Positions 1 through 64,000 of a DNA stretch of 64,000 bases are shown here, one piece after another. The notes under the pieces were generated by a model. The model searched no databases, was not told the origin of the DNA, and saw only the letters and a program-made list of their open reading frames with translations. This DNA comes from Octopus bimaculoides (Eukaryota). The position numbers were made by a program, and so were the translations under genes. The stretch covers positions 2,362,624 to 2,426,623 of the forward strand of contig NC_068985.1 in NCBI RefSeq assembly GCF_001194135.2. The letters are read 5' to 3'. The number at the start of each line of letters is the position of its first letter. The first letter of the stretch is position 1.

Positions 1-1
1 C

Positions 2-445
2 AGCCATGAGATAGAGAATAGGAAGCCGGACATAGTCTTAATTGAGAAAGAAAGCAAACTATGCTGGATCATAGATATAGCATGCTCCGCTGACAACAAG
101 GTATGCGATAAGGAAGAAAGAAAAGTTGAGAGATATGACAGGTTAGCTTGGGAAGTTAAGCAGTTGTGGTCGATGAAAAAGGTAGCAGTAGTACCAATAA
201 TTGTCGGAGCCCTAGGAATAGCGAGCAAATATCTCGAGAAGTGCGTGAAACAAATAGGGACTGCAATAAGGGTGGAGCACTTGCAGAAAACAGCACTGCT
301 TGGAACCGCTCGAATACTCCAGAAGGTGCTCAACAAATAAGGGATGTTACCTTAGTTCAGTGGTAGTGAACAGCTGACACCGTAGTACATCTCCACCGTT
401 AGAAGCTGTGCAAAGGCAATAATGATGATGATGATGATGATGATT
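2..445 (+). mobile_element. 3' end of a non-LTR retrotransposon with restriction-like endonuclease (R4/Dong/CRE-type LINE), plus 3' UTR and (AAT/GAT)n tail
   Basis: Frame 2 reads ENRKPDIVLIEKESKLCWIIDIAC...KVERYDRLAWEVKQLWSMKKVAVVPIIVGALG...LQKTALLGTARILQKVLNK* (stop 338-340), i.e. the PD...D...K RLE motif. A triplet tail follows at 418-445. Confidence 0.88.
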
Positions 446-946
446 AGAATTTGATAAATTAGGTTAGTTTTGTTTCGAGTGAAGATGAAGTATATCTAAA
501 ACTTCTTTACTCCCCTAAATACTCATAGATTTGCAGCAATTCTCAGGTCGGAATATTCCACTTGAAGAATAAATACTTGGATGTAGACTGCCGATCAAAA
601 CAGCTTTTCTTTTTTAATCCAAAGTCTTTTTTAAAGTTAATTTCATGAGATAATAAAATACTTTGCGAGGAGCGCAGTTGTTGTAACTTACTTTTGCTTA
701 TTGTTGTGAAGTTTTTAGCAGAACGATATCTTCCATTTTGTATTAGTATTGTAACTGTTGGTCTTTTGCAAAATAAAAATGATTGAGGCATGTTAGACTT
801 CCTGGTTAAGCCTGACCCTTTCCTGGCTGACCATTTAAATACTCGAGCAAACAAATCTAGGTGGTGTCAATAGAACCCATCTAAAGCAACATGTCAGGAA
901 TTCGTCGATCTCACTGGATCCCGTATATTGGATCAGCTTACCTGTG

Positions 947-1960
947 AAGGCAAAGTACACGCGTTATTCGGCTTTATTAGACTTTACTCTAGATATATCC
1001 AATGCAGAACAACTGACTGTGACAGAGCGATGGCGTGGGTTGCGTGGACGGTTGAAAGATTTGTGAAGTTTTGGGGTGTAAAACGTCGTAGTGCCAAACT
1101 GTTGGTTCAAACGTTTACTTGACTTTTTAACCAGAAAATAACATTGATTTGAATGATTGATCTGGTGAATGAGCAGCGTGTATTGGGATCAAGAATTAAA
1201 GTGCTGAGTGAATGTGGAAATTACGCTCCATGTTTTTCCATTCACTGAATGTTGTCAATGAGCGTAAAGTTTCTTTGAATTTCTGCACAATTTCTTTTGC
1301 TTCTATTTACTTATGGTATTTCTTTTGTGTGATGTTTATTTGTCCATCTGGTCATATTCATTTGTCCATCTGGTCATATTCATTTTCCCATTCTGAAATG
1401 AATGCTATAATCCAGGTGATTAGTAGGAGCAGCAAAAATTCTTTCGCACAGCTTTTCTGTTGGAAAATATGTCTGGGAAAATGTTTCAAATAACACGGAT
1501 CAGATGAGAGAATGTTGACAACAGGCTTGTGCTTGATTTTCAACAATGGATTTAGAAATAGAAATAATGGTCAAATCAGAGTGTTTTCAAGTGACCAGTG
1601 TTTTCTAGCAATGTTCNNNNNNNNNNNNNNNNNNNNNNNNNNNNNNNNNNNNNNNNNNNNNNNNNNNNNNNNNNNNNNNNNNNNNNNNNNNNNNNNNNNN
1701 NNNNNNNNNNNNNNNNNNNNNNNNNNNNNNNNNNNNNNNNNNNNNNNNNNNNNNNNNNNNNNNNNNNNNNNNNNNNNNNNNNGAAAGCATATAAAGAGAA
1801 GAGGTTTATGTTGAAGTACCTTTATCAACTTCAGTTGTTTAAATCCGAAGAATGAGGTCATTAAAACCTTGTCAAATCATTCCAATAACATCCAGGAGAA
1901 AGTTTCAGTGAAGAATTTACGTAGTTTATAGAACTGCTTAAATTTTGTGTTGTTTCTGTT
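947..1960 (+). pseudogene. Heavily decayed hAT-family transposase remnant, interrupted by an N-gap
   Basis: KAKYTRYSALLDFTLDISNAEQLTV (from 947) matches the first catalytic-Asp block (YxSIxLDxTxDISxxEQL). HSLNVV near 1240 matches HxLNLV, and HPGESFSEEF occurs near 1890. Many stops and frameshifts. Confidence 0.55.
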
Positions 1961-2851
1961 ATTGGTGCCAAAAATGAGACTGTGAAGAATTACAGTTTTA
2001 CTGACATTTCTTTGGAGATTATAAAACATCCTCTGCATCTTTGTCGCTCACCTTCAGAGGGGGAAAAAAAGTGGAGTGGGGGGGTCAAAAGCAGTGGTGG
2101 CTCGTAGATAAAATTCGTAGGGGTGTCGCTTCAGAAAACTTTTAGCCGTTGTTTTAATATTATGTAAAAGGAAATAAACATATAAAAAGAATATTTATAC
2201 ATAAACTTGATCAGTTCGTGTTTTATCCACTGCCAGGTAATGTGTTTAATTTGTTCACTGAACATCACCGTGAATTCCCCCTTGTTTTTCAAAAATTCCC
2301 CCAAAATCACAAAGTAAGGGAAGTAAATGAGCACTGTTTTTCAAATCCTGACAGCAACACTGAAGCTGGAATCAGGATAATAATCTAATTCTACACTTTA
2401 TCACAATCAAGAATATAAACACGTTTTTAAGCACAACATATGCAGAGTCAAAAAGAAATACTACTTTCCACCGGAACACCGGGGTTGGTACTGTCGTTCA
2501 TGCAGTGCTCTGTCTCCCTCGCGTGAAGCTTCTTATCTCGAACATGTGAGTATACACACAACAGCCAAACACCGCGTCGCTGGAATTGTGAAGCGCACAG
2601 TTCTATATAAGGATTTCTGTATTGTTTTCGTAAACTAGGGGATGGCCACTGACATTAAGCTTAAGGATTATATAATGTACAAGTATAAAGAAAGAATTAA
2701 AGAAAAGTATACACGAACCGTCACTGGTCAAAAGCTAATAAAGGACCACTGTGGTTCAAAACTTATTGAATAATCTCAATAAAGATTGAACTTAAACTTC
2801 CGCATGAAACAGAAGTTTCCAGTTTGATGAAAGGGTTTGCCAATGATAATT

Positions 2852-3120
2852 CAGCGGTTCTCAACAGGAGCTCATATGACCCTTTAGGGGTGGGGCTGAG
2901 GGTTCATATAAGACTTTGTTGTTAAGATTTATCAGCAATAAATAGATTATACTCCTTCAATACACAAAATACTTTAACAACTTTTTTTTTTATACAATTC
3001 CTAATATTAAATTATAAAAGAATAATGGAATTTGTTGAACATGGAATGGGCATTAGGGTCCAGCAGAGTGACATAAGGACCAAAAAGCCTCCATGGGCAA
3101 AAAATGGTTGAGAACCTCTA
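2852..3120. mobile_element. Degenerate hAT/Charlie-like MITE
   Basis: Left end CAGCGGTTCTCAAC (2852-2865) and right end GTTGAGAACCTCTA (3107-3120) are imperfect TIRs. No clean 8-bp TSD. Confidence 0.45.
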
Positions 3121-3639
3121 AATTAAATCCCCAAAATGTAACATTTAAATTGTTGTTTAATGTATAACATTTGATGTTATAATATCTATGCGTATCATTT
3201 TATGGGTATTTAATAAATCATTATTAATAAAAAAAGAAATAACATGTATATGTATTTTATTACTTCAGGGTCGGTGCCGCCTTAATCCGGTAATTATAAA
3301 TCCTCACAGTATCACTGATTGATTGCTTCATCACTTTGTAGTTTTTAAGGGGAAGTGGAGGTTGAGCGTGTCTGGACAAGTCATTCTGAACGCATAGTAT
3401 TGAAGTATGGTGACAAATGCTTGAAAATTTCTCTGTAAGACAGGCCTCAGTATTTCGATCCGTTCCTAAACATCATTGTTGTTTAGTCTCAGTTCTATCC
3501 TTTTGCAGCTAACTTATGATCAAATGTGTTCAAGCCATACCTATACTATTTCTGTCTTTCCTTGCTTAAGATTGTAATTTGATAGGGGTTTATCTTCTAT
3601 TTCTCCATGGGAAAACGGAGAAACTCTGCTATTGTTTTG

Positions 3640-3900
3640 GCGATTAGTAACTCTGTTAATCGTCACCATTAGCTTATCACTAATCGTCGCCACTAGCTTA
3701 TCACTAAGCTCGCACATTCAGACTACACCTTTATTCCTTCTGTCATCATTGTTATTATATCACGGCCTCCCACATCCACACTTATCACGTCTCCAAACTC
3801 TTCCTCCTTGGAACCGTAATCTCTGGAATTATGTTCCCACCTGAGTATTTCCTGTAAGCATCAACTGCTCCCTTTTCGAATACTCTAAGAGACTTCGAAG
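3640..3900 (+). mobile_element. Possible degenerate CR1/L2-like LINE 3' fragment
   Basis: LWNYVPT*VFPVSINCSLF resembles the LWNSLPxxVFP C-terminal motif of CR1-group ORF2. Weak. Confidence 0.3.
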
Positions 3901-5465
3901 ATCATAGATTTTAGACATTATCACAAAAGTTAATTGCAACGCTTAAAACTTAAGAGATTCTTGGAATAAGACTGTTTCTTTCTGGATTCTCACGGAACAA
4001 ATAAATAATGGCTTTGACTGTATCAAATTATTTTCCTCATTTCAAAAAATTGAATTTCGATAATTCTCAACAAATTTTAGTTTTATGTACCGAATTTCCA
4101 CACTGTCATTTTCTGCTAATGAAAAACAACTACCATATTCCTAGTAAAGGACCTAAATTTAACCTAAAGACAATGGAGACAACATATAGATCAGTTTGTG
4201 TTGCAAAGTCAAGAAATTACTCAATCATATTATTATCAGATTTAGTTGTATTCAAAACAATGAACGCTGTATGTCAATTACTTTTTCCTAGAAATGTCCA
4301 CACTTTCTTAAGCAATTATGAAAACCTCGGGTAAATCTGGCCACAGAACCGATATTCTCCTTTATAATCCAATAACATAATTTCATAAGTCTTGTTTTAC
4401 ACGAATAGTTTTATAACAAGCAACTGAACATTTTCCGGATGACTTTCAGCAACTTATCTTCCGATGTGCTTTCATGTAGTCCTTATAGAGACTCGTGAAA
4501 TTCCAAGCTATGATAGGTTTCCAATACAGACCAATGTCCTGAGTGGGGAAAAGTATTAGAAAAGTTTCTTTCGGTTTTCTTTGACTTGTCGGTCTGCTTT
4601 TTGTGAGGTATTTTTTATGGCATAATACCCACAGCATCAACTCAAGCATCTCTGCGAACATTTTCCCATACATGATTCTTGATATAGTTTTGGAAGTTAT
4701 TGTAAAATCACTTTGTGATCTGAAATGAATATGTGCAAAAACTGTGCAATGTTAGCGCAGTTGTGCAGAACTTGTGAAATCTGACCAAATGCAAAACCTG
4801 TGAAGAATAACCAAGCCACAGTGAATAGTTGCTTAGCCACACTTTCTGGAATTTATGTGTTTCCTATGCATCGTTTTCAAATAATATTTTGCTTGAAGTG
4901 TGTAATGCTCAACCAGAAGATTGTCTTTAGATTGTCTGTTAGTTTTGTATCTTTTTTTTTTTCTTCAGTGAATTAACATACAATCAGTTGTCCAATACTA
5001 TTGTCACTTGGCTATTGTTGGTGCACTTATTGTGACTAACATTGTTTACTGCTGCACTTGTAGTGATTGCAGCTGTTAGGTCGATGAATGAAATATGTTT
5101 CTTGGGATGAGCGAGGAAGTAACTGAGCAACACCCGCCAACAATTAACAGAAGCTGGCCGTAATAAATAATTATTCATCGCACGTAAAGAGAAACTGTAT
5201 CAATCTTTTACAGATACTAACAGCAATAATTCCATCCTGAGAGAGAAGGGAAAACCATTCCACGTTCGAAGAAGTTACGTTTTGTGAATATTTTGTGAAT
5301 ATTTAGCTGGGTTTGTTCAAGAACCTAGAGATGTCTGCACAAGTATCTGGAACCTTCTGATGTGGCAAGAATAGAGACACATATCAGCTGCCTCAATATT
5401 CTACAATTAATTATCGCCAAAAGCGGTTCTTGTATAGGGCACAAGAAGAACATTGTTCTTTTATG

Positions 5466-6020
5466 TTCTTTTACTTGTTTCAGTCATTTCGACTGCGGCC
5501 ATACTGGAGCACCGCCTTTAGTCGAGCTAATAGACCCCGGGACTTATTCTTTGTAAGCCTAGTACTTATTCTATCGGGCTCTTTTACCGGACCGCTAAGT
5601 TACTGGGACGTAAACACACCAGCATTGGTGGTAAAGCGATGTTGGGGGGGTGGATACACACAAACACACACACACACACACACACGCACACATACACANN
5701 NNNNNNNNNNNNNNNNNNNNNNNNNNNNNNNNNNNNNNNNNNNNNNNNNNNNNNNNNNNNNNNNNNNNNNNNNNNNNNNNNNNNNNNNNNNNNNNNNNNN
5801 NNNNNNNNNNNNNNNNNNNNNNNNNNNNNNNNNNNNNNNNNNNATATATATATATATATATACGAAGGGCTTCTTTCCGTTTCCGTCTACCAAATCCACT
5901 CACAAGGCTTTGGTCGGCCTGAGGCTATAGTAGAAAACACTTGCCCAAGGTACCGTGCAGTGGGACTGAACCCGCAACCATGTGGTTGGTTAGAAAGCTA
6001 CTTACCACACAGCCATTCCT
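5466..6020 (-). mobile_element. tRNA-derived SINE, family A (head, central microsatellite, 3' module); N-gap inside
   Basis: Minus-strand head TGGCTGTGTGG (A box) ... GGGTTCAGTCCC (B box), then a CTTGGGCAAGTG core and a (TA)n/(TG)n tract. The 3' module is shared with copies at 44.1, 47.5, 48.7 and 57.8 kb. Confidence 0.85.
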
Positions 6021-6310
6021 TGAAGATTGAATCATGCGATAACTCAACACTGATTGATTGTTTAATGCTTGAAACGACTGTGGTTCGGTTTCGAATCACT
6101 GCTACACTACCAAAAAGGCAAGAATAGGCACATCGACTGAAATCTCTTGTTGACTCTGAATGTTATTTTGCCTCAAATGGGCAAATGAATTACGAATAAT
6201 GAATTACGAATAATCAGGTGAATGATGTATTCTTACTCTAATAAAAGTTTCTTTGACATATTACACCGAGCTCAGAGGGGACATGCTGCTTGGTATCGGC
6301 CATACTTCTA

Positions 6311-7587
6311 TTAGGTTGTCAAGAAAGTTCTTGTGGTTTTTAACCTTTAAATTCAGATGCACACATCTCGGCTCAGATAAAACTTCATTAGTCGAAATAA
6401 ACACCATCAGAATCAACACACTTTCGCCAACACGAAACAAGTTTATTTATGCCAGTTGCATAAAAATCCTACGTTTTGGTGGCGATGAAGTTGTTGAAGG
6501 CGTGTTTGGCATCGTCTTGGTTTTTGAAGCATTTCTCACGCAGTTGTCGAGATGCTTGAAAAAGTGGTAGTCGGTGGGCGAGAGATCTGATGAGTATGGC
6601 GGATGACGCAGAGTTTCGTAGCCCAATTCGTTCAACTTCTGCAGGGTCAGTTGTATGACGTGCAACCGAGCGTTGTCGTGGAGAAGAATTGGTCCTTTTC
6701 TATTGACCAATGCTGGCTGTTGTCGGAGTTTCTTATGCATTTCATCCATTTGCTGACAGTACTTCTCCGCCGTAATGGTTTCGCCTGGATCCAAAAGGCT
6801 GTGATGGATGAGACCGGCTGCAGACCACCAAACAGTCACCATGACCTTCTTTTGGTGCAACTTTGGCTTCGTGAAGTGCCGCGGAGCTTCGTCGGCGTCC
6901 AACCATTGAGCTGAGCGTCGCTGGTTGTCGTAAAGAATTCACTTTTCATTGCAAGTCACAATCCGGTCGAGAAACGAGTCGTTCTTGTTGCGTAAAAGAA
7001 GGGAAGACGACACTTCAAAACGGTGGGTTTTTTTGTTTTTTTCAATTCGTGCGGCACCCATTTCTCAAGTATTTTTATTTTTCCAATCTCTTTCAAGTGA
7101 TTGGAAATTGTCGTATATGTTACGTCTAATTCAGAAGCAAGCTCTCGAACAGTTGTGCATGGATTGGCTTAGACTAAGGCTCTTAGTTGATCGCTGTCAA
7201 CATCCGATGGCCGACCACTATGCCTATCATCTTCAAGACTTTCGTCACCGTTACGAAATTTCTTGAATCGCCATTGTGCTGTACATTCATTTGTGGTTCC
7301 TGAGTCAAACGCATCGTTGATATCGCGACCTGTTTCTGCAGCTTTTCGGCCTAGCTTGAACTGGAATAAGAAAATTGTGCAAATTTGCTTTTTGTCCATG
7401 TTGTATTCAACGTTCCGGAAAAATGGCCTAATTATTCAAAAAGAAGAAGAGTAGCACGATTAGATAGAGCGAAAAGCGGACTTTAAAATGATATATAAAA
7501 TCAAAGTAGTTTAATGAAAATTAATTTGAAAATACATCATTTAAAACCAAAATTTTAAATTCCGCGAGAACTTTCTTGACAACCTAA
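6311..7587 (-). mobile_element. Full-length mariner DNA transposon (Hsmar1/cecropia-like), transposase inactivated
   Basis: TIRs TTAGGTTGTCAAGAAAGTTCT at both ends; TA duplication at 6309-6310 and 7588-7589. Transposase from 7399 down to ~6400 includes MDKKQICTIFLFQFKLGRKAAET, ILLHDNAR and HPPYSSDLSPTDYHFF. It carries stops, frameshifts and D-to-N at the first catalytic Asp (TCNEK*). Confidence 0.95.
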
Positions 7588-7827
7588 TATAAAGAAAGAT
7601 CTCGATGGGTATTACACCACAAGACTGGTTTCGGTAGCTTCTACAAGTAACTTATGACAACATTCTGACGTCTCTCTGGGGAAGCATTTGTCTTTTATCT
7701 ACTTATTTCGAAGAAAGTGGAATTAGATATCAACGTAATTGATTCCAGTAAATCAGAAAACATTAGTACCTTTAGAAAATTACTATTTGTAAATCTCACA
7801 ACGAGAGATATACAGCAACAATACTTT

Positions 7828-8222
7828 GGAGTAAAGTTTATTTGCCAACTCAACATGGCAGTCCTGGTTTGGGACGAATGTTGCTGTAATTTAGCCCCAG
7901 GAGACATCGTCTCCAGCTGGCTATACGACACGATGTGTGTCCTTATATTTTCGAGCAAGGGAATCTAGCACATCCACTCAGCTCAAAACAATATCTGTGT
8001 ATCGCGATTTCCGAGATATTTCCCTTCATCGGTACAGAATAATCGCGATACACAGATATTGTTTTGAGCTCAGTTGAGGTGCTAAATTCTCTTGTTCGAA
8101 AACATAAGGACACAGATCGTGTCGTATAACCAGCTGGAGACGATGGCTCTTGGGGCTAAATTACAGCAACATTCGTCCTAAATCAGGACTGCCATGTTAT
8201 GTTGGTAAATTACCTTTATTCC
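7828..8222. mobile_element. Fold-back/MITE-like element with ~180 bp inverted arms and a 31 nt spacer
   Basis: 7828-8009 is the reverse complement of 8041-8222 with scattered mismatches. The inner ends GCTCAAAACAATATCTGTGTATCGCGATT / AATCGCGATACACAGATATTGTTTTGAGC are perfect. Confidence 0.85.
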
Positions 8223-9469
8223 ATTAGTACCTTTATTTATTTGCTGAATTAGAAGTTTCAACAACTCAGTTTATTGTAAGTCAATTATCCATTTTGGAAT
8301 TGATACAAATATTGGTGCAGTTGATGTTGAGCGTGCTTAGAACCAAAGCGTTCCTGTCGCAGTGAGTATTACTTGATTTGAGATATTTTCGGCTATTTTC
8401 CCTCGCAGATAAAGTGACCGTGAGTTTGATTCGAGTTGTTATTGCCGTTACTTGTGTAGTTCTAAGTCCTGGAGGCATTGAGAAAACTGTCAGTTTTACT
8501 CATATCTTTGTTCGTCTGTCAATGAAGCCATTTTTCTGAAGTAAGCTGGATAGTTTTGGAACTGTCCAGTGAATCAGTCAAGCAATATTTACATATAATC
8601 AATCACTCAATGTTATAGAAAAAAACAATAAGCCAACAAACAAAAACAACTAAGTATTATCAAATGATTAATGAAATTTTAAACAACGCAGTATCATAAT
8701 TAAATTCTGTACGACCATCTTTTCAGATAATTAGCTTGCTTCAAACAACACCTACATAAAATCTAAGAAGACATTTCATTTTTCTTGTTGATTTATTTCA
8801 ATATTTATAATTACTCCTTCAAAAAATAGTTAATATATTTTGAAATTCTTTCCTTTTTCGTTGACTATTCCCAGAATTATGAATATCTTATTTTAATATT
8901 TTGTCTGTTTGAGGCAATTACTAAACTGAGTTTAGTTGCAATAATATTGAACAACAGAGATCGAAATGTTATCAGGGTGATCAGGTATGTTGTTAGTTAT
9001 ATTCGTTTTTATATAGCCTTATGGGAAGAGATATCACGTGTCGTCCATAGTACAATGGGAATTAGATTATAAGCTTATTTTTAAGTATTAAATGCCTAAT
9101 TGCCTGTGATAAGTCATTGTTAATAAGATAATTTCTTTTCAGGTTGATTCAATATTTACTTCTAAACAAACATTTCAACTGGTTTTATGCCTGACCGACA
9201 TTGTGTTATTTATGCGAATGAAGGTAGTAGATGACTTGGCCGAGTGAATACGTTTTCTTTCTTTTATTATTTTTATTTTCATTTGGAAATAAAAGTCCTC
9301 CGTTCAAATCCAGTCTTTGTATTCAGCCAAAATTGAAACACTATAAAACGATCGAAGATCAAATTTATTGAAGCGTAGTAAAATATTGTTCTTCTCTAAA
9401 ACTGATGAAGTGAAATGTCTAAAAACTAATAGTAGGCAAAAGGCTGGGGAATTATTGTAGCCGAAATCG

Positions 9470-9900
9470 ACAGTGCATCGCCATGTTTTACAATGACTGA
9501 GATTTGCCTCGCAGAAAAAAATTCTCATTTATAATTCTGTCTTACCAGGTGACTTTGAAGATCTTCCATAGACATCGTTGGTCGAAAGTGTCCAGCTTTT
9601 ATGCCATTTGCGTTGACATTTTTCATGTTTCACTGCTTTACGGAACATTTCAAGCTGAACTATTTCTATTATGTCGATAGTGATGTTTGTTGGTGACCAG
9701 ATATAGCGCATACGTTGCGATATGGTTCCTGCTTTGCCAATTCTACTGTTCCTATCATGTTCCGACTTCCTGCACAATTGATCGTATCATCCAGCTATGA
9801 GAAATTGTCCTCAATTTACTGTCCAAAGATAATGGTAGGTTGTGTTACGACATCAATCGGCATCACCAGCTCGGGGCGATCCGGCACACCTCATGCATTT
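9470..9900 (-). mobile_element. Decayed RTE-clade LINE fragment (post-RT region)
   Basis: Across frameshifts: DNFSYL..., RIGKAGTISQRMRYIWS and KLDTFDQRCLWKIFKVTW*DRI, typical of the RTE ORF C-terminal half. Confidence 0.7.
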
Positions 9901-10229
9901 GTCCCTCTCGTTATATTTATGAGAGACAAATCCTTTACTTGATGTCTACCAGACAGTTTAGCTTCTCTTGTAGACATCTTCCTTAATTCCACACGCCACT
10001 TCCATTCTTTCTAGAACTATGTCTCAGCTTTCCTGGCTCTCCTTACTCAACCACTCCAGCTGCACTCACATTCCACCAACACGAAACCTTGCCCCATCCA
10101 CAAGTTTGGTCGGTGGCTCACTACGGGCTGTGTCGTCAGAGACAACCGTTATAAGTCTGTGACTCTACCTCTGTGGCAAACGCACCGCTTCATGATAATG
10201 CTGCAAGTTGATTTATAGATAGATGAATA

Positions 10230-10230
<1 letters not shown>

Positions 10231-10281
<51 letters not shown>

Positions 10282-10300
10282 ACGCGCACGCGCACGCGCA
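10231..10300. repeat. (TG)n microsatellite
   Basis: Direct reading. Confidence 0.95.
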
Positions 10301-10606
10301 CTTAGAAAGTAAATGGCTGAGCGAATATGAAAGAACAATGATAGAACAAAACTAAGGATAAATGAGAACAACAAAGAGGAAAAAGAATACAAAAGAAAAC
10401 AGAAAAGCAAAAAGGGGCCGAAAATACTTTTATCTTTGCATTTCATGCTATATTTTACAATGCAAAGAAAATAAAACAACAAAAACAGAATATTAATTTT
10501 TATCCTTTATTTTTACAAAAAAAAAAGGCAGAAATATTGTAAGATAAAACAAACAAACAACTGGAAAACAAAGATAGAAAAATGTGAAAATATATTCTAT
10601 ACATAA

Positions 10607-10776
10607 AAGGCGGTGGACTGACAGAATCGGTAAAGTGGCAGATAAAATGCCTTGTGGTATTTAATTATGTCCCTTTACGCTGTGAGTCCAAATCCCACCA
10701 GAGTTGACTTTACTTTTCATCCTACCGAAGATCGATAAAAAGCACAAGCCAAGTACTGGCGTCGATTAAATCGATT
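10607..10776 (+). mobile_element. tRNA-derived SINE family B, diverged fragment
   Basis: AGGCGGTGGACTGACAGAATC...GAGTCCAAATCCCACCAGAGTTGACTTTACTTTTCATCC aligns to the family B copies at 14.0, 20.4 and 28.2 kb. Confidence 0.7.
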
Positions 10777-10849
10777 ATGCCCTCCTCCCGACCACCACCA
10801 TTTCACTACATTTCAGGCTTTGTGACGATGCTATATATATTATCATTAC

Positions 10850-10986
10850 ATACACACACACATACATGCATACACACGCACATACATACACACACACATA
10901 TATACATGCATGCATACATAGACACATACACACATGCGGATATATGGATTTGTGTGTGTGTGTATCTATATGTATACCTATGTATG

Positions 10987-11054
<68 letters not shown>

Positions 11055-11250
11055 TATACCTATCTATCTAAAGATAATATATATACATGCATGTAAGTAT
11101 GTATGTATGTATGTATGTATGTACGTACGTATGTATGTATGTACGTATGTATGCATGTATGTATGTATGTATTTATGTTTGTATGTACGCATGTATGCAT
11201 GTATGCATGTATGTATGTATGTATGTATGTATGTATGTACGTATGTATGT
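10850..11250. repeat. Compound (CA)/(TA)/(TATG)n microsatellite
   Basis: Direct reading; source of several spurious ORFs. Confidence 0.95.
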
Positions 11251-11637
11251 ATATAATGGTAGAATCGATAGATCGATGGATTACATTGTAAATGATATTT
11301 AACTACATCTCTATACTTTCTGAATTAGATATTGTTTTCCACCGTTTGACGGTCGATAAAACAGGGACCAGTCAGATCGATATATCGACTCTTGAGAATA
11401 GTGCTCCAGTTAAGTCAGAGTCCAATAATTGAAACCAGTAAAGCACTAAACAAGGACTGTACCAATGGGAACGATCACAGAACGGGTTCTATCCAAGACG
11501 GACATCTCAAAGAACACCTGGCTCTGGCTGACCTGCCTTGAGTGTAATTTGGTGTTCACTCAGTGAGAGAATTTTTTTAAAAAAACCTCTTGTGTTGATG
11601 TAACCTGCTCTTAAAAACGAATTCTCAGTGAAACAAA

Positions 11638-11853
11638 ATAGTCATTCAGATTTCTGTCAAATCCTTATTTATTCAAATTGTTTTGAATTAATAAGGCATT
11701 ATCTTGTAGCTTTGAGATTTTAATGATGTGATTGCTTACTTTTTTAGAATTACATAGTAGAGTAGGTGTGATAGGCCAGATCTGGTCAATTTGAACTTAA
11801 AACAGGGAGAATGTTTTGGCTGAATACGGATGATTTAAGAGCTAACGGATTAA
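11638..11853. mobile_element. Probable piggyBac-type non-autonomous element, degenerate
   Basis: Ends GCTAACGGATTAA, resembling an AGGG|TTAA piggyBac terminus. The body resembles an abundant octopus repeat as I recall it; not verified. Confidence 0.35.
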
Positions 11854-12659
11854 AGGTCAGAAGGAAGTAACAGTTTCAAGAACAGTAATTTATGCTAAAC
11901 CGAAAAGTACCACATAATCAACCATTTTCCACTGATGAGGGACAAAATAGAGAAAAATCAATTGATATTTATTTTCAGAAAAAATAACTGAAATGGTCGC
12001 TTTTTAAGACATTGGAAAATTCACTGGTGACGTCACACGTCATATGACCATCGACCATCCTACCTGTAGATCTCGTATCCAGTGAGGGAGGTCGTTGAAA
12101 AGCGAAACAAAAATAAACCCATAACAACAGTTCCTGACCACTCAAATACATTCACTCCGATGTTGCCTTGATATGGTGAGGATAGATCTGATTATTGGTG
12201 ACGCAGGGCCGAACGCAGAGGGGGACAATACAATGAAGAATCTTTCTTTTCGAAAATGATCAAAAGGGATTGAAAGCGTTTTGGGGCAGGTACAAAAGGA
12301 AATAACGAGGACAGTAATTAGAACTAATTAGCAGAGAGTAAGTGTAAACGTTCTGCTTATTGCTGTCGTATTCTCCATTTCTTACGTTGTCATAACGACG
12401 CCAACTTTGGTTTTTATCCTGTCTGCCATTGCGACCCAGTTTACCAACATAAATTTAGTTTCGGCCAGAAAACGAAATACAAACTAGCTTTCATCGTTGA
12501 ATACTTATAGCTATTCCTTAATTTACTTTACGGTGAAGTCTGACAGCCATTTCTAAGGAAGGGGACATTAGATGTACACTTTCTCCTTTAGGGTTCAAAT
12601 ATTATACAATAAAATCGTTGTATTCCTTCAATATACGTTGAAGTAAATAATGTATACAT

Positions 12660-12759
12660 ATATATACACACATACGACATTTCTACATACATAATACATA
12701 CATACATACATACACACACACACATGCATACATACATACATAGACATACATACATATAT

Positions 12760-12792
<33 letters not shown>

Positions 12793-12905
12793 TACATACA
12801 TATATTCATACATACATACACACACATACATACATACACACACACACACACATACATACATACATACATACATACATACATACATACATACATACATACA
12901 TACGT
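12660..12905. repeat. (TACA)n/(CA)n compound microsatellite
   Basis: Direct reading. Confidence 0.95.
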
Positions 12906-13304
12906 GCTTACGTACGTACACAATGTTGTTTTACTTGTCGGCCTTGTCTCCAACTACTTCCTTCCTTCCTTCCGGTCAATTCAACATATGCAACCGTTAA
13001 TCCAGACACGCTTCTTTCCCTTTATTTGTTCTCTCCTTTTTCATCTGTTTTCTCTCCCCGTTTCTTTCTGTAGAAGAGCGTAGGCCCGAAGCGTCAAAGA
13101 TTCTTCCATTTTTCCCGAGCGTCAAAGTAATACACTTTGCTGCTCCCTTATCTGTCTCTGTCTTTTGTTTTGATTTTTGTTGTTGTTTTTCGTGCAATTT
13201 TGAGCACATACACACTCACACATCCACATAGGCATGTGTGGGTGTGGGGAGAGGTATGTCCAGGTATATATATTATGCATACATGTATGAATGTATATTT
13301 ACAA

Positions 13305-13352
<48 letters not shown>

Positions 13353-13374
13353 TAATTGAAGAGAACAGTAATCT

Positions 13375-13634
13375 ATATTCATTGCAGCTGACCTTACCAA
13401 CCGGTTGTGCCTTGGTCTTCAACGGAGGGCTAGGTAACAGCCCGATCATGCAATCCTTCGTTCTTCAGAGGTAACCATTATGGAATGAAATGTGGCGACT
13501 GCTCTCTATTGCTGGAGGTGAATAGACACAACAGCTACCTCTGAAGAGTGCAGGGTTATGTAATCGGGTTGTTACCTAACACTCCATTGAACCCTAATGC
13601 GAAACCAATTAGTAAGATCAGCCGTAATGCATAT
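13375..13634. mobile_element. Old fold-back/MITE-like element, ~100 bp degenerate inverted arms
   Basis: ATATTCATTGCAGCTGACC vs the reverse complement ATATGCATTACGGCTGATC; CTAGGTAACAGCCCGAT vs TTAGGTAACAACCCGAT; CTTCAGAGGTA vs TACCTCTGAAG. Confidence 0.7.
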
Positions 13635-14029
13635 ATAATACTGTACAATTCGATTAATATATCTACTTCACGAGTGTATGTTTTCCTCACTTATGGAGTC
13701 TTGGACGGTTTACACACACACACATACACACACTCACACGCACACACACACACGCAAGCACACAGATGTATATGTATACATATATTTTTTATACGTAATT
13801 AGTATAATGTCATTATTTAATGATTTATCAGTGGCCAGCATACTAAAAATACCATAATGGTTAATTCATATCAAAATTAAAATAAGGGTGTTGAATGATA
13901 ACAACGCCAGTCTGCTAGAAATAGACCCCAAATTTTAAATATATAAATACATAAATATATAAAACTATAACATATATGTATTTATTTATTTATTACTGGT
14001 GAAGGCCAGTGTATGTGCGTGTATATATA

Positions 14030-14259
14030 TTTCTTTTTTGCCCACAAGGGGCTAAACATAGAAAGGACAAACAAGGACAGACAAAGGGATTAAGTCGATT
14101 ACATCGAACCCAGTGCGTAACTGGTACTTATTTAATCGACCCCGAAAGGATGGAAGGGGAAGTTGACCTCGGCAGAATTTGAACTCAGAACGTAACGGCA
14201 GACGAAATGCCGCGAGGCATTTCGCCCGGCGTGCTAACGATTCTGCCAGCTCGCCGCCC
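14030..14259 (-). mobile_element. tRNA-derived SINE family B, well-preserved copy
   Basis: Minus strand GGCGGCGAGCTGGCAGAATCGTTAGC...TTCTGAGTTCAAATTCTGCC (B box)...TGTGGGCAAAAAAGAA tail. Confidence 0.88.
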
Positions 14260-14308
14260 TATGCGTGTATATACACGCACGCACACACACACGTGTATAT
14301 ATATATAT

Positions 14309-14588
14309 CACCCAGATCTCGCCCCTTCTGACCATCATCATATCTTTGGACCGCTCAAAGGTTTACGAGGTTGTCAATGTCCTACAGATAAAGATGTGAA
14401 GGAAGCGGTGCATAAATGGTTGCACGACCAACCGAAAACCTTCTTCTTGGAGGCTTGTGGACCGCTGGACCAAGTGCATCAAAGAGGAAGGAGACTATAT
14501 AGAAAGACAGCATACTTGATTATCCCCGGCTTTTGTGTAAATTCATTGCAAAAACAAGAATGCGTATAATTTTTGACTCTCACTCGTA
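14309..14588 (+). mobile_element. 3' end of a second, different mariner family
   Basis: HPDLAPSDHHHIFGPLK...DVKEAVHKWLHDQPKTFF, then RWTKCIKEEGDYIE in a shifted frame. Right TIR TGCGTATAATTTTTGACTCTCACTCG followed by TA. Confidence 0.85.
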
Positions 14589-14743
14589 GCTTTTCGTCAC
14601 TTGAGGTCTTTTGCCAAGAATGACCTTAAAAACATTAACCTTAACCTAGGGACAAACACTGATGAAAAAAGAAATTATTGACCAGAAGAGACAAAAGTTG
14701 CTAACCGACTAAAGACATGCGAGTAATCTTGGTGAAGGTTCGA

Positions 14744-15056
14744 GGCTTACTGTTTACGGTATTCAGCACACAATTGCAAGGTCGTGAGTTGGATTCCTAG
14801 CAGTGCGTTGTGTCCTTGAGCAAGACACTTTACTTCATGTTGTTCCACTTCACTCAGCAGGCAAAAATGAGTTGTATCTGCATTTCAAAGGGGCCATTCT
14901 TATCACATTCTGTGTCCTGTTGATTCTCCCTGAGTACTATGTTAAGAGTATGCGTATCTGTGGAGTGCTCAGCCACTTGCACATTCATTTCACAAGCAGG
15001 TTGTTCCGGTGATCTGATCAACTGGAGCCCTCATCGTCGTAACCGACGGAGGGCCA
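14744..15056 (+). mobile_element. tRNA-derived SINE with a Meta/CORE-like central block
   Basis: B-box-like GAGTTGGATTCC followed by GTGTCCTTGAGCAAGACACTTTACTTC. Related minus-strand pieces lie at 55170-55640. Confidence 0.7.
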
Positions 15057-15985
15057 GTTTGTGAGTAATTTCAGTCACTTGGCATTGAAACAACGGACCT
15101 TGTTTGCAATGTTATCGTTCTGTTGCGATGTGATTTGGTTGGAATGGTGTGGAGCTGCTAAACGAAGATATATTTCGTTGACTGTGAATAATAACTGAAG
15201 CACACTTGCGAACATTTAACTGAAATATTTATTGCCGAACATAAAGATATTTGGTGTTGGCTCTTCACAATGTGCAACACTAATAATTGTTGAATGGGTG
15301 AGAGAGAGAGAGAAACCGCGTTGCATCTGTGGAAGTTACTTACGAGACATTGTGTGAATGTTCAGAATGGATCTGTCTGAGAACCTGGGGTTGTCTGCAC
15401 AAATGTCTAAAACTGTTCGTATGGCAAGAGAAGAGGGGCACCAAATAGTCAACCACTTTCAACATTCTGCAATTAATTGAGCACCTAAAACGGTTTTTAT
15501 CGGAGACAATAGAACATTCGAGAAGACTATATTACGCCACAGCCTCATGCTGATTGGTTAATTAATAAACCGATCACGTGAACCAATGTTGGTTTGTTTT
15601 TTGTTTTTTTTTTTCGTAGTGTCTGGCCGGTTATCCAGTAGTTAGGTTTCGAATCATTGTTATAGTCCTATTCTAGCATACAGGAAATTTGTTTTTAGCC
15701 CATGAAGCTTATGTGGAGTTAGAAGAAAACCTACAGAATGAATGGCAGATTTTACAGAAAGAAATAAAGCCCGAGTGAATTCAAATACCTCGTCTACACT
15801 AACACAACACTCCTAAAGACGTGTGTGTATGTACGCTCGTTTTTTATAACAACTTATCGCCCTCTATTAAACTACAAGTAACCTTATGCTTTATACAACA
15901 TATGTCCCTTCTCGTCCTCTCCTTCTCTAACCTCACTGTGTCTCAGTTCTCAAATCTCACGGATGCTGGAAAAAGCCCGTCGTAT

Positions 15986-16765
15986 AGGGCTTTCCTATAA
16001 GTAGGTTATCTCCCTTGGCTAGGCGGCGCTCCATGTAGATAATTAAACTTCCGGAGGCTAACCCACGCCATTGTTATTGTTTTACGTCTTATCATGGATA
16101 TAAAGCAGCTTGATGATTCAGCTATCGAAGTACTTACTGTGCCTGAGTTAAAGAAATATTTATTATATGGACAGTATGTTACTGGAAGAAAGGCGGACTT
16201 GACTGAAAGGTTGAAAGGAATAAAAATTTTGTCGATGAAGAATGTCAACAAAGTAAATTCATCGGACGATAAGTCTGAAGTATGGGACGATACTTCAGAC
16301 AGGAATAAGCAGAAGCTTATATCNNNNNNNNNNNNNNNNNNNNNNNNNNNNNNNNNNNNNNNNNNNNNNNNNNNNNNNNNNNNNNNNNNNNNNNNNNNNN
16401 NNNNNNNNNNNNNNNNNNNNNNNNNNNNNNNNNNNNNNNNNNNNNNNNNNNNNNNNNNNNNNNNNNNNNNNNNNNNNNNNNNNNNNNNNNNNNNNNNNNN
16501 NNNNNNNNNNNNNNNNNNNNNNNNNNNNNNNNNNNNNNNNNNNNNNNNNNNNNNNNNNNNNNNNNNNNNNNNNNNNNNNNNNNNNNNNNNNNNNNNNNNA
16601 CCCCCCCAAAAAAATCCTGACCACAGAGTGTGGGTAATTATGTCAAATGTCACTGGCAATGTGCATTCAGCTGATTGCAACTGTTAAAGCAAGTCACTGA
16701 GCATGCGTACATGTCATACGGGAGAGTTCCAATCAGGGGTGGATAACACCTTATAGGAAAGCCCT
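15986..16765 (+). mobile_element. Non-autonomous TIR DNA transposon carrying a SAP + SWIM-like ORF (ISL2EU/PHIS-like by inference)
   Basis: 16 bp perfect TIR AGGGCTTTCCTATAAG at 15986 and its reverse complement ending at 16765, imperfect to ~25 bp. Flanks TATA|GGG ... CCC|TATA are compatible with an AT, TA or TATA duplication. Confidence 0.8.
16094..16687 (+). CDS. SAP-domain protein fragment ending in the N-terminal half of a SWIM-type Zn finger; centre unsequenced (N 16324-16599)
   Basis: LTVPELKKYL..YGQYVTGRKADLTERL is a SAP signature. HRVWVIMSNVTGNVHSADCNC matches the WVxxxxxGxVxxAHCxC lead-in of transposon-associated SWIM fingers. Same frame on both sides of the gap. Confidence 0.65.
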   Translation: MDIKQLDDSAIEVLTVPELKKYLLYGQYVTGRKADLTERLKGIKILSMKNVNKVNSSDDKSEVWDDTSDRNKQKLIXXXXXXXXXXXXXXXXXXXXXXXXXXXXXXXXXXXXXXXXXXXXXXXXXXXXXXXXXXXXXXXXXXXXXXXXXXXXXXXXXXXXXXXXXXXXXPPQKNPDHRVWVIMSNVTGNVHSADCNC

Positions 16766-17224
16766 ATATGTATACACGCGTGTGTGCGCGAGTGCGTGTT
16801 CGTGTGAATATTTAGAAAGCTACGCAGAGCAACGCGTATGGATGAAGTAACTTTTTGCAACCCACCTATGGATAGTGATATTATTAATTTGGTTAGGCTG
16901 CAACCGGTAAAGTTTGTCGATGTTTCCTGTCAACTAAATCGACCATATACTTCCGTACTTTTGAATTTGTTTGAAATAAAAAATTCCTTACATAAAAGAG
17001 ATAAGCGTTGAGACAGGAAAAGAATCTGGCCATAAAAATCCCAGCCCATGAATTTACTCTCGTCGAAGTCGTTAAACAAAACAAACGAAGGAAAAGTGTA
17101 TATGCTTGCTTTCCAGCTCGTAGAGAATCATCGAATGCAAACATGTCTTGGCAAAAACTTTCAGCCCTTGGTTTAGTAAATAATCATTGCTCATTATCAT
17201 CAAAATATTGATTTCAAATTTAGA

Positions 17225-17395
17225 AGGGGCTAAGTCGATTACATCGACCCCAGTGTTCAACAGATACCTATTTTATTGACTCCCGAAAGGATGAAAATCG
17301 AAATCTACCCCGGCAGAATTTGAACTCAGAACATAAGGACAGACGAAAGGCCGCTAAGAATTTTACCCGGCATGCAAAAGATTCTGCCATCTTAC
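17225..17395 (-). mobile_element. SINE family B, diverged copy
   Basis: TAAGTCGATTACATCGACCCCAG...CCCGAAAGGATGAAA...GAATTTGAACTCAGAAC. Confidence 0.8.
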
Positions 17396-18068
17396 TACGC
17401 TGAGCTGTTTTTGTGAGCCATTTGTACACCTCGACTGGATAACACTACGTAATCCTTGCATATACCCGACGTTGTTTCAATATAGATGCAATGTCTTTGG
17501 TTACCTCAAGAAATATGAAGCATAAACGACAACAAATATGCAAATAGTATCTTCACCAAAGGGGTGGGGAATAGAAGACGAAAAATGTTATAAAAACAAA
17601 CATAGGAACAGAATATGTTTACTATGAAGAATATTTAATATTTGTTGGGGTTATTTTGCTGCACACTGAAGGATACACCGCCATCAAAACAATCCTTGTA
17701 ACATTTAAAACATCAGGCAGAATGACGACAGTTACACTGCTTATGTAATGCTTTTTGTGTTCTGTGTTTTGCTTCAAAGAAGACTACAGTTTAAATATTC
17801 TTCGCATCAAATCTTCTCAGTCTAGCGTTCTAGACAAACATTCAAAATCGTTTTCTGTGCTGGTGATTCAATTAGAAGAACAATATAAGGTAAGAAAATT
17901 TATTATTTCCTTCCTCAAGAAATTATATTGTGGTTCAACCTTCTTGAAACAATATCTTTAATATCATTTCCCTGTTGGAAAAAAACTGCTGCCGATAGGA
18001 TAGCATCTATATCATTGACTAATCCATTAAAAATAATACACGTGTCATTGTTAATATACATCGTTTGT

Positions 18069-18270
18069 GAAGGCGATGAACAGGCAGAATCACGGGGAAA
18101 ATACTTTTGTGGCGCTGCGTCCGTATTTACGTCCTGAGTTCAAATTCCGTCAAAGTTGATTTGTCTTTCATTCTTTCGGGGTTGATAAAATAAGTACCGA
18201 TTAATTACTAGTAATCGACTTGGCCTCTTCCTCGAAATTACTGGTGTTGTGCCTAAATTTGAAACTAATA
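18069..18270 (+). mobile_element. SINE family B variant, diverged
   Basis: CCTGAGTTCAAATTCC...TTCATTCTTTCGGGGTTGATAAAATAAGTACC...GTGCCTAAATTTGAAAC. Confidence 0.7.
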
Positions 18271-19400
18271 TACATCCTTTCTCAAAAAAAAGGAAGGTAA
18301 CATTGTATGATGTAATCTTAGATACTCAATGAGATGTTGAATGCTAGTCTGACTTTGACCGTTGGTCTCCTCGTAATAGGACAAGCAAAACATTTGGTTT
18401 TATATTTTACAATACATTAAAACGAATAGGAAGTGTTAAAATGTTCTGCTTGTATGTAGTTTGGTCACGTCTTTAACTGACTAATTTTGATCATTCTATG
18501 AATTTATAACATGACAGGAATGTAACTGAATATCATTTGTTAAAAGATTGTTTTTAATTAATGACTTTGAAAAATCCTGAACTAACATCTTCAAAGAAGC
18601 CATCATTTTTGTTCAAACTTATCTTCTTTCAGTCAACCAATTCTATTGAATCTACAGGGCCAGACACAAAAGTTATGTTTTATTGTCTTTTGCAATTCTT
18701 AATGAAGTTAGATCTTTTAGACTTTATCATCATTAAGAATTGTTTGGAAATTTCTTAACAAACACATCTGACAATCTTGCTGCTTCACTTCTTTTGTTGA
18801 TAACCTCACCACAATATACTCTGTGACCTGAAAAAAAGGACTTATTTTAGTTTCATTGCTTTTGTAGCGGTGGTTCGAAACCGAACTGCTAGTTAGCCAG
18901 TCAGACATCACGACCAAATCACAATAGTTTCATTAAGCCACAAATCAGTATCAAGCCATCATGCGATTCGATTTCCTAGAACATTTTCCTTGTGCCCTAT
19001 AAAAAAACACTTTTGGCAGAGCATTGAGACCAGCCGACTCATTCACACGTCTCACCTTTTGCCTGGCAGCATGTGGATAAAGTAATTGATCTACGAGTAA
19101 AACGGTTATAAAATAGCTACACTTTGGGTTACTCCATTGTTTACTTGCAGAATGAAGCTGATCAAGAATGGCCATAACTGTCCTGTCTTTTTATGGAGGA
19201 GTCGTGTATCTAGAACTATGTCATCTACATTAACTTGCGTGTGCTTTCCTTTTAAAAGACAGTGGAATGTGATTTGAAAAGGATTTTAATGCTGTTTCCC
19301 TTTTGGTGGGGTTATAATGTCTAACAAGAATAAGCATTTAATTATAGCAGTGAGGATATGCATGCATGTATGGATGGATGTGTGTGTGTGTATTTATGTA

Positions 19401-22400
19401 ATGTAAAGTAAAATCCGGGCTGCAGGTATTACCCTACCTAAAAGACTGAATGTTGCTCGTCTTAGGTGTAATAGTGTGAAGAGACGTTTACGAGAGGAAA
19501 TGAATGTTGCGGGTATTGGGGAGGATTGGCCGACCCTTAAAAAGTCAGTTTATGATATAGGCAAGAAATTTCTGGGATTGATACAAAGAAAGCAATTTTA
19601 AAGAAATGGTTTAAAGAAAATGATGAACATATAGATGACTTATTGGCTGATAAAAACGTACTATGTCACACTATTTATCAGCATAGGGAACTCAAGGATG
19701 TGAAATCACGTGTGAGGCGGAGGCTCTCTCAAATGAGGGATACGTGGTGGAGTAAGAAGGCTGATGAGATACAGGCGGCGTNNNNNNNNNNGTGGTGGAG
19801 TAAGAAGGCTGATGAGATACAGGCGGCGTCGGATTCCAATAACACAAAGCTGTTGTATGGTCTCTTGCAAGAAGTTTATGGACCGACTTCTTTTCTGATG
19901 ACACCACTTCGAAGCAGGGATGGTAAAGAACTTCTTCGTGATTCACAAGGAATTCTGCGAAGGTGGCAAGAACACTTTGATGAACTTTTGAATCAGCAGT
20001 TTGTAGTNNNNNNNNNNTGATTCACAAGGAATTCTGCGAAGGTGGCAAGAACACTTTGATGAACTTTTGAATCAGCAGTTTGTAGTTAGTGAGGATGTTC
20101 TCAATCTCATCCCTGAATTACCTGTGAAGGCGGCTCTCACAGAACCACCAAATCTGGAAGAAGTTGCAGTGGCTGTCTCAAGGATGAATAATGGGAGGTC
20201 TCCGGGTATGGATGGCATACATGCGGAGTTGTTATAGCACTGTGGTGAGAAACTTCTGCAGCAACTTCACTCTTTGTTTGGCAGGATATGGGCTAGTGAA
20301 TCTGAGGACTGGAGAGATACAGTAATGGTGGTCTTATATAAGGGAAAAGGCAACAGGAATAATTGTGGTAACTATAGGGGAATATCATTGCTTTCTTATT
20401 TCTTTTTTTAGTTCTTTATTGCCCACAAGGGGCTAAACATAGGGGGGACAAACAAGGACAGACAAAAGGATCAAGTCGATTACATCGACCCCAGTGCATA
20501 ACTGGTACTTAATTTATTGACCCCGAAAGGATGAGAGGTAAAGTCGACTTCGGCAGAATTTGAACTCAGAACGTAACAGCTAACGTTTCTGCCAGCTCGC
20601 CGCCTTAAAAATATCATTGCTTTCTGCCGTGGGAAAGGTTTTATGCAGGGTACTTCTGGATCGTCTGCTGAAACACGTTGCAGATTGTGTTCTTCCAGAA
20701 AGTCAATCTGGTTTTCGTGTGGGACGTGGCACTGCTGATGTGATCTTCTCAGCTAGACAGCTTCAGGAAAAGTGTGTGGAACAGGGTTTCGATTTATATC
20801 AGGTTTTTGTCGATCTGACAAAGGCCTTCGATACAGTTAATAGAAAAGCACTATGGAAAGACCTCCAGAAACTTGGTTGTCCTGAAAAGTTCCTTGCTTT
20901 GGTTAGGTCTTTTTATGAAGACATGAAGGGTAGGGTTAATGTTAGAGGTAAAATGTCGGAGCCTATCTCAGTACAAAATGGAGTGAAACAGGGGGATATT
21001 CTGGCACCGACCCTATTTGCCATATATTTTGTGATGGTTTTCTGTATTGTGTTCAAAAACTGCAGATATCCATTATCGAACCTCTGGCAGCATATTTAAT
21101 ATCATCAGAGACCTTTTGTATGCAGATGATTGTGCTCTAGCAGTGCACACAGAGATTAATATGCAACACATTTTGAATGCATTCTCTGATGCTTGCACTA
21201 CCTTAGGATTGACAGTCAGTCTCAAGAAAACGGTTGTCATGTACCAACCCTCCCCTGGTAAGCAGCCTAGTGAACCAAATATCTATGTATAAGGTAAACG
21301 ACTTGGTGTAGTCGATCAGTTTGTCTACCTGGGAAGTACTGTTAATATATATATAGCAATTTGGATAAGAAATTCCATACAGAATTAGGAAAGCAAGTGA
21401 TGGTTTCGGAAGGCTAGAAAGGCGCCTCTTGAGTCGCCGAGACATATGCAGGAAGACAAAGATAAAGGTGTACAAGGCATGTGTACTCTCTTCTCTTCTT
21501 TATGCCTGCGAGATCTGGGTCACGTATCGATACCACCTTAAACAACTGGAACGTTTCCATCAGATGTGTCTCAGACAGACTATGGCATTAAGTGGGAAGA
21601 CCGCATCAGTGATCTTGAGATGTTGGAAAGCTCTTGGTGTGAAAGTATCGAAGCTCTTGTGTTGAAGCAAAGGCTCAGATGGAGTGGTCATCTGGTCAGG
21701 ATGAAAGATTCAAGGATGCCAAAACAACTCTTTTATGAAGAGTTAGCTAAAGGAGAACGACCTCCACATAAGCCAAAAATGAGATATAGACTTGCTGAAG
21801 GCTTCCTTAAGAGATGCTAGCATCTCTCCTGACACATGGGAGGGCATAGCTATTGACCGTAGCAGGTGGAGAAGGATTGTGCATGAGGGGACAGNNNNNN
21901 NNNNCACATGGGAGGGCATAGCTATTGACCGTAGCAGGTGGAGAAGGATTGTGCATGAGGGGACAGCTACTTCTGAGAAATCTCGAGTTACATATGAGAA
22001 AGTAAGGAGGGATGTCGGGAAGGGCATTGCTGTTGCACTTCCAGATGGTAAGGGTCTTCCTATGACGCTGACATGGAGTGTCTGTGCAAGACCCTGCCTC
22101 AGTAAAGCTGGACTCAGGAGTCATCTTCGTAGTCATAAAGCGAGACTGGTGATTAACAACCAGGCCGATGGTGGTGGTGCTACACACCATACTAATCATA
22201 TCTGTCAGACATGTGGAAGGGAGTGTAATTCAGCAAGAGGACTTAAACAACATGCAAAGGTACATGAAGCCCAGTTACAACTACAGCCGGCTATTGCCGG
22301 TAAAGGATTTAGCTGCCATTTCTGTACAAGACGTTGTAGATCTTTAGCTGTGCTAAAAAGTCACGTTCGATCACAGCACTGTTAATAGTTTAGCCTCATG

Positions 22401-22470
22401 CAATGGTCATACTCGATAACGAGGGGCAGCCATCATGTATGTATGCATGTATGTATGTATGTACGTATGT
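19401..22470 (+). mobile_element. 5'-truncated RTE-clade LINE (RT + three C-terminal C2H2 Zn fingers), inactivated, with (ATGT)n tail
   Basis: GNYRGISLLSAVGKVL, LPESQSGFRVGRGTADVIFSARQLQEKC, FVDLTKAFDTVNR, GVKQGDILAPTLF, RDLLYADD (21119-21130) and RLRWSGHLVRM. Fingers at 22074-22136, 22203-22265 and 22314-22379; stop 22383-22385. Internal stops and frameshifts. Confidence 0.95.
20397..20609 (-). mobile_element. SINE family B inserted into the RTE, with 16-bp TSD
   Basis: AATATCATTGCTTTCT at 20381-20396 and 20610-20625; the insertion splits the GISLLS codons. Confidence 0.93.
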
Positions 22471-23937
22471 ATGTATGTATGTATGTCTCTTCTATTTTTT
22501 TTATTATTATAATTTTTCCACTGAGGAGGGAGCCAGTTTCCAATATAGACACAAGGCTCCATTTTTGGGATGTTGTTAATGCAGACAAATTCACAATTGG
22601 AACTTGAGAAAAGTCTTGCATATTTTTACTGTTCCGCTCACAGATTGGACTTGTAATGTATGAATTAACCAGTTGATTTCTCTTTCTGAAAATCCCAGTT
22701 AATCCAGATTCTCCTTTAAACATTTACTAACAAAACCTAATGCTCCAATTATTATTGGTATGAATATGAATTCATAGTCTGAATAAAGAAGCTGGAGGTT
22801 TCGAACCAGTTGTCCATAGATATCTTCTTTCTCTTTGGATTTTCAATGAGATATTTATATCTTCAGGGCAGCTAACCTCTATGACGGTACATAACATTGC
22901 CCCTAATATGTATGTAAGTATGTATGTATGTATGCATGCATGCATGGACGAACGGACGGACTGATGCATATATGCATCTAGCTACGCTTGTGTGTATGTA
23001 TGTTCATATGCTTGTGTTTTACAAATTTCTCTCTGATACAGAGAAATCCTATTCCTAACACAGAAACGAGACTCTGATATGTATGTATAATATATGTGTA
23101 TGTATAAATATCAGTGTGTATGTGAATAACATATACATGCTGGTATGAATGCTTGTATATGTTTGCATATGTACAGCAAAACAATCCATTGCGAGAAGGT
23201 AAAGAGATGGACACAGATCTTATCCGGAGTGCGTAGTTGTTTTGTCATTTTTCAACAAAGCAATTTAACAGTGCTCACACAAAATTAAAACTAAAGCAAT
23301 GACAACGTGTGTGTGTGTGTGTGTGTGCGAGAGCAATGACAACGTGTGTGTGTGTGTGTGTGTGTGTAATTTTTTATGTGTGTACTTCAGTGTGGAATTG
23401 CAAATAAATAAAAGAAAAGGCACAGACACCAAGTGAAATGATGAAAACACTGAACAGCATTTTCTCTTCGTCAACTGTTCCTGAAAACCGTAACGATTTC
23501 AGCATGTTTAACAACAACAGGATTGCTCAATGCAGTGTGCTGGTAGATGTATAACGGAGGACGACACGAGGGAATACAGGATGATATAGAAAAAATTAGG
23601 TTACGGGAAAGAATGACAAGCACGCCAAAATACTGGGAAATTTACGAGAAATGAGCTGCAGTAACTATTTTAAAACTGTTGTCTTAAAAAGTTGCAAAAA
23701 TAATTTTTATGGCTGAGATAGACAGAGCGCAAAATAACAAAAGAAAATTAAATAGAGAATATCTTTCGATTGGAGGGAAAAAACAAACCATAATTATTAT
23801 TAGTACAGGTAATGGTAAGAGAAAGAAATGAATAACAGATTGTTGGATTGAAGTCCTTGAACAAAGAGAGAGGTATAACAAAAACGATATGACTTGTAGC
23901 TAATCCAAGTTTAGAAAGAACGAATCAGGTATAAGTA

Positions 23938-24105
23938 CAGGGCCGGTCCTAAGGTTTGCTGGCGCCCCGGACAAGCTGAACTTCGGCGTGTACAAGTTGA
24001 CGGTCGTGGAAATGTCCTTGTCTTTGTCATGCCCTCCTGTGGCGCCTCCTAAGACATGGTGCCCCGTGTGACTGCCCTTGTTGTCGGTACTTTGAGCTGG
24101 CTTTG
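23938..24105. mobile_element. hAT-type MITE (168 bp)
   Basis: Left TIR CAGGGCCGGTCCTAA and degenerate right end TTTGAGCTGGCTTTG. The 8-bp TSD is TATAAGTA / CATAAGTA (7/8). Internal GGCGCC/GGTGCCCC motifs. Confidence 0.7.
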
Positions 24106-26495
24106 CATAAGTAATAGGATTATGGGAGATCAGAAGAGCCTGTGTGATGGGGATGGACTCGGACAGAGCAGAGAAAGAATGAAGATAAGCAGATGAAATG
24201 AGAGACAAAAAACAAGTGAGCGAGTTGAAAGAAAGAAGAGAGACACAAGCAGACAGAGAAATAAGAAAGACGAATGATCATACAAGCATATACATATGTA
24301 AGGGACGACCGTGCGAACTCATAAAAAGAGAAATGGTGACGAATGGAAAAACAGAGGACTCCTTTTATTTAAACGCGTCACACGGTCGAACACAAAATAT
24401 ATATATCAATGATGATATACATGATATGTTATGCGACGATAACATAGATGACCAGTAATGAAAGACCACAACCGTATAAGAGGAATAACAGAGATATTTA
24501 TTATGGCGTTAAAGATGTATGTCTGTGTGTGAGTGTGAATGCGACATATAAGAACATAATCAAAGACAGGCCGTCGTACNNNNNNNNNNNNNNNNNNNNN
24601 NNNNNNNNNNNNNNNNNNNNNNNNNNNNNNNNNNNNNNNNNNNNNNNNNNNNNNNNNNNNNNNNNNNNNNNNNNNNNNNNNNNNNNNNNNNNNNNNNNNN
24701 NNNNNNNNNNNNNNNNNNNNNNNNNNNNNNNNNNNNNNNNNNNNNNNNNNNNNNNNNNNNNNNNNNNNNNNNNNNNNNNNNNNNNNNNNNNNNNNNNNNN
24801 NNNNNNNNNNNNNNNNNNNNNNNNNNNNNNNNNNNNNNNNNNNNNNNNNNNNNNNNNNNNNNNNNNNNNNNNNNNNNNNNNNNNNNNNNNNNNNNNNNNN
24901 NNNNNNNNNNNNNNNNNNNNNNNNNNNNNNNNNNNNNNNNNNNNNNNNNNNNNNNNNNNNNNNNNNNNNNNNNNNNNNNNNNNNNNNNNNNNNNAGTTGA
25001 TCTATATATAACGTTAAGAGGGCTCCAAATGCCTTCAGAATTTTACTCTATCACGTGACCTTATTAGGGGCCGTGATTGGTCAGTTTGCGTTCTGGCGGG
25101 AAAGGTTCGAAGAAGTTGCCGATTCGAATAATGATCAGTCACGTGATGACAAGGAATGGGTTCTCTACTACGCTCGCATTTATTTATATTTAAATGAGAA
25201 GAATGGCGATAGCAGTTTTGTATCTAATGGCGGTAGGTAGTTTCACTACACATATATATACATATATATATGCATACGTATACACACATACATACACATG
25301 GATATACATACGCATACAGAAATGGATAAAATAAATAAAATGTAAATAAATAAAATAGAATAAAAATGGACTATCAATGTTTTGGTAGCAAGTCAAAATG
25401 GAAGTATTTCATCCTTTTAAAAGGACAATTTGTCTTGGTGGAGCAATTTAAAATCTGCAACCAATAATAAAAATTGATTAAATTTGTGACTCTCTGATAT
25501 TTTATTACTTGCATTTCTTTGAAACAATACTTCTTTGATTCATTAGTTATGTACAATTGCATTGTTTGAGATATTCTTTCTTATCAACTCCTTAGCGACA
25601 ATACATATTGTGAACTGGACAAAGAATTCAATTCGTCATGGCGTACACTCTTTTGAAACAATGAAGAAACGATTGGATGAAAAGTCTTTTATTCAATGAA
25701 TTTCACTTGGGGAATGGAATTTGAATTGATCAATTTGACTGATTATAAAATTGTTTGAATTAATCATAGACCACATCATAAACAATATGAAAGCATACTT
25801 AATAAGACAAATGATCTTGTTGTGAATGAAGATTCTTTTAGATGTTTCCATCTCAGACAGAATTTCTTACTTTCAACGATGCAAAGTGAATAAATTCCAA
25901 GGTTTTGAACAGAACAAAAAGATCTCTGAGATGGTTTCAGAAGCTATTTTCAACAGACCATCTTATCTTAAAGGCTCTGTTATAATAAAACTCTGGGTAG
26001 ATAGGTCTGTACGATCTTATCTCTTTAGAATTTTTAAAAAAAATGTTTCCTTTCTATGTCTTTCGTACAGAACGATACATTACGTAGACTAAAAGGAAAG
26101 ATAAACTAGAATGAGGGCTAAATGATGAGACATCGGGCAAGGAAACTTAAGTTACTTATTTCAAATGTAAATGTGCAAATCGTTATTTTCTTAATGATTA
26201 GGGTTTCTTAAATGGAGCAAATTAACAGAAATGCTGGTCAAATTTCCGAAGCATTTAACTTCATACATTGAAATTATCAACAACTAGGTCTTACCTTTAC
26301 TTCTACGCTCAGCATAATAAACACGAATAGCACATTGGGATGAATCTAATCTACTAATCTCCACTGAGGAATTTGCTCTGAAGAAGAAATCAGGAATGGT
26401 TTCTTACATTCTGGGTATTATGACTAGGGTGGTTTAAAACTACCATGTTTTGGGGGCAGGAGAAATATTGTTTTGGAATTATTATCATAACTATT

Positions 26496-26862
26496 ATTAC
26501 CTCCGCCTTGGTGAAGGTGGAGGTATTGTTTTCAGTCGTGTTTGTTTGTTTATCTGTGGACAAGATATCTTAAGAACCGCTGGATGGATTCGGATGAAAC
26601 TTTCAGGGATGTTTGGCCTCGTGACTGGCACAAACTGATTAGATTTGAGGATCAATCCGATACTGGACAGGGTTTCTGGATTATTTTTCCGTTTTTTTTC
26701 ACTTAATATTTGAGAGCGGTCGGATTCATTTTTAGTATTCTCGTTTATGAGGGCAGTCGAGTTTATTTCAGATATTCTCATTTTAAAAATCATCTCTGGA
26801 TAATCGTTGGGAGGACGTTGGAGTTGCCTTGGCAGAGATTTACGATCTCTCTGAGTGCTCGT
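26496..26862 (+). mobile_element. Helentron-associated (HINE/DINE-1-like) non-autonomous rolling-circle element
   Basis: 5' hairpin ACCTCCGCCTT-GGTG-AAGGTGGAGGT, a (TTTG)n tract, a 3' sub-terminal inverted copy CCTTGGCAGAGAT and terminal stem-loop-like CTCTCTGAGTGC. Confidence 0.6.
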
Positions 26863-27900
26863 TATTATTATTATTATTATTATTGTTATTATTATTATTA
26901 TTATTATAGACGTCGCACAGTATACAATATCGTGAGTTTGTTGATTGAAGACATTGTATCTGCTGGGGGTTTCTAATGTTTGTAAGTCACAACAAGGACC
27001 TCAGACAAACAGTACTTTACACAATATGCGTGCAGTTCCAAGTGATGCCAACTTTTGCAATATATCTAAATTATAGGGTATCTCTAAGGTTTTCAGATGT
27101 TTTTTTGTTTTTGTTTTTTTCAGAATGGGTCGTATTGAACCCAATGCTCCGATGACAATAGGGATAATCTTTATGTTCGACTATCGTAGCTGCCACATCT
27201 TAACAATCTCAATTCTCAGGTCTCCATATTTATCATCCTTTTCTCTTTCTTTCATGATGATATGTTGATCTCCTGACACTGCCACATCAATTATTAGGCA
27301 CTCTTGTTTGTCCCACCTAAAGGTTACTATATCCGGCCTTCGGTGCTCTACAACTTTGTCTGAAAATCAAAGTCCCAGAGAATTTTTGCCTTCCCCTTTT
27401 TGTCCATTTCATTTTCCAGTGTATGCCAGTACCAAGCACCCGTGGCTTCATATCCTTACTTACGGGATAGAAGCCAGTGGAGGTTTGGGGCTACTTTGTC
27501 GTGTCTACGCTTGTATTCTTTCTGCGCAAAACTTTCACAAGCACTAACAATGTGAGTCACACTTTCGACCCTCTTCCCACACATTCTGCAGAGGTTCGTT
27601 GCACTTGTGTGGTGTATATTCTTTTTCACTGAGTTGGTAATCAATACCTGGCCCTGGGCCACGATGCTTAGGCTTTCAGTATTCGTTTTTGGGTCATCCT
27701 TCTGGAGCCACCTCCATGATGCTTCCGGGTCTTTTAATTTGTTGGTTTCATGGTGGAACTGATCGTGTAATTCCGTACGGAGTAGGGTCTCTTCTCTCTC
27801 GTTGGCTGTTCTTGTTCGGAATTCATGAGCATTCGCAAGTCCACTTTTGTTAACTCCTTCTGCACTAGCAGCATACTGTAGCAAGTCTTCTTTGCAGTGT
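26863..27900 (-). mobile_element. RLE-type LINE 3' portion (CCHC knuckle + endonuclease) with (AAT)n tail
   Basis: LCRMCGKRVESVTHIVSACESFAQKEYKRRHDKVAPNLHW and LQKLASLGTARILCKVL; (TTA)n on the + strand at 26862-26906. Confidence 0.9.
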
Positions 27901-28238
27901 GGTTAATCTCATCCAGAAATGGTCCGAGAGGAAACTATCGTGAAGGGTCGCTCAGAGATGTGAATGCTTGCATCACATCCATCATCTGCTTCTGCCTGAC
28001 CGTCGTGCGTTGCCCCACGTCATGGCTAAGCAGAATGGAATACTTATGCTTCCTCTTTCTGGAGAAAGACCGGACGTATACCACTGGTCAAACGAACCTT
28101 TTGTTATAAACAGCTGCTGCGTGGAGGTCTGATAGAAACAACGAGTGTCAAGAAGGCATTATTTTCTTTGTCATATTACTGAATTGTAGTTGTGTCTTTG
28201 GACATGTATATAGTCATATACATTGAATGCACACACTT

Positions 28239-28458
28239 ATTTCGTTATTGCCCGCAAGGGGACAAACAAGGACAGACAAAGGGATTAAGTCGATTACATC
28301 AACCTCAGTGCGTAACTGGTACTTAATTTATCGACCCCCGAAAGGATGAAAGGCAAAGTCGACCTCGGTGGAATTTGAACTCAGAACGTAACGGCAGACG
28401 AAATACCGCTAAGCATTTCGCCCGGCGTGCTAACGTTTCTGCCGGCCCGTCGCCTTTC
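28239..28458 (-). mobile_element. SINE family B with 14-bp degenerate TSD
   Basis: Near-consensus body; GAATGCACACACTT (28225-28238) vs GAACGCACACGCTT (28459-28472). Confidence 0.88.
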
Positions 28459-29883
28459 GAACGCACACGCTTGCATGCTCACATCTTTGTACCTATACAA
28501 ACACATATACATATGTAGCGGTGATTTGAAACCTAACCTGTAGATACTCAGTTAGACATCACGAGTGAACCACAATAATTTCATGCGATCAGTCTATAAA
28601 TAATCTATCAATCAACCTGAGGCTGTGGCGCGATATGGTTTTCTCGAATGTTCTTCTTGGCTCTATAAAAAAAACCCACTTTAGTTGCTTTTCTAATTGT
28701 AGTGTTGAAGAGGACAGACTGACTCACACCTCTACTCTTACTATATAAATGGTTTGGGAGACTTACGCAGACAACTCCAGGTTCTCAGACAGACCCACTC
28801 TGAATATTCGCACAATATCTCATTAGTAAGTTCTATGGACGCGGCACAGTTTCTCTCTCTTTCTCTCGCTCCTCTATCCCCCCCCCCCAGTCAGCAATTA
28901 TTAATATTGTTCATTGTGAATAGCCAACACCAAATATCTTTATGTTCGGCAATATATATTCAGTTAAATATTTGCAAGTTTGCTTCAGTTATTATTCAAA
29001 CAGTCAACGAAATATATCTTCATTTCCCGCTACTCAGATGACAAGCAACCAACAACACAAACATGCATACACACATATACACTCATTCCTTCAAAATATT
29101 TTATACAATTGCCAAAGAGTGCTCAAAATACTGAGGTTATCAAACATTCTCTAACACGCCTGCAAGAGTTTTCACACAAAGTAGTCTGCGAAGTACATTA
29201 CACCATCAAGTAAATAGATATAAATCTACCCTAGATATAGCTGTATTTCGATTGGGAACTCAATCTCATCAGCAGAGAAAACAGTTGTCTGCATGTATCA
29301 GTCTTTGAAATACATATTTGGACTGTTCTATGTTATTAGTTGCCGTTGTCAAGTTGTTATTTTAGTAGGTTCTTTGCCAACGGGTGAATGAACCTTAGAC
29401 GACACGTAAGGGATCTGCTATGCACACAACTTCCTTGTTCCATAAATATTCTCAATATATCCTTATGTAATAATCAAAGACTGTTCTATATTTTAAAGAG
29501 AGCTAAAATTTTCTAAGATACAAGGATATATACAAGTAAATTCTTGTATATATCTCTGAGCGATCCTTCATGAAGAACAGAGAGGATGAAACCTGCATGA
29601 AATGGCTGCTCCGTTCAAACGGACGTTGCTACGATTTTTTAACCCCAACAGGACATTCCCTCGAGCTGGTTAACGATGCAACCTGCTTCCGATATATTGC
29701 GAGCAGGGGAGCGAACCCCTACCACCTTCAAGCGACGGGAGCAGCAGATCAACCTGATTTCGGGCTATTTCTGCCCTTCCTCAGTGCTGGACACCTCCTC
29801 TTCCAGAGATGGCAGTAGCTCGCTTCTGTTCACAATATTTAGGACATCAAACAACATTCAGTCGCTGATCTTGCAACAAGTCA

Positions 29884-30099
29884 AGAAGCTAGTTATAAAA
29901 TCTCTGTAAGAGATGAACGCAGTAACTCTACTGAGAAGTAACGTTTGTCTCTACTTCAACATCAGTGTTCCGTTTGCTTGCATTTATATATATTGCGAAC
30001 AGCCATGATTGCGAACAGCCATGTTGAAGTGACGACAAATGTTACTTGTCAGCACAGTTACTGTGTTCATCTCTCACAGAGAGTTTTATAACTAGCTTT

Positions 30100-30100
<1 letters not shown>
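29884..30100. mobile_element. Fold-back/MITE-like element with ~80 bp inverted arms
   Basis: AAGCTAGTTATAAAATCTCTGTAAGAGATGAACGCAGTAACT...ACTTCAACAT (29884-29962) vs its reverse complement at 30021-30100. The spacer has a duplicated TTGCGAACAGCCATG. Confidence 0.8.
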
Positions 30101-30129
<29 letters not shown>

Positions 30130-30133
<4 letters not shown>

Positions 30134-30268
30134 GATGGCTTTCTTTCGGTTTCCATCTACCAAATCCACTCCAAGGCTTCGGTTGGTCCGAAGACACTTG
30201 CCCAAAGCGCCATACAGTGAGACTGAACCCGGATCCATGTTGTTGGAAAGCAAGCTTCACAACAAAAT
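30130..30268 (-). mobile_element. SINE family A head fragment next to (TA)n
   Basis: GGTTTCCATCTACCAAATCCACTC...GACACTTGCCCAA...GACTGAACCCGG. Confidence 0.75.
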
Positions 30269-31965
30269 GTCCTTCATAACACTTAAACTCTCAATCATGA
30301 ATTTGTTTTTATTTAGGCCCGGGTCGACTCTAATGGAGCAAACCTATGCTCTAAGGTATTCTGGCATTCACCATCTTTTCTACATGACTTTTCATGATTT
30401 AAGGTAATTTGGTTGCTATTTCTAGCCAGTTGAGTGAGTTCAGAATATCAATGGTCGTTAATTCACTAACCTTAGCGGCAAGAGACTTGAAACTGAAACT
30501 TGTGCTTTTCTTCATTGAGTGGTAAAAATACTTTGACGAAGGGCATAATTCTGTGTTGTGTAGAAAAGTCAGAGTACAAAGATAAGACCTTTAAGCATCG
30601 TAGTTATTGTGCCTTGTCAACAGGTACATAGATACATGTGTATGCTAGACATACAATATGCTAAGGGTAGGCAACATACAACACGTAGGCATGATACAGG
30701 TCACGAGTAAATGTTGCAATACTACACGTAGCTGATCCGTAAACGCTTTTTGTTTATTCCAAGAAATTCTTATTCTTTATGAATCACGAATGGTGTCTTG
30801 TAACATGGATTGAAGGTTCCGATTTATTCCAAATCAAACATTGATGCATACTAGTCTCAGGAAATGGAACCGCCTAATTAATATGCATTAGATATTCTCT
30901 TTGTGTACGCACGTTTTCAGGTGAGATAGTTTAAATGAGTAAACAGAAATAGCGTCGCTGTGTTTTAAGAAAATAAATCCACGATCGAAGAAAATATAAT
31001 ACATTTTAATAAGATACGTTTAACGGGAAAATATTTCGATTTGGTTGTCACCGGAGTAACGAAGTTATACTTTGGATGAGTTGAGAAATGGAAGAACAAG
31101 AAATCCAACGGAAGTTCCACATATAAAATATTTATTTATCGTTAACCAAATAATGTGTTATTACGATGAATGACAGAAAAAGAAGATATTTAAACCCAGT
31201 GAATCAGCTCAGCAGTTTGTGTAAAATGTGTCCCAACACAGACAGTTGCTGTGAGTGGTGAGGATTCTAGTAGTAACTTGGTTTGAGTTATATCAAGACC
31301 GCCAACATCATCGTCGTCGTCATCCAATGCTGAGAGACGTAAATTCCTGCAATTGACTGCTTGAACTGTATCGCCACCACTGATAGTTAGAAGTCAGTTT
31401 TATATAAAGGTAATGGTCTGTCAAAGAGAAAAGTGACAAAAGAAAAATATTAAAGGTATCCTACTTCTACCAGAGATTTGAGTGGTCAGCTCTTTGCTGA
31501 TGCCATCAATCGTTAACCGATTGTTTGCTGACATCATCAGTCATTGATAGCATCCTGTTTTTATTATTGTTAGCAGCGGTGAGATGGTGCTTTGGACTCT
31601 GCCAAAAGCTACATATATACTTTGAATTCTTTCGTTCTTAAACTCTGTTGATATACAAATGATTTCAGAAAGCAATAATTAGGAGTAATCATCTCTTATT
31701 CCTACGTTTGTTTTACAGTGAGACTCCGTTCGGTTTGGTGGTCAAAAGGCATATTAGCAGATTAAATAGCCCATTCACACACTGCCATGTATGTCTCGCA
31801 ACTACTTTCAATAACAGCATACCAGATGAACCAGTTGCTGTGATATTTGTTATATAATTCAAGTTCCAAAATAAATTGCAGAAAAAAAAATCCCTTGGCA
31901 ATAAATACAAAATGAAGGACATTGACTCTGAGCTTCAAAAGCTTCAAAATACTTGGACACTAAAC

Positions 31966-32062
31966 TATTTACATTATTTACATTTGACTGGTATTTGTCC
32001 TCATCTTGTTAACAACAAACAAGATGAGGACAAATATCCGTCAAATGTAAATAATGTACATA
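31966..32062. repeat. Near-perfect ~41 bp hairpin with 7 nt loop
   Basis: ACATTATTTACATTTGAC-TGG-TATTTGTCCTCATCTTGTT / loop AACAACA / AACAAGATGAGGACAAATA-TCC-GTCAAATGTAAATAATGT: one mismatch and one G-T pair. Confidence 0.92.
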
Positions 32063-33838
32063 ATTCCTCATCTCTCAAATATAGAACTGTACTAAACTAC
32101 TTGACGTTACAAAACCAGTCAAAATAGAAATCTTAACAAGTTTACTGAGCAGGCAACGAAAGACGGAGTTGAATGACAGAAGGGCAGTTTCGGGAAAAAA
32201 AACGACCGTCGATCTTTTTCTTTTACTTTTTCTTCCTCTTTTTTTTTCTTTAGTTAAAGAGGAGTAAAAATTAAGGAAATATATGAAAAATGACTTCGAA
32301 AAGGAAATACATCACATATTTTCACTTTTAAAAAACCGAAGTACAGGATCCAAGCATTTTTGTGAAATAGTTCAAGAATAATAGTTTATTTTTTGTTGAT
32401 TTTGCTTGTATGCCAGGTTATTTACTATCCTGACAGATGAGGAAATGAAGACTGCACCAGGTAATTATCAAACAGAATTGATTGGGATGTTGTTTGACAA
32501 CATATTAAGATAAGAATTTTATTCTAAAATTGTGTTAGTTCTTCAGTTCTTTAGAAATATATTCATCTAACTGGAAAATGAACCTAGTTATTCATGCAAA
32601 AAGGAAGACAATATTTGGCAGCACTTATTCATGTGATCAATTATTTTCGAAAATGAAGTAGACTAACAACTACTTAAGAACGAAACTGACTGAAACCCAG
32701 CCAGACAATGTCTTGCTACAAGCATCAGCAAATCTGAAAACCATTATTGAGGTGGTTTCAACCAACAAACAGCATCAAGTTTTGCAGTGATTCAATGATT
32801 GTTCGCATTTAAATTAAATAGTTTTTTTTTTTCATTCTACTTAATTTGCCCTCATTCAATGCATCATGTTTCTATTTTTTTATAATTCGTGTGTTTTACA
32901 GATTTTTAACGATTCATTGTATGTTTTTATGAAATGACCTGATTGAAATAAATTGAGACTAAATTGAGTTCTTTCATTACTAAGCAAAATTATTTTCTTA
33001 AATGTGTCATTTTATTGATTTTGTAAAAAAAAATATGACTAGATGCATTCAAATGGATAAATCTCATAGTTAAAATTTTATATGGCATTTATCTGTCCAC
33101 CATGCACTCATTAATATGCTGTCCAGGCCTGCAGATGTAAACAGGTGAATGACTCCTATGTACAGCTGTACTATACACACAATCAGAAGTGCTGTGTTCG
33201 ATACATATAACCTCTTTCCTGTTGCAAGAATGAATTGCTATGAAGTCACATGATCCGACCAATTTAACAGACAACAAACTCCCTCAGTAATCTCCCTAAG
33301 AAGTTAGGTTATCTGACTCACTAAAAATATCTGCCAAATCTTCCTCGAATCACAACCTACTACTATTTTGAAAAACGAAGGATAAATTGGATGATGTTGG
33401 TATCATATACACTCTGTCTGAATAAAAGATAAGATGATCACACCTGAAACATTTTTTATCAGACTCACCCTTTGGCAAGAGCTAAGTCACTATTATATTT
33501 TAAAATGGAGGCATAGACCTATGTTTTGAAGATCAGGATGGCTCTGTGGCCATAACTAGATTCATCAAGGGAAAAATTTCCATGCTAATAAAAATTACTC
33601 AACAACAATCTGCATGCAGTTACACAAACACACACACACGCAACCTCCCCACACACACACATGGAAGCACACATACACTCAAACACACACATATTTCTTG
33701 CTTGTCCTTTGTTTTTAAATATTCTTATATATTTTTTATTAAACATATTCTGTTGAGTAACTCTTAGTCATTGAATGGCATCTTCTAAAAGCAATTTAAT
33801 CCATTCACTAAGGTAATAGGTTAATTTATGATTGGAAG

Positions 33839-33870
<32 letters not shown>

Positions 33871-35501
33871 ACCCACACATGCATATCAGCTGCATTTCTT
33901 TATGTCCAGATATATGTTCTGAGAAGCTGCGTAGAAATAACCTGCAACAATGCAATCTACTGGTTACATTCTGATGACTTATTGATGCCTACATATTAGA
34001 GACCAGAGCTGTTTTATCACTTGAATATACGACTCTCTCTTCATTCATCCTCGATGAACACCTCTGTGACCTCTGAGTATCTATTCTGGAAACAGCCTAA
34101 CTGTTGATCTAGTTCCAAAAGCTCCTGTTTCCATCACTGGTCCTAACAGTGAGTCATTGCCTTGTTCACCAAGATAGATGTGCACATTCTCTAGAAATCA
34201 GTAAAATGCCATTGAAAGGGATTCAATACCCTCCCACACCTGAGACTAAAGTGAGAGTCTTTTGTAAATTAAAAAGTTCTGAATAAATATTTATTTAATA
34301 AATCCAGGTACAAAATACTATTTGTGAAATTCCTTTCACTGTGTTACCAATTCCTTATTTCTCATTCAATGTAGATTTTGAAATAAATTTACTCTTGTGA
34401 AATTATGCACTGGAAATTGCATCAGTTTTTCTTACCACATAACAATGTGAACTGTTTTTGTCAGCATAAAATTTAGACAAGGACAACTTGTGAGCTAGAT
34501 TTAAAGATAATAACCTTGCATGCTAAGAATTGTCTCATCATTTGTCCCTTCTAACATCTTTGAGTTTTCTGAAGCAAAACAGAACTTGATTTCTCATTTA
34601 GATGCAAGATTGGAGTTCCACTAAATTTAAAACATAATCTGGCACATCTTTGATGTTCTGGTATTTAAAGAGTTATAGCTATCAGCTTAATTAATACACT
34701 TCAAAGAATGTTGCTTAGTGTAATCCCATGCACATCAAGGAATTTATAAAATTAAAAATGCTAAATTCTGTTGGTTCTAATCAAGCTTTTGTCTCATTTC
34801 TAATTCTCCAGTTTTTCACCAAAGTCTGCTAAGTTTGTTCACAGCCAGAATACAGCTGATGCATCAATCTTTCTGGAATGAGTTCCTAACACTGAACAAT
34901 TTTAATACTACAATGTAATCACTTCTTAGAATTTTTTCATGGATATATTTGTGATTTTTGACTTCATTCTCTAATAATATCTACTGGTTACACATGCAAT
35001 CACCTACACCTGTTACAAGATTATTTTCTACACATGTGACTTTTTTTATAATTTTCAGTATTATCATTTTTCTATCATTATTTAAAAGAAATATGCTCTG
35101 TTTAAAAGCATCAAAGAGATTGTCTTATATCAGAAGATTGAATTTTTCTGTAAGAGAACTAAAGAAATAAAAACACAGAGCCCAAGGGAACACGTAGAGG
35201 TGCTGATAAAAATTTTTATAAGATTTGTGAAATAAAATGAGCTCCTGAGCTGCATTGGGTGAAATGAGATGAGCTCAAGAACTGCATTGAGTAACAGACT
35301 TTCAAACTGAAATTTTTCCGTTAATTATACATTGTCTTCATGCTTCTTTGTGTCATTTATAGTCTCCATAGAAATCTCAAATAATGAATACCATACCAAT
35401 GTGCCAATCATTTGAGCAATACAAGTGTTGTTTCTCATTTCTTATGAGGTGAGATGTTGATTATAAGCCATGTTTTTAGATCTACTAGTCTCATACCAGC
35501 C

Positions 35502-35756
35502 AGATTTTAATTCAAAACTTATGAAAACAAGACATTTGTACTACAGAGCTAGAGGAAGCTTCAGCTGGGTTGGTAACGAAAGAGTTAAATATAACAAAGA
35601 ATTTAGTAAAATAACTTAGTTATCATTAAGCTTGTGTTAGGAACATAAATTGTGACTAAGGTTTGGTGGAAGATTTTAATTCAAAACTTATGAAAACAAG
35701 ACATTTGTACTCAGAGCCAGAGGTGGCTTCAGCTGAGTTGGTAGCGAAAGGGTTAA
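35502..35756. mobile_element. Two tandem copies of the same piggyBac-like MITE terminus
   Basis: An ~86 bp unit AGATTTTAATTCAAAACTTATGAAAACAAGACATTTGTAC...CGAAAG(A/G)GTTAA at 35502-35588 and 35671-35756; both end in TTAA. Confidence 0.6.
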
Positions 35757-35844
35757 TTCACAAGTCTCTCTTGTTTTTAAAAATTATTTGAATGTTTGGT
35801 TACATGCACAACTGTTGCATAAAATGGATTCCTTCAACTTGGTT

Positions 35845-36370
35845 TGTTGGTTGGTTCTGCAGAAGTTGCTGGTAACCCCTCTTTCTTAGAGGACCTCATT
35901 ACCAATGGAGGTGGGTACTCTAGAAATATAGTAGCCAGAAAAAGAAAAAAGTTCCGGGAGTTATAATTCCAGTTAACAGCACAAGGATTCACTCTCCATG
36001 TGAAGCATAGAATGCATGAGAATAGTGCCTCATGCATGGTACCAAAACATTGAATACAGATCATGCACAAAAGTAGGAAAGAAATAAGGTGCACATGTGA
36101 TGTAAGATTTGTAATATCTATGAGAATGAACAATAGAGTAGAGACAAGCCAAGAGAATAACTGGGTCTAAGGGAAACTGGGCGTAAACAAGAGGACTGTG
36201 TAGGTGTAAAGAAAGAATATTTGTAAAGGACTCAAGCTGAGTAAAACAATGCCAAGCAATCTAAGTGAAAGGATTGGCAGAAGAGAAAAACAAAGGAGGA
36301 ATTGGTGATAACCGATCTGAGAAAGTTGATCTGTACAAAGATGAAAAGAAGCCACAAAGTGCAAAATGCA
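35845..36370 (+). mobile_element. Decayed RTE LINE fragment, different subfamily from 19.4 kb
   Basis: EVAGNPSFLEDLITNGGGYSRNIVARKRKKFREL and GFTLHVK resemble EVVDSFxYLGDxISxGGG...ARI..GWxKFRELLPLL.KGFSLxVK. Confidence 0.6.
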
Positions 36371-36455
36371 GCATTGGAAGAGAAACACTGAACCAGGCAA
36401 GCATGAAAAGAGTTTCCGTAAAGTGATGATCTCTCTCTCTCTTTCACACACACAT

Positions 36456-36523
<68 letters not shown>

Positions 36524-38799
36524 ACATATAAACGTACACATGTAAGTATGTATGTATATCTGTTTGTATGTATATAGCATACATGCTTCCCTGTGTAGCT
36601 GTATAGATGCGTATCTGGCATTCTGCCAAGGCATAAACATATAATAACTGCCCAGCATGTAAATGATATATTTGTCATATATAGATCAATGAAAGAGTGA
36701 GGAAAGACCTGGGAAATTTCTGTCTTCTATCCAAATATGAGAATAATTTAAGAAAAATCATAGCAACACAACTTTATTTCTGAATGGATTACATCGATAA
36801 TGAAGAACAGGTATGTTATGTCCATTCGAAGTGAAACACTAACAAATGTCTTTTAATACGCAGAAACATTGACTCTCCACACAGATATAAAAAATGGCAG
36901 CAGTAAAACCTCAAACTCAAAGAAGCATTTAGATTCTCTGCCACAAACAAAGCATCAGGTAAATCAGCAAAATAAAAACAAATATTGAGTAATAAGGAGT
37001 ATAGAAGTAAGTTGGTAGACCATATTATAAAACATTAGAGAAACAAATTCAAACATAATAAACACAACAGAAGCAAAACACCTGGTAAAACAAACAAACA
37101 AACGAAGCAGACATAAAATATATGACACGAATCAAGAGCATCTGAGCGAATACAAATTTGTGTTTCATTTTTAAGCTTTCATGGTATTTTATATCAGATA
37201 ATTGTGTTGTCAGCAAAGGTTCTTCTACCTAATTTTATTTTATGTTTTATGATATATTCCAACTGCTTGTTGCTGTAAATGCATGTTGAGGCAGTGAAAA
37301 TGTGATATACTTGTAGCTGTTAGAGCCATGAAGCTTGCAGCTTCCATGTTTCCATGAAATTTTGTTGAAGCATTGATCATCTGAGGTTTGTTCTGTAGTT
37401 CACAGGTTTGTGGTTTATTGCTGATAAGGAGGTCATAAATTTGGGTGTTTTTATAATATCCTGGAAGAAATACCATGAAGCCATTCACAAACACACACCC
37501 CAACTTCTCCACAGATGTGCTTCACAGAGATGGTCCCCTTTATTTAGATTTATTTGTTTCTTCTTTTCACGTCCTCTTTATTTTATTCTCTGACCTGGCA
37601 CTGACCATTATTCCCAGTTGTGTCTCTCTTCCTGGAACATCTGCATTCTCAGATCAAAAACAAACCATTTGAAAGAGCACAACCAACATTATATCTAATC
37701 CATAAACTCACACACACACACACATATACACACGCGCACACACACACACGCACACACTCAGACACTGATTAACCCTTGTTTTCCCCCCACTTTTATCTTT
37801 TTAGAGTATCAAAGCCTCCATCTTTGTAAATCTCTGAATGGGTAGTCAAAGGCCATAGTTGAACCAGTGATCAGGTTTTAGTTGTGTATAGGGCGACTTA
37901 GAAACTGCTAATTACAAAAAGGAAATTTGAGTGAATTCTAAGGTGCATGTGTTAAAAAACAACAAAGAATGACTCTACCAAAATGAATGACAAGCAGTTT
38001 AACTAACAAGATCAAAATTCATGCCAAATCAATAGACACGCAATTGGAATTTCATTCAATTCCATACATGCAACTATATTCCAGGAATAGTATGAAAACA
38101 TTTCTGAATTTTAATTTAAAGTAACGTGAAGCACTGGTTTATCAATTATTTTAGCTAATGTTCACATCTTGCACCGATGTACATCAGCAGAAGACACATA
38201 CACACATTTAAATGACTGGAAACTGTTTCATTAAAATGAAACTTCTTAAAGAATTGAAACAATGATAACGTAGATTCTATAAACAGGTAACTGTATGAAA
38301 AATTGTTGAAGGAGTGAAAGGCAATGTTAAAAAGATGAAAAAACGGTTGCATACCATTTCTAGAGAATGAAGGATAAAATATATTAATAAAGTGAAAAGG
38401 GTGAGATTGAAAAATAAATAGCTGTTGCTATGAGTTACCATGGAGATAAAAGATCGGCAGATTGAAATGAAAAGTTTCAGGAGAAAGAGCAAGCTCATTA
38501 CAAGTTGAAAGCAAATAATTTTTGTTTCCTTGTAAAAAAAAGGGAAATGTTGTATGCTGGTAAATTTAGGAAATTTGTAACTAATAGCAGATTAAATTAT
38601 TCAGTTATAAATTATAGTGAAATAAAGGGGACAAATATGAACTCAATTAATGTATGTTACATAAGAGTAAATGTCTTTAAGTGAGCCTGGGTTAATGGTC
38701 AAGTGTTTGTAAACATATCTAAGTCATTGAAAAATTGCATGGATATATGGAAACTAAGAATAACAATAAATACTATGAGAGAATGATGAGGTAAAATTT

Positions 38800-39500
38800 G
38801 AAGTGTTGTTTTGGAAATTAATAATATATGAAGTTAAAAGATGGTTTATAATATTCTATTCTCCAGCAACTAATCAAACCAAGGAGTTTGATAAAGGAAG
38901 CAATTGACTAAAGTAAAAATCTAATGGAAATATTAATCAATGTTAATAAAGGGACAAGCACTTAAATTTAAAATAAGGTAAACGAAATAAGAAAGGACAT
39001 AAATTTCAATGAAAATGGTAACGTGTCTCATTCTGTAACATAAAAACCAAATTCCTATGAATTGAAGATTGTTACTATTGAGATAACTACCTTTGCTCTC
39101 TGAAAAATTCTAATAAATACAGACCAGATTTAATTTGGTAATTTGGTAATTTAAAAAAGACTTTATGTATTTTATTTTAGAATTTTGTATTACCAATTAC
39201 AATAGAGACTAACCCAGCCAATGTTAACTTTCTGGATGTTGTGTTAAATTTAACCAACTTACGTTAATATCCATACCATTACTCAAATGAATAATTCGTA
39301 ATCATTGTAATCACGTTAGGGGTGGTATTAATAATTTAGTAAAAGAATTTCTATATATTTTGTACTTTATTGTGCTACATGCTTTCCAGGACAAAACAAT
39401 GTTTAGTTGGTATTAGAGATTTGGCACAGAGAATTTCAAAGCTCTCAGATGTGCAGAGTTTCCATAGTTTTTGGTTAGAATGTGGACAAAACGTTCTCAA
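38800..39500 (+). mobile_element. Very decayed Penelope-like RT remnant
   Basis: ITIETNPANVNFLDVVLNL (39196-39252), DLAQRISKLSD and Y*DNYLCSLKN, in the expected order for PLE RT and thumb. Confidence 0.5.
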
Positions 39501-39702
39501 AATAACAAAATCTTTTAGCTCTACAAATATTAATTTCATATTTCCCAAATTCAACAATATATAATGATTTTTATTACTGAGTAACACAAGTTATTCTCCT
39601 TCAACATACTCTCCAATTCTTTTAACTCCCATCTTCCAATTTTTTATTTCTATGATAATTTTATTGTAATAGCTGTTAGTTTCATATTTCCCAAATTCAG
39701 TA

Positions 39703-40045
39703 GTCATCATCATCATCATCATCATCGTCGTCGTTTAACGTCTGTTTTCCATGCTGGCATGGGTTGGATGGTTTGACTGAGGGCTAGCAATCCAGTAGGC
39801 TGTACCAGGTTCTAATCTGATCTGGCAAGGTTTCTACAGCTGGATGCCCTGCCTAACGCCAACCACTCTCAGAGTGTAGTGGGTGATTTTTATGTGCCAC
39901 CAGCATGGGCCGGGGGAGCTGGCATCAACCAAGATCGGATGGTGCTTTTTACATGCCACCAGCACCGGAGCCAATCAAGGCGGTGCTGGCATTAGCCACG
40001 TTCGGATGATGCTTTTTACATGCCACCGGCAGAGAAACCAGCCAT
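39703..40045 (-). mobile_element. Retroposed repeat family C ((GAT)n tail, internal tandem units); probably a LINE 3' UTR
   Basis: (CAT)n-CGTTTAACGTCTGTTTTCCATGCTGGCATGGGTTGG...GGATGCCCTGCCTAACGCCAACCACTC plus three GGTGxTTTTTAxxTGCCACC units. Confidence 0.8.
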
Positions 40046-40209
40046 ACATACGTATATACATATGTATGTATGTATGTATGTATGTATGCAAGTATGCATG
40101 TGTGTATGTATGTATGTGTGTATGTGTGTATACATGCAGATTTGTATGCTTTGTTTTGTGTATGCGTTCTCGTGCATATGGTTGCATATCTAGACACGCT
40201 CATATATAC

Positions 40210-40615
40210 TTAAGTGATAAACTTCTGGATGGATTGGATCTGTAATCTTCGAATTAGCTTTCTCCTTCTTAGTTTTCAGAAGCCTAATTTCGCAAGATTG
40301 GTATTTAGGCAGTGTGTTACATATCCCAGGGCCCCAATAATTACAGGTATAAACCTGAACTTGTAACTTGGATAGAGTAACTACAGATTTCTCAATAGTT
40401 CAGCATAGATGTTCTCTTTTTCACTGATTTTCAGCTTTATGTTAAACATCTACTGGCAGCTAATTTCCACAACTGTACACAGTTTCTCTTCTCTGTCCCA
40501 AATCACTATATCAGGTCTGTTGTGCTTACATTTTATTGAGATCTTCACTGGGACATTCCACCAGTATTCCTTTTTATCATTAGTGGCTATGGCTTCTACC
40601 ATATTGTGGGTTCTT
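40210..40615 (-). mobile_element. RLE-type LINE endonuclease fragment, third subfamily
   Basis: EYWWNVPVKISIKCKHNRPDIVIWDREEKLCTVVEISC...KENIYAELLRNL*LLYPSYKFRFIPVIIGALG. Confidence 0.85.
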
Positions 40616-40616
40616 C

Positions 40617-41145
40617 GTGTATGTATGTATGTATGTATGTGTGTATGTATGTATATGAGTATGTATGTGTGTATGTATGTGTGCATGTATGTATGTATGT
40701 GTGTATGTATGTAATTATGTATGTATGTGTGGGGTGTATCTATGTATTATGTATGTATGTATAAATGTATGTCTGCGTGTTTATGCATGTATATGTATTG
40801 TGTGTATGCATGTATGTATGTATTTATATATGTACGTATGCATGTCTGTATGTGTGTATGTATGTATGTATGTTTGTATGTATGTATGTATGTGTTTGTG
40901 TGTATGTATGTATGTATGTGTGTATGTATGTGTGTATGTATGTATGTATATGTGTATGTACGAATGTATGTATGTGTTTGTGTATGTATGTGTATGAATG
41001 TATGTATGTATGTGTTTGTGTGTATGTGTGTAAATGTATGTATGTACATAAGTATGTATGCGTTTATGTGTATATATGTATGTATGTATGTACGTAAGTA
41101 TGTATGCGTTTATGTGTATGTATGTATGTATGTATATTTGAGCAT
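40617..41145. repeat. Long degenerate (TATG)/(TG)n microsatellite
   Basis: Direct reading. Confidence 0.95.
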
Positions 41146-41876
41146 CTAAAGAATAAGTGTAACATCTCCGCAACTGAAGAATGAACTGAAATACCATCCC
41201 TAAAAGGCGCTTGCCATTTCCCTGGAACTGACCTGATGACATCAGCTTCTTATGTCATTTGCGATATCATTCTGTATCCTCACTTACCATTTTGGCAAGG
41301 TATTAATCAAAATATTCTTGGTTGAACAATTCTTGGCAACATTCATGCAAAACCAATATGGAGCCAATGGTCCTGGCTTTTTGATTTCAAATCCAATGTA
41401 AAATTTATTCTCTACTTTACCTGCTTTGGGCTCTCCTTTTTCTCTCTCTCACACGCACATTCATTAATCTTGTCTTTCTAATTCCTTCCACACTCCCCCT
41501 CCCCTCTCTTTCTCTCTCTCTCCTTTCATTTACTCTCTCTCTCTCAGTCTTTTCTCCTGTTCATTTCGTAATTTACTTGTTTTAGTCTTACTCTCCCTCC
41601 CCTTTCTTCTCCCTCTCTCCCCCTCTCTTTTATGTCTTTCTTTCTCTAGTTCTATCATCTTTCTTCCCCGCCCCCTCTGACTCCCATTTATTTCGTTCTG
41701 TTGTTCTTAAAATTGTGTTTCCTTCTTCCCCACTGTCATTACCTTATTTTCAAGAATTGGAAGGAATCACAGCAGATGTTTAACAAACACCACAATATTG
41801 GCGATAAATTTCAATAAAAGACTTGCAGAATGAAACAAAAAAAATGAAAATAATAGAACTACTACTGCTATTAATA

Positions 41877-41911
<35 letters not shown>

Positions 41912-42389
41912 AAAAAAATCAATATTTTTGATGATAATTTTAAAATTTTCAAGGATTTTCAGGGATTTCTTCCAATATTAGCTTCTTTATGAATTAACTG
42001 CAAAATAAATAGAATATTTCTATATATTTTATGTTTTTAAACAAGGTTTTTCTTTCTCTGTTTATAACCATTATTATTATTATTATTATTAACATTATAA
42101 ATATTATCGTTAATAGTAGCAGTAATAGTAGTAGTAGTAATAATGTTGTATTAAATGAATTTTGGGTTTTTTTTTTTTCCTTATTTCAAAACGTGTAGGA
42201 AGAAAAGTTGAAGTTGCTTAAAGAGGGTTCTATGGAGACCAGCTGTTCCCTCCAACATTTAACAGCACTTTCTAATTGATATGGCAGCCACTTCAGAATA
42301 AATAAAATCCAATATCCACCATTTACTCTAAAAATCTTTCCATGATATAACACCTGGCTTCCTTCAATGAGCATATGTGCCTCTAAGCG

Positions 42390-42565
42390 TGTGTGCATGT
42401 GCGCATGCGTTTGTGTGTGTGTGTGTGTGCATGTGTGCATGTGTGTGTGTGAGCATGTGTGCATGTGTGTGTGTGTGTGCATGTGTGCATGTGTGTGGGT
42501 GTGTGCATGTGTGTGAGTGTGTGTGTATGTGTGTGTGTGAATATGCATGTGTGTGTGTGCGTATG

Positions 42566-42598
<33 letters not shown>

Positions 42599-42620
42599 GC
42601 ATGTGTGTGTGTGTGTGTGC
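42390..42620. repeat. (TG)n/(CATGTG)n microsatellite
   Basis: Direct reading. Confidence 0.95.
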
Positions 42621-42779
42621 ATTTAAAGAGGGTGACTCACTTCTGCATTGCTTGAAGTTTCAGAGCATTAAATTTGTATGGCCGTGTCATCAGGTGCCCT
42701 GGCATCTTAATCTCACACACACACACACATAATAAAGTGAGACTTTTATGCACAGACAGAACCATTGCTCGTAGGAGAG

Positions 42780-44050
42780 GTGAATACTTTTTCCTCTCCA
42801 GTTTAGTAATACCTTGGACTGTTTTCAGATCTGGACCGTCAAGTATAACCTGCAGTTTCATGCTCATTTGTTATACTGGTGGGGGGAGGGGGGCTCTTTC
42901 TTTGATGTCACATGATATTTTTGAACGTTCATATGTGCAATGCCTGAACTTTCAAATGCCTTGGGACAGCGCAGTAGATTCCTTCTATATCAAAACAGAT
43001 GGTGGTATTAGTCCCCCTTAAAAATATTTGTTGTGGGTCCTATGTATATCTTTTCAATAATATCAGAATGTAAATCAGAAGCTGTATATACTGTTGATTT
43101 GGAGAAAAACAATGTTTTAAGTGGACAGTACACTTAAAAATATTACAGTTAGAAGTTGCTCTTTGTGATTAGAGCTGTTGGATGTTTTAAGAAGTTTTAG
43201 ATTACTGTAGTTGGGTGAACAGAAAATGTTGTTTGCTTAGGATAAGCTCTTGGCTATATTGGTAGCTCCCATTCATGTTTACAGGTGGATTAAACCAGAT
43301 TACCTTCTTCCTTCTGATTTTGTGGTTGTAGAGAGGTGCTCTTTGTGTCCTAGTTTCTCACTAAAACCATTTCTCACTAGAACTTTATTATAATGTGAGT
43401 AGCCTTGTTTAAAAAAGTTCTTTTCTGAGCAGCGATCAGAAATTTTCCTACTAAGCTGGCTGCAACATTCCTTATTACGGCTGGAGATTGGTTAGAAATC
43501 TCATGGATATATATACACATTTTTTGTTTGAATTTCTTTATTAATATTGTTAATTGTACTTCAATCTAGTGTTATGGCTAAGAAGTTAATTAGCAAGAGT
43601 TGGTGCTTAGAGTGGAATTTAAATCAAATCCTGTGAATATTCTTGTCAGGTCCTTCTCAAATCTATCATAGCATGGTTTTCCATATTCTTGAGTTATAAT
43701 TTCAAAACAACCCAGAGCTATAAGGCATTATACTTTCTGAAGATGTGTGGGTTGAAAATTCCCAAGAACTCAGTGACATCTGCTGTCAAAGCTCTCATGA
43801 AGAATGTAAACGGAAGATCACCTTCCAATTTGACTGAAAAGTAATTACTATGGTGTGAGAAAGACCCCTTATTGTCCACTATTTGTTCATAGGATTTGCA
43901 GGAGAAGGATTCTTAAGATAAGGGAATAAAGCTCTTCTCTGTCAAATTTGGTGAATTTGCAAACTGCTTTGCTTGTTCTGTTATGAAACCATTTGATGGC
44001 AGCAAAATAGTTCTGTTGAATAGAATATTTCAACTGATTCTTCAAAAGTG
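42780..44050 (-). mobile_element. Decayed Penelope-like element: RT plus GIY-YIG endonuclease
   Basis: In order on the minus strand: IKWFHN..KFTKFDREELYS, SFDS.DVTEFLGIF, NFLAITLD, YIHEISNQSP, RKVIWFNPP, CPLK..SKSTVY..EKIYIGPTTNIFK, STALSQGI*, CRLYLT..LLNWR. Confidence 0.8.
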
Positions 44051-44099
44051 TAATCTCTACAATTTAGATCTTTTTCTTTGTAAACAAATACACACATAC

Positions 44100-44440
44100 A
44101 CGTCTGTGGCCATGCTGGGGCACTACCTTGAAGAATTTTAGTCTAATCCACTCCAATACATTTTTAAAGCCAGGTATGTATTCTATTGAGTCTCTTTGCC
44201 AAATTCCTAAGTTATGAGGGATGTAAACACACCAACACCTGTTGTCAAGAAGTGAAGAGGGACGAGCACTCAAACACACACACATGAGGGGTTCCTTTCA
44301 GTTTCCATCTACCAAATCTATTCACAAAGCTTTGGTCAGCCCAGGGCTAAAGTAGAAAACACTTACCCAAGGTGCCATGCAGTGGGACTGAACCCAGATC
44401 CACATAGTTGGAAAGTAAGTTTCTTACCATATAGCTATGC
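44100..44440 (-). mobile_element. SINE family A, CpG-depleted copy with short central tract
   Basis: Same head and 3' module as 48665-49095, with many CpG-to-TpG/CpA changes. Confidence 0.8.
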
Positions 44441-47400
44441 CAGCACCAATATTAAATGAATTAAAGTAGAAATATTCCAAGATATCTTTTGCATCAAAAC
44501 AGATTTGAAAATGGTTAAATAGATTTTACTGTCATATCCCATTTATGCTTGCATTAGCACTTCTCTCCGTGTAATTATACGTGCACTATAAATAAACCTC
44601 TACACAAGCTCAGAATTAAATAAAGTATTTCAAGATAACTTTGTATCAAAATTGATAAACTAATAATTGAAATGGGTCTGCTATCAAATTGCACACATGC
44701 GCTGACATCGACACTTTCCTGTACACAATTAGGTATGTGCCTGTGTAAACTATAATTAAAGACTTGCATATACTTGGAGTTAAATAAAATGGATTATGCA
44801 ACCAAATAGATTTCCAATGATTAACTATGTATCAGATTAAAGCTGAAATATATGCTTACAGAGATATACATGTCTCTTCAGACTCTTCATACTTACATAC
44901 GCAAATTATTAAATTGCATTTAAATATATTGTACTCAATAAAAATACAACCAGTTTTCCATTAAAATAGGCTCACAAATAATTAAATGCATTTATCATTG
45001 AATAACTTATTTGACTACCAATACATTTTGATACAAACTGATACATACAATTATATATTTAAAGAAAATATTTTGAGACATCTTTTTGCATTAGAAAACA
45101 ATGTGGAAAAGAATAAGTGAGTTTGTAGATACAGACCTTTTAACATAAACAACGGCATACAATTACATGTTTAAGGAAACACATTTTCAGAATTCAATGA
45201 AATATTCAGTTGTTTTGTCAACATAGACTGAAAAAATGTTTAAGAACGGTTTACAGCAACAAATAAAATAGATAGAAACTTATGTTGACATATAAACCGT
45301 CAACAATTACATTTAAGTGTTGATGTTTTTCATGATACCTAAAAGATGCCCAAATACATATAAAGACAATTAAGAGAAAGAAGCGTTAATTAATTTTCAC
45401 TTGTTGTTATAGATGCTTTGACTGATAAAGCATAGAGAACTCAATGCTAAGTGGCAGAAAAAGCAATCTATTAGCAACATTAATTGGTTTACGGTACCTC
45501 AGTTTTCTGTACACTCAGTACCTGCCAGAAGACATTTCTTCAGAATATATATTTGGTAATGGCTTTTCAAGAGACATGTGATAGAATTGTCCAAGATATG
45601 GTGTGTGAGGTGTTAGAAGATTTTTAAAAACGATATAAATAGATAAAGATATAATTGGTTTTCTGTTTAAGTTATTAAAAGGGTGTTTGTGTAGGGTAAC
45701 ACAAGTTTTAAAAGAACTAGCAGTTAATCTTATACATGGCAAAGATGAATTGGAGTGGGAAGCAGTATTGATGTTGGTGCATTACACTGTCTCATTGTCT
45801 AAGCGTTTTTCTTGTAATTACAATTCTCTGTGACAAAATGCCATGAGTAACTGGTTCTCCAGTTCAAATGTGCATCAAGCATATTCAAACAGGTAATAAC
45901 ATTGCAATTTCTTGTAATAGAAATAAATTTTAATTAGTGTAATTTCAGGTAGGTGTAAATTCAGTTTACCTTTTCAGAATTTAGTTTTGATTGGTTGGGC
46001 ATTGAGTCAATTTGTGTGAGTGCTTAAGCAGGATTATTTTTGTGTCGTTTTGGTTGAGAATTTAGCAGAGTTTATGATTAGAAGGAAATGCTTTTTTAAA
46101 AGTTTTAAAGAACTACAACTACCCTAAAACTCTCTACCAAATAACATAAAAATTTCTACGACAATTACAACTTCTCACAAATTATTACAGTGCTCACCCA
46201 CCCCACCACCACCAAATAAAATTTCCAAGAAATCAACTAAATTATATTAATAGAAATTTCTACCTACCACAAGGTAAATATCCAGCTATCACAAACCAAT
46301 GAGAGCATCAAAACAAAACCCAGCCTAAGCAAAACGTACGATAACCACACACAACAAATATTCCCTCAAAATCAAGAGAAAATACAACAGAATCTACAGC
46401 ACAAGAATAAAAAAAAGAAAAGAAAAAAGAGCATGCAAAACAAGAAGGAACACAAAGTAAAATCAAAAAATCCAAAATGATAGCGAAGACCAAAGCAACT
46501 CCTGGACAACAACAAATGTATACTCCACACGCAACACTTAATAACATAAATGACAAAGACATACATCACAAGAGAGTAAGCAGAGTTAGTATTAAGGGAG
46601 ACATAACAACAACTGTCAGAGACAAGGGATCGATTTTGTTTTATGTTTTTGAATTTGTGTTTGGTAATAGTCAAAGTAGAGCAACTTCTGTGCAGAAGAG
46701 GCCTGTTAGGACAGGGACTTGTCTCCACAGAGATACACTTTTTTCTTTTCTTACAGAATGAAAATGCTAAGCAGTGATGTATTTAACAACAGACTTGTTA
46801 CCAGTTCAAACCTGTCCAAGGCATATTCAAACCTTTAAGACAGCCATTCACTATATTTCTTGTCATGGACAGAATTTCTTGCTGTTGACAAATTTGAGTA
46901 AACACACTGAATCAGCTCACAGCATTTCCTAACCAGGAATGAAAGGGCCAAATGGTGAATGTGTATAAATTCAAACTTGTTATCAGTTGAAACATGATTG
47001 TGGCATCTTGGAACCCATTTGTTTTTGGAGAGTTTTTCGTTTTTTCTTGTCATAATGATTCTGAAGAAACCTTGACATTTGAAATTGCCTTCCCTCGTTA
47101 TTTGGAATCGGTCACCAATGCAGCTAAGGCATTTATTTAACTTTCTCTCAAAGCTAAGATAATTTCAATCTATCAAGAATTAATCTTGCATGATAATTAA
47201 CATTCCTTTCTTAGAAATTCATGCCACAAGCCAGTTTGGATTATTTCCCTTGGCTCAAATTTGTTTTCCGTCTGTGTGTGCACGCGTGCATGTGTATGTG
47301 TGTGTGTGTGTGTGTGATGGGGGCTGATGTATCAGGCAAATTAGAGGAAAGCAGTGTTTCTCATAATATTTACAATGCTGCCATGTTTTATATCAGCAAA

Positions 47401-47494
47401 TATAAACACACTGTTATACATAGTCACTTTTTTATGCAAGCAACATATCTATCAACGTATTTACTCAATTATGTATGAGTTCAGATCTGTGATA

Positions 47495-47875
47495 GGCACA
47501 GGTATGGCTGTAGGGCGTGAAGGTCCCTTCCCAACCACATGGTTCCAGGTTCAGTATCACATACCTTGGGAAAATGTCTTCTGCTGTAGCCTTGGACCAG
47601 CTAAAGCTCTGTGAGTGGATTTGGTAGATGGAAACTGAAAGAATCCCATTTTGTGCATGTGTGTGTGTGTGTGTGTACCAGTGTTTGTTTTGCTGCACTG
47701 CTTGATAATCAGTGTTGATGTGTTTACATCCCCGTGATTCAGAAATTCATCAAAAAACGCCAATAGAATATACTAGGCTTAAAAAATAAGTACGATTGTT
47801 GGTTGATTCAACTAAAATTCTTCAAGACAGTGCCCCAGCATGGTCACAATTTAATGAAGGAACAAATAAAAAACA
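47495..47875 (+). mobile_element. SINE family A, diverged
   Basis: GGCACAGGTATGGCTG...GGTTCAGT...GTGAGTGGATTTGGTAGATGGAAACTGAAAG-(TG)n-3' module. Confidence 0.8.
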
Positions 47876-48495
47876 AACAATGTCCCTGTTTGTTCATCAC
47901 CTTAATATCTTATCTCTCAGCTTATTTATTTAACGAAGCTCGTTGATCCGTTTTGCCTGTCTGTCTTGATGCTTATCCATTCATTTGTTTGTCTCGTTCT
48001 CTGTTTACCACACTCCAGAAGAATACACAGTCAAAGCCATTATGATCGTTTAGAAATGCTAGGAGTTATTATAATGTCAGCAGTGACCTTTCTTTAAGGC
48101 TACACGCCCATATTTGTTCATATGGCCAACACTACATTACTAAAGGATCTAAGTGTTTCTTGAAAGGGGTCAAAAAACATCTTCCTTTGTGAACAGTTGC
48201 ATTTCACTCAAGAGTTATTCTCTCACATTTAATACAGAACAACACCTATGTACAAACACACAAACAAACACACACACATGCAAAACACACACACACACAC
48301 ACTGTACAAACACACAACCAAACACACACACACACATACACACACACACACACATTATTTACAATACGTATCTTGACAAGAGCTGTTGTGTTTTTGGCAA
48401 GAATTCACTCACCAACTTTATTCAGCTGTTTGACCATCCTTCAGTTGTGAACCATCCACTTCTGTTACTTTTATCCCACCAACACCATGGCTGCA

Positions 48496-48528
<33 letters not shown>

Positions 48529-48664
48529 GCTCTGAATTATGTAAACTTTATATTTTATAGTTCTTAGCTAACATGATTTATGATTGTAATCAATTTATTT
48601 TGTCAAAATATAGAATTTGGGCCAAAATAACTCTATAATAAAAATTTTTGTATACACTTCCATA

Positions 48665-48827
48665 GGCACAGGAGTGGCTGTGTGGTGAGTAGCTTGCTTA
48701 CCAACCACATAGCTCCGGGTTCAGTCCCACTGCGTGGCACTTTGGGCAAGTGTCTTCTACCATAGTCTCGGGCTGACGAAAGCCTTGTGAGTGGATTTGG
48801 TAGACAGAAACTGAAAGAAGCCCGTCG

Positions 48828-48863
<36 letters not shown>

Positions 48864-49095
48864 TATATATATATCTAATGTGTGTGTGTGTGTCTGTGTC
48901 TGTGTTTGTCCCACCACCATTGCTTGACAACTGGTGGTGGTGGTGTGTTCACGTCTCTGTAACTTAGTGGTTCAGCAAAAAGAGACCAATAGAATAAGTA
49001 CTAGGCTTACAAAGAATAAGTCAATTTGTTCGACTCAAGGCGGTGCTCCAGCATGGCTGCAGTTGGATGACTGAAACAAGTAAAAGAGTCAAAGA
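48665..49095 (+). mobile_element. SINE family A, near-complete young copy
   Basis: A box TGGCTGTGTGG, B box GGGTTCAGTCCC, central (TA)(CA)(TG) tract, and a 3' module ending ACAAGTAAAAGAGTCAAAGAG. Confidence 0.9.
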
Positions 49096-49547
49096 GCTCC
49101 TGAAGCTGGCCGCTACCAACTGTTCAAGAGATTTGTTTCTATTCCGACTTCCCAAGCAAGAGTTTCACAAGCCTTGCCATGTGTGACAACCTCTTTGTGT
49201 TCCTCTTTGATCTTCACGAGATACTGGGGAGATCAGGGATGATGCACTCACCACCACATTGTGTAAAGTAGTTTGGAAGCAGGGATGCTGGGGGTTCAAG
49301 GGTACTCCTAAAATCTTTTGGGGTGGGAGTGTAATGAAAATGCTTTGACCATCTTCTTGAAAATCTTCATTGCCAAAACGAACAAATGTAGAAACATTTT
49401 TGACTGATTTGAAGCATTACTTTGCCATTATTGGATTTCTCAATGAAATAAGTAGCAACTGAACACTGGGGTTGATCTTATCAACTTACCACCTCCCCAA
49501 AATTGCTGGCCTTAATGCAAAAATTTGAAATCAGTTATTGAGTGAAA

Positions 49548-50145
49548 GAGTAGTGCATGCCATCAAAGTGACACTTGGTTAAAATATTTGAAGCTCAATA
49601 CGCCCATCATGACTACTCGTCTGATAAGGGTGCACCAGGCACATGCCCCACAACCATATGGGCACAACATGGTGTCTCATATCAAGATAAACATCCCATG
49701 ACCTTGCAGATGGGGCCCAGTTAGAATTTTCTTCAGGTCGATTAGCCCATACTACTCAAATGGTCCTTGAATAAAGGTTGTTTAAGAATGTTGAACAAAA
49801 CACCCACGTTTCCAGAGGTGAAGTATCTAAACTCCAAAGAACACCAACCACTCTGAGAGTGTAGTGGGTGCTTTTACATGCCACCGGCACAAGGGCCAGT
49901 CTGGTGGTACTGGCAATGGCAACGCTCAAATGGTGTTTTTTATGTGCCACCTGCACTGGAGTCAGTCCAATGTTTTGTTCACATGCTACTGGCACAGTGC
50001 CAGTAAGGCGAAGCTGGAAACGATCGTGCTCAAATGGTGCTTTTTACGTGCCACTGGCATGGGAGCAAGACCACTGCTCTGGCAGTGATCCCACTCAGAT
50101 GGTGCTGTTAGCGCTCCACTGGCACGGGTGCCAGTCATCGTATTT
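49548..50145. mobile_element. Composite: interspersed repeat (49548-49845) joined to the tandem-unit region of family C (49845-50145)
   Basis: The junction is at CCAACCACTCTGAGAGTGTAGTGGGTGC. Four to five TGCCACC/TGGCAC-containing units follow. Confidence 0.65.
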
Positions 50146-50859
50146 GATATATATATATGAGAATGCGATATATGAGATATATGAGAATGATATATATATA
50201 TATCATTCTCTCTCTTTGTCTTTCTCTCTCTCTCTCTTTCTTCTCACTCTTTCTCTATCGAAATCTTCTCACTAATCAATATTAATTAACTCTGCCCAGT
50301 ATTAAACTGTATCTACTTCATTGAGTTTTCCCCCTTTGAAACATTACGCAGGTCCCAAAAACCTTTAGGTGCAGCCCATCCACTTCTGATTACATTTATT
50401 TTACCTTTTAGCTAATAATATTTTACATTGTGAAAATATCAAATGAATGACTCCTGTATTATAGAACACTTAATTGGCCGAGTACTCCACAGATGCAGAT
50501 TTTTATCTAGCCATCAACACAACTCAGTAAAATACTGTATGAAAAGACTCAGAACCAAAATGCAGATAGAACCCATGAGGAAGATTCTTGACAGTTTCCA
50601 CTGACCCAATTTCTGACAGATCAACCTGAGGCAAGAGTGGTGATACTTGCCCAATATGTCATTCAGTGATGTAGAAACCAGAATCATCTAATTGAAAAGT
50701 GAATATTTTAATCACTCAGCTGTAAATCCATTAGGACACACTTTAATTACGAAAAGAAGGCAGGCAATGAAGTTGATTTCATTAGAACATAGCTTTGGGA
50801 CATTAGAATCTGAACTGAGATAATTGTATTTACGTACAGATATATCTAAGTAAGAGTGT

Positions 50860-51190
50860 GTGTAGACAGACAGGCAGGCAGGCAGGCAGACAGACAGACA
50901 GACAGACTGACGGTCAGGCAGACAGACAGACGGAGAGACAGACAAACAGGCAGGTAGACTGACAGATAGAAACACAGACAGACAGGCGGGCAGACAGACA
51001 GATAGATAGCTGGATAGACAGGCAGGCAGGCAGGCAGGCAAGCAGGCAGATAGATAGACAGGCAGACAGGCAGACAGACAGACAGATAGATAGATAGATA
51101 GATAGACAGGCAGACAGACAGATAGACAGACAGACAAGCAGGCAGACTGACAGACAGACAGACAGACAGGCAGGCAGGCAGGCAGACAGG
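50860..51190. repeat. (CAGA)/(CAGG)/(TAGA)n tetranucleotide microsatellite
   Basis: Direct reading. Confidence 0.95.
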
Positions 51191-51821
51191 CAGCTTGTTG
51201 TATAACTCTTAGGAGAAGGAATACTCGTCCCAGAAGTCGAGTGCCATAGTCTATTGAAGCCAGTCCTGTGACCTGACTGTGGGTGTGAAAGGGTTTCGGG
51301 ATTGTGACATCATATTACCTGCAGAGTTTCTCATAGCTGGCTCATCTCCAGGGGCCCATGAGACAGTAAACTCCTCTGGAGAGCCTGCCATCCATTATTT
51401 TATCCATTCAAGATGAAGAACACTCAGTAGCAGAGATGATCAGCTGGTGGCAATTTGCATGGAACGTAAACTGTTAGGAAATTATTAATTATAATGTTAA
51501 GTTAAACAGTTTTTCCTGCTGCCCTGTAAGGTCAGGATGAAGTCCATTGTCAAAATGGGGGAAGCTCGGTGATATTAGCCAAAACTGTGAAACTATAACA
51601 AATTGGCAAACCTTTATAAGCAGAGATAATTGTAACCCCCAATTTTTTGTGACTGCCTTTTCTGTGAGACATAAGTTGTTCAATTGGATTCTGGAAGCTA
51701 TGATTTGCCTGTTTAGTTTATGCACTTTGTGCTTTGTGTTAGGCATTTATGGATTTATTTTATGCTCCAGGAATTCGCCGGAACTTTTGTCAGATTTAAA
51801 ATAATTTCCATGTCACATCTG

Positions 51822-52055
51822 GGTCCAAGATTTGAAATTCAAGGTTCGAAAACTGAATTTGTACTAAAATGGAAATCCAGATTTTATGAAATCCAAATTT
51901 TTGGAATCCATATTTTTTGAAAAACCAAATTTGTGAGGCCAGGTTTTGTGTGAGGCCAATTTTGGTGAAACCAAAATTTATGAATCCAGGGTTACGGATC
52001 CAAGTTTGTGAAATCAAGTTGCTGAAGCCAGGATTCTGAGTCTGAATTTCTGAAC
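51822..52055. repeat. Degenerate ~15 bp minisatellite (consensus about CCARATTTxTGAA)
   Basis: Units TCCAGATTTTATGAA, TCCAAATTTTTGGAA, CCAAATTTGTGAGG, CCAATTTTGGTGAAA, CCAAAATTTATGAAT, CCAAGTTTGTGAAAT and others. Confidence 0.75.
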
Positions 52056-52289
52056 TGTATGTATATATGTTTCCTTTGAAGATATTTTGACTGCACGTCT
52101 GGTGTGGCATTGGTTTATTTTTGTTCATATATATTTGTTTTTGTATGCAGGCTGTTTTTTTTTTTATGCTGACAATTGTTAATGATATTTTACAAAAGAT
52201 TTTGCGGTGTGTTGTTGCTGTTTTGGGTCCACCCTTTCTTCATTGATTTTGTAAATTTTGGGTTATGGCCACCAAGTTGCAACAAAACT

Positions 52290-52660
52290 CACAGACAGGT
52301 TTCTCAACAAGAAAGGAATTTTGCAAAAGCAGGTTGTTTATGCCTGTCTGTTTTAACTTGTATTCTGAGGAGGTGAGGCAGATGTCAAGGGATGATCACT
52401 GCTGGACCAGTGTTCATCAATGGCTGGCAGCTAAACTACCATTCCTTATACTAATGATATCATACTCATGGCCACAGCATTGGCTAAGCCCTGGGAACTG
52501 ATCACCAAAAAGACCAAGATCATTACAGTTACCAGGAAACTGGAAGAGCTTCCCATTTGATACAAATGGATCAAGCTTGACCAGGTTGATAATTTCAAGC
52601 ACCTGGTTTCTATTGTCGATCAAAGAGCAAACTGTCTGTAGCCAGGAGGATCAGCCTCAA
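52290..52660 (+). mobile_element. Decayed RTE RT fragment
   Basis: FNLYSEEV, FINGWQLN, YTNDIILMA (a YADD relic) and KKTKIITVTR..LDQVDNFKHLVSIV. Confidence 0.6.
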
Positions 52661-52877
52661 TACAATATGAACAGATTGAAACTTCAGCAAAACCATCAAG
52701 CCTGGTCTGGCCATTATGAGTCGTGTGTGTGCGCTTGTGTTATTAAGATTGTGAGTCTAACAAAATACATTTTGTTTCAATCAACGAACACATTAGGGAC
52801 AAGAGACCCTAATGGGTCTCTTGTCAATGATAGCCACTTATAGCTATTTGCAGAATATCATATAAATATCATATAAA

Positions 52878-52967
52878 TACTACTACTACTACTACTACTA
52901 CTGATAATAATAATAATAATAATAATTATTATTATTATTATTATTATTGTTATTATTATTATTATTA

Positions 52968-53014
<47 letters not shown>

Positions 53015-53155
53015 GTTATTATTATTTTTATTGTTATTATTATTATTATTATTATTGTTATTATTATTATTATTATTGTTATTATTATTATTATTATTAT
53101 TGTTATTATTTTTATTGTTATTATTATTATTATTATTATTGTTATTATTATTATA
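52878..53155. repeat. (TAC)n-(TAA)n-(TTA/TTG)n trinucleotide array
   Basis: Direct reading; gives the poly-N and poly-L ORFs. Confidence 0.95.
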
Positions 53156-53879
53156 GGATGGTAATGATGGAAGTGATGATGAAAGATAAAAATGTAAAAT
53201 AGAAAATAAAAACAATCAAGATTTCTAAAGTTTTATTATCGTTATTTTCTACCTTTCTCTCTACCTTATCTGCCTTTCATCACCAGTGCCACCAACTTGC
53301 GGCTTCCAATCTACCCATCTTTCTCTTTCTCACCATTAATCCTTACATTATGTCAGGTTGTTTGTGGGTGTGTATGTAAGTGTGTGTAGCTACATGTATC
53401 TGTGTGTGTGTCTGTGTACTTTTGTTGATATTTTCAATTTATATTTTTTAATTTTATCTCAACACTTATTTCTATATTTTTCACTTATTTTGATTTAATT
53501 TTCAATATTTATTTTTCTCTTTCATCTTACTCATTACTAAAACCCATTACTATAATTTATTCCTTTATTTTTCATTATCATTTTTATTCTTATTTTATAT
53601 ATTTTCATCCTTACTTTTGTTATCTACAAGTAATACTAATATCAATGTATTTCACTCTACCGCTACCTGTAAGTGGTAGTAGACACTACACAAAGGTCTC
53701 GGATCCCTGACAAGTCTGTCAGCATTATATAAGCATATACAGGTATGTGCATATATATATGTATGTTAGTATACAAGAATACAGCCACACACCAATCTGA
53801 GTAAAATCATGACCATCTATGCATACGGGCACGTCTCCTTCAGCTCAGAGATCCTAGTCTTGTGGGCTCATGGGTGTTG

Positions 53880-54075
53880 GTGCCCTGTAAAGTGTTAGTG
53901 CCAATGTCATATAAAAGCACCCAGTCCATTCTCTGAAGTGGTTGGCATTAGGAAGGGCATCCAGCTGTACAAACCCCGCCAAAACAAACAATTGAAGCCT
54001 GGTGCAACTCTCCAGCTGGCTACCTCCTCTTAAACTGTCCATCCCATGCCATAGACGTTAAATGATGATTATGAT
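53880..54075 (+). mobile_element. Repeat family C copy with (GAT)n tail
   Basis: GTGGTTGGCATTAGGAAGGGCATCCAGCTG...CCCATGCC...GACGTTAAATGATGAT. Confidence 0.75.
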
Positions 54076-54099
54076 ACATATATATATATATATATATAA

Positions 54100-54187
54100 A
54101 TTAATAGTTATCGCCAAGCCAACATGGCAGTCCCAAAATTAGGACGAAAGCTGCCGTGAATTAGCTCCAAGAAGCCATCGCCTCTAG
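54100..54187 (+). mobile_element. Arm of a second member of the 7.8 kb fold-back family; remainder in N-gap
   Basis: GTTATCGCCAAGCCAACATGGCAGTCC...GGACGAAAGCTGCCGTGAATTAGCTCCAAGAAGCCATCGCCTCTAG aligns to 7836-7916. Confidence 0.65.
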
Positions 54188-54829
54188 NNNNNNNNNNNNN
54201 NNNNNNNNNNNNNNNNNNNNNNNNNNNNNNNNNNNNNNNNNNNNNNNNNNNNNNNNNNNNNNNNNNNNNNNNNNNNNNNNNNNNNNNNNNNNNNNNNNNN
54301 NNNNNNNNNNNNNNNNNNNNNNNNNNNNNNNNNNNNNNNNNNNNNNNNNNNNNNNNNNNNNNNNNNNNNNNNNNNNNNNNNNNNNNNNNNNNNNNNNNNN
54401 NNNNNNNNNNNNNNNNNNNNNNNNNNNNNNNNNNNNNNNNNNNNNNNNNNNNNNNNNNNNNNNNNNNNNNNNNNNNNNNNNNNNNNNNNNNNNNNNNNNN
54501 NNNNNNNNNNNNNNNNNNNNNNNNNNNNNNNNNNNNNNNNNNNNNNNNNNNNNNNNNNNNNNNNNNNNNNNNNNNNNNNNNNNNNNNNNNNNNNNNNNNN
54601 NNNNNNNNNNNNNNNNNNNNNNNNNNNNNNNNNNNNNNNNNNNNNNNNNNNNNNNNNNNNNNNNNNNNNNNNNNNNNNNNNNNNNNNNNNNNNNNNNNNN
54701 NNNNNNNNNNNNNNNNNNNNNNNNNNNNNNNNNNNNNNNNNNNNNNNNNNNNNNNNNNNNNNNNNNNNNNNATGCTACTGTTGTTTTTAGCCCCAGGAGG
54801 ACATCTCATCCTGCTGACTAACGTGCTTC

Positions 54830-55086
54830 TGTTGACCTGCCAACCCAAGTGAGACCATAGCCATGGCTGATGGCAGTGTCAGGCCAATAACACCCATGCC
54901 GGTGGCACATAAAAAGCACCCACTACATTCTCTGCAGTGGTTGGCATTAGGAAGGGCATCCAACCGTAGAAACCTTGTCAAATCAGATTGAACCCTGGCA
55001 TAGCCCCTGCTTGCCAATTTTCAGTTAAACCATCCAACCCATGCCAGCATGGAAAGCGGACGTTAAACAATGATGATGATGATGAT
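54830..55086 (+). mobile_element. Repeat family C copy
   Basis: ATGCCGGTGGCACATAAAAAGCACCCACTAC...CCAACCCATGCCAGCATGGAAAGCGGACGTTAAACAA(TGA)n. Confidence 0.8.
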
Positions 55087-55169
55087 ATATATAAGTGGCC
55101 ATCCATTTGTTATGACAACAAGTGTTCCAGTTGTTCTGATTGCCAAAACAATCTACTCATGAAAGAAAC

Positions 55170-55640
55170 ACGTAAGTGGCTGAGTACTCCACAGATATGT
55201 GTACCCTTAACATGGTTCTGAGGGAGATTCAGCATGTCACAGAATGTGTTAGTCCTTTGAAATACAGGGACTATACTTTTTTTTTTTTCCTACTCAAGGC
55301 ACAAGGCCCGAAATTTTTTGTCGGAGAGGGCCAGTTGATTAGATTGACCCCAGTACATAAGTGGTACTTAATTTATCAACCCCCGAAAGGATGAAAGACA
55401 AAGTTGACTTCAGCAGAATTTGAACTCAGAACATAAAGACAGACGAAATACCTCTAAGCATTTCGCCCGGTGTGCTAACGTTTCTGCCAGCTCACCACCC
55501 TAGGGGCTCCTCATTTTTTCCACTTCAGTGCACTGGAGCAATGTGAAATAAAGTGTCTTGCTCAAGGACACAGTACACTGCTGGGAATTGAACTTGTGAC
55601 CTTATGATCATGATCGAAATACCCTAACCACTAAACCACT
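55170..55640 (-). mobile_element. Meta/CORE-like SINE interrupted by a family B SINE (55277-55500)
   Basis: Outer pieces match 14744-15056 in reverse (GTGTCTTGCTCAAGGACAC; GTGGCTGAGTACTCCACAGATA). The inner piece is a family B body. Confidence 0.72.
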
Positions 55641-56280
55641 AATATATACATACACACACACACGCACAACCATGAAATGAAAAGATAGTATTAGATTGGT
55701 GCATGCTCAGTGTCCTCCTCTTCCACCACCACCACCACCACCATCACCTTTCCAACTCATAATCTTTGAGTGAGACTTGACTGCATCCTGTCTGTGATAT
55801 CAAATGCACCCTTATCAGTTCCCCAACCTGATCTGCCCTCCATTCCTCCTCCTCCTCCATCAGGCAGTGGCATCCATTCCATTCCGTTTCCTTATCAATC
55901 AGAATAACCTTACAGACATCACCTGTACGACTGCCAGGGGAGGGGAATGACTGCCTCACTGATCACATCTGCATGTCTTCCACAAGCGTTTGCTTTGTGA
56001 GATTGAGGTGCAAGAAAGGCGGCAACGTTGCACCTGTGCAAAAGAGTAAAAACCATCCAAATTAATGCGTTCTTGCCATGAAGACAAGCAGTAAACTAGA
56101 AATACTATTCAATACAGCAACAGTTGCTGCTTCAATCTGATGCCATTTCAGTTGGCTTCCCTAGTCACAAACACACTGACTGGTGGGAAGAATATGGAAT
56201 AATATTGGTGTTAATGAATTCTTTAAGGTTACTTCTCTGCTATTCCTACAAAAACTTCATCCAAAGTTCACACTTATACC

Positions 56281-56436
56281 TTAACCCATTGGTGGCGTCA
56301 CAGAGGGAATAGTGAGTGGCAAAAGCATCCACCTTATTTCAGGATCATTTCTGGTGATTAAACGACCACCTGGGTGGACATGTGCATTGTCCGAAATTAA
56401 TTGTGCAGTCATTGCCACATCAACATTTATGCATTG
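56281..56436 (-). CDS. Candidate host exon C (hypothetical protein); either terminal, or ending at a donor at 56333
   Basis: Strong acceptor TTATCTTTTCTCTATCTCGCCTATCATTTCAG; only phase 0 is open: QCINVDVAMTAQLISDNAHVHPGGRLITRNDPEIR(WMLLPLTIPSVTPPMG*). Confidence 0.55.
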   Translation of the reverse strand, partial: QCINVDVAMTAQLISDNAHVHPGGRLITRNDPEIRWMLLPLTIPSVTPPMG

Positions 56437-56834
56437 CTGAAATGATAGGCGAGATAGAGAAAAGATAACCATTAAAGTTATACATGTTAAACTTTGAATT
56501 CTTGGAATGGTAATAATGTCTTGGTAGTTGGTAGCATTATGCTTAAATCTTACAAATGTGCTCACTTTGCTACTATCACTAACTTTGAAAGAGAAAGAGA
56601 AAAGAGGAAGTGATAAAAAGAAAAAGGAAGGATTGAACTCAACCCTGGTATTTTAAACATCACCCACAAAATGATGAAAGGCAAAGATGACATTAACAGG
56701 ATTTGAACCCAGAATACAAACATCCAGAACAAATACCACAAGACATTCTATTCAATGCTCTAATAATGCTGACAATCAAAACACATACACACACACAGAG
56801 AAACATTGTTTCTCCTATATGTATGCTAGTTCCA

Positions 56835-57150
56835 CAAAAAGAGCCCCTGTGCTGGTGCCACATAAAAAATACTCAAGCCAGTGCCAGCATTGGTGCTGGA
56901 TCTGTGTTGGTGCCACATAAAAAGTACTTATGCTGGTGTTATGTAAAAAGCTTCCAGCCCATTCTGTAGATTGTCTGGCCAAAACAGACTCTGGAACCTG
57001 GTGTGACTCTTGGCCTTACCAGCTCCTGTCAAACTCCAATATGTACCAGCATGGAAACGGATGTTAAATGATGATGATGGTGGTGGTGGTGGTGGTGGCG
57101 GTGGTGGTGGCGGTGGTGGTGATGACGATGACGACAACGATGATGACGTA
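56835..57150 (+). mobile_element. Repeat family C, diverged, tail expanded into (GAT)(GGT)(GAC)n
   Basis: Three GGTG(C/T)xAxxTAAAAA units, then CCAGCATGGAAACGGATGTTAAATGATGAT. Confidence 0.7.
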
Positions 57151-57433
57151 TGCACACCCATCTTCGGCTCCTTCATTATTTCTCACATGCTGCTCCAGCA
57201 TTGAAAGTTATTTGCCAATGAAGACAAAGTATGAAAGCTTTATGTATGTTGATGATGATGATGATGATGATAGATGATGTCACGTATTATTCCAGGGTGG
57301 TCAGTACTGGAAGTTCACTTGACCAGTGAAAGTAATGAAGTAAGTCTTAAACCTAATCTAATTAAAACCTCATCATTGGATGAGGCTGGAAGCAGTCTCC
57401 AAGCTGGATTATTTCTTTCTATTTACTTCTTAC

Positions 57434-57501
57434 CATTTCTCTCATTATCCGATGTTGCTTCACAAGTCCAGTTTCTATTAATAAATATTGGATTCTGGCA
57501 T
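57434..57501 (-). CDS. Candidate host exon B (68 nt, phase 1 to 0)
   Basis: Acceptor TTCTGTCATTTCTTAATAG and donor ATG|GTAAGA; reads (D)ARIQYLLIETGLVKQHRIMREM. Confidence 0.55.
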
Positions 57502-57539
57502 CTATTAAGAAATGACAGAATTGTATTCCAGCATCACCA

Positions 57540-57626
57540 TATTCTTCATCATTGTCTTCATTATAATCATCATCCGTATTGTCGTCGTCATCATTATTTT
57601 CCTCCTCCTCCTCCTCCTCCTCCTCC

Positions 57627-57659
<33 letters not shown>

Positions 57660-57830
57660 CCGTCATTATCATCACCATCATCATCTCACTCATCATCATC
57701 ATCGTTATCATCATCATCATCATCTCACGCATCATTATCATCATCATCTCATTCATCGTCATCATCATCATCATCATCATCATTACCATCATCATCATCT
57801 CACTCATCATCATCGTCCTAGCCACTTATT
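57540..57830. repeat. (CAT)/(CCT)n trinucleotide array
   Basis: Direct reading; gives the poly-His, poly-Ser and poly-Met ORFs. Confidence 0.93.
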
Positions 57831-57834
57831 TTAT

Positions 57835-57947
57835 TTTTAAGCCTGATACTAATTCTATCAGTGTCTTTTGCTGAACAGCTAAGTTACGGGACGTAAACAC
57901 ACCAACACAGGTTGTTAAGAAGTAGTAGGGGACAAACACTGACACAA

Positions 57948-57985
<38 letters not shown>

Positions 57986-58168
57986 TTACACAAGGACACA
58001 CACACACAGATATGTGATAGTTTTCTTTCAGTTTCCTTCTACCAAATCCACTCACAAGGCTTTGGTTGGCCTGAGGCTATAGTGGCAGACACTTGCCCAA
58101 TGTGCCATGCAGTGAGACTGAACCTGGAATCTTGTGGTTGGGAAGCAAACTTCTTACCACACAGCCAG
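57835..58168 (-). mobile_element. SINE family A, 3'-clipped
   Basis: Head ending CTTACCACACAGCCA, a central (CA)n tract and GCTAAGTTACGGGACGTAAACACACC. Confidence 0.82.
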
Positions 58169-59650
58169 AAGTCATGTATATTATGTATAATCACCTATCT
58201 TTAGTTCAACAGTCGCTGATGAGGTGAATAGTCACAAAATCACCTAAATGTCTCGTAAGACATCTTGTGATAAATATTCCATTTCTTTTTTTTTATGTGA
58301 TTTATTTGAGGTTTATTTTTCTTTATTTAATTTACACAGACATAAAATCATAGCACTGCCTACCTGCTGAGTTGTTGAGCACTCTCAATGTTTGAATATC
58401 TTGCTTAGATGGTCTAAAATTGCATTGTCTAGTTTCATGTGTCTGTACATGTATGCACGTGTATGTGTGTGTGTGTGTGTTTGCTCACTCTCTTTTCTTT
58501 CACTGTCCCTCTCTCTTTCCTTTTGCCTCCGTCTTCTCTTATTTCCATTTTATCTGACTTATTATTGACAAAAATGTATTAAATATTTGAAGAGGGACAG
58601 TATTCTAATCCTTCCCTTTCTTTACCTCTCTCTCTCTCTCTCTCTCTCTTTGAGATAAAATTCACGTCCTACAATCTGTGTTTAATACAAGTCGCTGTAT
58701 AAAATTATTTCAACAGTTATATCTTGCCAAAAATGTAGGGAGTTAAGATTCCATTAGATTGAAGCCGCGTCTATCTGTGGATATGATTAACCCATTCCAG
58801 AGCTTCTACAAGACAAAGGAATTTCTGATGGTGACAGTTCTTTACAGCAATAGATCTAAGTTATCTAAAGACTGTGATTGTTTGTGATTTCTGCTAATCA
58901 CTTCTTCTGGCACCAAGAACAATGGTAAACAGCCTTTCAGGACAGAAAATTAATGACAATCAGAAACATTTACAAGAGTAGGGCTCTCTCTGAAGAATAT
59001 CAGTAAAGGAATATGCAGCTGACATTGGCTAGTGTGTTATTATTATTCATTGTCCTTGTTGCATATGTTGTTGTTTTGAGGTTGCAAATGATGGGAATAC
59101 AACAAGTGGTGGTGGTGGTGGTGGTGGTGGTAGTGGTGGTCGCCATCATGGCAGCAGTGGCAGTGATGGCAGCAATATAATCAGGCGTTCACTACCAATT
59201 CTGCTTGCAATTGATCAAAATGTTTCCACAGATATTGTATTGATGCCGCAGCTCATACATCATCATTTGAAATCTACTAATCTACTGGTGTTTCATTGCA
59301 TTCTTAATCCTGCATGCTTCAGTTCTCCAAGCTATCAGGAATGGTATACCAGATACTCTGGGATTTTTACTGCTAATAGATATGCATTCCACCCATGGAG
59401 AGATTTAACTCTCGTTCGTTTATTGCTATTAAAGCAAAGTTAAGCACCATTCACCTGAGGGGATTCTGGGAGTTCTTTGTAGTTAAAGCCACATCTTGTG
59501 TTGGCAATTGATTATAATCAGTGGCCAAGTAGATGTGAAAAGTCAGCCACTCGGTTGAAAAGTCATGGCTAAAATCTCCCCATTATTATTATTATTATTA
59601 TTATTATTAGTATTAGTATTGTTATTATTATTAGTAGTAGTAGTAGTATT

Positions 59651-59682
<32 letters not shown>

Positions 59683-59683
<1 letters not shown>

Positions 59684-59900
59684 GAGCAGTAAGTTTGCAG
59701 AATTATTAGCACACCAGGTGAAAGGCTTAGCGGTATTTCGGCGGTCTTTATGTTCTGAGTTCAAATTCCACCAAGGTTGACTTTGCCTTTCATCCTTTAG
59801 GGGTCGATAAATTAAGTACCAGTTATGTACTAGGGTCGATCTAATCAACTAGCCCCCCCTCCCTCAAAATTTCGGGCCTTGTGCCCAGAGTAGAAAAAAA
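59683..59900 (+). mobile_element. SINE family B (alternative 3' end) embedded in (ATT)n
   Basis: TTCTGAGTTCAAATTCC...CATCCTTTAGGGGTCGATAAATTAAGTACC...AAATTTCGGGCCTTGTGCCCAGAGTAGAAAAAAA(TTA)n. Confidence 0.85.
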
Positions 59901-60057
59901 TTATTATTATTATTATTATATATAGGACTGAGGTAACTCTTCCAGAAGATATAAAAGCAACAAATAGAAGAGTGCCATTGTTATCAAGTGAACGATATTT
60001 CGACAGGTTCAAAAAATATCGTTCACTTGATAACAATTGCACTCTTCTTTTTTTTGC

Positions 60058-60091
<34 letters not shown>

Positions 60092-60094
60092 TGT

Positions 60095-60315
60095 AAGGTG
60101 ATGGGCTGGAAGAATTGTTACTGTACCAAACAAAATGCTTAGCAGCATTTCTTCTAGCTTTACATTTTGAGTTCAAATACCACCGAGGTTAACTATGTCT
60201 GTCATTTGGGGGGGGGGGTGATAGAATAAGTACCTGTCAAGCACTGGGATCAATCATATCTACCTTCCCTTTCCCTAAAATTGCTAGCCTTGCCAACTAA
60301 AATTCAAAACCAGTA
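60095..60315 (+). mobile_element. SINE family B variant, diverged
   Basis: AAGGTGATGGGCTGG...TTTGAGTTCAAATACC...ATAAGTACC...AAAATTGCTAGCCTTG. Confidence 0.7.
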
Positions 60316-60429
60316 TTATTCTCCCTTTTTGTATCTCACCCCTATCATGGAATTTAAGTGGGTTTACTCTTGGATAACAACTCATCACTTCTTTCCTCAG
60401 CCATCCAAGAACTTTTGAATGATCCTCAC

Positions 60430-60507
60430 CTTTCCTAACAAGCAGGCCAGTTGCATGTGGTCCGTGTATGTAGCCAATAGTTTCAATAACGAAATTTGTA
60501 CGAGCAA
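60430..60507 (-). CDS. Candidate host exon A (78 nt)
   Basis: Acceptor GTATTTTTCTTTCAG and donor AAG|GTGAGG. Phase-1 reading (V)ARTNFVIETIGYIHGPHATGLLVRK; the phase-0 frame is also open. Confidence 0.55.
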
Positions 60508-60677
60508 CTGAAAGAAAAATACATTTCAAACTATCTAACAAATAATTTTGAAAATAGTGATAACAACAGTAACAGTGACGCTTGCACAAAGTTATAAATC
60601 TTAAATCACTCATACAGGGACTGTGTTAAAACTAATCTTGTTATGGCTGTAACCAAAACGTTTAACATATTTCCTCA

Positions 60678-60717
<40 letters not shown>

Positions 60718-61542
60718 AAATGTAGTTGGGAGATGTTTTAAAATAGTCTTTATTTGCTGAAGAATTTAATTCTTGAGAGATCAAAGAAAAAAATGAAAAA
60801 GCTATGTTTCTTTGTTTTAAAAAGGATGCTACAAGAATTGAATTGTCATTAATTACAACTGAATCATTCCAGGAAATCTCAGAGAAATTCTTTTAATTGG
60901 AGGAGGGAAAGGTTATGGTTATGTCTGCTGCACTGTTAAATCTGAAGACTCAAACTGAAAGTGTTAGGTACACATCTGCCTGTAGAATTATGTTCCAGTA
61001 TAAAGAGCAAAAAATACAAGAAACACTGGAAACAATGTTGATCTATGGCCAGTTATTATATATGTATTCCAGTCTGGGTGGATAGTTAGAGTGGACAAGA
61101 GGAGACGTATGGTCAAGAAGTATCTAAATAGTTTTGCAAGTCCAAATGACTTCCAAAGGCCACAAGACTAAACTGGACTGTGTCCTGTTGAATGTTCCAA
61201 AACAAAGGGCATGAGTTTGATGGTACAAAGCAAAGGGACTAATTCCTACATGTGTCAAAGGGGAAAAACTTTTTTGCTCAGAAAAACGGAGAAAACTCAG
61301 CAAGGAAATGAGGAAGGAAACAAAAACTAGACAGGGCAGCAACAAGAGTGTCCAGAATGACAAACCTCAGTGTCCAGAGAAAGACCTATCACTGCTGCAA
61401 TAATGAAGGAGGTTTATCACCACATCCCCACCCTAGAATACAAACAAGTAGACACTCCATTTCCTAAGAGTAACGACTAACAGCATCATTTCATTGTTAT
61501 GCGATGAGGAAGAGATAATGGATGCTGAGAAAAATATATCAA

Positions 61543-61705
61543 GGCACAGGTATGGCTGTGTGGTAAGAAGTTTGCTTCCCAGCCACATGGTTCTATGTTA
61601 AAGCCCACTGCATAGCTCCTTGGGGAAATGTCTTCTACTATAGCCTCAAGCTGATCAAAGCCTTGTGAGTGGATTTGGTAGATGGAAACTAAAAGAAGCC
61701 TATCA
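61543..61705 (+). mobile_element. SINE family A head followed by (TA)/(TG)n
   Basis: GGCACAGGTATGGCTGTGTGGTAAGAAG...CCTTGTGAGTGGATTTGGTAGATGGAAAC. Confidence 0.8.
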
Positions 61706-61728
61706 TATATATTTATATATATATACTG

Positions 61729-61771
<43 letters not shown>

Positions 61772-61970
61772 ACACACACACATACACATATATACAGTAT
61801 ATATATTAATGTTTATTTTTATGTTCAGTTATTATAAAAACAATTTCACATTAATCCAATTTCTTACTCTATACTTTTCTACAAACTTATTCTTAAACAA
61901 GAATATTATTGACAGTGACTTTTAAATTTTGGGCAGCTAAGCCATTATTGAACTTGTATATACTATATAC

Positions 61971-62001
<31 letters not shown>

Positions 62002-62030
62002 ATTATTATTATTATTATCATCATTATTAC

Positions 62031-62058
<28 letters not shown>

Positions 62059-62061
<3 letters not shown>

Positions 62062-62780
62062 TAGTTTTATTTTTATAACGTGNNNNNNNNNNCCAAGTCT
62101 CACCCAGAGACCTCAAGAGACAACAAGTTAGAAGTTCCTGTTGGTGTTATGCCTAGGGTGCCATATATTTGGTTTTGTACATAGTGTTGATCTAGAGAAT
62201 GTTTAAGACACCATAAGAAAATTATGTGTTTGTTTTAAAATTTAAGATTACATAGATAGTATTTAACGTAGAATATGGGCAGTTCCCATGAGCGCTATCT
62301 TTTGAATTTCTGCCATTTTGAGGTTTCCTTGTATCTGAGCTAGGTAACAATCGACCCCTTTTGCTATCATTCCCAGGGCACCTATGACAACAGGTATTGT
62401 TTTGGTCTTCAGGTTCCACATTTTGCCAATTTCTATTTCAAGATCTTTATACTTGCTCAGCTTTTGGTAGGTCTTGACAGATACATTTATGTCGACTGGG
62501 ACAGTCACATCAATGAGGAGGCATGATTTTTGTCTGAAGTCTTTCAATGTGATGTCTGGCCTATTTGCATCTATCTTTCTGTCAGCTTAAATGGTGAAGT
62601 TCCAGAGGAGTGAGATGTGACCATTTTCAAGCACTGGAGGTTGTTTGTGTTCCCACCAGTTTTTATCATGGGGAAAGTCCAGGTTTTTGCAAATTACCCA
62701 GTGAATATATTATGCAGCTCTATCATGCCTGTTGAGATACTCTGGAGGCGCAAGAAAACTGCACATGGAGACAACATGAT
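62059..62780 (-). mobile_element. 5'-truncated RLE-type LINE, fourth subfamily, flanked on both sides by (ATT)n
   Basis: NHVVSMCSFLAPPEYLNRHDRAA*YIHW...DANRPDITLKDFRQKSCLLIDVTVP..KLSKYKDLEIEIGKMWNLKTKTIPVVIGALG..IALMGTAHILR. (ATT)n at 61996-62058 and 62780-62817. Confidence 0.9.
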
Positions 62781-62844
62781 TTATTATTATTATTAATTAT
62801 TATTATTATTATTATTAATAATAATCATAATAATAATAATAGTA

Positions 62845-62877
<33 letters not shown>

Positions 62878-62944
62878 GAAGTCTTATCATGCACATTGTT
62901 TTGTCGTGGTATAAAAGATGGGCTTCGTATTTCTGTTTTTTGGG

Positions 62945-63160
62945 GGGGGAAAATTCAGCAATATTGGCTTCAAATTTTGGCACGAGGCCTGCAGCTTCAG
63001 AAAAGGGAGTAAATTCATTACATTGAGCCCAGTTCTCAATTGGTACTTAATTTTATTGTCCCCAAAAGCATGAAGAGCAAAGTGACCCTGGATCAATTTT
63101 GAACTCAGAACAAATGAAATGCTGCAAAGCATTTTGCCCACCGTGCTAACGATTCTCCCA
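62945..63160 (-). mobile_element. SINE family B variant, diverged
   Basis: TTCAAATTTTGGCACGAGGCC...TGGTACTTAATTTTATTG...TTTTGAACTCAGAAC...GTGCTAACGATTCT. Confidence 0.7.
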
Positions 63161-63544
63161 TAAAACTCAGAAATACTGGAAGACATTCTTGATTATCTCA
63201 AAGAGCTAAAAATCTATAAAAGGTGATTAGGGACTGAATGCACAGTCTATGGTAGGCCAATACATCAATAGAGGAAGTGGAGAATCGATTATCATCCCCA
63301 GAAAAATTTCAGTTGATTAAATTTATGTAAAATATACTTGAGTTATTTTTTAACATCTTTAACAGCCTCCCTGAACAGCAGAGATTCAATACCAACTGCA
63401 TTCATTGCAGCTTTTTAAAGATTTTATTATTAGAAAACTGAAATATAATTGTTGCGGAATATTTGCTGCTCAGCAGCCAAAGTGATGGAAGACAACAGAG
63501 TTTCTTTTCATAAGCATAATTAATCCTGCTTCCCAAGCTGAAAT

Positions 63545-64000
63545 GTGTGTGTGTGTGTGTCTGCATATGTACGTGTGTGTGTGTGTGCGAGCATGTGTGT
63601 GTGCGTGCATATGTGTATATGCGTGTGTACGCATGTGTGTGTGTGTATGTGTGTGCGTGTGCGCATGTGCATGTGTGTGTGTGAGCATGTGTGTGTGTGC
63701 TTGTGTGTGTATATGTGTGTGCATGTATGTGTGCATGCATATGTGCGTGTATTTGTATGTGTGCGTGTGTGTGCACAAGTGTGCATGTGTGTGTGTGTGC
63801 ACATATGTATGTGTGTATGCATGCATGTGTGTGTATGCACGTGTGTGTGTGTGTGCATGTGTATGTGTGTGTGAATGTGTGTGTGCATGTGTGTGTCTGT
63901 GTGTGCATTTGTGTGTGTATGTGTGCATGTGTGCATGCATAGTTCGCAGTACCAATGTGTACGTGCATAGTTGGCAGTACTGATGTGTGTGTGTGTGTGC
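63545..64000. repeat. Long (TG)n/(CATGTG)n microsatellite
   Basis: Direct reading. Confidence 0.95.

Follow-up and report, generated by a model that had tools for sequence, protein, structure and literature searches.

Within the window, the whole 64-kb stretch of Octopus bimaculoides DNA that was analysed, lies a short unit with inverted ends and a single open reading frame (ORF). Two questions are raised by this locus: to which group of transposons does the unit belong, and does its ORF still code for a working protein?

The unit is 780 bp long (15986-16765) and is bounded by perfect 16-nt inverted ends, AGGGCTTTCCTATAAG. The initial annotation of this DNA had described it in the same terms, and its terminal inverted repeats were located again at 15986-16001 and 16750-16765. 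The terminal features are:

15984-15985, no strand: left AT, a putative 2-bp target-site duplication in the context T-AT-A; the same AT is present at the homologous ends of the Sinanodonta element and of six Mya copies
15986-16001, plus strand: left terminal inverted repeat AGGGCTTTCCTATAAG, from an inverted-repeat and k-mer search; 14 of its 16 positions are identical to the Sinanodonta end AGGGCATTCCAATAAG
16002-16093, plus strand: left subterminal region and leader of the accessory gene, including the conserved ACTTCCGG at 16047-16054; it aligns with the Sinanodonta left end
16701-16749, minus strand: right subterminal region kept from the parent element; of the 75 terminal nucleotides (16691-16765), 55 agree with the right end of the Sinanodonta element
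16750-16765, minus strand: right terminal inverted repeat, CTTATAGGAAAGCCCT in plus-strand letters, from an inverted-repeat and k-mer search
16766-16767, no strand: right AT, a putative target-site duplication, adjoining the right inverted end

A repeat finder gives 19 nt, not 16, for the inverted repeat because the flanks, T-AT on the left and AT-A on the right, are themselves palindromic. A 15-mer of the inverted end has only two sites in the 64-kb window, both of them the unit's own ends, compared to a chance expectation of 0.13 matches. Neither a second copy nor any other fragment of the unit was found elsewhere in the window by sequence search. The AT duplication at the octopus locus is putative, as it is read from one copy in a TA-rich context, T-AT-A, together with the homology to bivalve elements described below. 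It had also been noticed that the left-flank sequence AAAGCCC pairs with the start of the terminal repeat, GGGCTTT. It is indeed the reverse complement over 7 nt, and no meaning is attached to this pairing. Furthermore, the host flank GGAAAAAGCCCGTCGTAT (15966-15985) resembles the element's right terminus GGAAAGCCCTAT (16755-16767). The resemblance may be due to chance, or end-like sequences may attract insertions, as the tandem copies in Mya would also suggest.

The region around the unit is repeat-rich DNA, a patchwork of repeats:

6447-6902, minus strand: remnant of a mariner-type transposase (Transposase_1, E = 2.6e-24)
15973-15982, plus strand: AAGCCCGTCG motif of the host flank, here a marker of the AT-rich target; at its other sites in the window it stands before (TA)n in a SINE-like repeat
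19643-22385, plus strand: LINE reverse transcriptase (RVT_1, E = 1.3e-19) with a C2H2-finger tail
27456-27884, minus strand: zf-RVT fragment, from a domain search

The AAGCCCGTCG motif recurs at 48818 and, with one mismatch, on the minus strand at 5863, in both cases just before the (TA)n of a SINE-like repeat. The two repeats, at 48660-48960 (plus strand) and 5700-6000 (minus strand), contain the internal series AAGCCCGTCG-(TA)n-(CA)n-(GT)n. An assembly gap at 5699-5843 starts inside such a SINE-like-repeat microsatellite. The insertion site had earlier been assigned to the context of a family A SINE. That assignment holds for the 10-15-nt motif and the microsatellite, which are common to both, but upstream of AAGCCCGTCG the flank gives no better alignment with the SINE body of the window than shuffled sequence. 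An origin from the SINE body was considered for the left as well as the right flank and rejected on this ground.

The ORF starts with an ATG at 16094 and runs into an assembly gap. The same arithmetic frame resumes at 16601 and ends with a stop codon at 16685-16687. The features of this part are:

16094-16323, plus strand: first 76 codons of the relic ORF, corresponding to the N-terminus of an ISL2EU accessory protein (ORF translation, Pfam and protein search)
approximately 16130-16216, plus strand: SAP motif, one codon short in the window copy (Pfam scoring and comparison with sister copies)
16324-16599, no strand: assembly gap of 276 N, length estimated; judging by colinearity with the sister gene model P0242, some 250-270 nt of the same exon are expected inside
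16601-16687, plus strand: last part of the relic ORF, …NPDHRVWVIMSNVTGNVHSADCNC followed by the stop codon; only the first (CxC) half of a SWIM finger is present; 73% identity to residues 158-179 of the Sinanodonta protein P0016

The initial annotation had a single ORF filling most of the unit with its frame kept across the gap. The ATG and the stop are as stated there, but the frame between them depends on the estimated 276 N. In P0242, which is uninterrupted, the distance from NKQKLI to NPDH is 267 nt (89 codons), compared to 2 + 276 + 13 = 291 nt in the window. The number of N is thus about 24 nt off, and the apparent maintenance of frame carries no information. The two flanks of the gap are nevertheless colinear with P0242 and about the right distance apart. 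At the right edge of the gap the bases ACCCCCCCAAAAAAA seem to be of doubtful quality, because TSNQKK is encoded at this place in all sister copies.

Such a gap inside a multi-copy repeat, with poor-looking bases at its right edge where the sisters encode TSNQKK, raises the suspicion of an assembly chimaera, in which halves of two repeat copies were scaffolded across the gap and there is no real 780-bp unit at this locus. The two parts are colinear, however, and their estimated spacing of 291 nt is near the 267 nt of P0242. Moreover, the flanks, when joined, restore a consistent AAGCCCGTCG-(TA)n-(CA/GT)n series of the kind present at 48818. A chimaera is therefore extremely unlikely, and the unit is treated here as a real insertion. 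An unrelated insertion might, in principle, lie within the gap. The deletion junction described below lies in sequenced DNA to the right of the gap, so that the absence of the YqaJ and transposase sequences from the unit is independent of what the gap contains.

The ORF had been described as carrying a SAP motif followed by a SWIM-like part, and each of these descriptions applies in part. The SAP motif is recognisable, but the window copy scores only 18.4 bits against PF02037, below the Pfam cut-off for this family (gathering threshold, 23.9 bits), because one codon is lost (KKYLRLYGQ has become KKYLLYGQ). Five sister copies were scored, and three of them pass the threshold (P0001 with 25.4, P0009 with 25.3 and P0003 with 24.4 bits), whereas P0002 (20.9) and P0005 (20.6) fail. 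As for the SWIM finger (PF04434, CxCxnCxH), its first half, CxC, is present at 16676-16684, but it is followed directly by the stop and the deletion junction, the CxH half is absent, and no Pfam match was found for this part of the window ORF. The peptide ACVHVIRE, which is encoded past the stop in another frame, was considered as a frameshifted CxH half and rejected: it aligns with the right subterminal DNA of the elements from Sinanodonta and Mya, which is non-coding, and the relatives encode the CxH half in the next exon.

The origin of the ORF is revealed by its relatives. The translated window matches P0016 over residues 1-61 at 43% identity (tblastn, E = 3.5e-9) and over residues 158-179 at 73%. 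An exhaustive HMMER search with the sister copy P0005 found 106 relatives. The long ones (P0016, P0020, P0024, P0035 and P0098, 554-599 aa) begin with a SAP domain, have a CxCxnCxH SWIM finger at around residue 180 and end with a YqaJ (PF09588) or viral alkaline exonuclease domain. SAP-SWIM-YqaJ proteins of about 554-600 aa are both widespread and multi-copy in bivalves and gastropods. The 183-aa P0242 aligns with the 565-aa P0016 end-to-end on residues 4-179 with 55% identity (E = 5e-67), and the alignment stops exactly at CxC.

At six loci in Mya arenaria and in Sinanodonta woodiana, the SAP-SWIM-YqaJ gene is arranged tail-to-tail with a gene encoding a THAP/HTH_Tnp_4/DDE_Tnp_4 protein. The initial annotation had suggested looking for long copies with DDE_Tnp_4/THAP and YqaJ ORFs, and these bivalve elements are such copies. 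In Haliotis cracherodii, the partner of the SAP-SWIM-YqaJ gene, likewise tail-to-tail, is an uncalled and broken transposase homolog with 43-66% identity to that of Sinanodonta. The bivalve gene pairs are situated in elements of 4.6-6.5 kb with AT flanks. The Sinanodonta element (L007, 7901-12464) is 4.56 kb long and reads T-AT-AGGGCATTCCAATAAG…CTTATTGGAATGCCCT-AT-A. The Mya copies are 99.9% identical across 6.48 kb, and the similarity ends at AT-TGTCCTTTCCGATAAC…GTTATCGGAAAGGACA-AT, beyond which the flanks are unrelated. An AT is present at both ends in five of the six Mya copies and at the left end only in the sixth, the right flank of L005 reading differently. The level of identity among these copies (L001-L006, 7913-14398; 99.9% over 6.48 kb) suggests that ISL2EU elements have been active very recently in Mya arenaria. 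In L002 (14380-14415), two copies stand head to tail with one AT between them (…GGACA-AT-TGTCC…). That the two tandem copies have this single AT in common argues that AT is target sequence and does not belong to the element. The Haliotis element (L008) keeps AT-TCGACTTTCCGAAAAG at its right end, but its left end is degenerate (5860-6005 compared to 11335-11480) and its transposase is frameshifted. Judged by these sequence changes, it is a decaying full-length copy.

The Sinanodonta, Mya and Haliotis elements have an ACTTCCG(G/C) motif near each end, some 60-100 nt inward and inverted at one end relative to the other, so placed that it stands upstream of each inward-reading gene. Its sites are at 7961-7976 and 12368-12383 in L007, at 5977-5990 and 11339-11352 in L008, and at 16047-16054 in the window, where the octopus unit retains the left one only. 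The motif could be a shared promoter or binding site.

The defining features of ISL2EU elements are the duplication of an AT and a pair of ORFs, the first for a DDE/HTH/THAP transposase and the second for a YqaJ protein. The elements average about 4.8 kb and are confined to animals (Han et al. 2015, PMC4482050; Han et al. 2014, PMC4122938). Their target has been written A/AT/T (PMC4482050). The octopus unit has an AT at both ends, in a single copy and at a TA-rich T-AT-A site. Its inverted end is identical to the ISL2EU end of Sinanodonta, AGGGCATTCCAATAAG, at 14 of 16 positions, and homology with the elements of Sinanodonta and Mya, which encode DDE_Tnp_4, HTH and THAP domains, covers the ends and some 80 subterminal nucleotides. 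At the left ends, 60 bases are matched between 90 nt of octopus and 82 nt of Sinanodonta sequence, with a score of 25 compared to a maximum of 1 in 300 shuffles. At the right ends, where 55 of 75 nt are matched, the score is 26 and the maximum in 300 shuffles is 2. The second, YqaJ-type ORF is represented by homology, in that the relic ORF corresponds to the N-terminal 180 residues of SAP-SWIM-YqaJ proteins and the YqaJ domain itself is deleted here. Searches with the relatives (tblastn) found neither YqaJ nor transposase coding sequence of the parent element anywhere in the window.

A duplication of TA or TATA is another possible reading of the flanks of the unit, and mariner remnants are present nearby in the window. 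Both observations would suit a different superfamily that targets TA, Tc1/mariner or another, with the likeness to ISL2EU being coincidental. However, the full-length relatives encode DDE_Tnp_4/THAP transposases and not mariner-type ones, and not only the ORF but both ends, over 75-85 nt each, are homologous to these elements. Furthermore, the Mya copies, with six different flanks, put the AT directly at the homologous end position. A coincidence of this kind is so improbable as to be almost negligible. The assignment to the ISL2EU group of the PHIS superfamily, first made in the initial annotation, is thus borne out by the genes of the long relatives, the AT flanks and the near-identical inverted ends.

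The unit is like the ISL2EU group in its AT flanks and in having ends homologous to those of THAP+HTH+DDE_Tnp_4/YqaJ elements. It differs in lacking both the transposase and YqaJ, and its inverted end starts with AG, whereas GG is usual in the literature. Its closest likeness is to the full-length Sinanodonta element, which has the same T-AT…AT-A flanks, ends identical at 14 of 16 positions and, across the terminal 75-85 nt, an identity of about 73%. The Sinanodonta accessory protein P0016 is 55% identical over the 180 residues that the octopus family retains. The Sinanodonta element, at 4.56 kb, contains both genes and has ACTTCCGG at both ends, whereas the octopus unit, at 0.78 kb, contains exon 1 of one gene only and has ACTTCCGG at the left end only.

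The way in which the unit was derived can be read from its right part:

16685-16700, plus strand: internal-deletion junction; exon-1 homology stops at TGT (16682-16684) and right-end homology begins at GCATGC (16701)

Since the exon-1 homology ends at 16684 and the right-end homology begins at 16701, one internal deletion explains the whole structure. In three relatives, Mya, Sinanodonta and Haliotis, an intron lies directly after CxCxAG, inside the SWIM finger (L003 at about 8920-8925, L007 at about 8545-8550 and L008 at about 6585-6590), and the coding part retained in the octopus unit is therefore equal to exon 1. If this intron is retained, a stop follows immediately (GG/GTAA) in the two bivalve elements and seven codons further on in Haliotis. 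The unit is one of a multi-copy set with the same ends and without transposase, and its junction is visible at 16685-16700. The earlier description of an internally deleted, transposase-less derivative that keeps the front of a YqaJ-type accessory protein is confirmed by this junction and by the homology on either side of it. Very probably, the unit derives by internal deletion from a cut-and-paste transposon of the ISL2EU group (PHIS superfamily) in O. bimaculoides and is non-autonomous.

The parent would have been an element of 4.5-6.5 kb in which two genes converge, one reading inward from either end, the SAP-SWIM-YqaJ accessory protein being encoded on the left and the THAP-HTH-DDE transposase on the right. 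A single deletion, from just past the SWIM CxC to about 65-80 nt short of the right end, would have spared the two inverted ends with their subterminal sequences and, of the accessory gene, the left leader and exon 1. The remnant would be mobile only if a full-length octopus ISL2EU element supplied a transposase recognising the common ends. Its insertion presumably took place at an AT dinucleotide in a TA-rich microsatellite, with duplication of the AT. In such a history the ORF would be a passenger relic rather than a maintained gene.

The unit resembles MITEs and other internal-deletion elements, such as Tourist from PIF/Harbinger, in keeping its ends, losing its interior, being multi-copy and depending on a transposase in trans. 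Unlike these, it keeps a sizeable coding piece and a possible promoter, and for this reason gene predictors call it a 'SAP domain-containing protein'.

Whether the ORF is more than a relic can be judged from its sister copies. They were examined as protein gene models from UniRef, and the family is thus known here at the protein level and from one DNA copy. With the first 76 codons, matches were obtained to UniRef proteins of O. bimaculoides in 12 clusters (85-98% identity), and the C-terminal part of the relic ORF matches seven. Once the members of the clusters are counted, there are about 35 O. bimaculoides gene models, 88-97% identical to the window ORF, which carry names such as 'SAP domain-containing protein' or 'uncharacterized protein'. 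The family is therefore multi-copy, which the initial annotation had named as one condition for a function of the ORF.

Only P0242 among the approximately 35 models is an uninterrupted ORF of 183 codons. P0001, P0002 and P0004 have a deletion of 8 codons plus 1 nt in common, and their ORFs end with …SQIMT: past LPDL the true sequence KDLCKLPNFTDNDI is read out of frame as KIFVSCRISQIMT, followed by a stop. The …SQIMT tail was considered as a family-wide frameshift, but P0242 shows that it results from this subfamily deletion of 8 codons plus 1 nt. The three models of the P0008 cluster have a common 1-nt frameshift. In the P0009 cluster (nine models) and in P0003, P0005, P0006, P0010, P0011, P0017 and P0235, the two halves are joined by predicted introns at AG/GT…AG, and eight sister models consist of the C-terminal half alone. 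The 98-aa models of the P0009 cluster could represent a shorter size class or, equally likely, contain introns made by the predictor, to judge by their joins at AG/GT…AG. A stop follows directly after CNC in all copies except P0014 and P0244. These two read through the inverted end, and P0244 runs on into flanking DNA. P0017 (A0A0L8I7X3) fuses the N-terminal 78 residues of the mini-element to a Kazal_2-containing, transporter-like protein; the fusion is either the exonisation of a copy or an annotation artefact.

The initial annotation had proposed that the ORF encodes a small DNA-tethering or dominant-negative regulator of the parent element. In the Drosophila P family, the KP element is an internally deleted copy that encodes a truncated DNA-binding repressor. 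The octopus unit is like KP in being a deletion derivative with an N-terminal motif of DNA-binding type and an open start. It differs in that its fragment comes from an accessory protein, not from the transposase, and in that the ORF is broken in most copies. By analogy, the mini-element family might be kept or spread by a small SAP protein that binds element DNA or the full-length accessory protein and damps transposition. In favour of this, the unit still has its left leader with the conserved ACTTCCGG and its ATG, the first 40-76 codons are open in many copies, and one copy, P0242, has its uninterrupted 183-codon ORF. The end of the ORF coincides, moreover, with the point at which intron retention would truncate the full-length protein (immediately in Mya and Sinanodonta, after seven more codons in Haliotis). 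A retained SWIM intron in the full-length clade might thus give a natural SAP-only isoform of about 180-200 aa, which the octopus mini-elements would hard-wire behind the left promoter, so that intact copies would be KP-like regulators; this elaboration, built on gene structure, is a long shot.

The damage to the copies argues against a regulator of this kind. One of about 35 models is uninterrupted, the deletion of 8 codons plus 1 nt is common to P0001, P0002 and P0004, the 1-nt frameshift is common to the P0008 cluster, and invented introns are needed in many models to join the two halves. The CxH ligands of the SWIM finger are absent in all copies because the deletion junction directly follows CxC. 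The SAP motif of the window copy is one codon short and below threshold. Finally, a crude count gives about 5% amino-acid differences per site in the SAP core compared to about 6% beside the SWIM finger. That the family is maintained or spread by such a protein is very unlikely. With a single intact ORF, the CxH missing and the SAP motif of the window copy damaged, the proposal is unsupported, and the result leans towards the outcome that the initial annotation had named as its refutation, 'ordinary deletion debris'.

The ORF is best read as a passenger relic, because it is broken in nearly all copies, the CxH half of the zinc finger is absent in all of them, the window SAP has lost a codon (18.4 bits compared to the cut-off of 23.9 and to 25.4 in P0001) and the amino-acid divergence is alike in the SAP core and beside the SWIM finger. 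The unit as a whole is unremarkable, a deletion derivative within a known group of transposons, and nothing in it suggests a functional protein product.

These results have a bearing on annotation. The approximately 35 O. bimaculoides UniProt entries named 'SAP domain-containing' or 'uncharacterized' are fragments of a transposon family, not host genes, and at least one model, P0017, joins a mini-element fragment to a transporter-like gene. In the literature searched, nothing specific was found on ISL2EU elements from cephalopods or on a SAP/SWIM/YqaJ architecture, and no autonomous octopus partner came to light, there being no full-length protein from a cephalopod among the 120 matches listed of 158. 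The octopus family is probably undescribed in papers and may be present in repeat libraries. An ISL2EU lineage is hereby documented in cephalopods. Beyond the annotation and the lineage record, the unit is an ordinary decaying non-autonomous transposon. The inverted ends and some 80 nt of the subterminal DNA are conserved in both an octopus and a freshwater mussel, which points to the sequences that the transposase, and perhaps the promoters, need.
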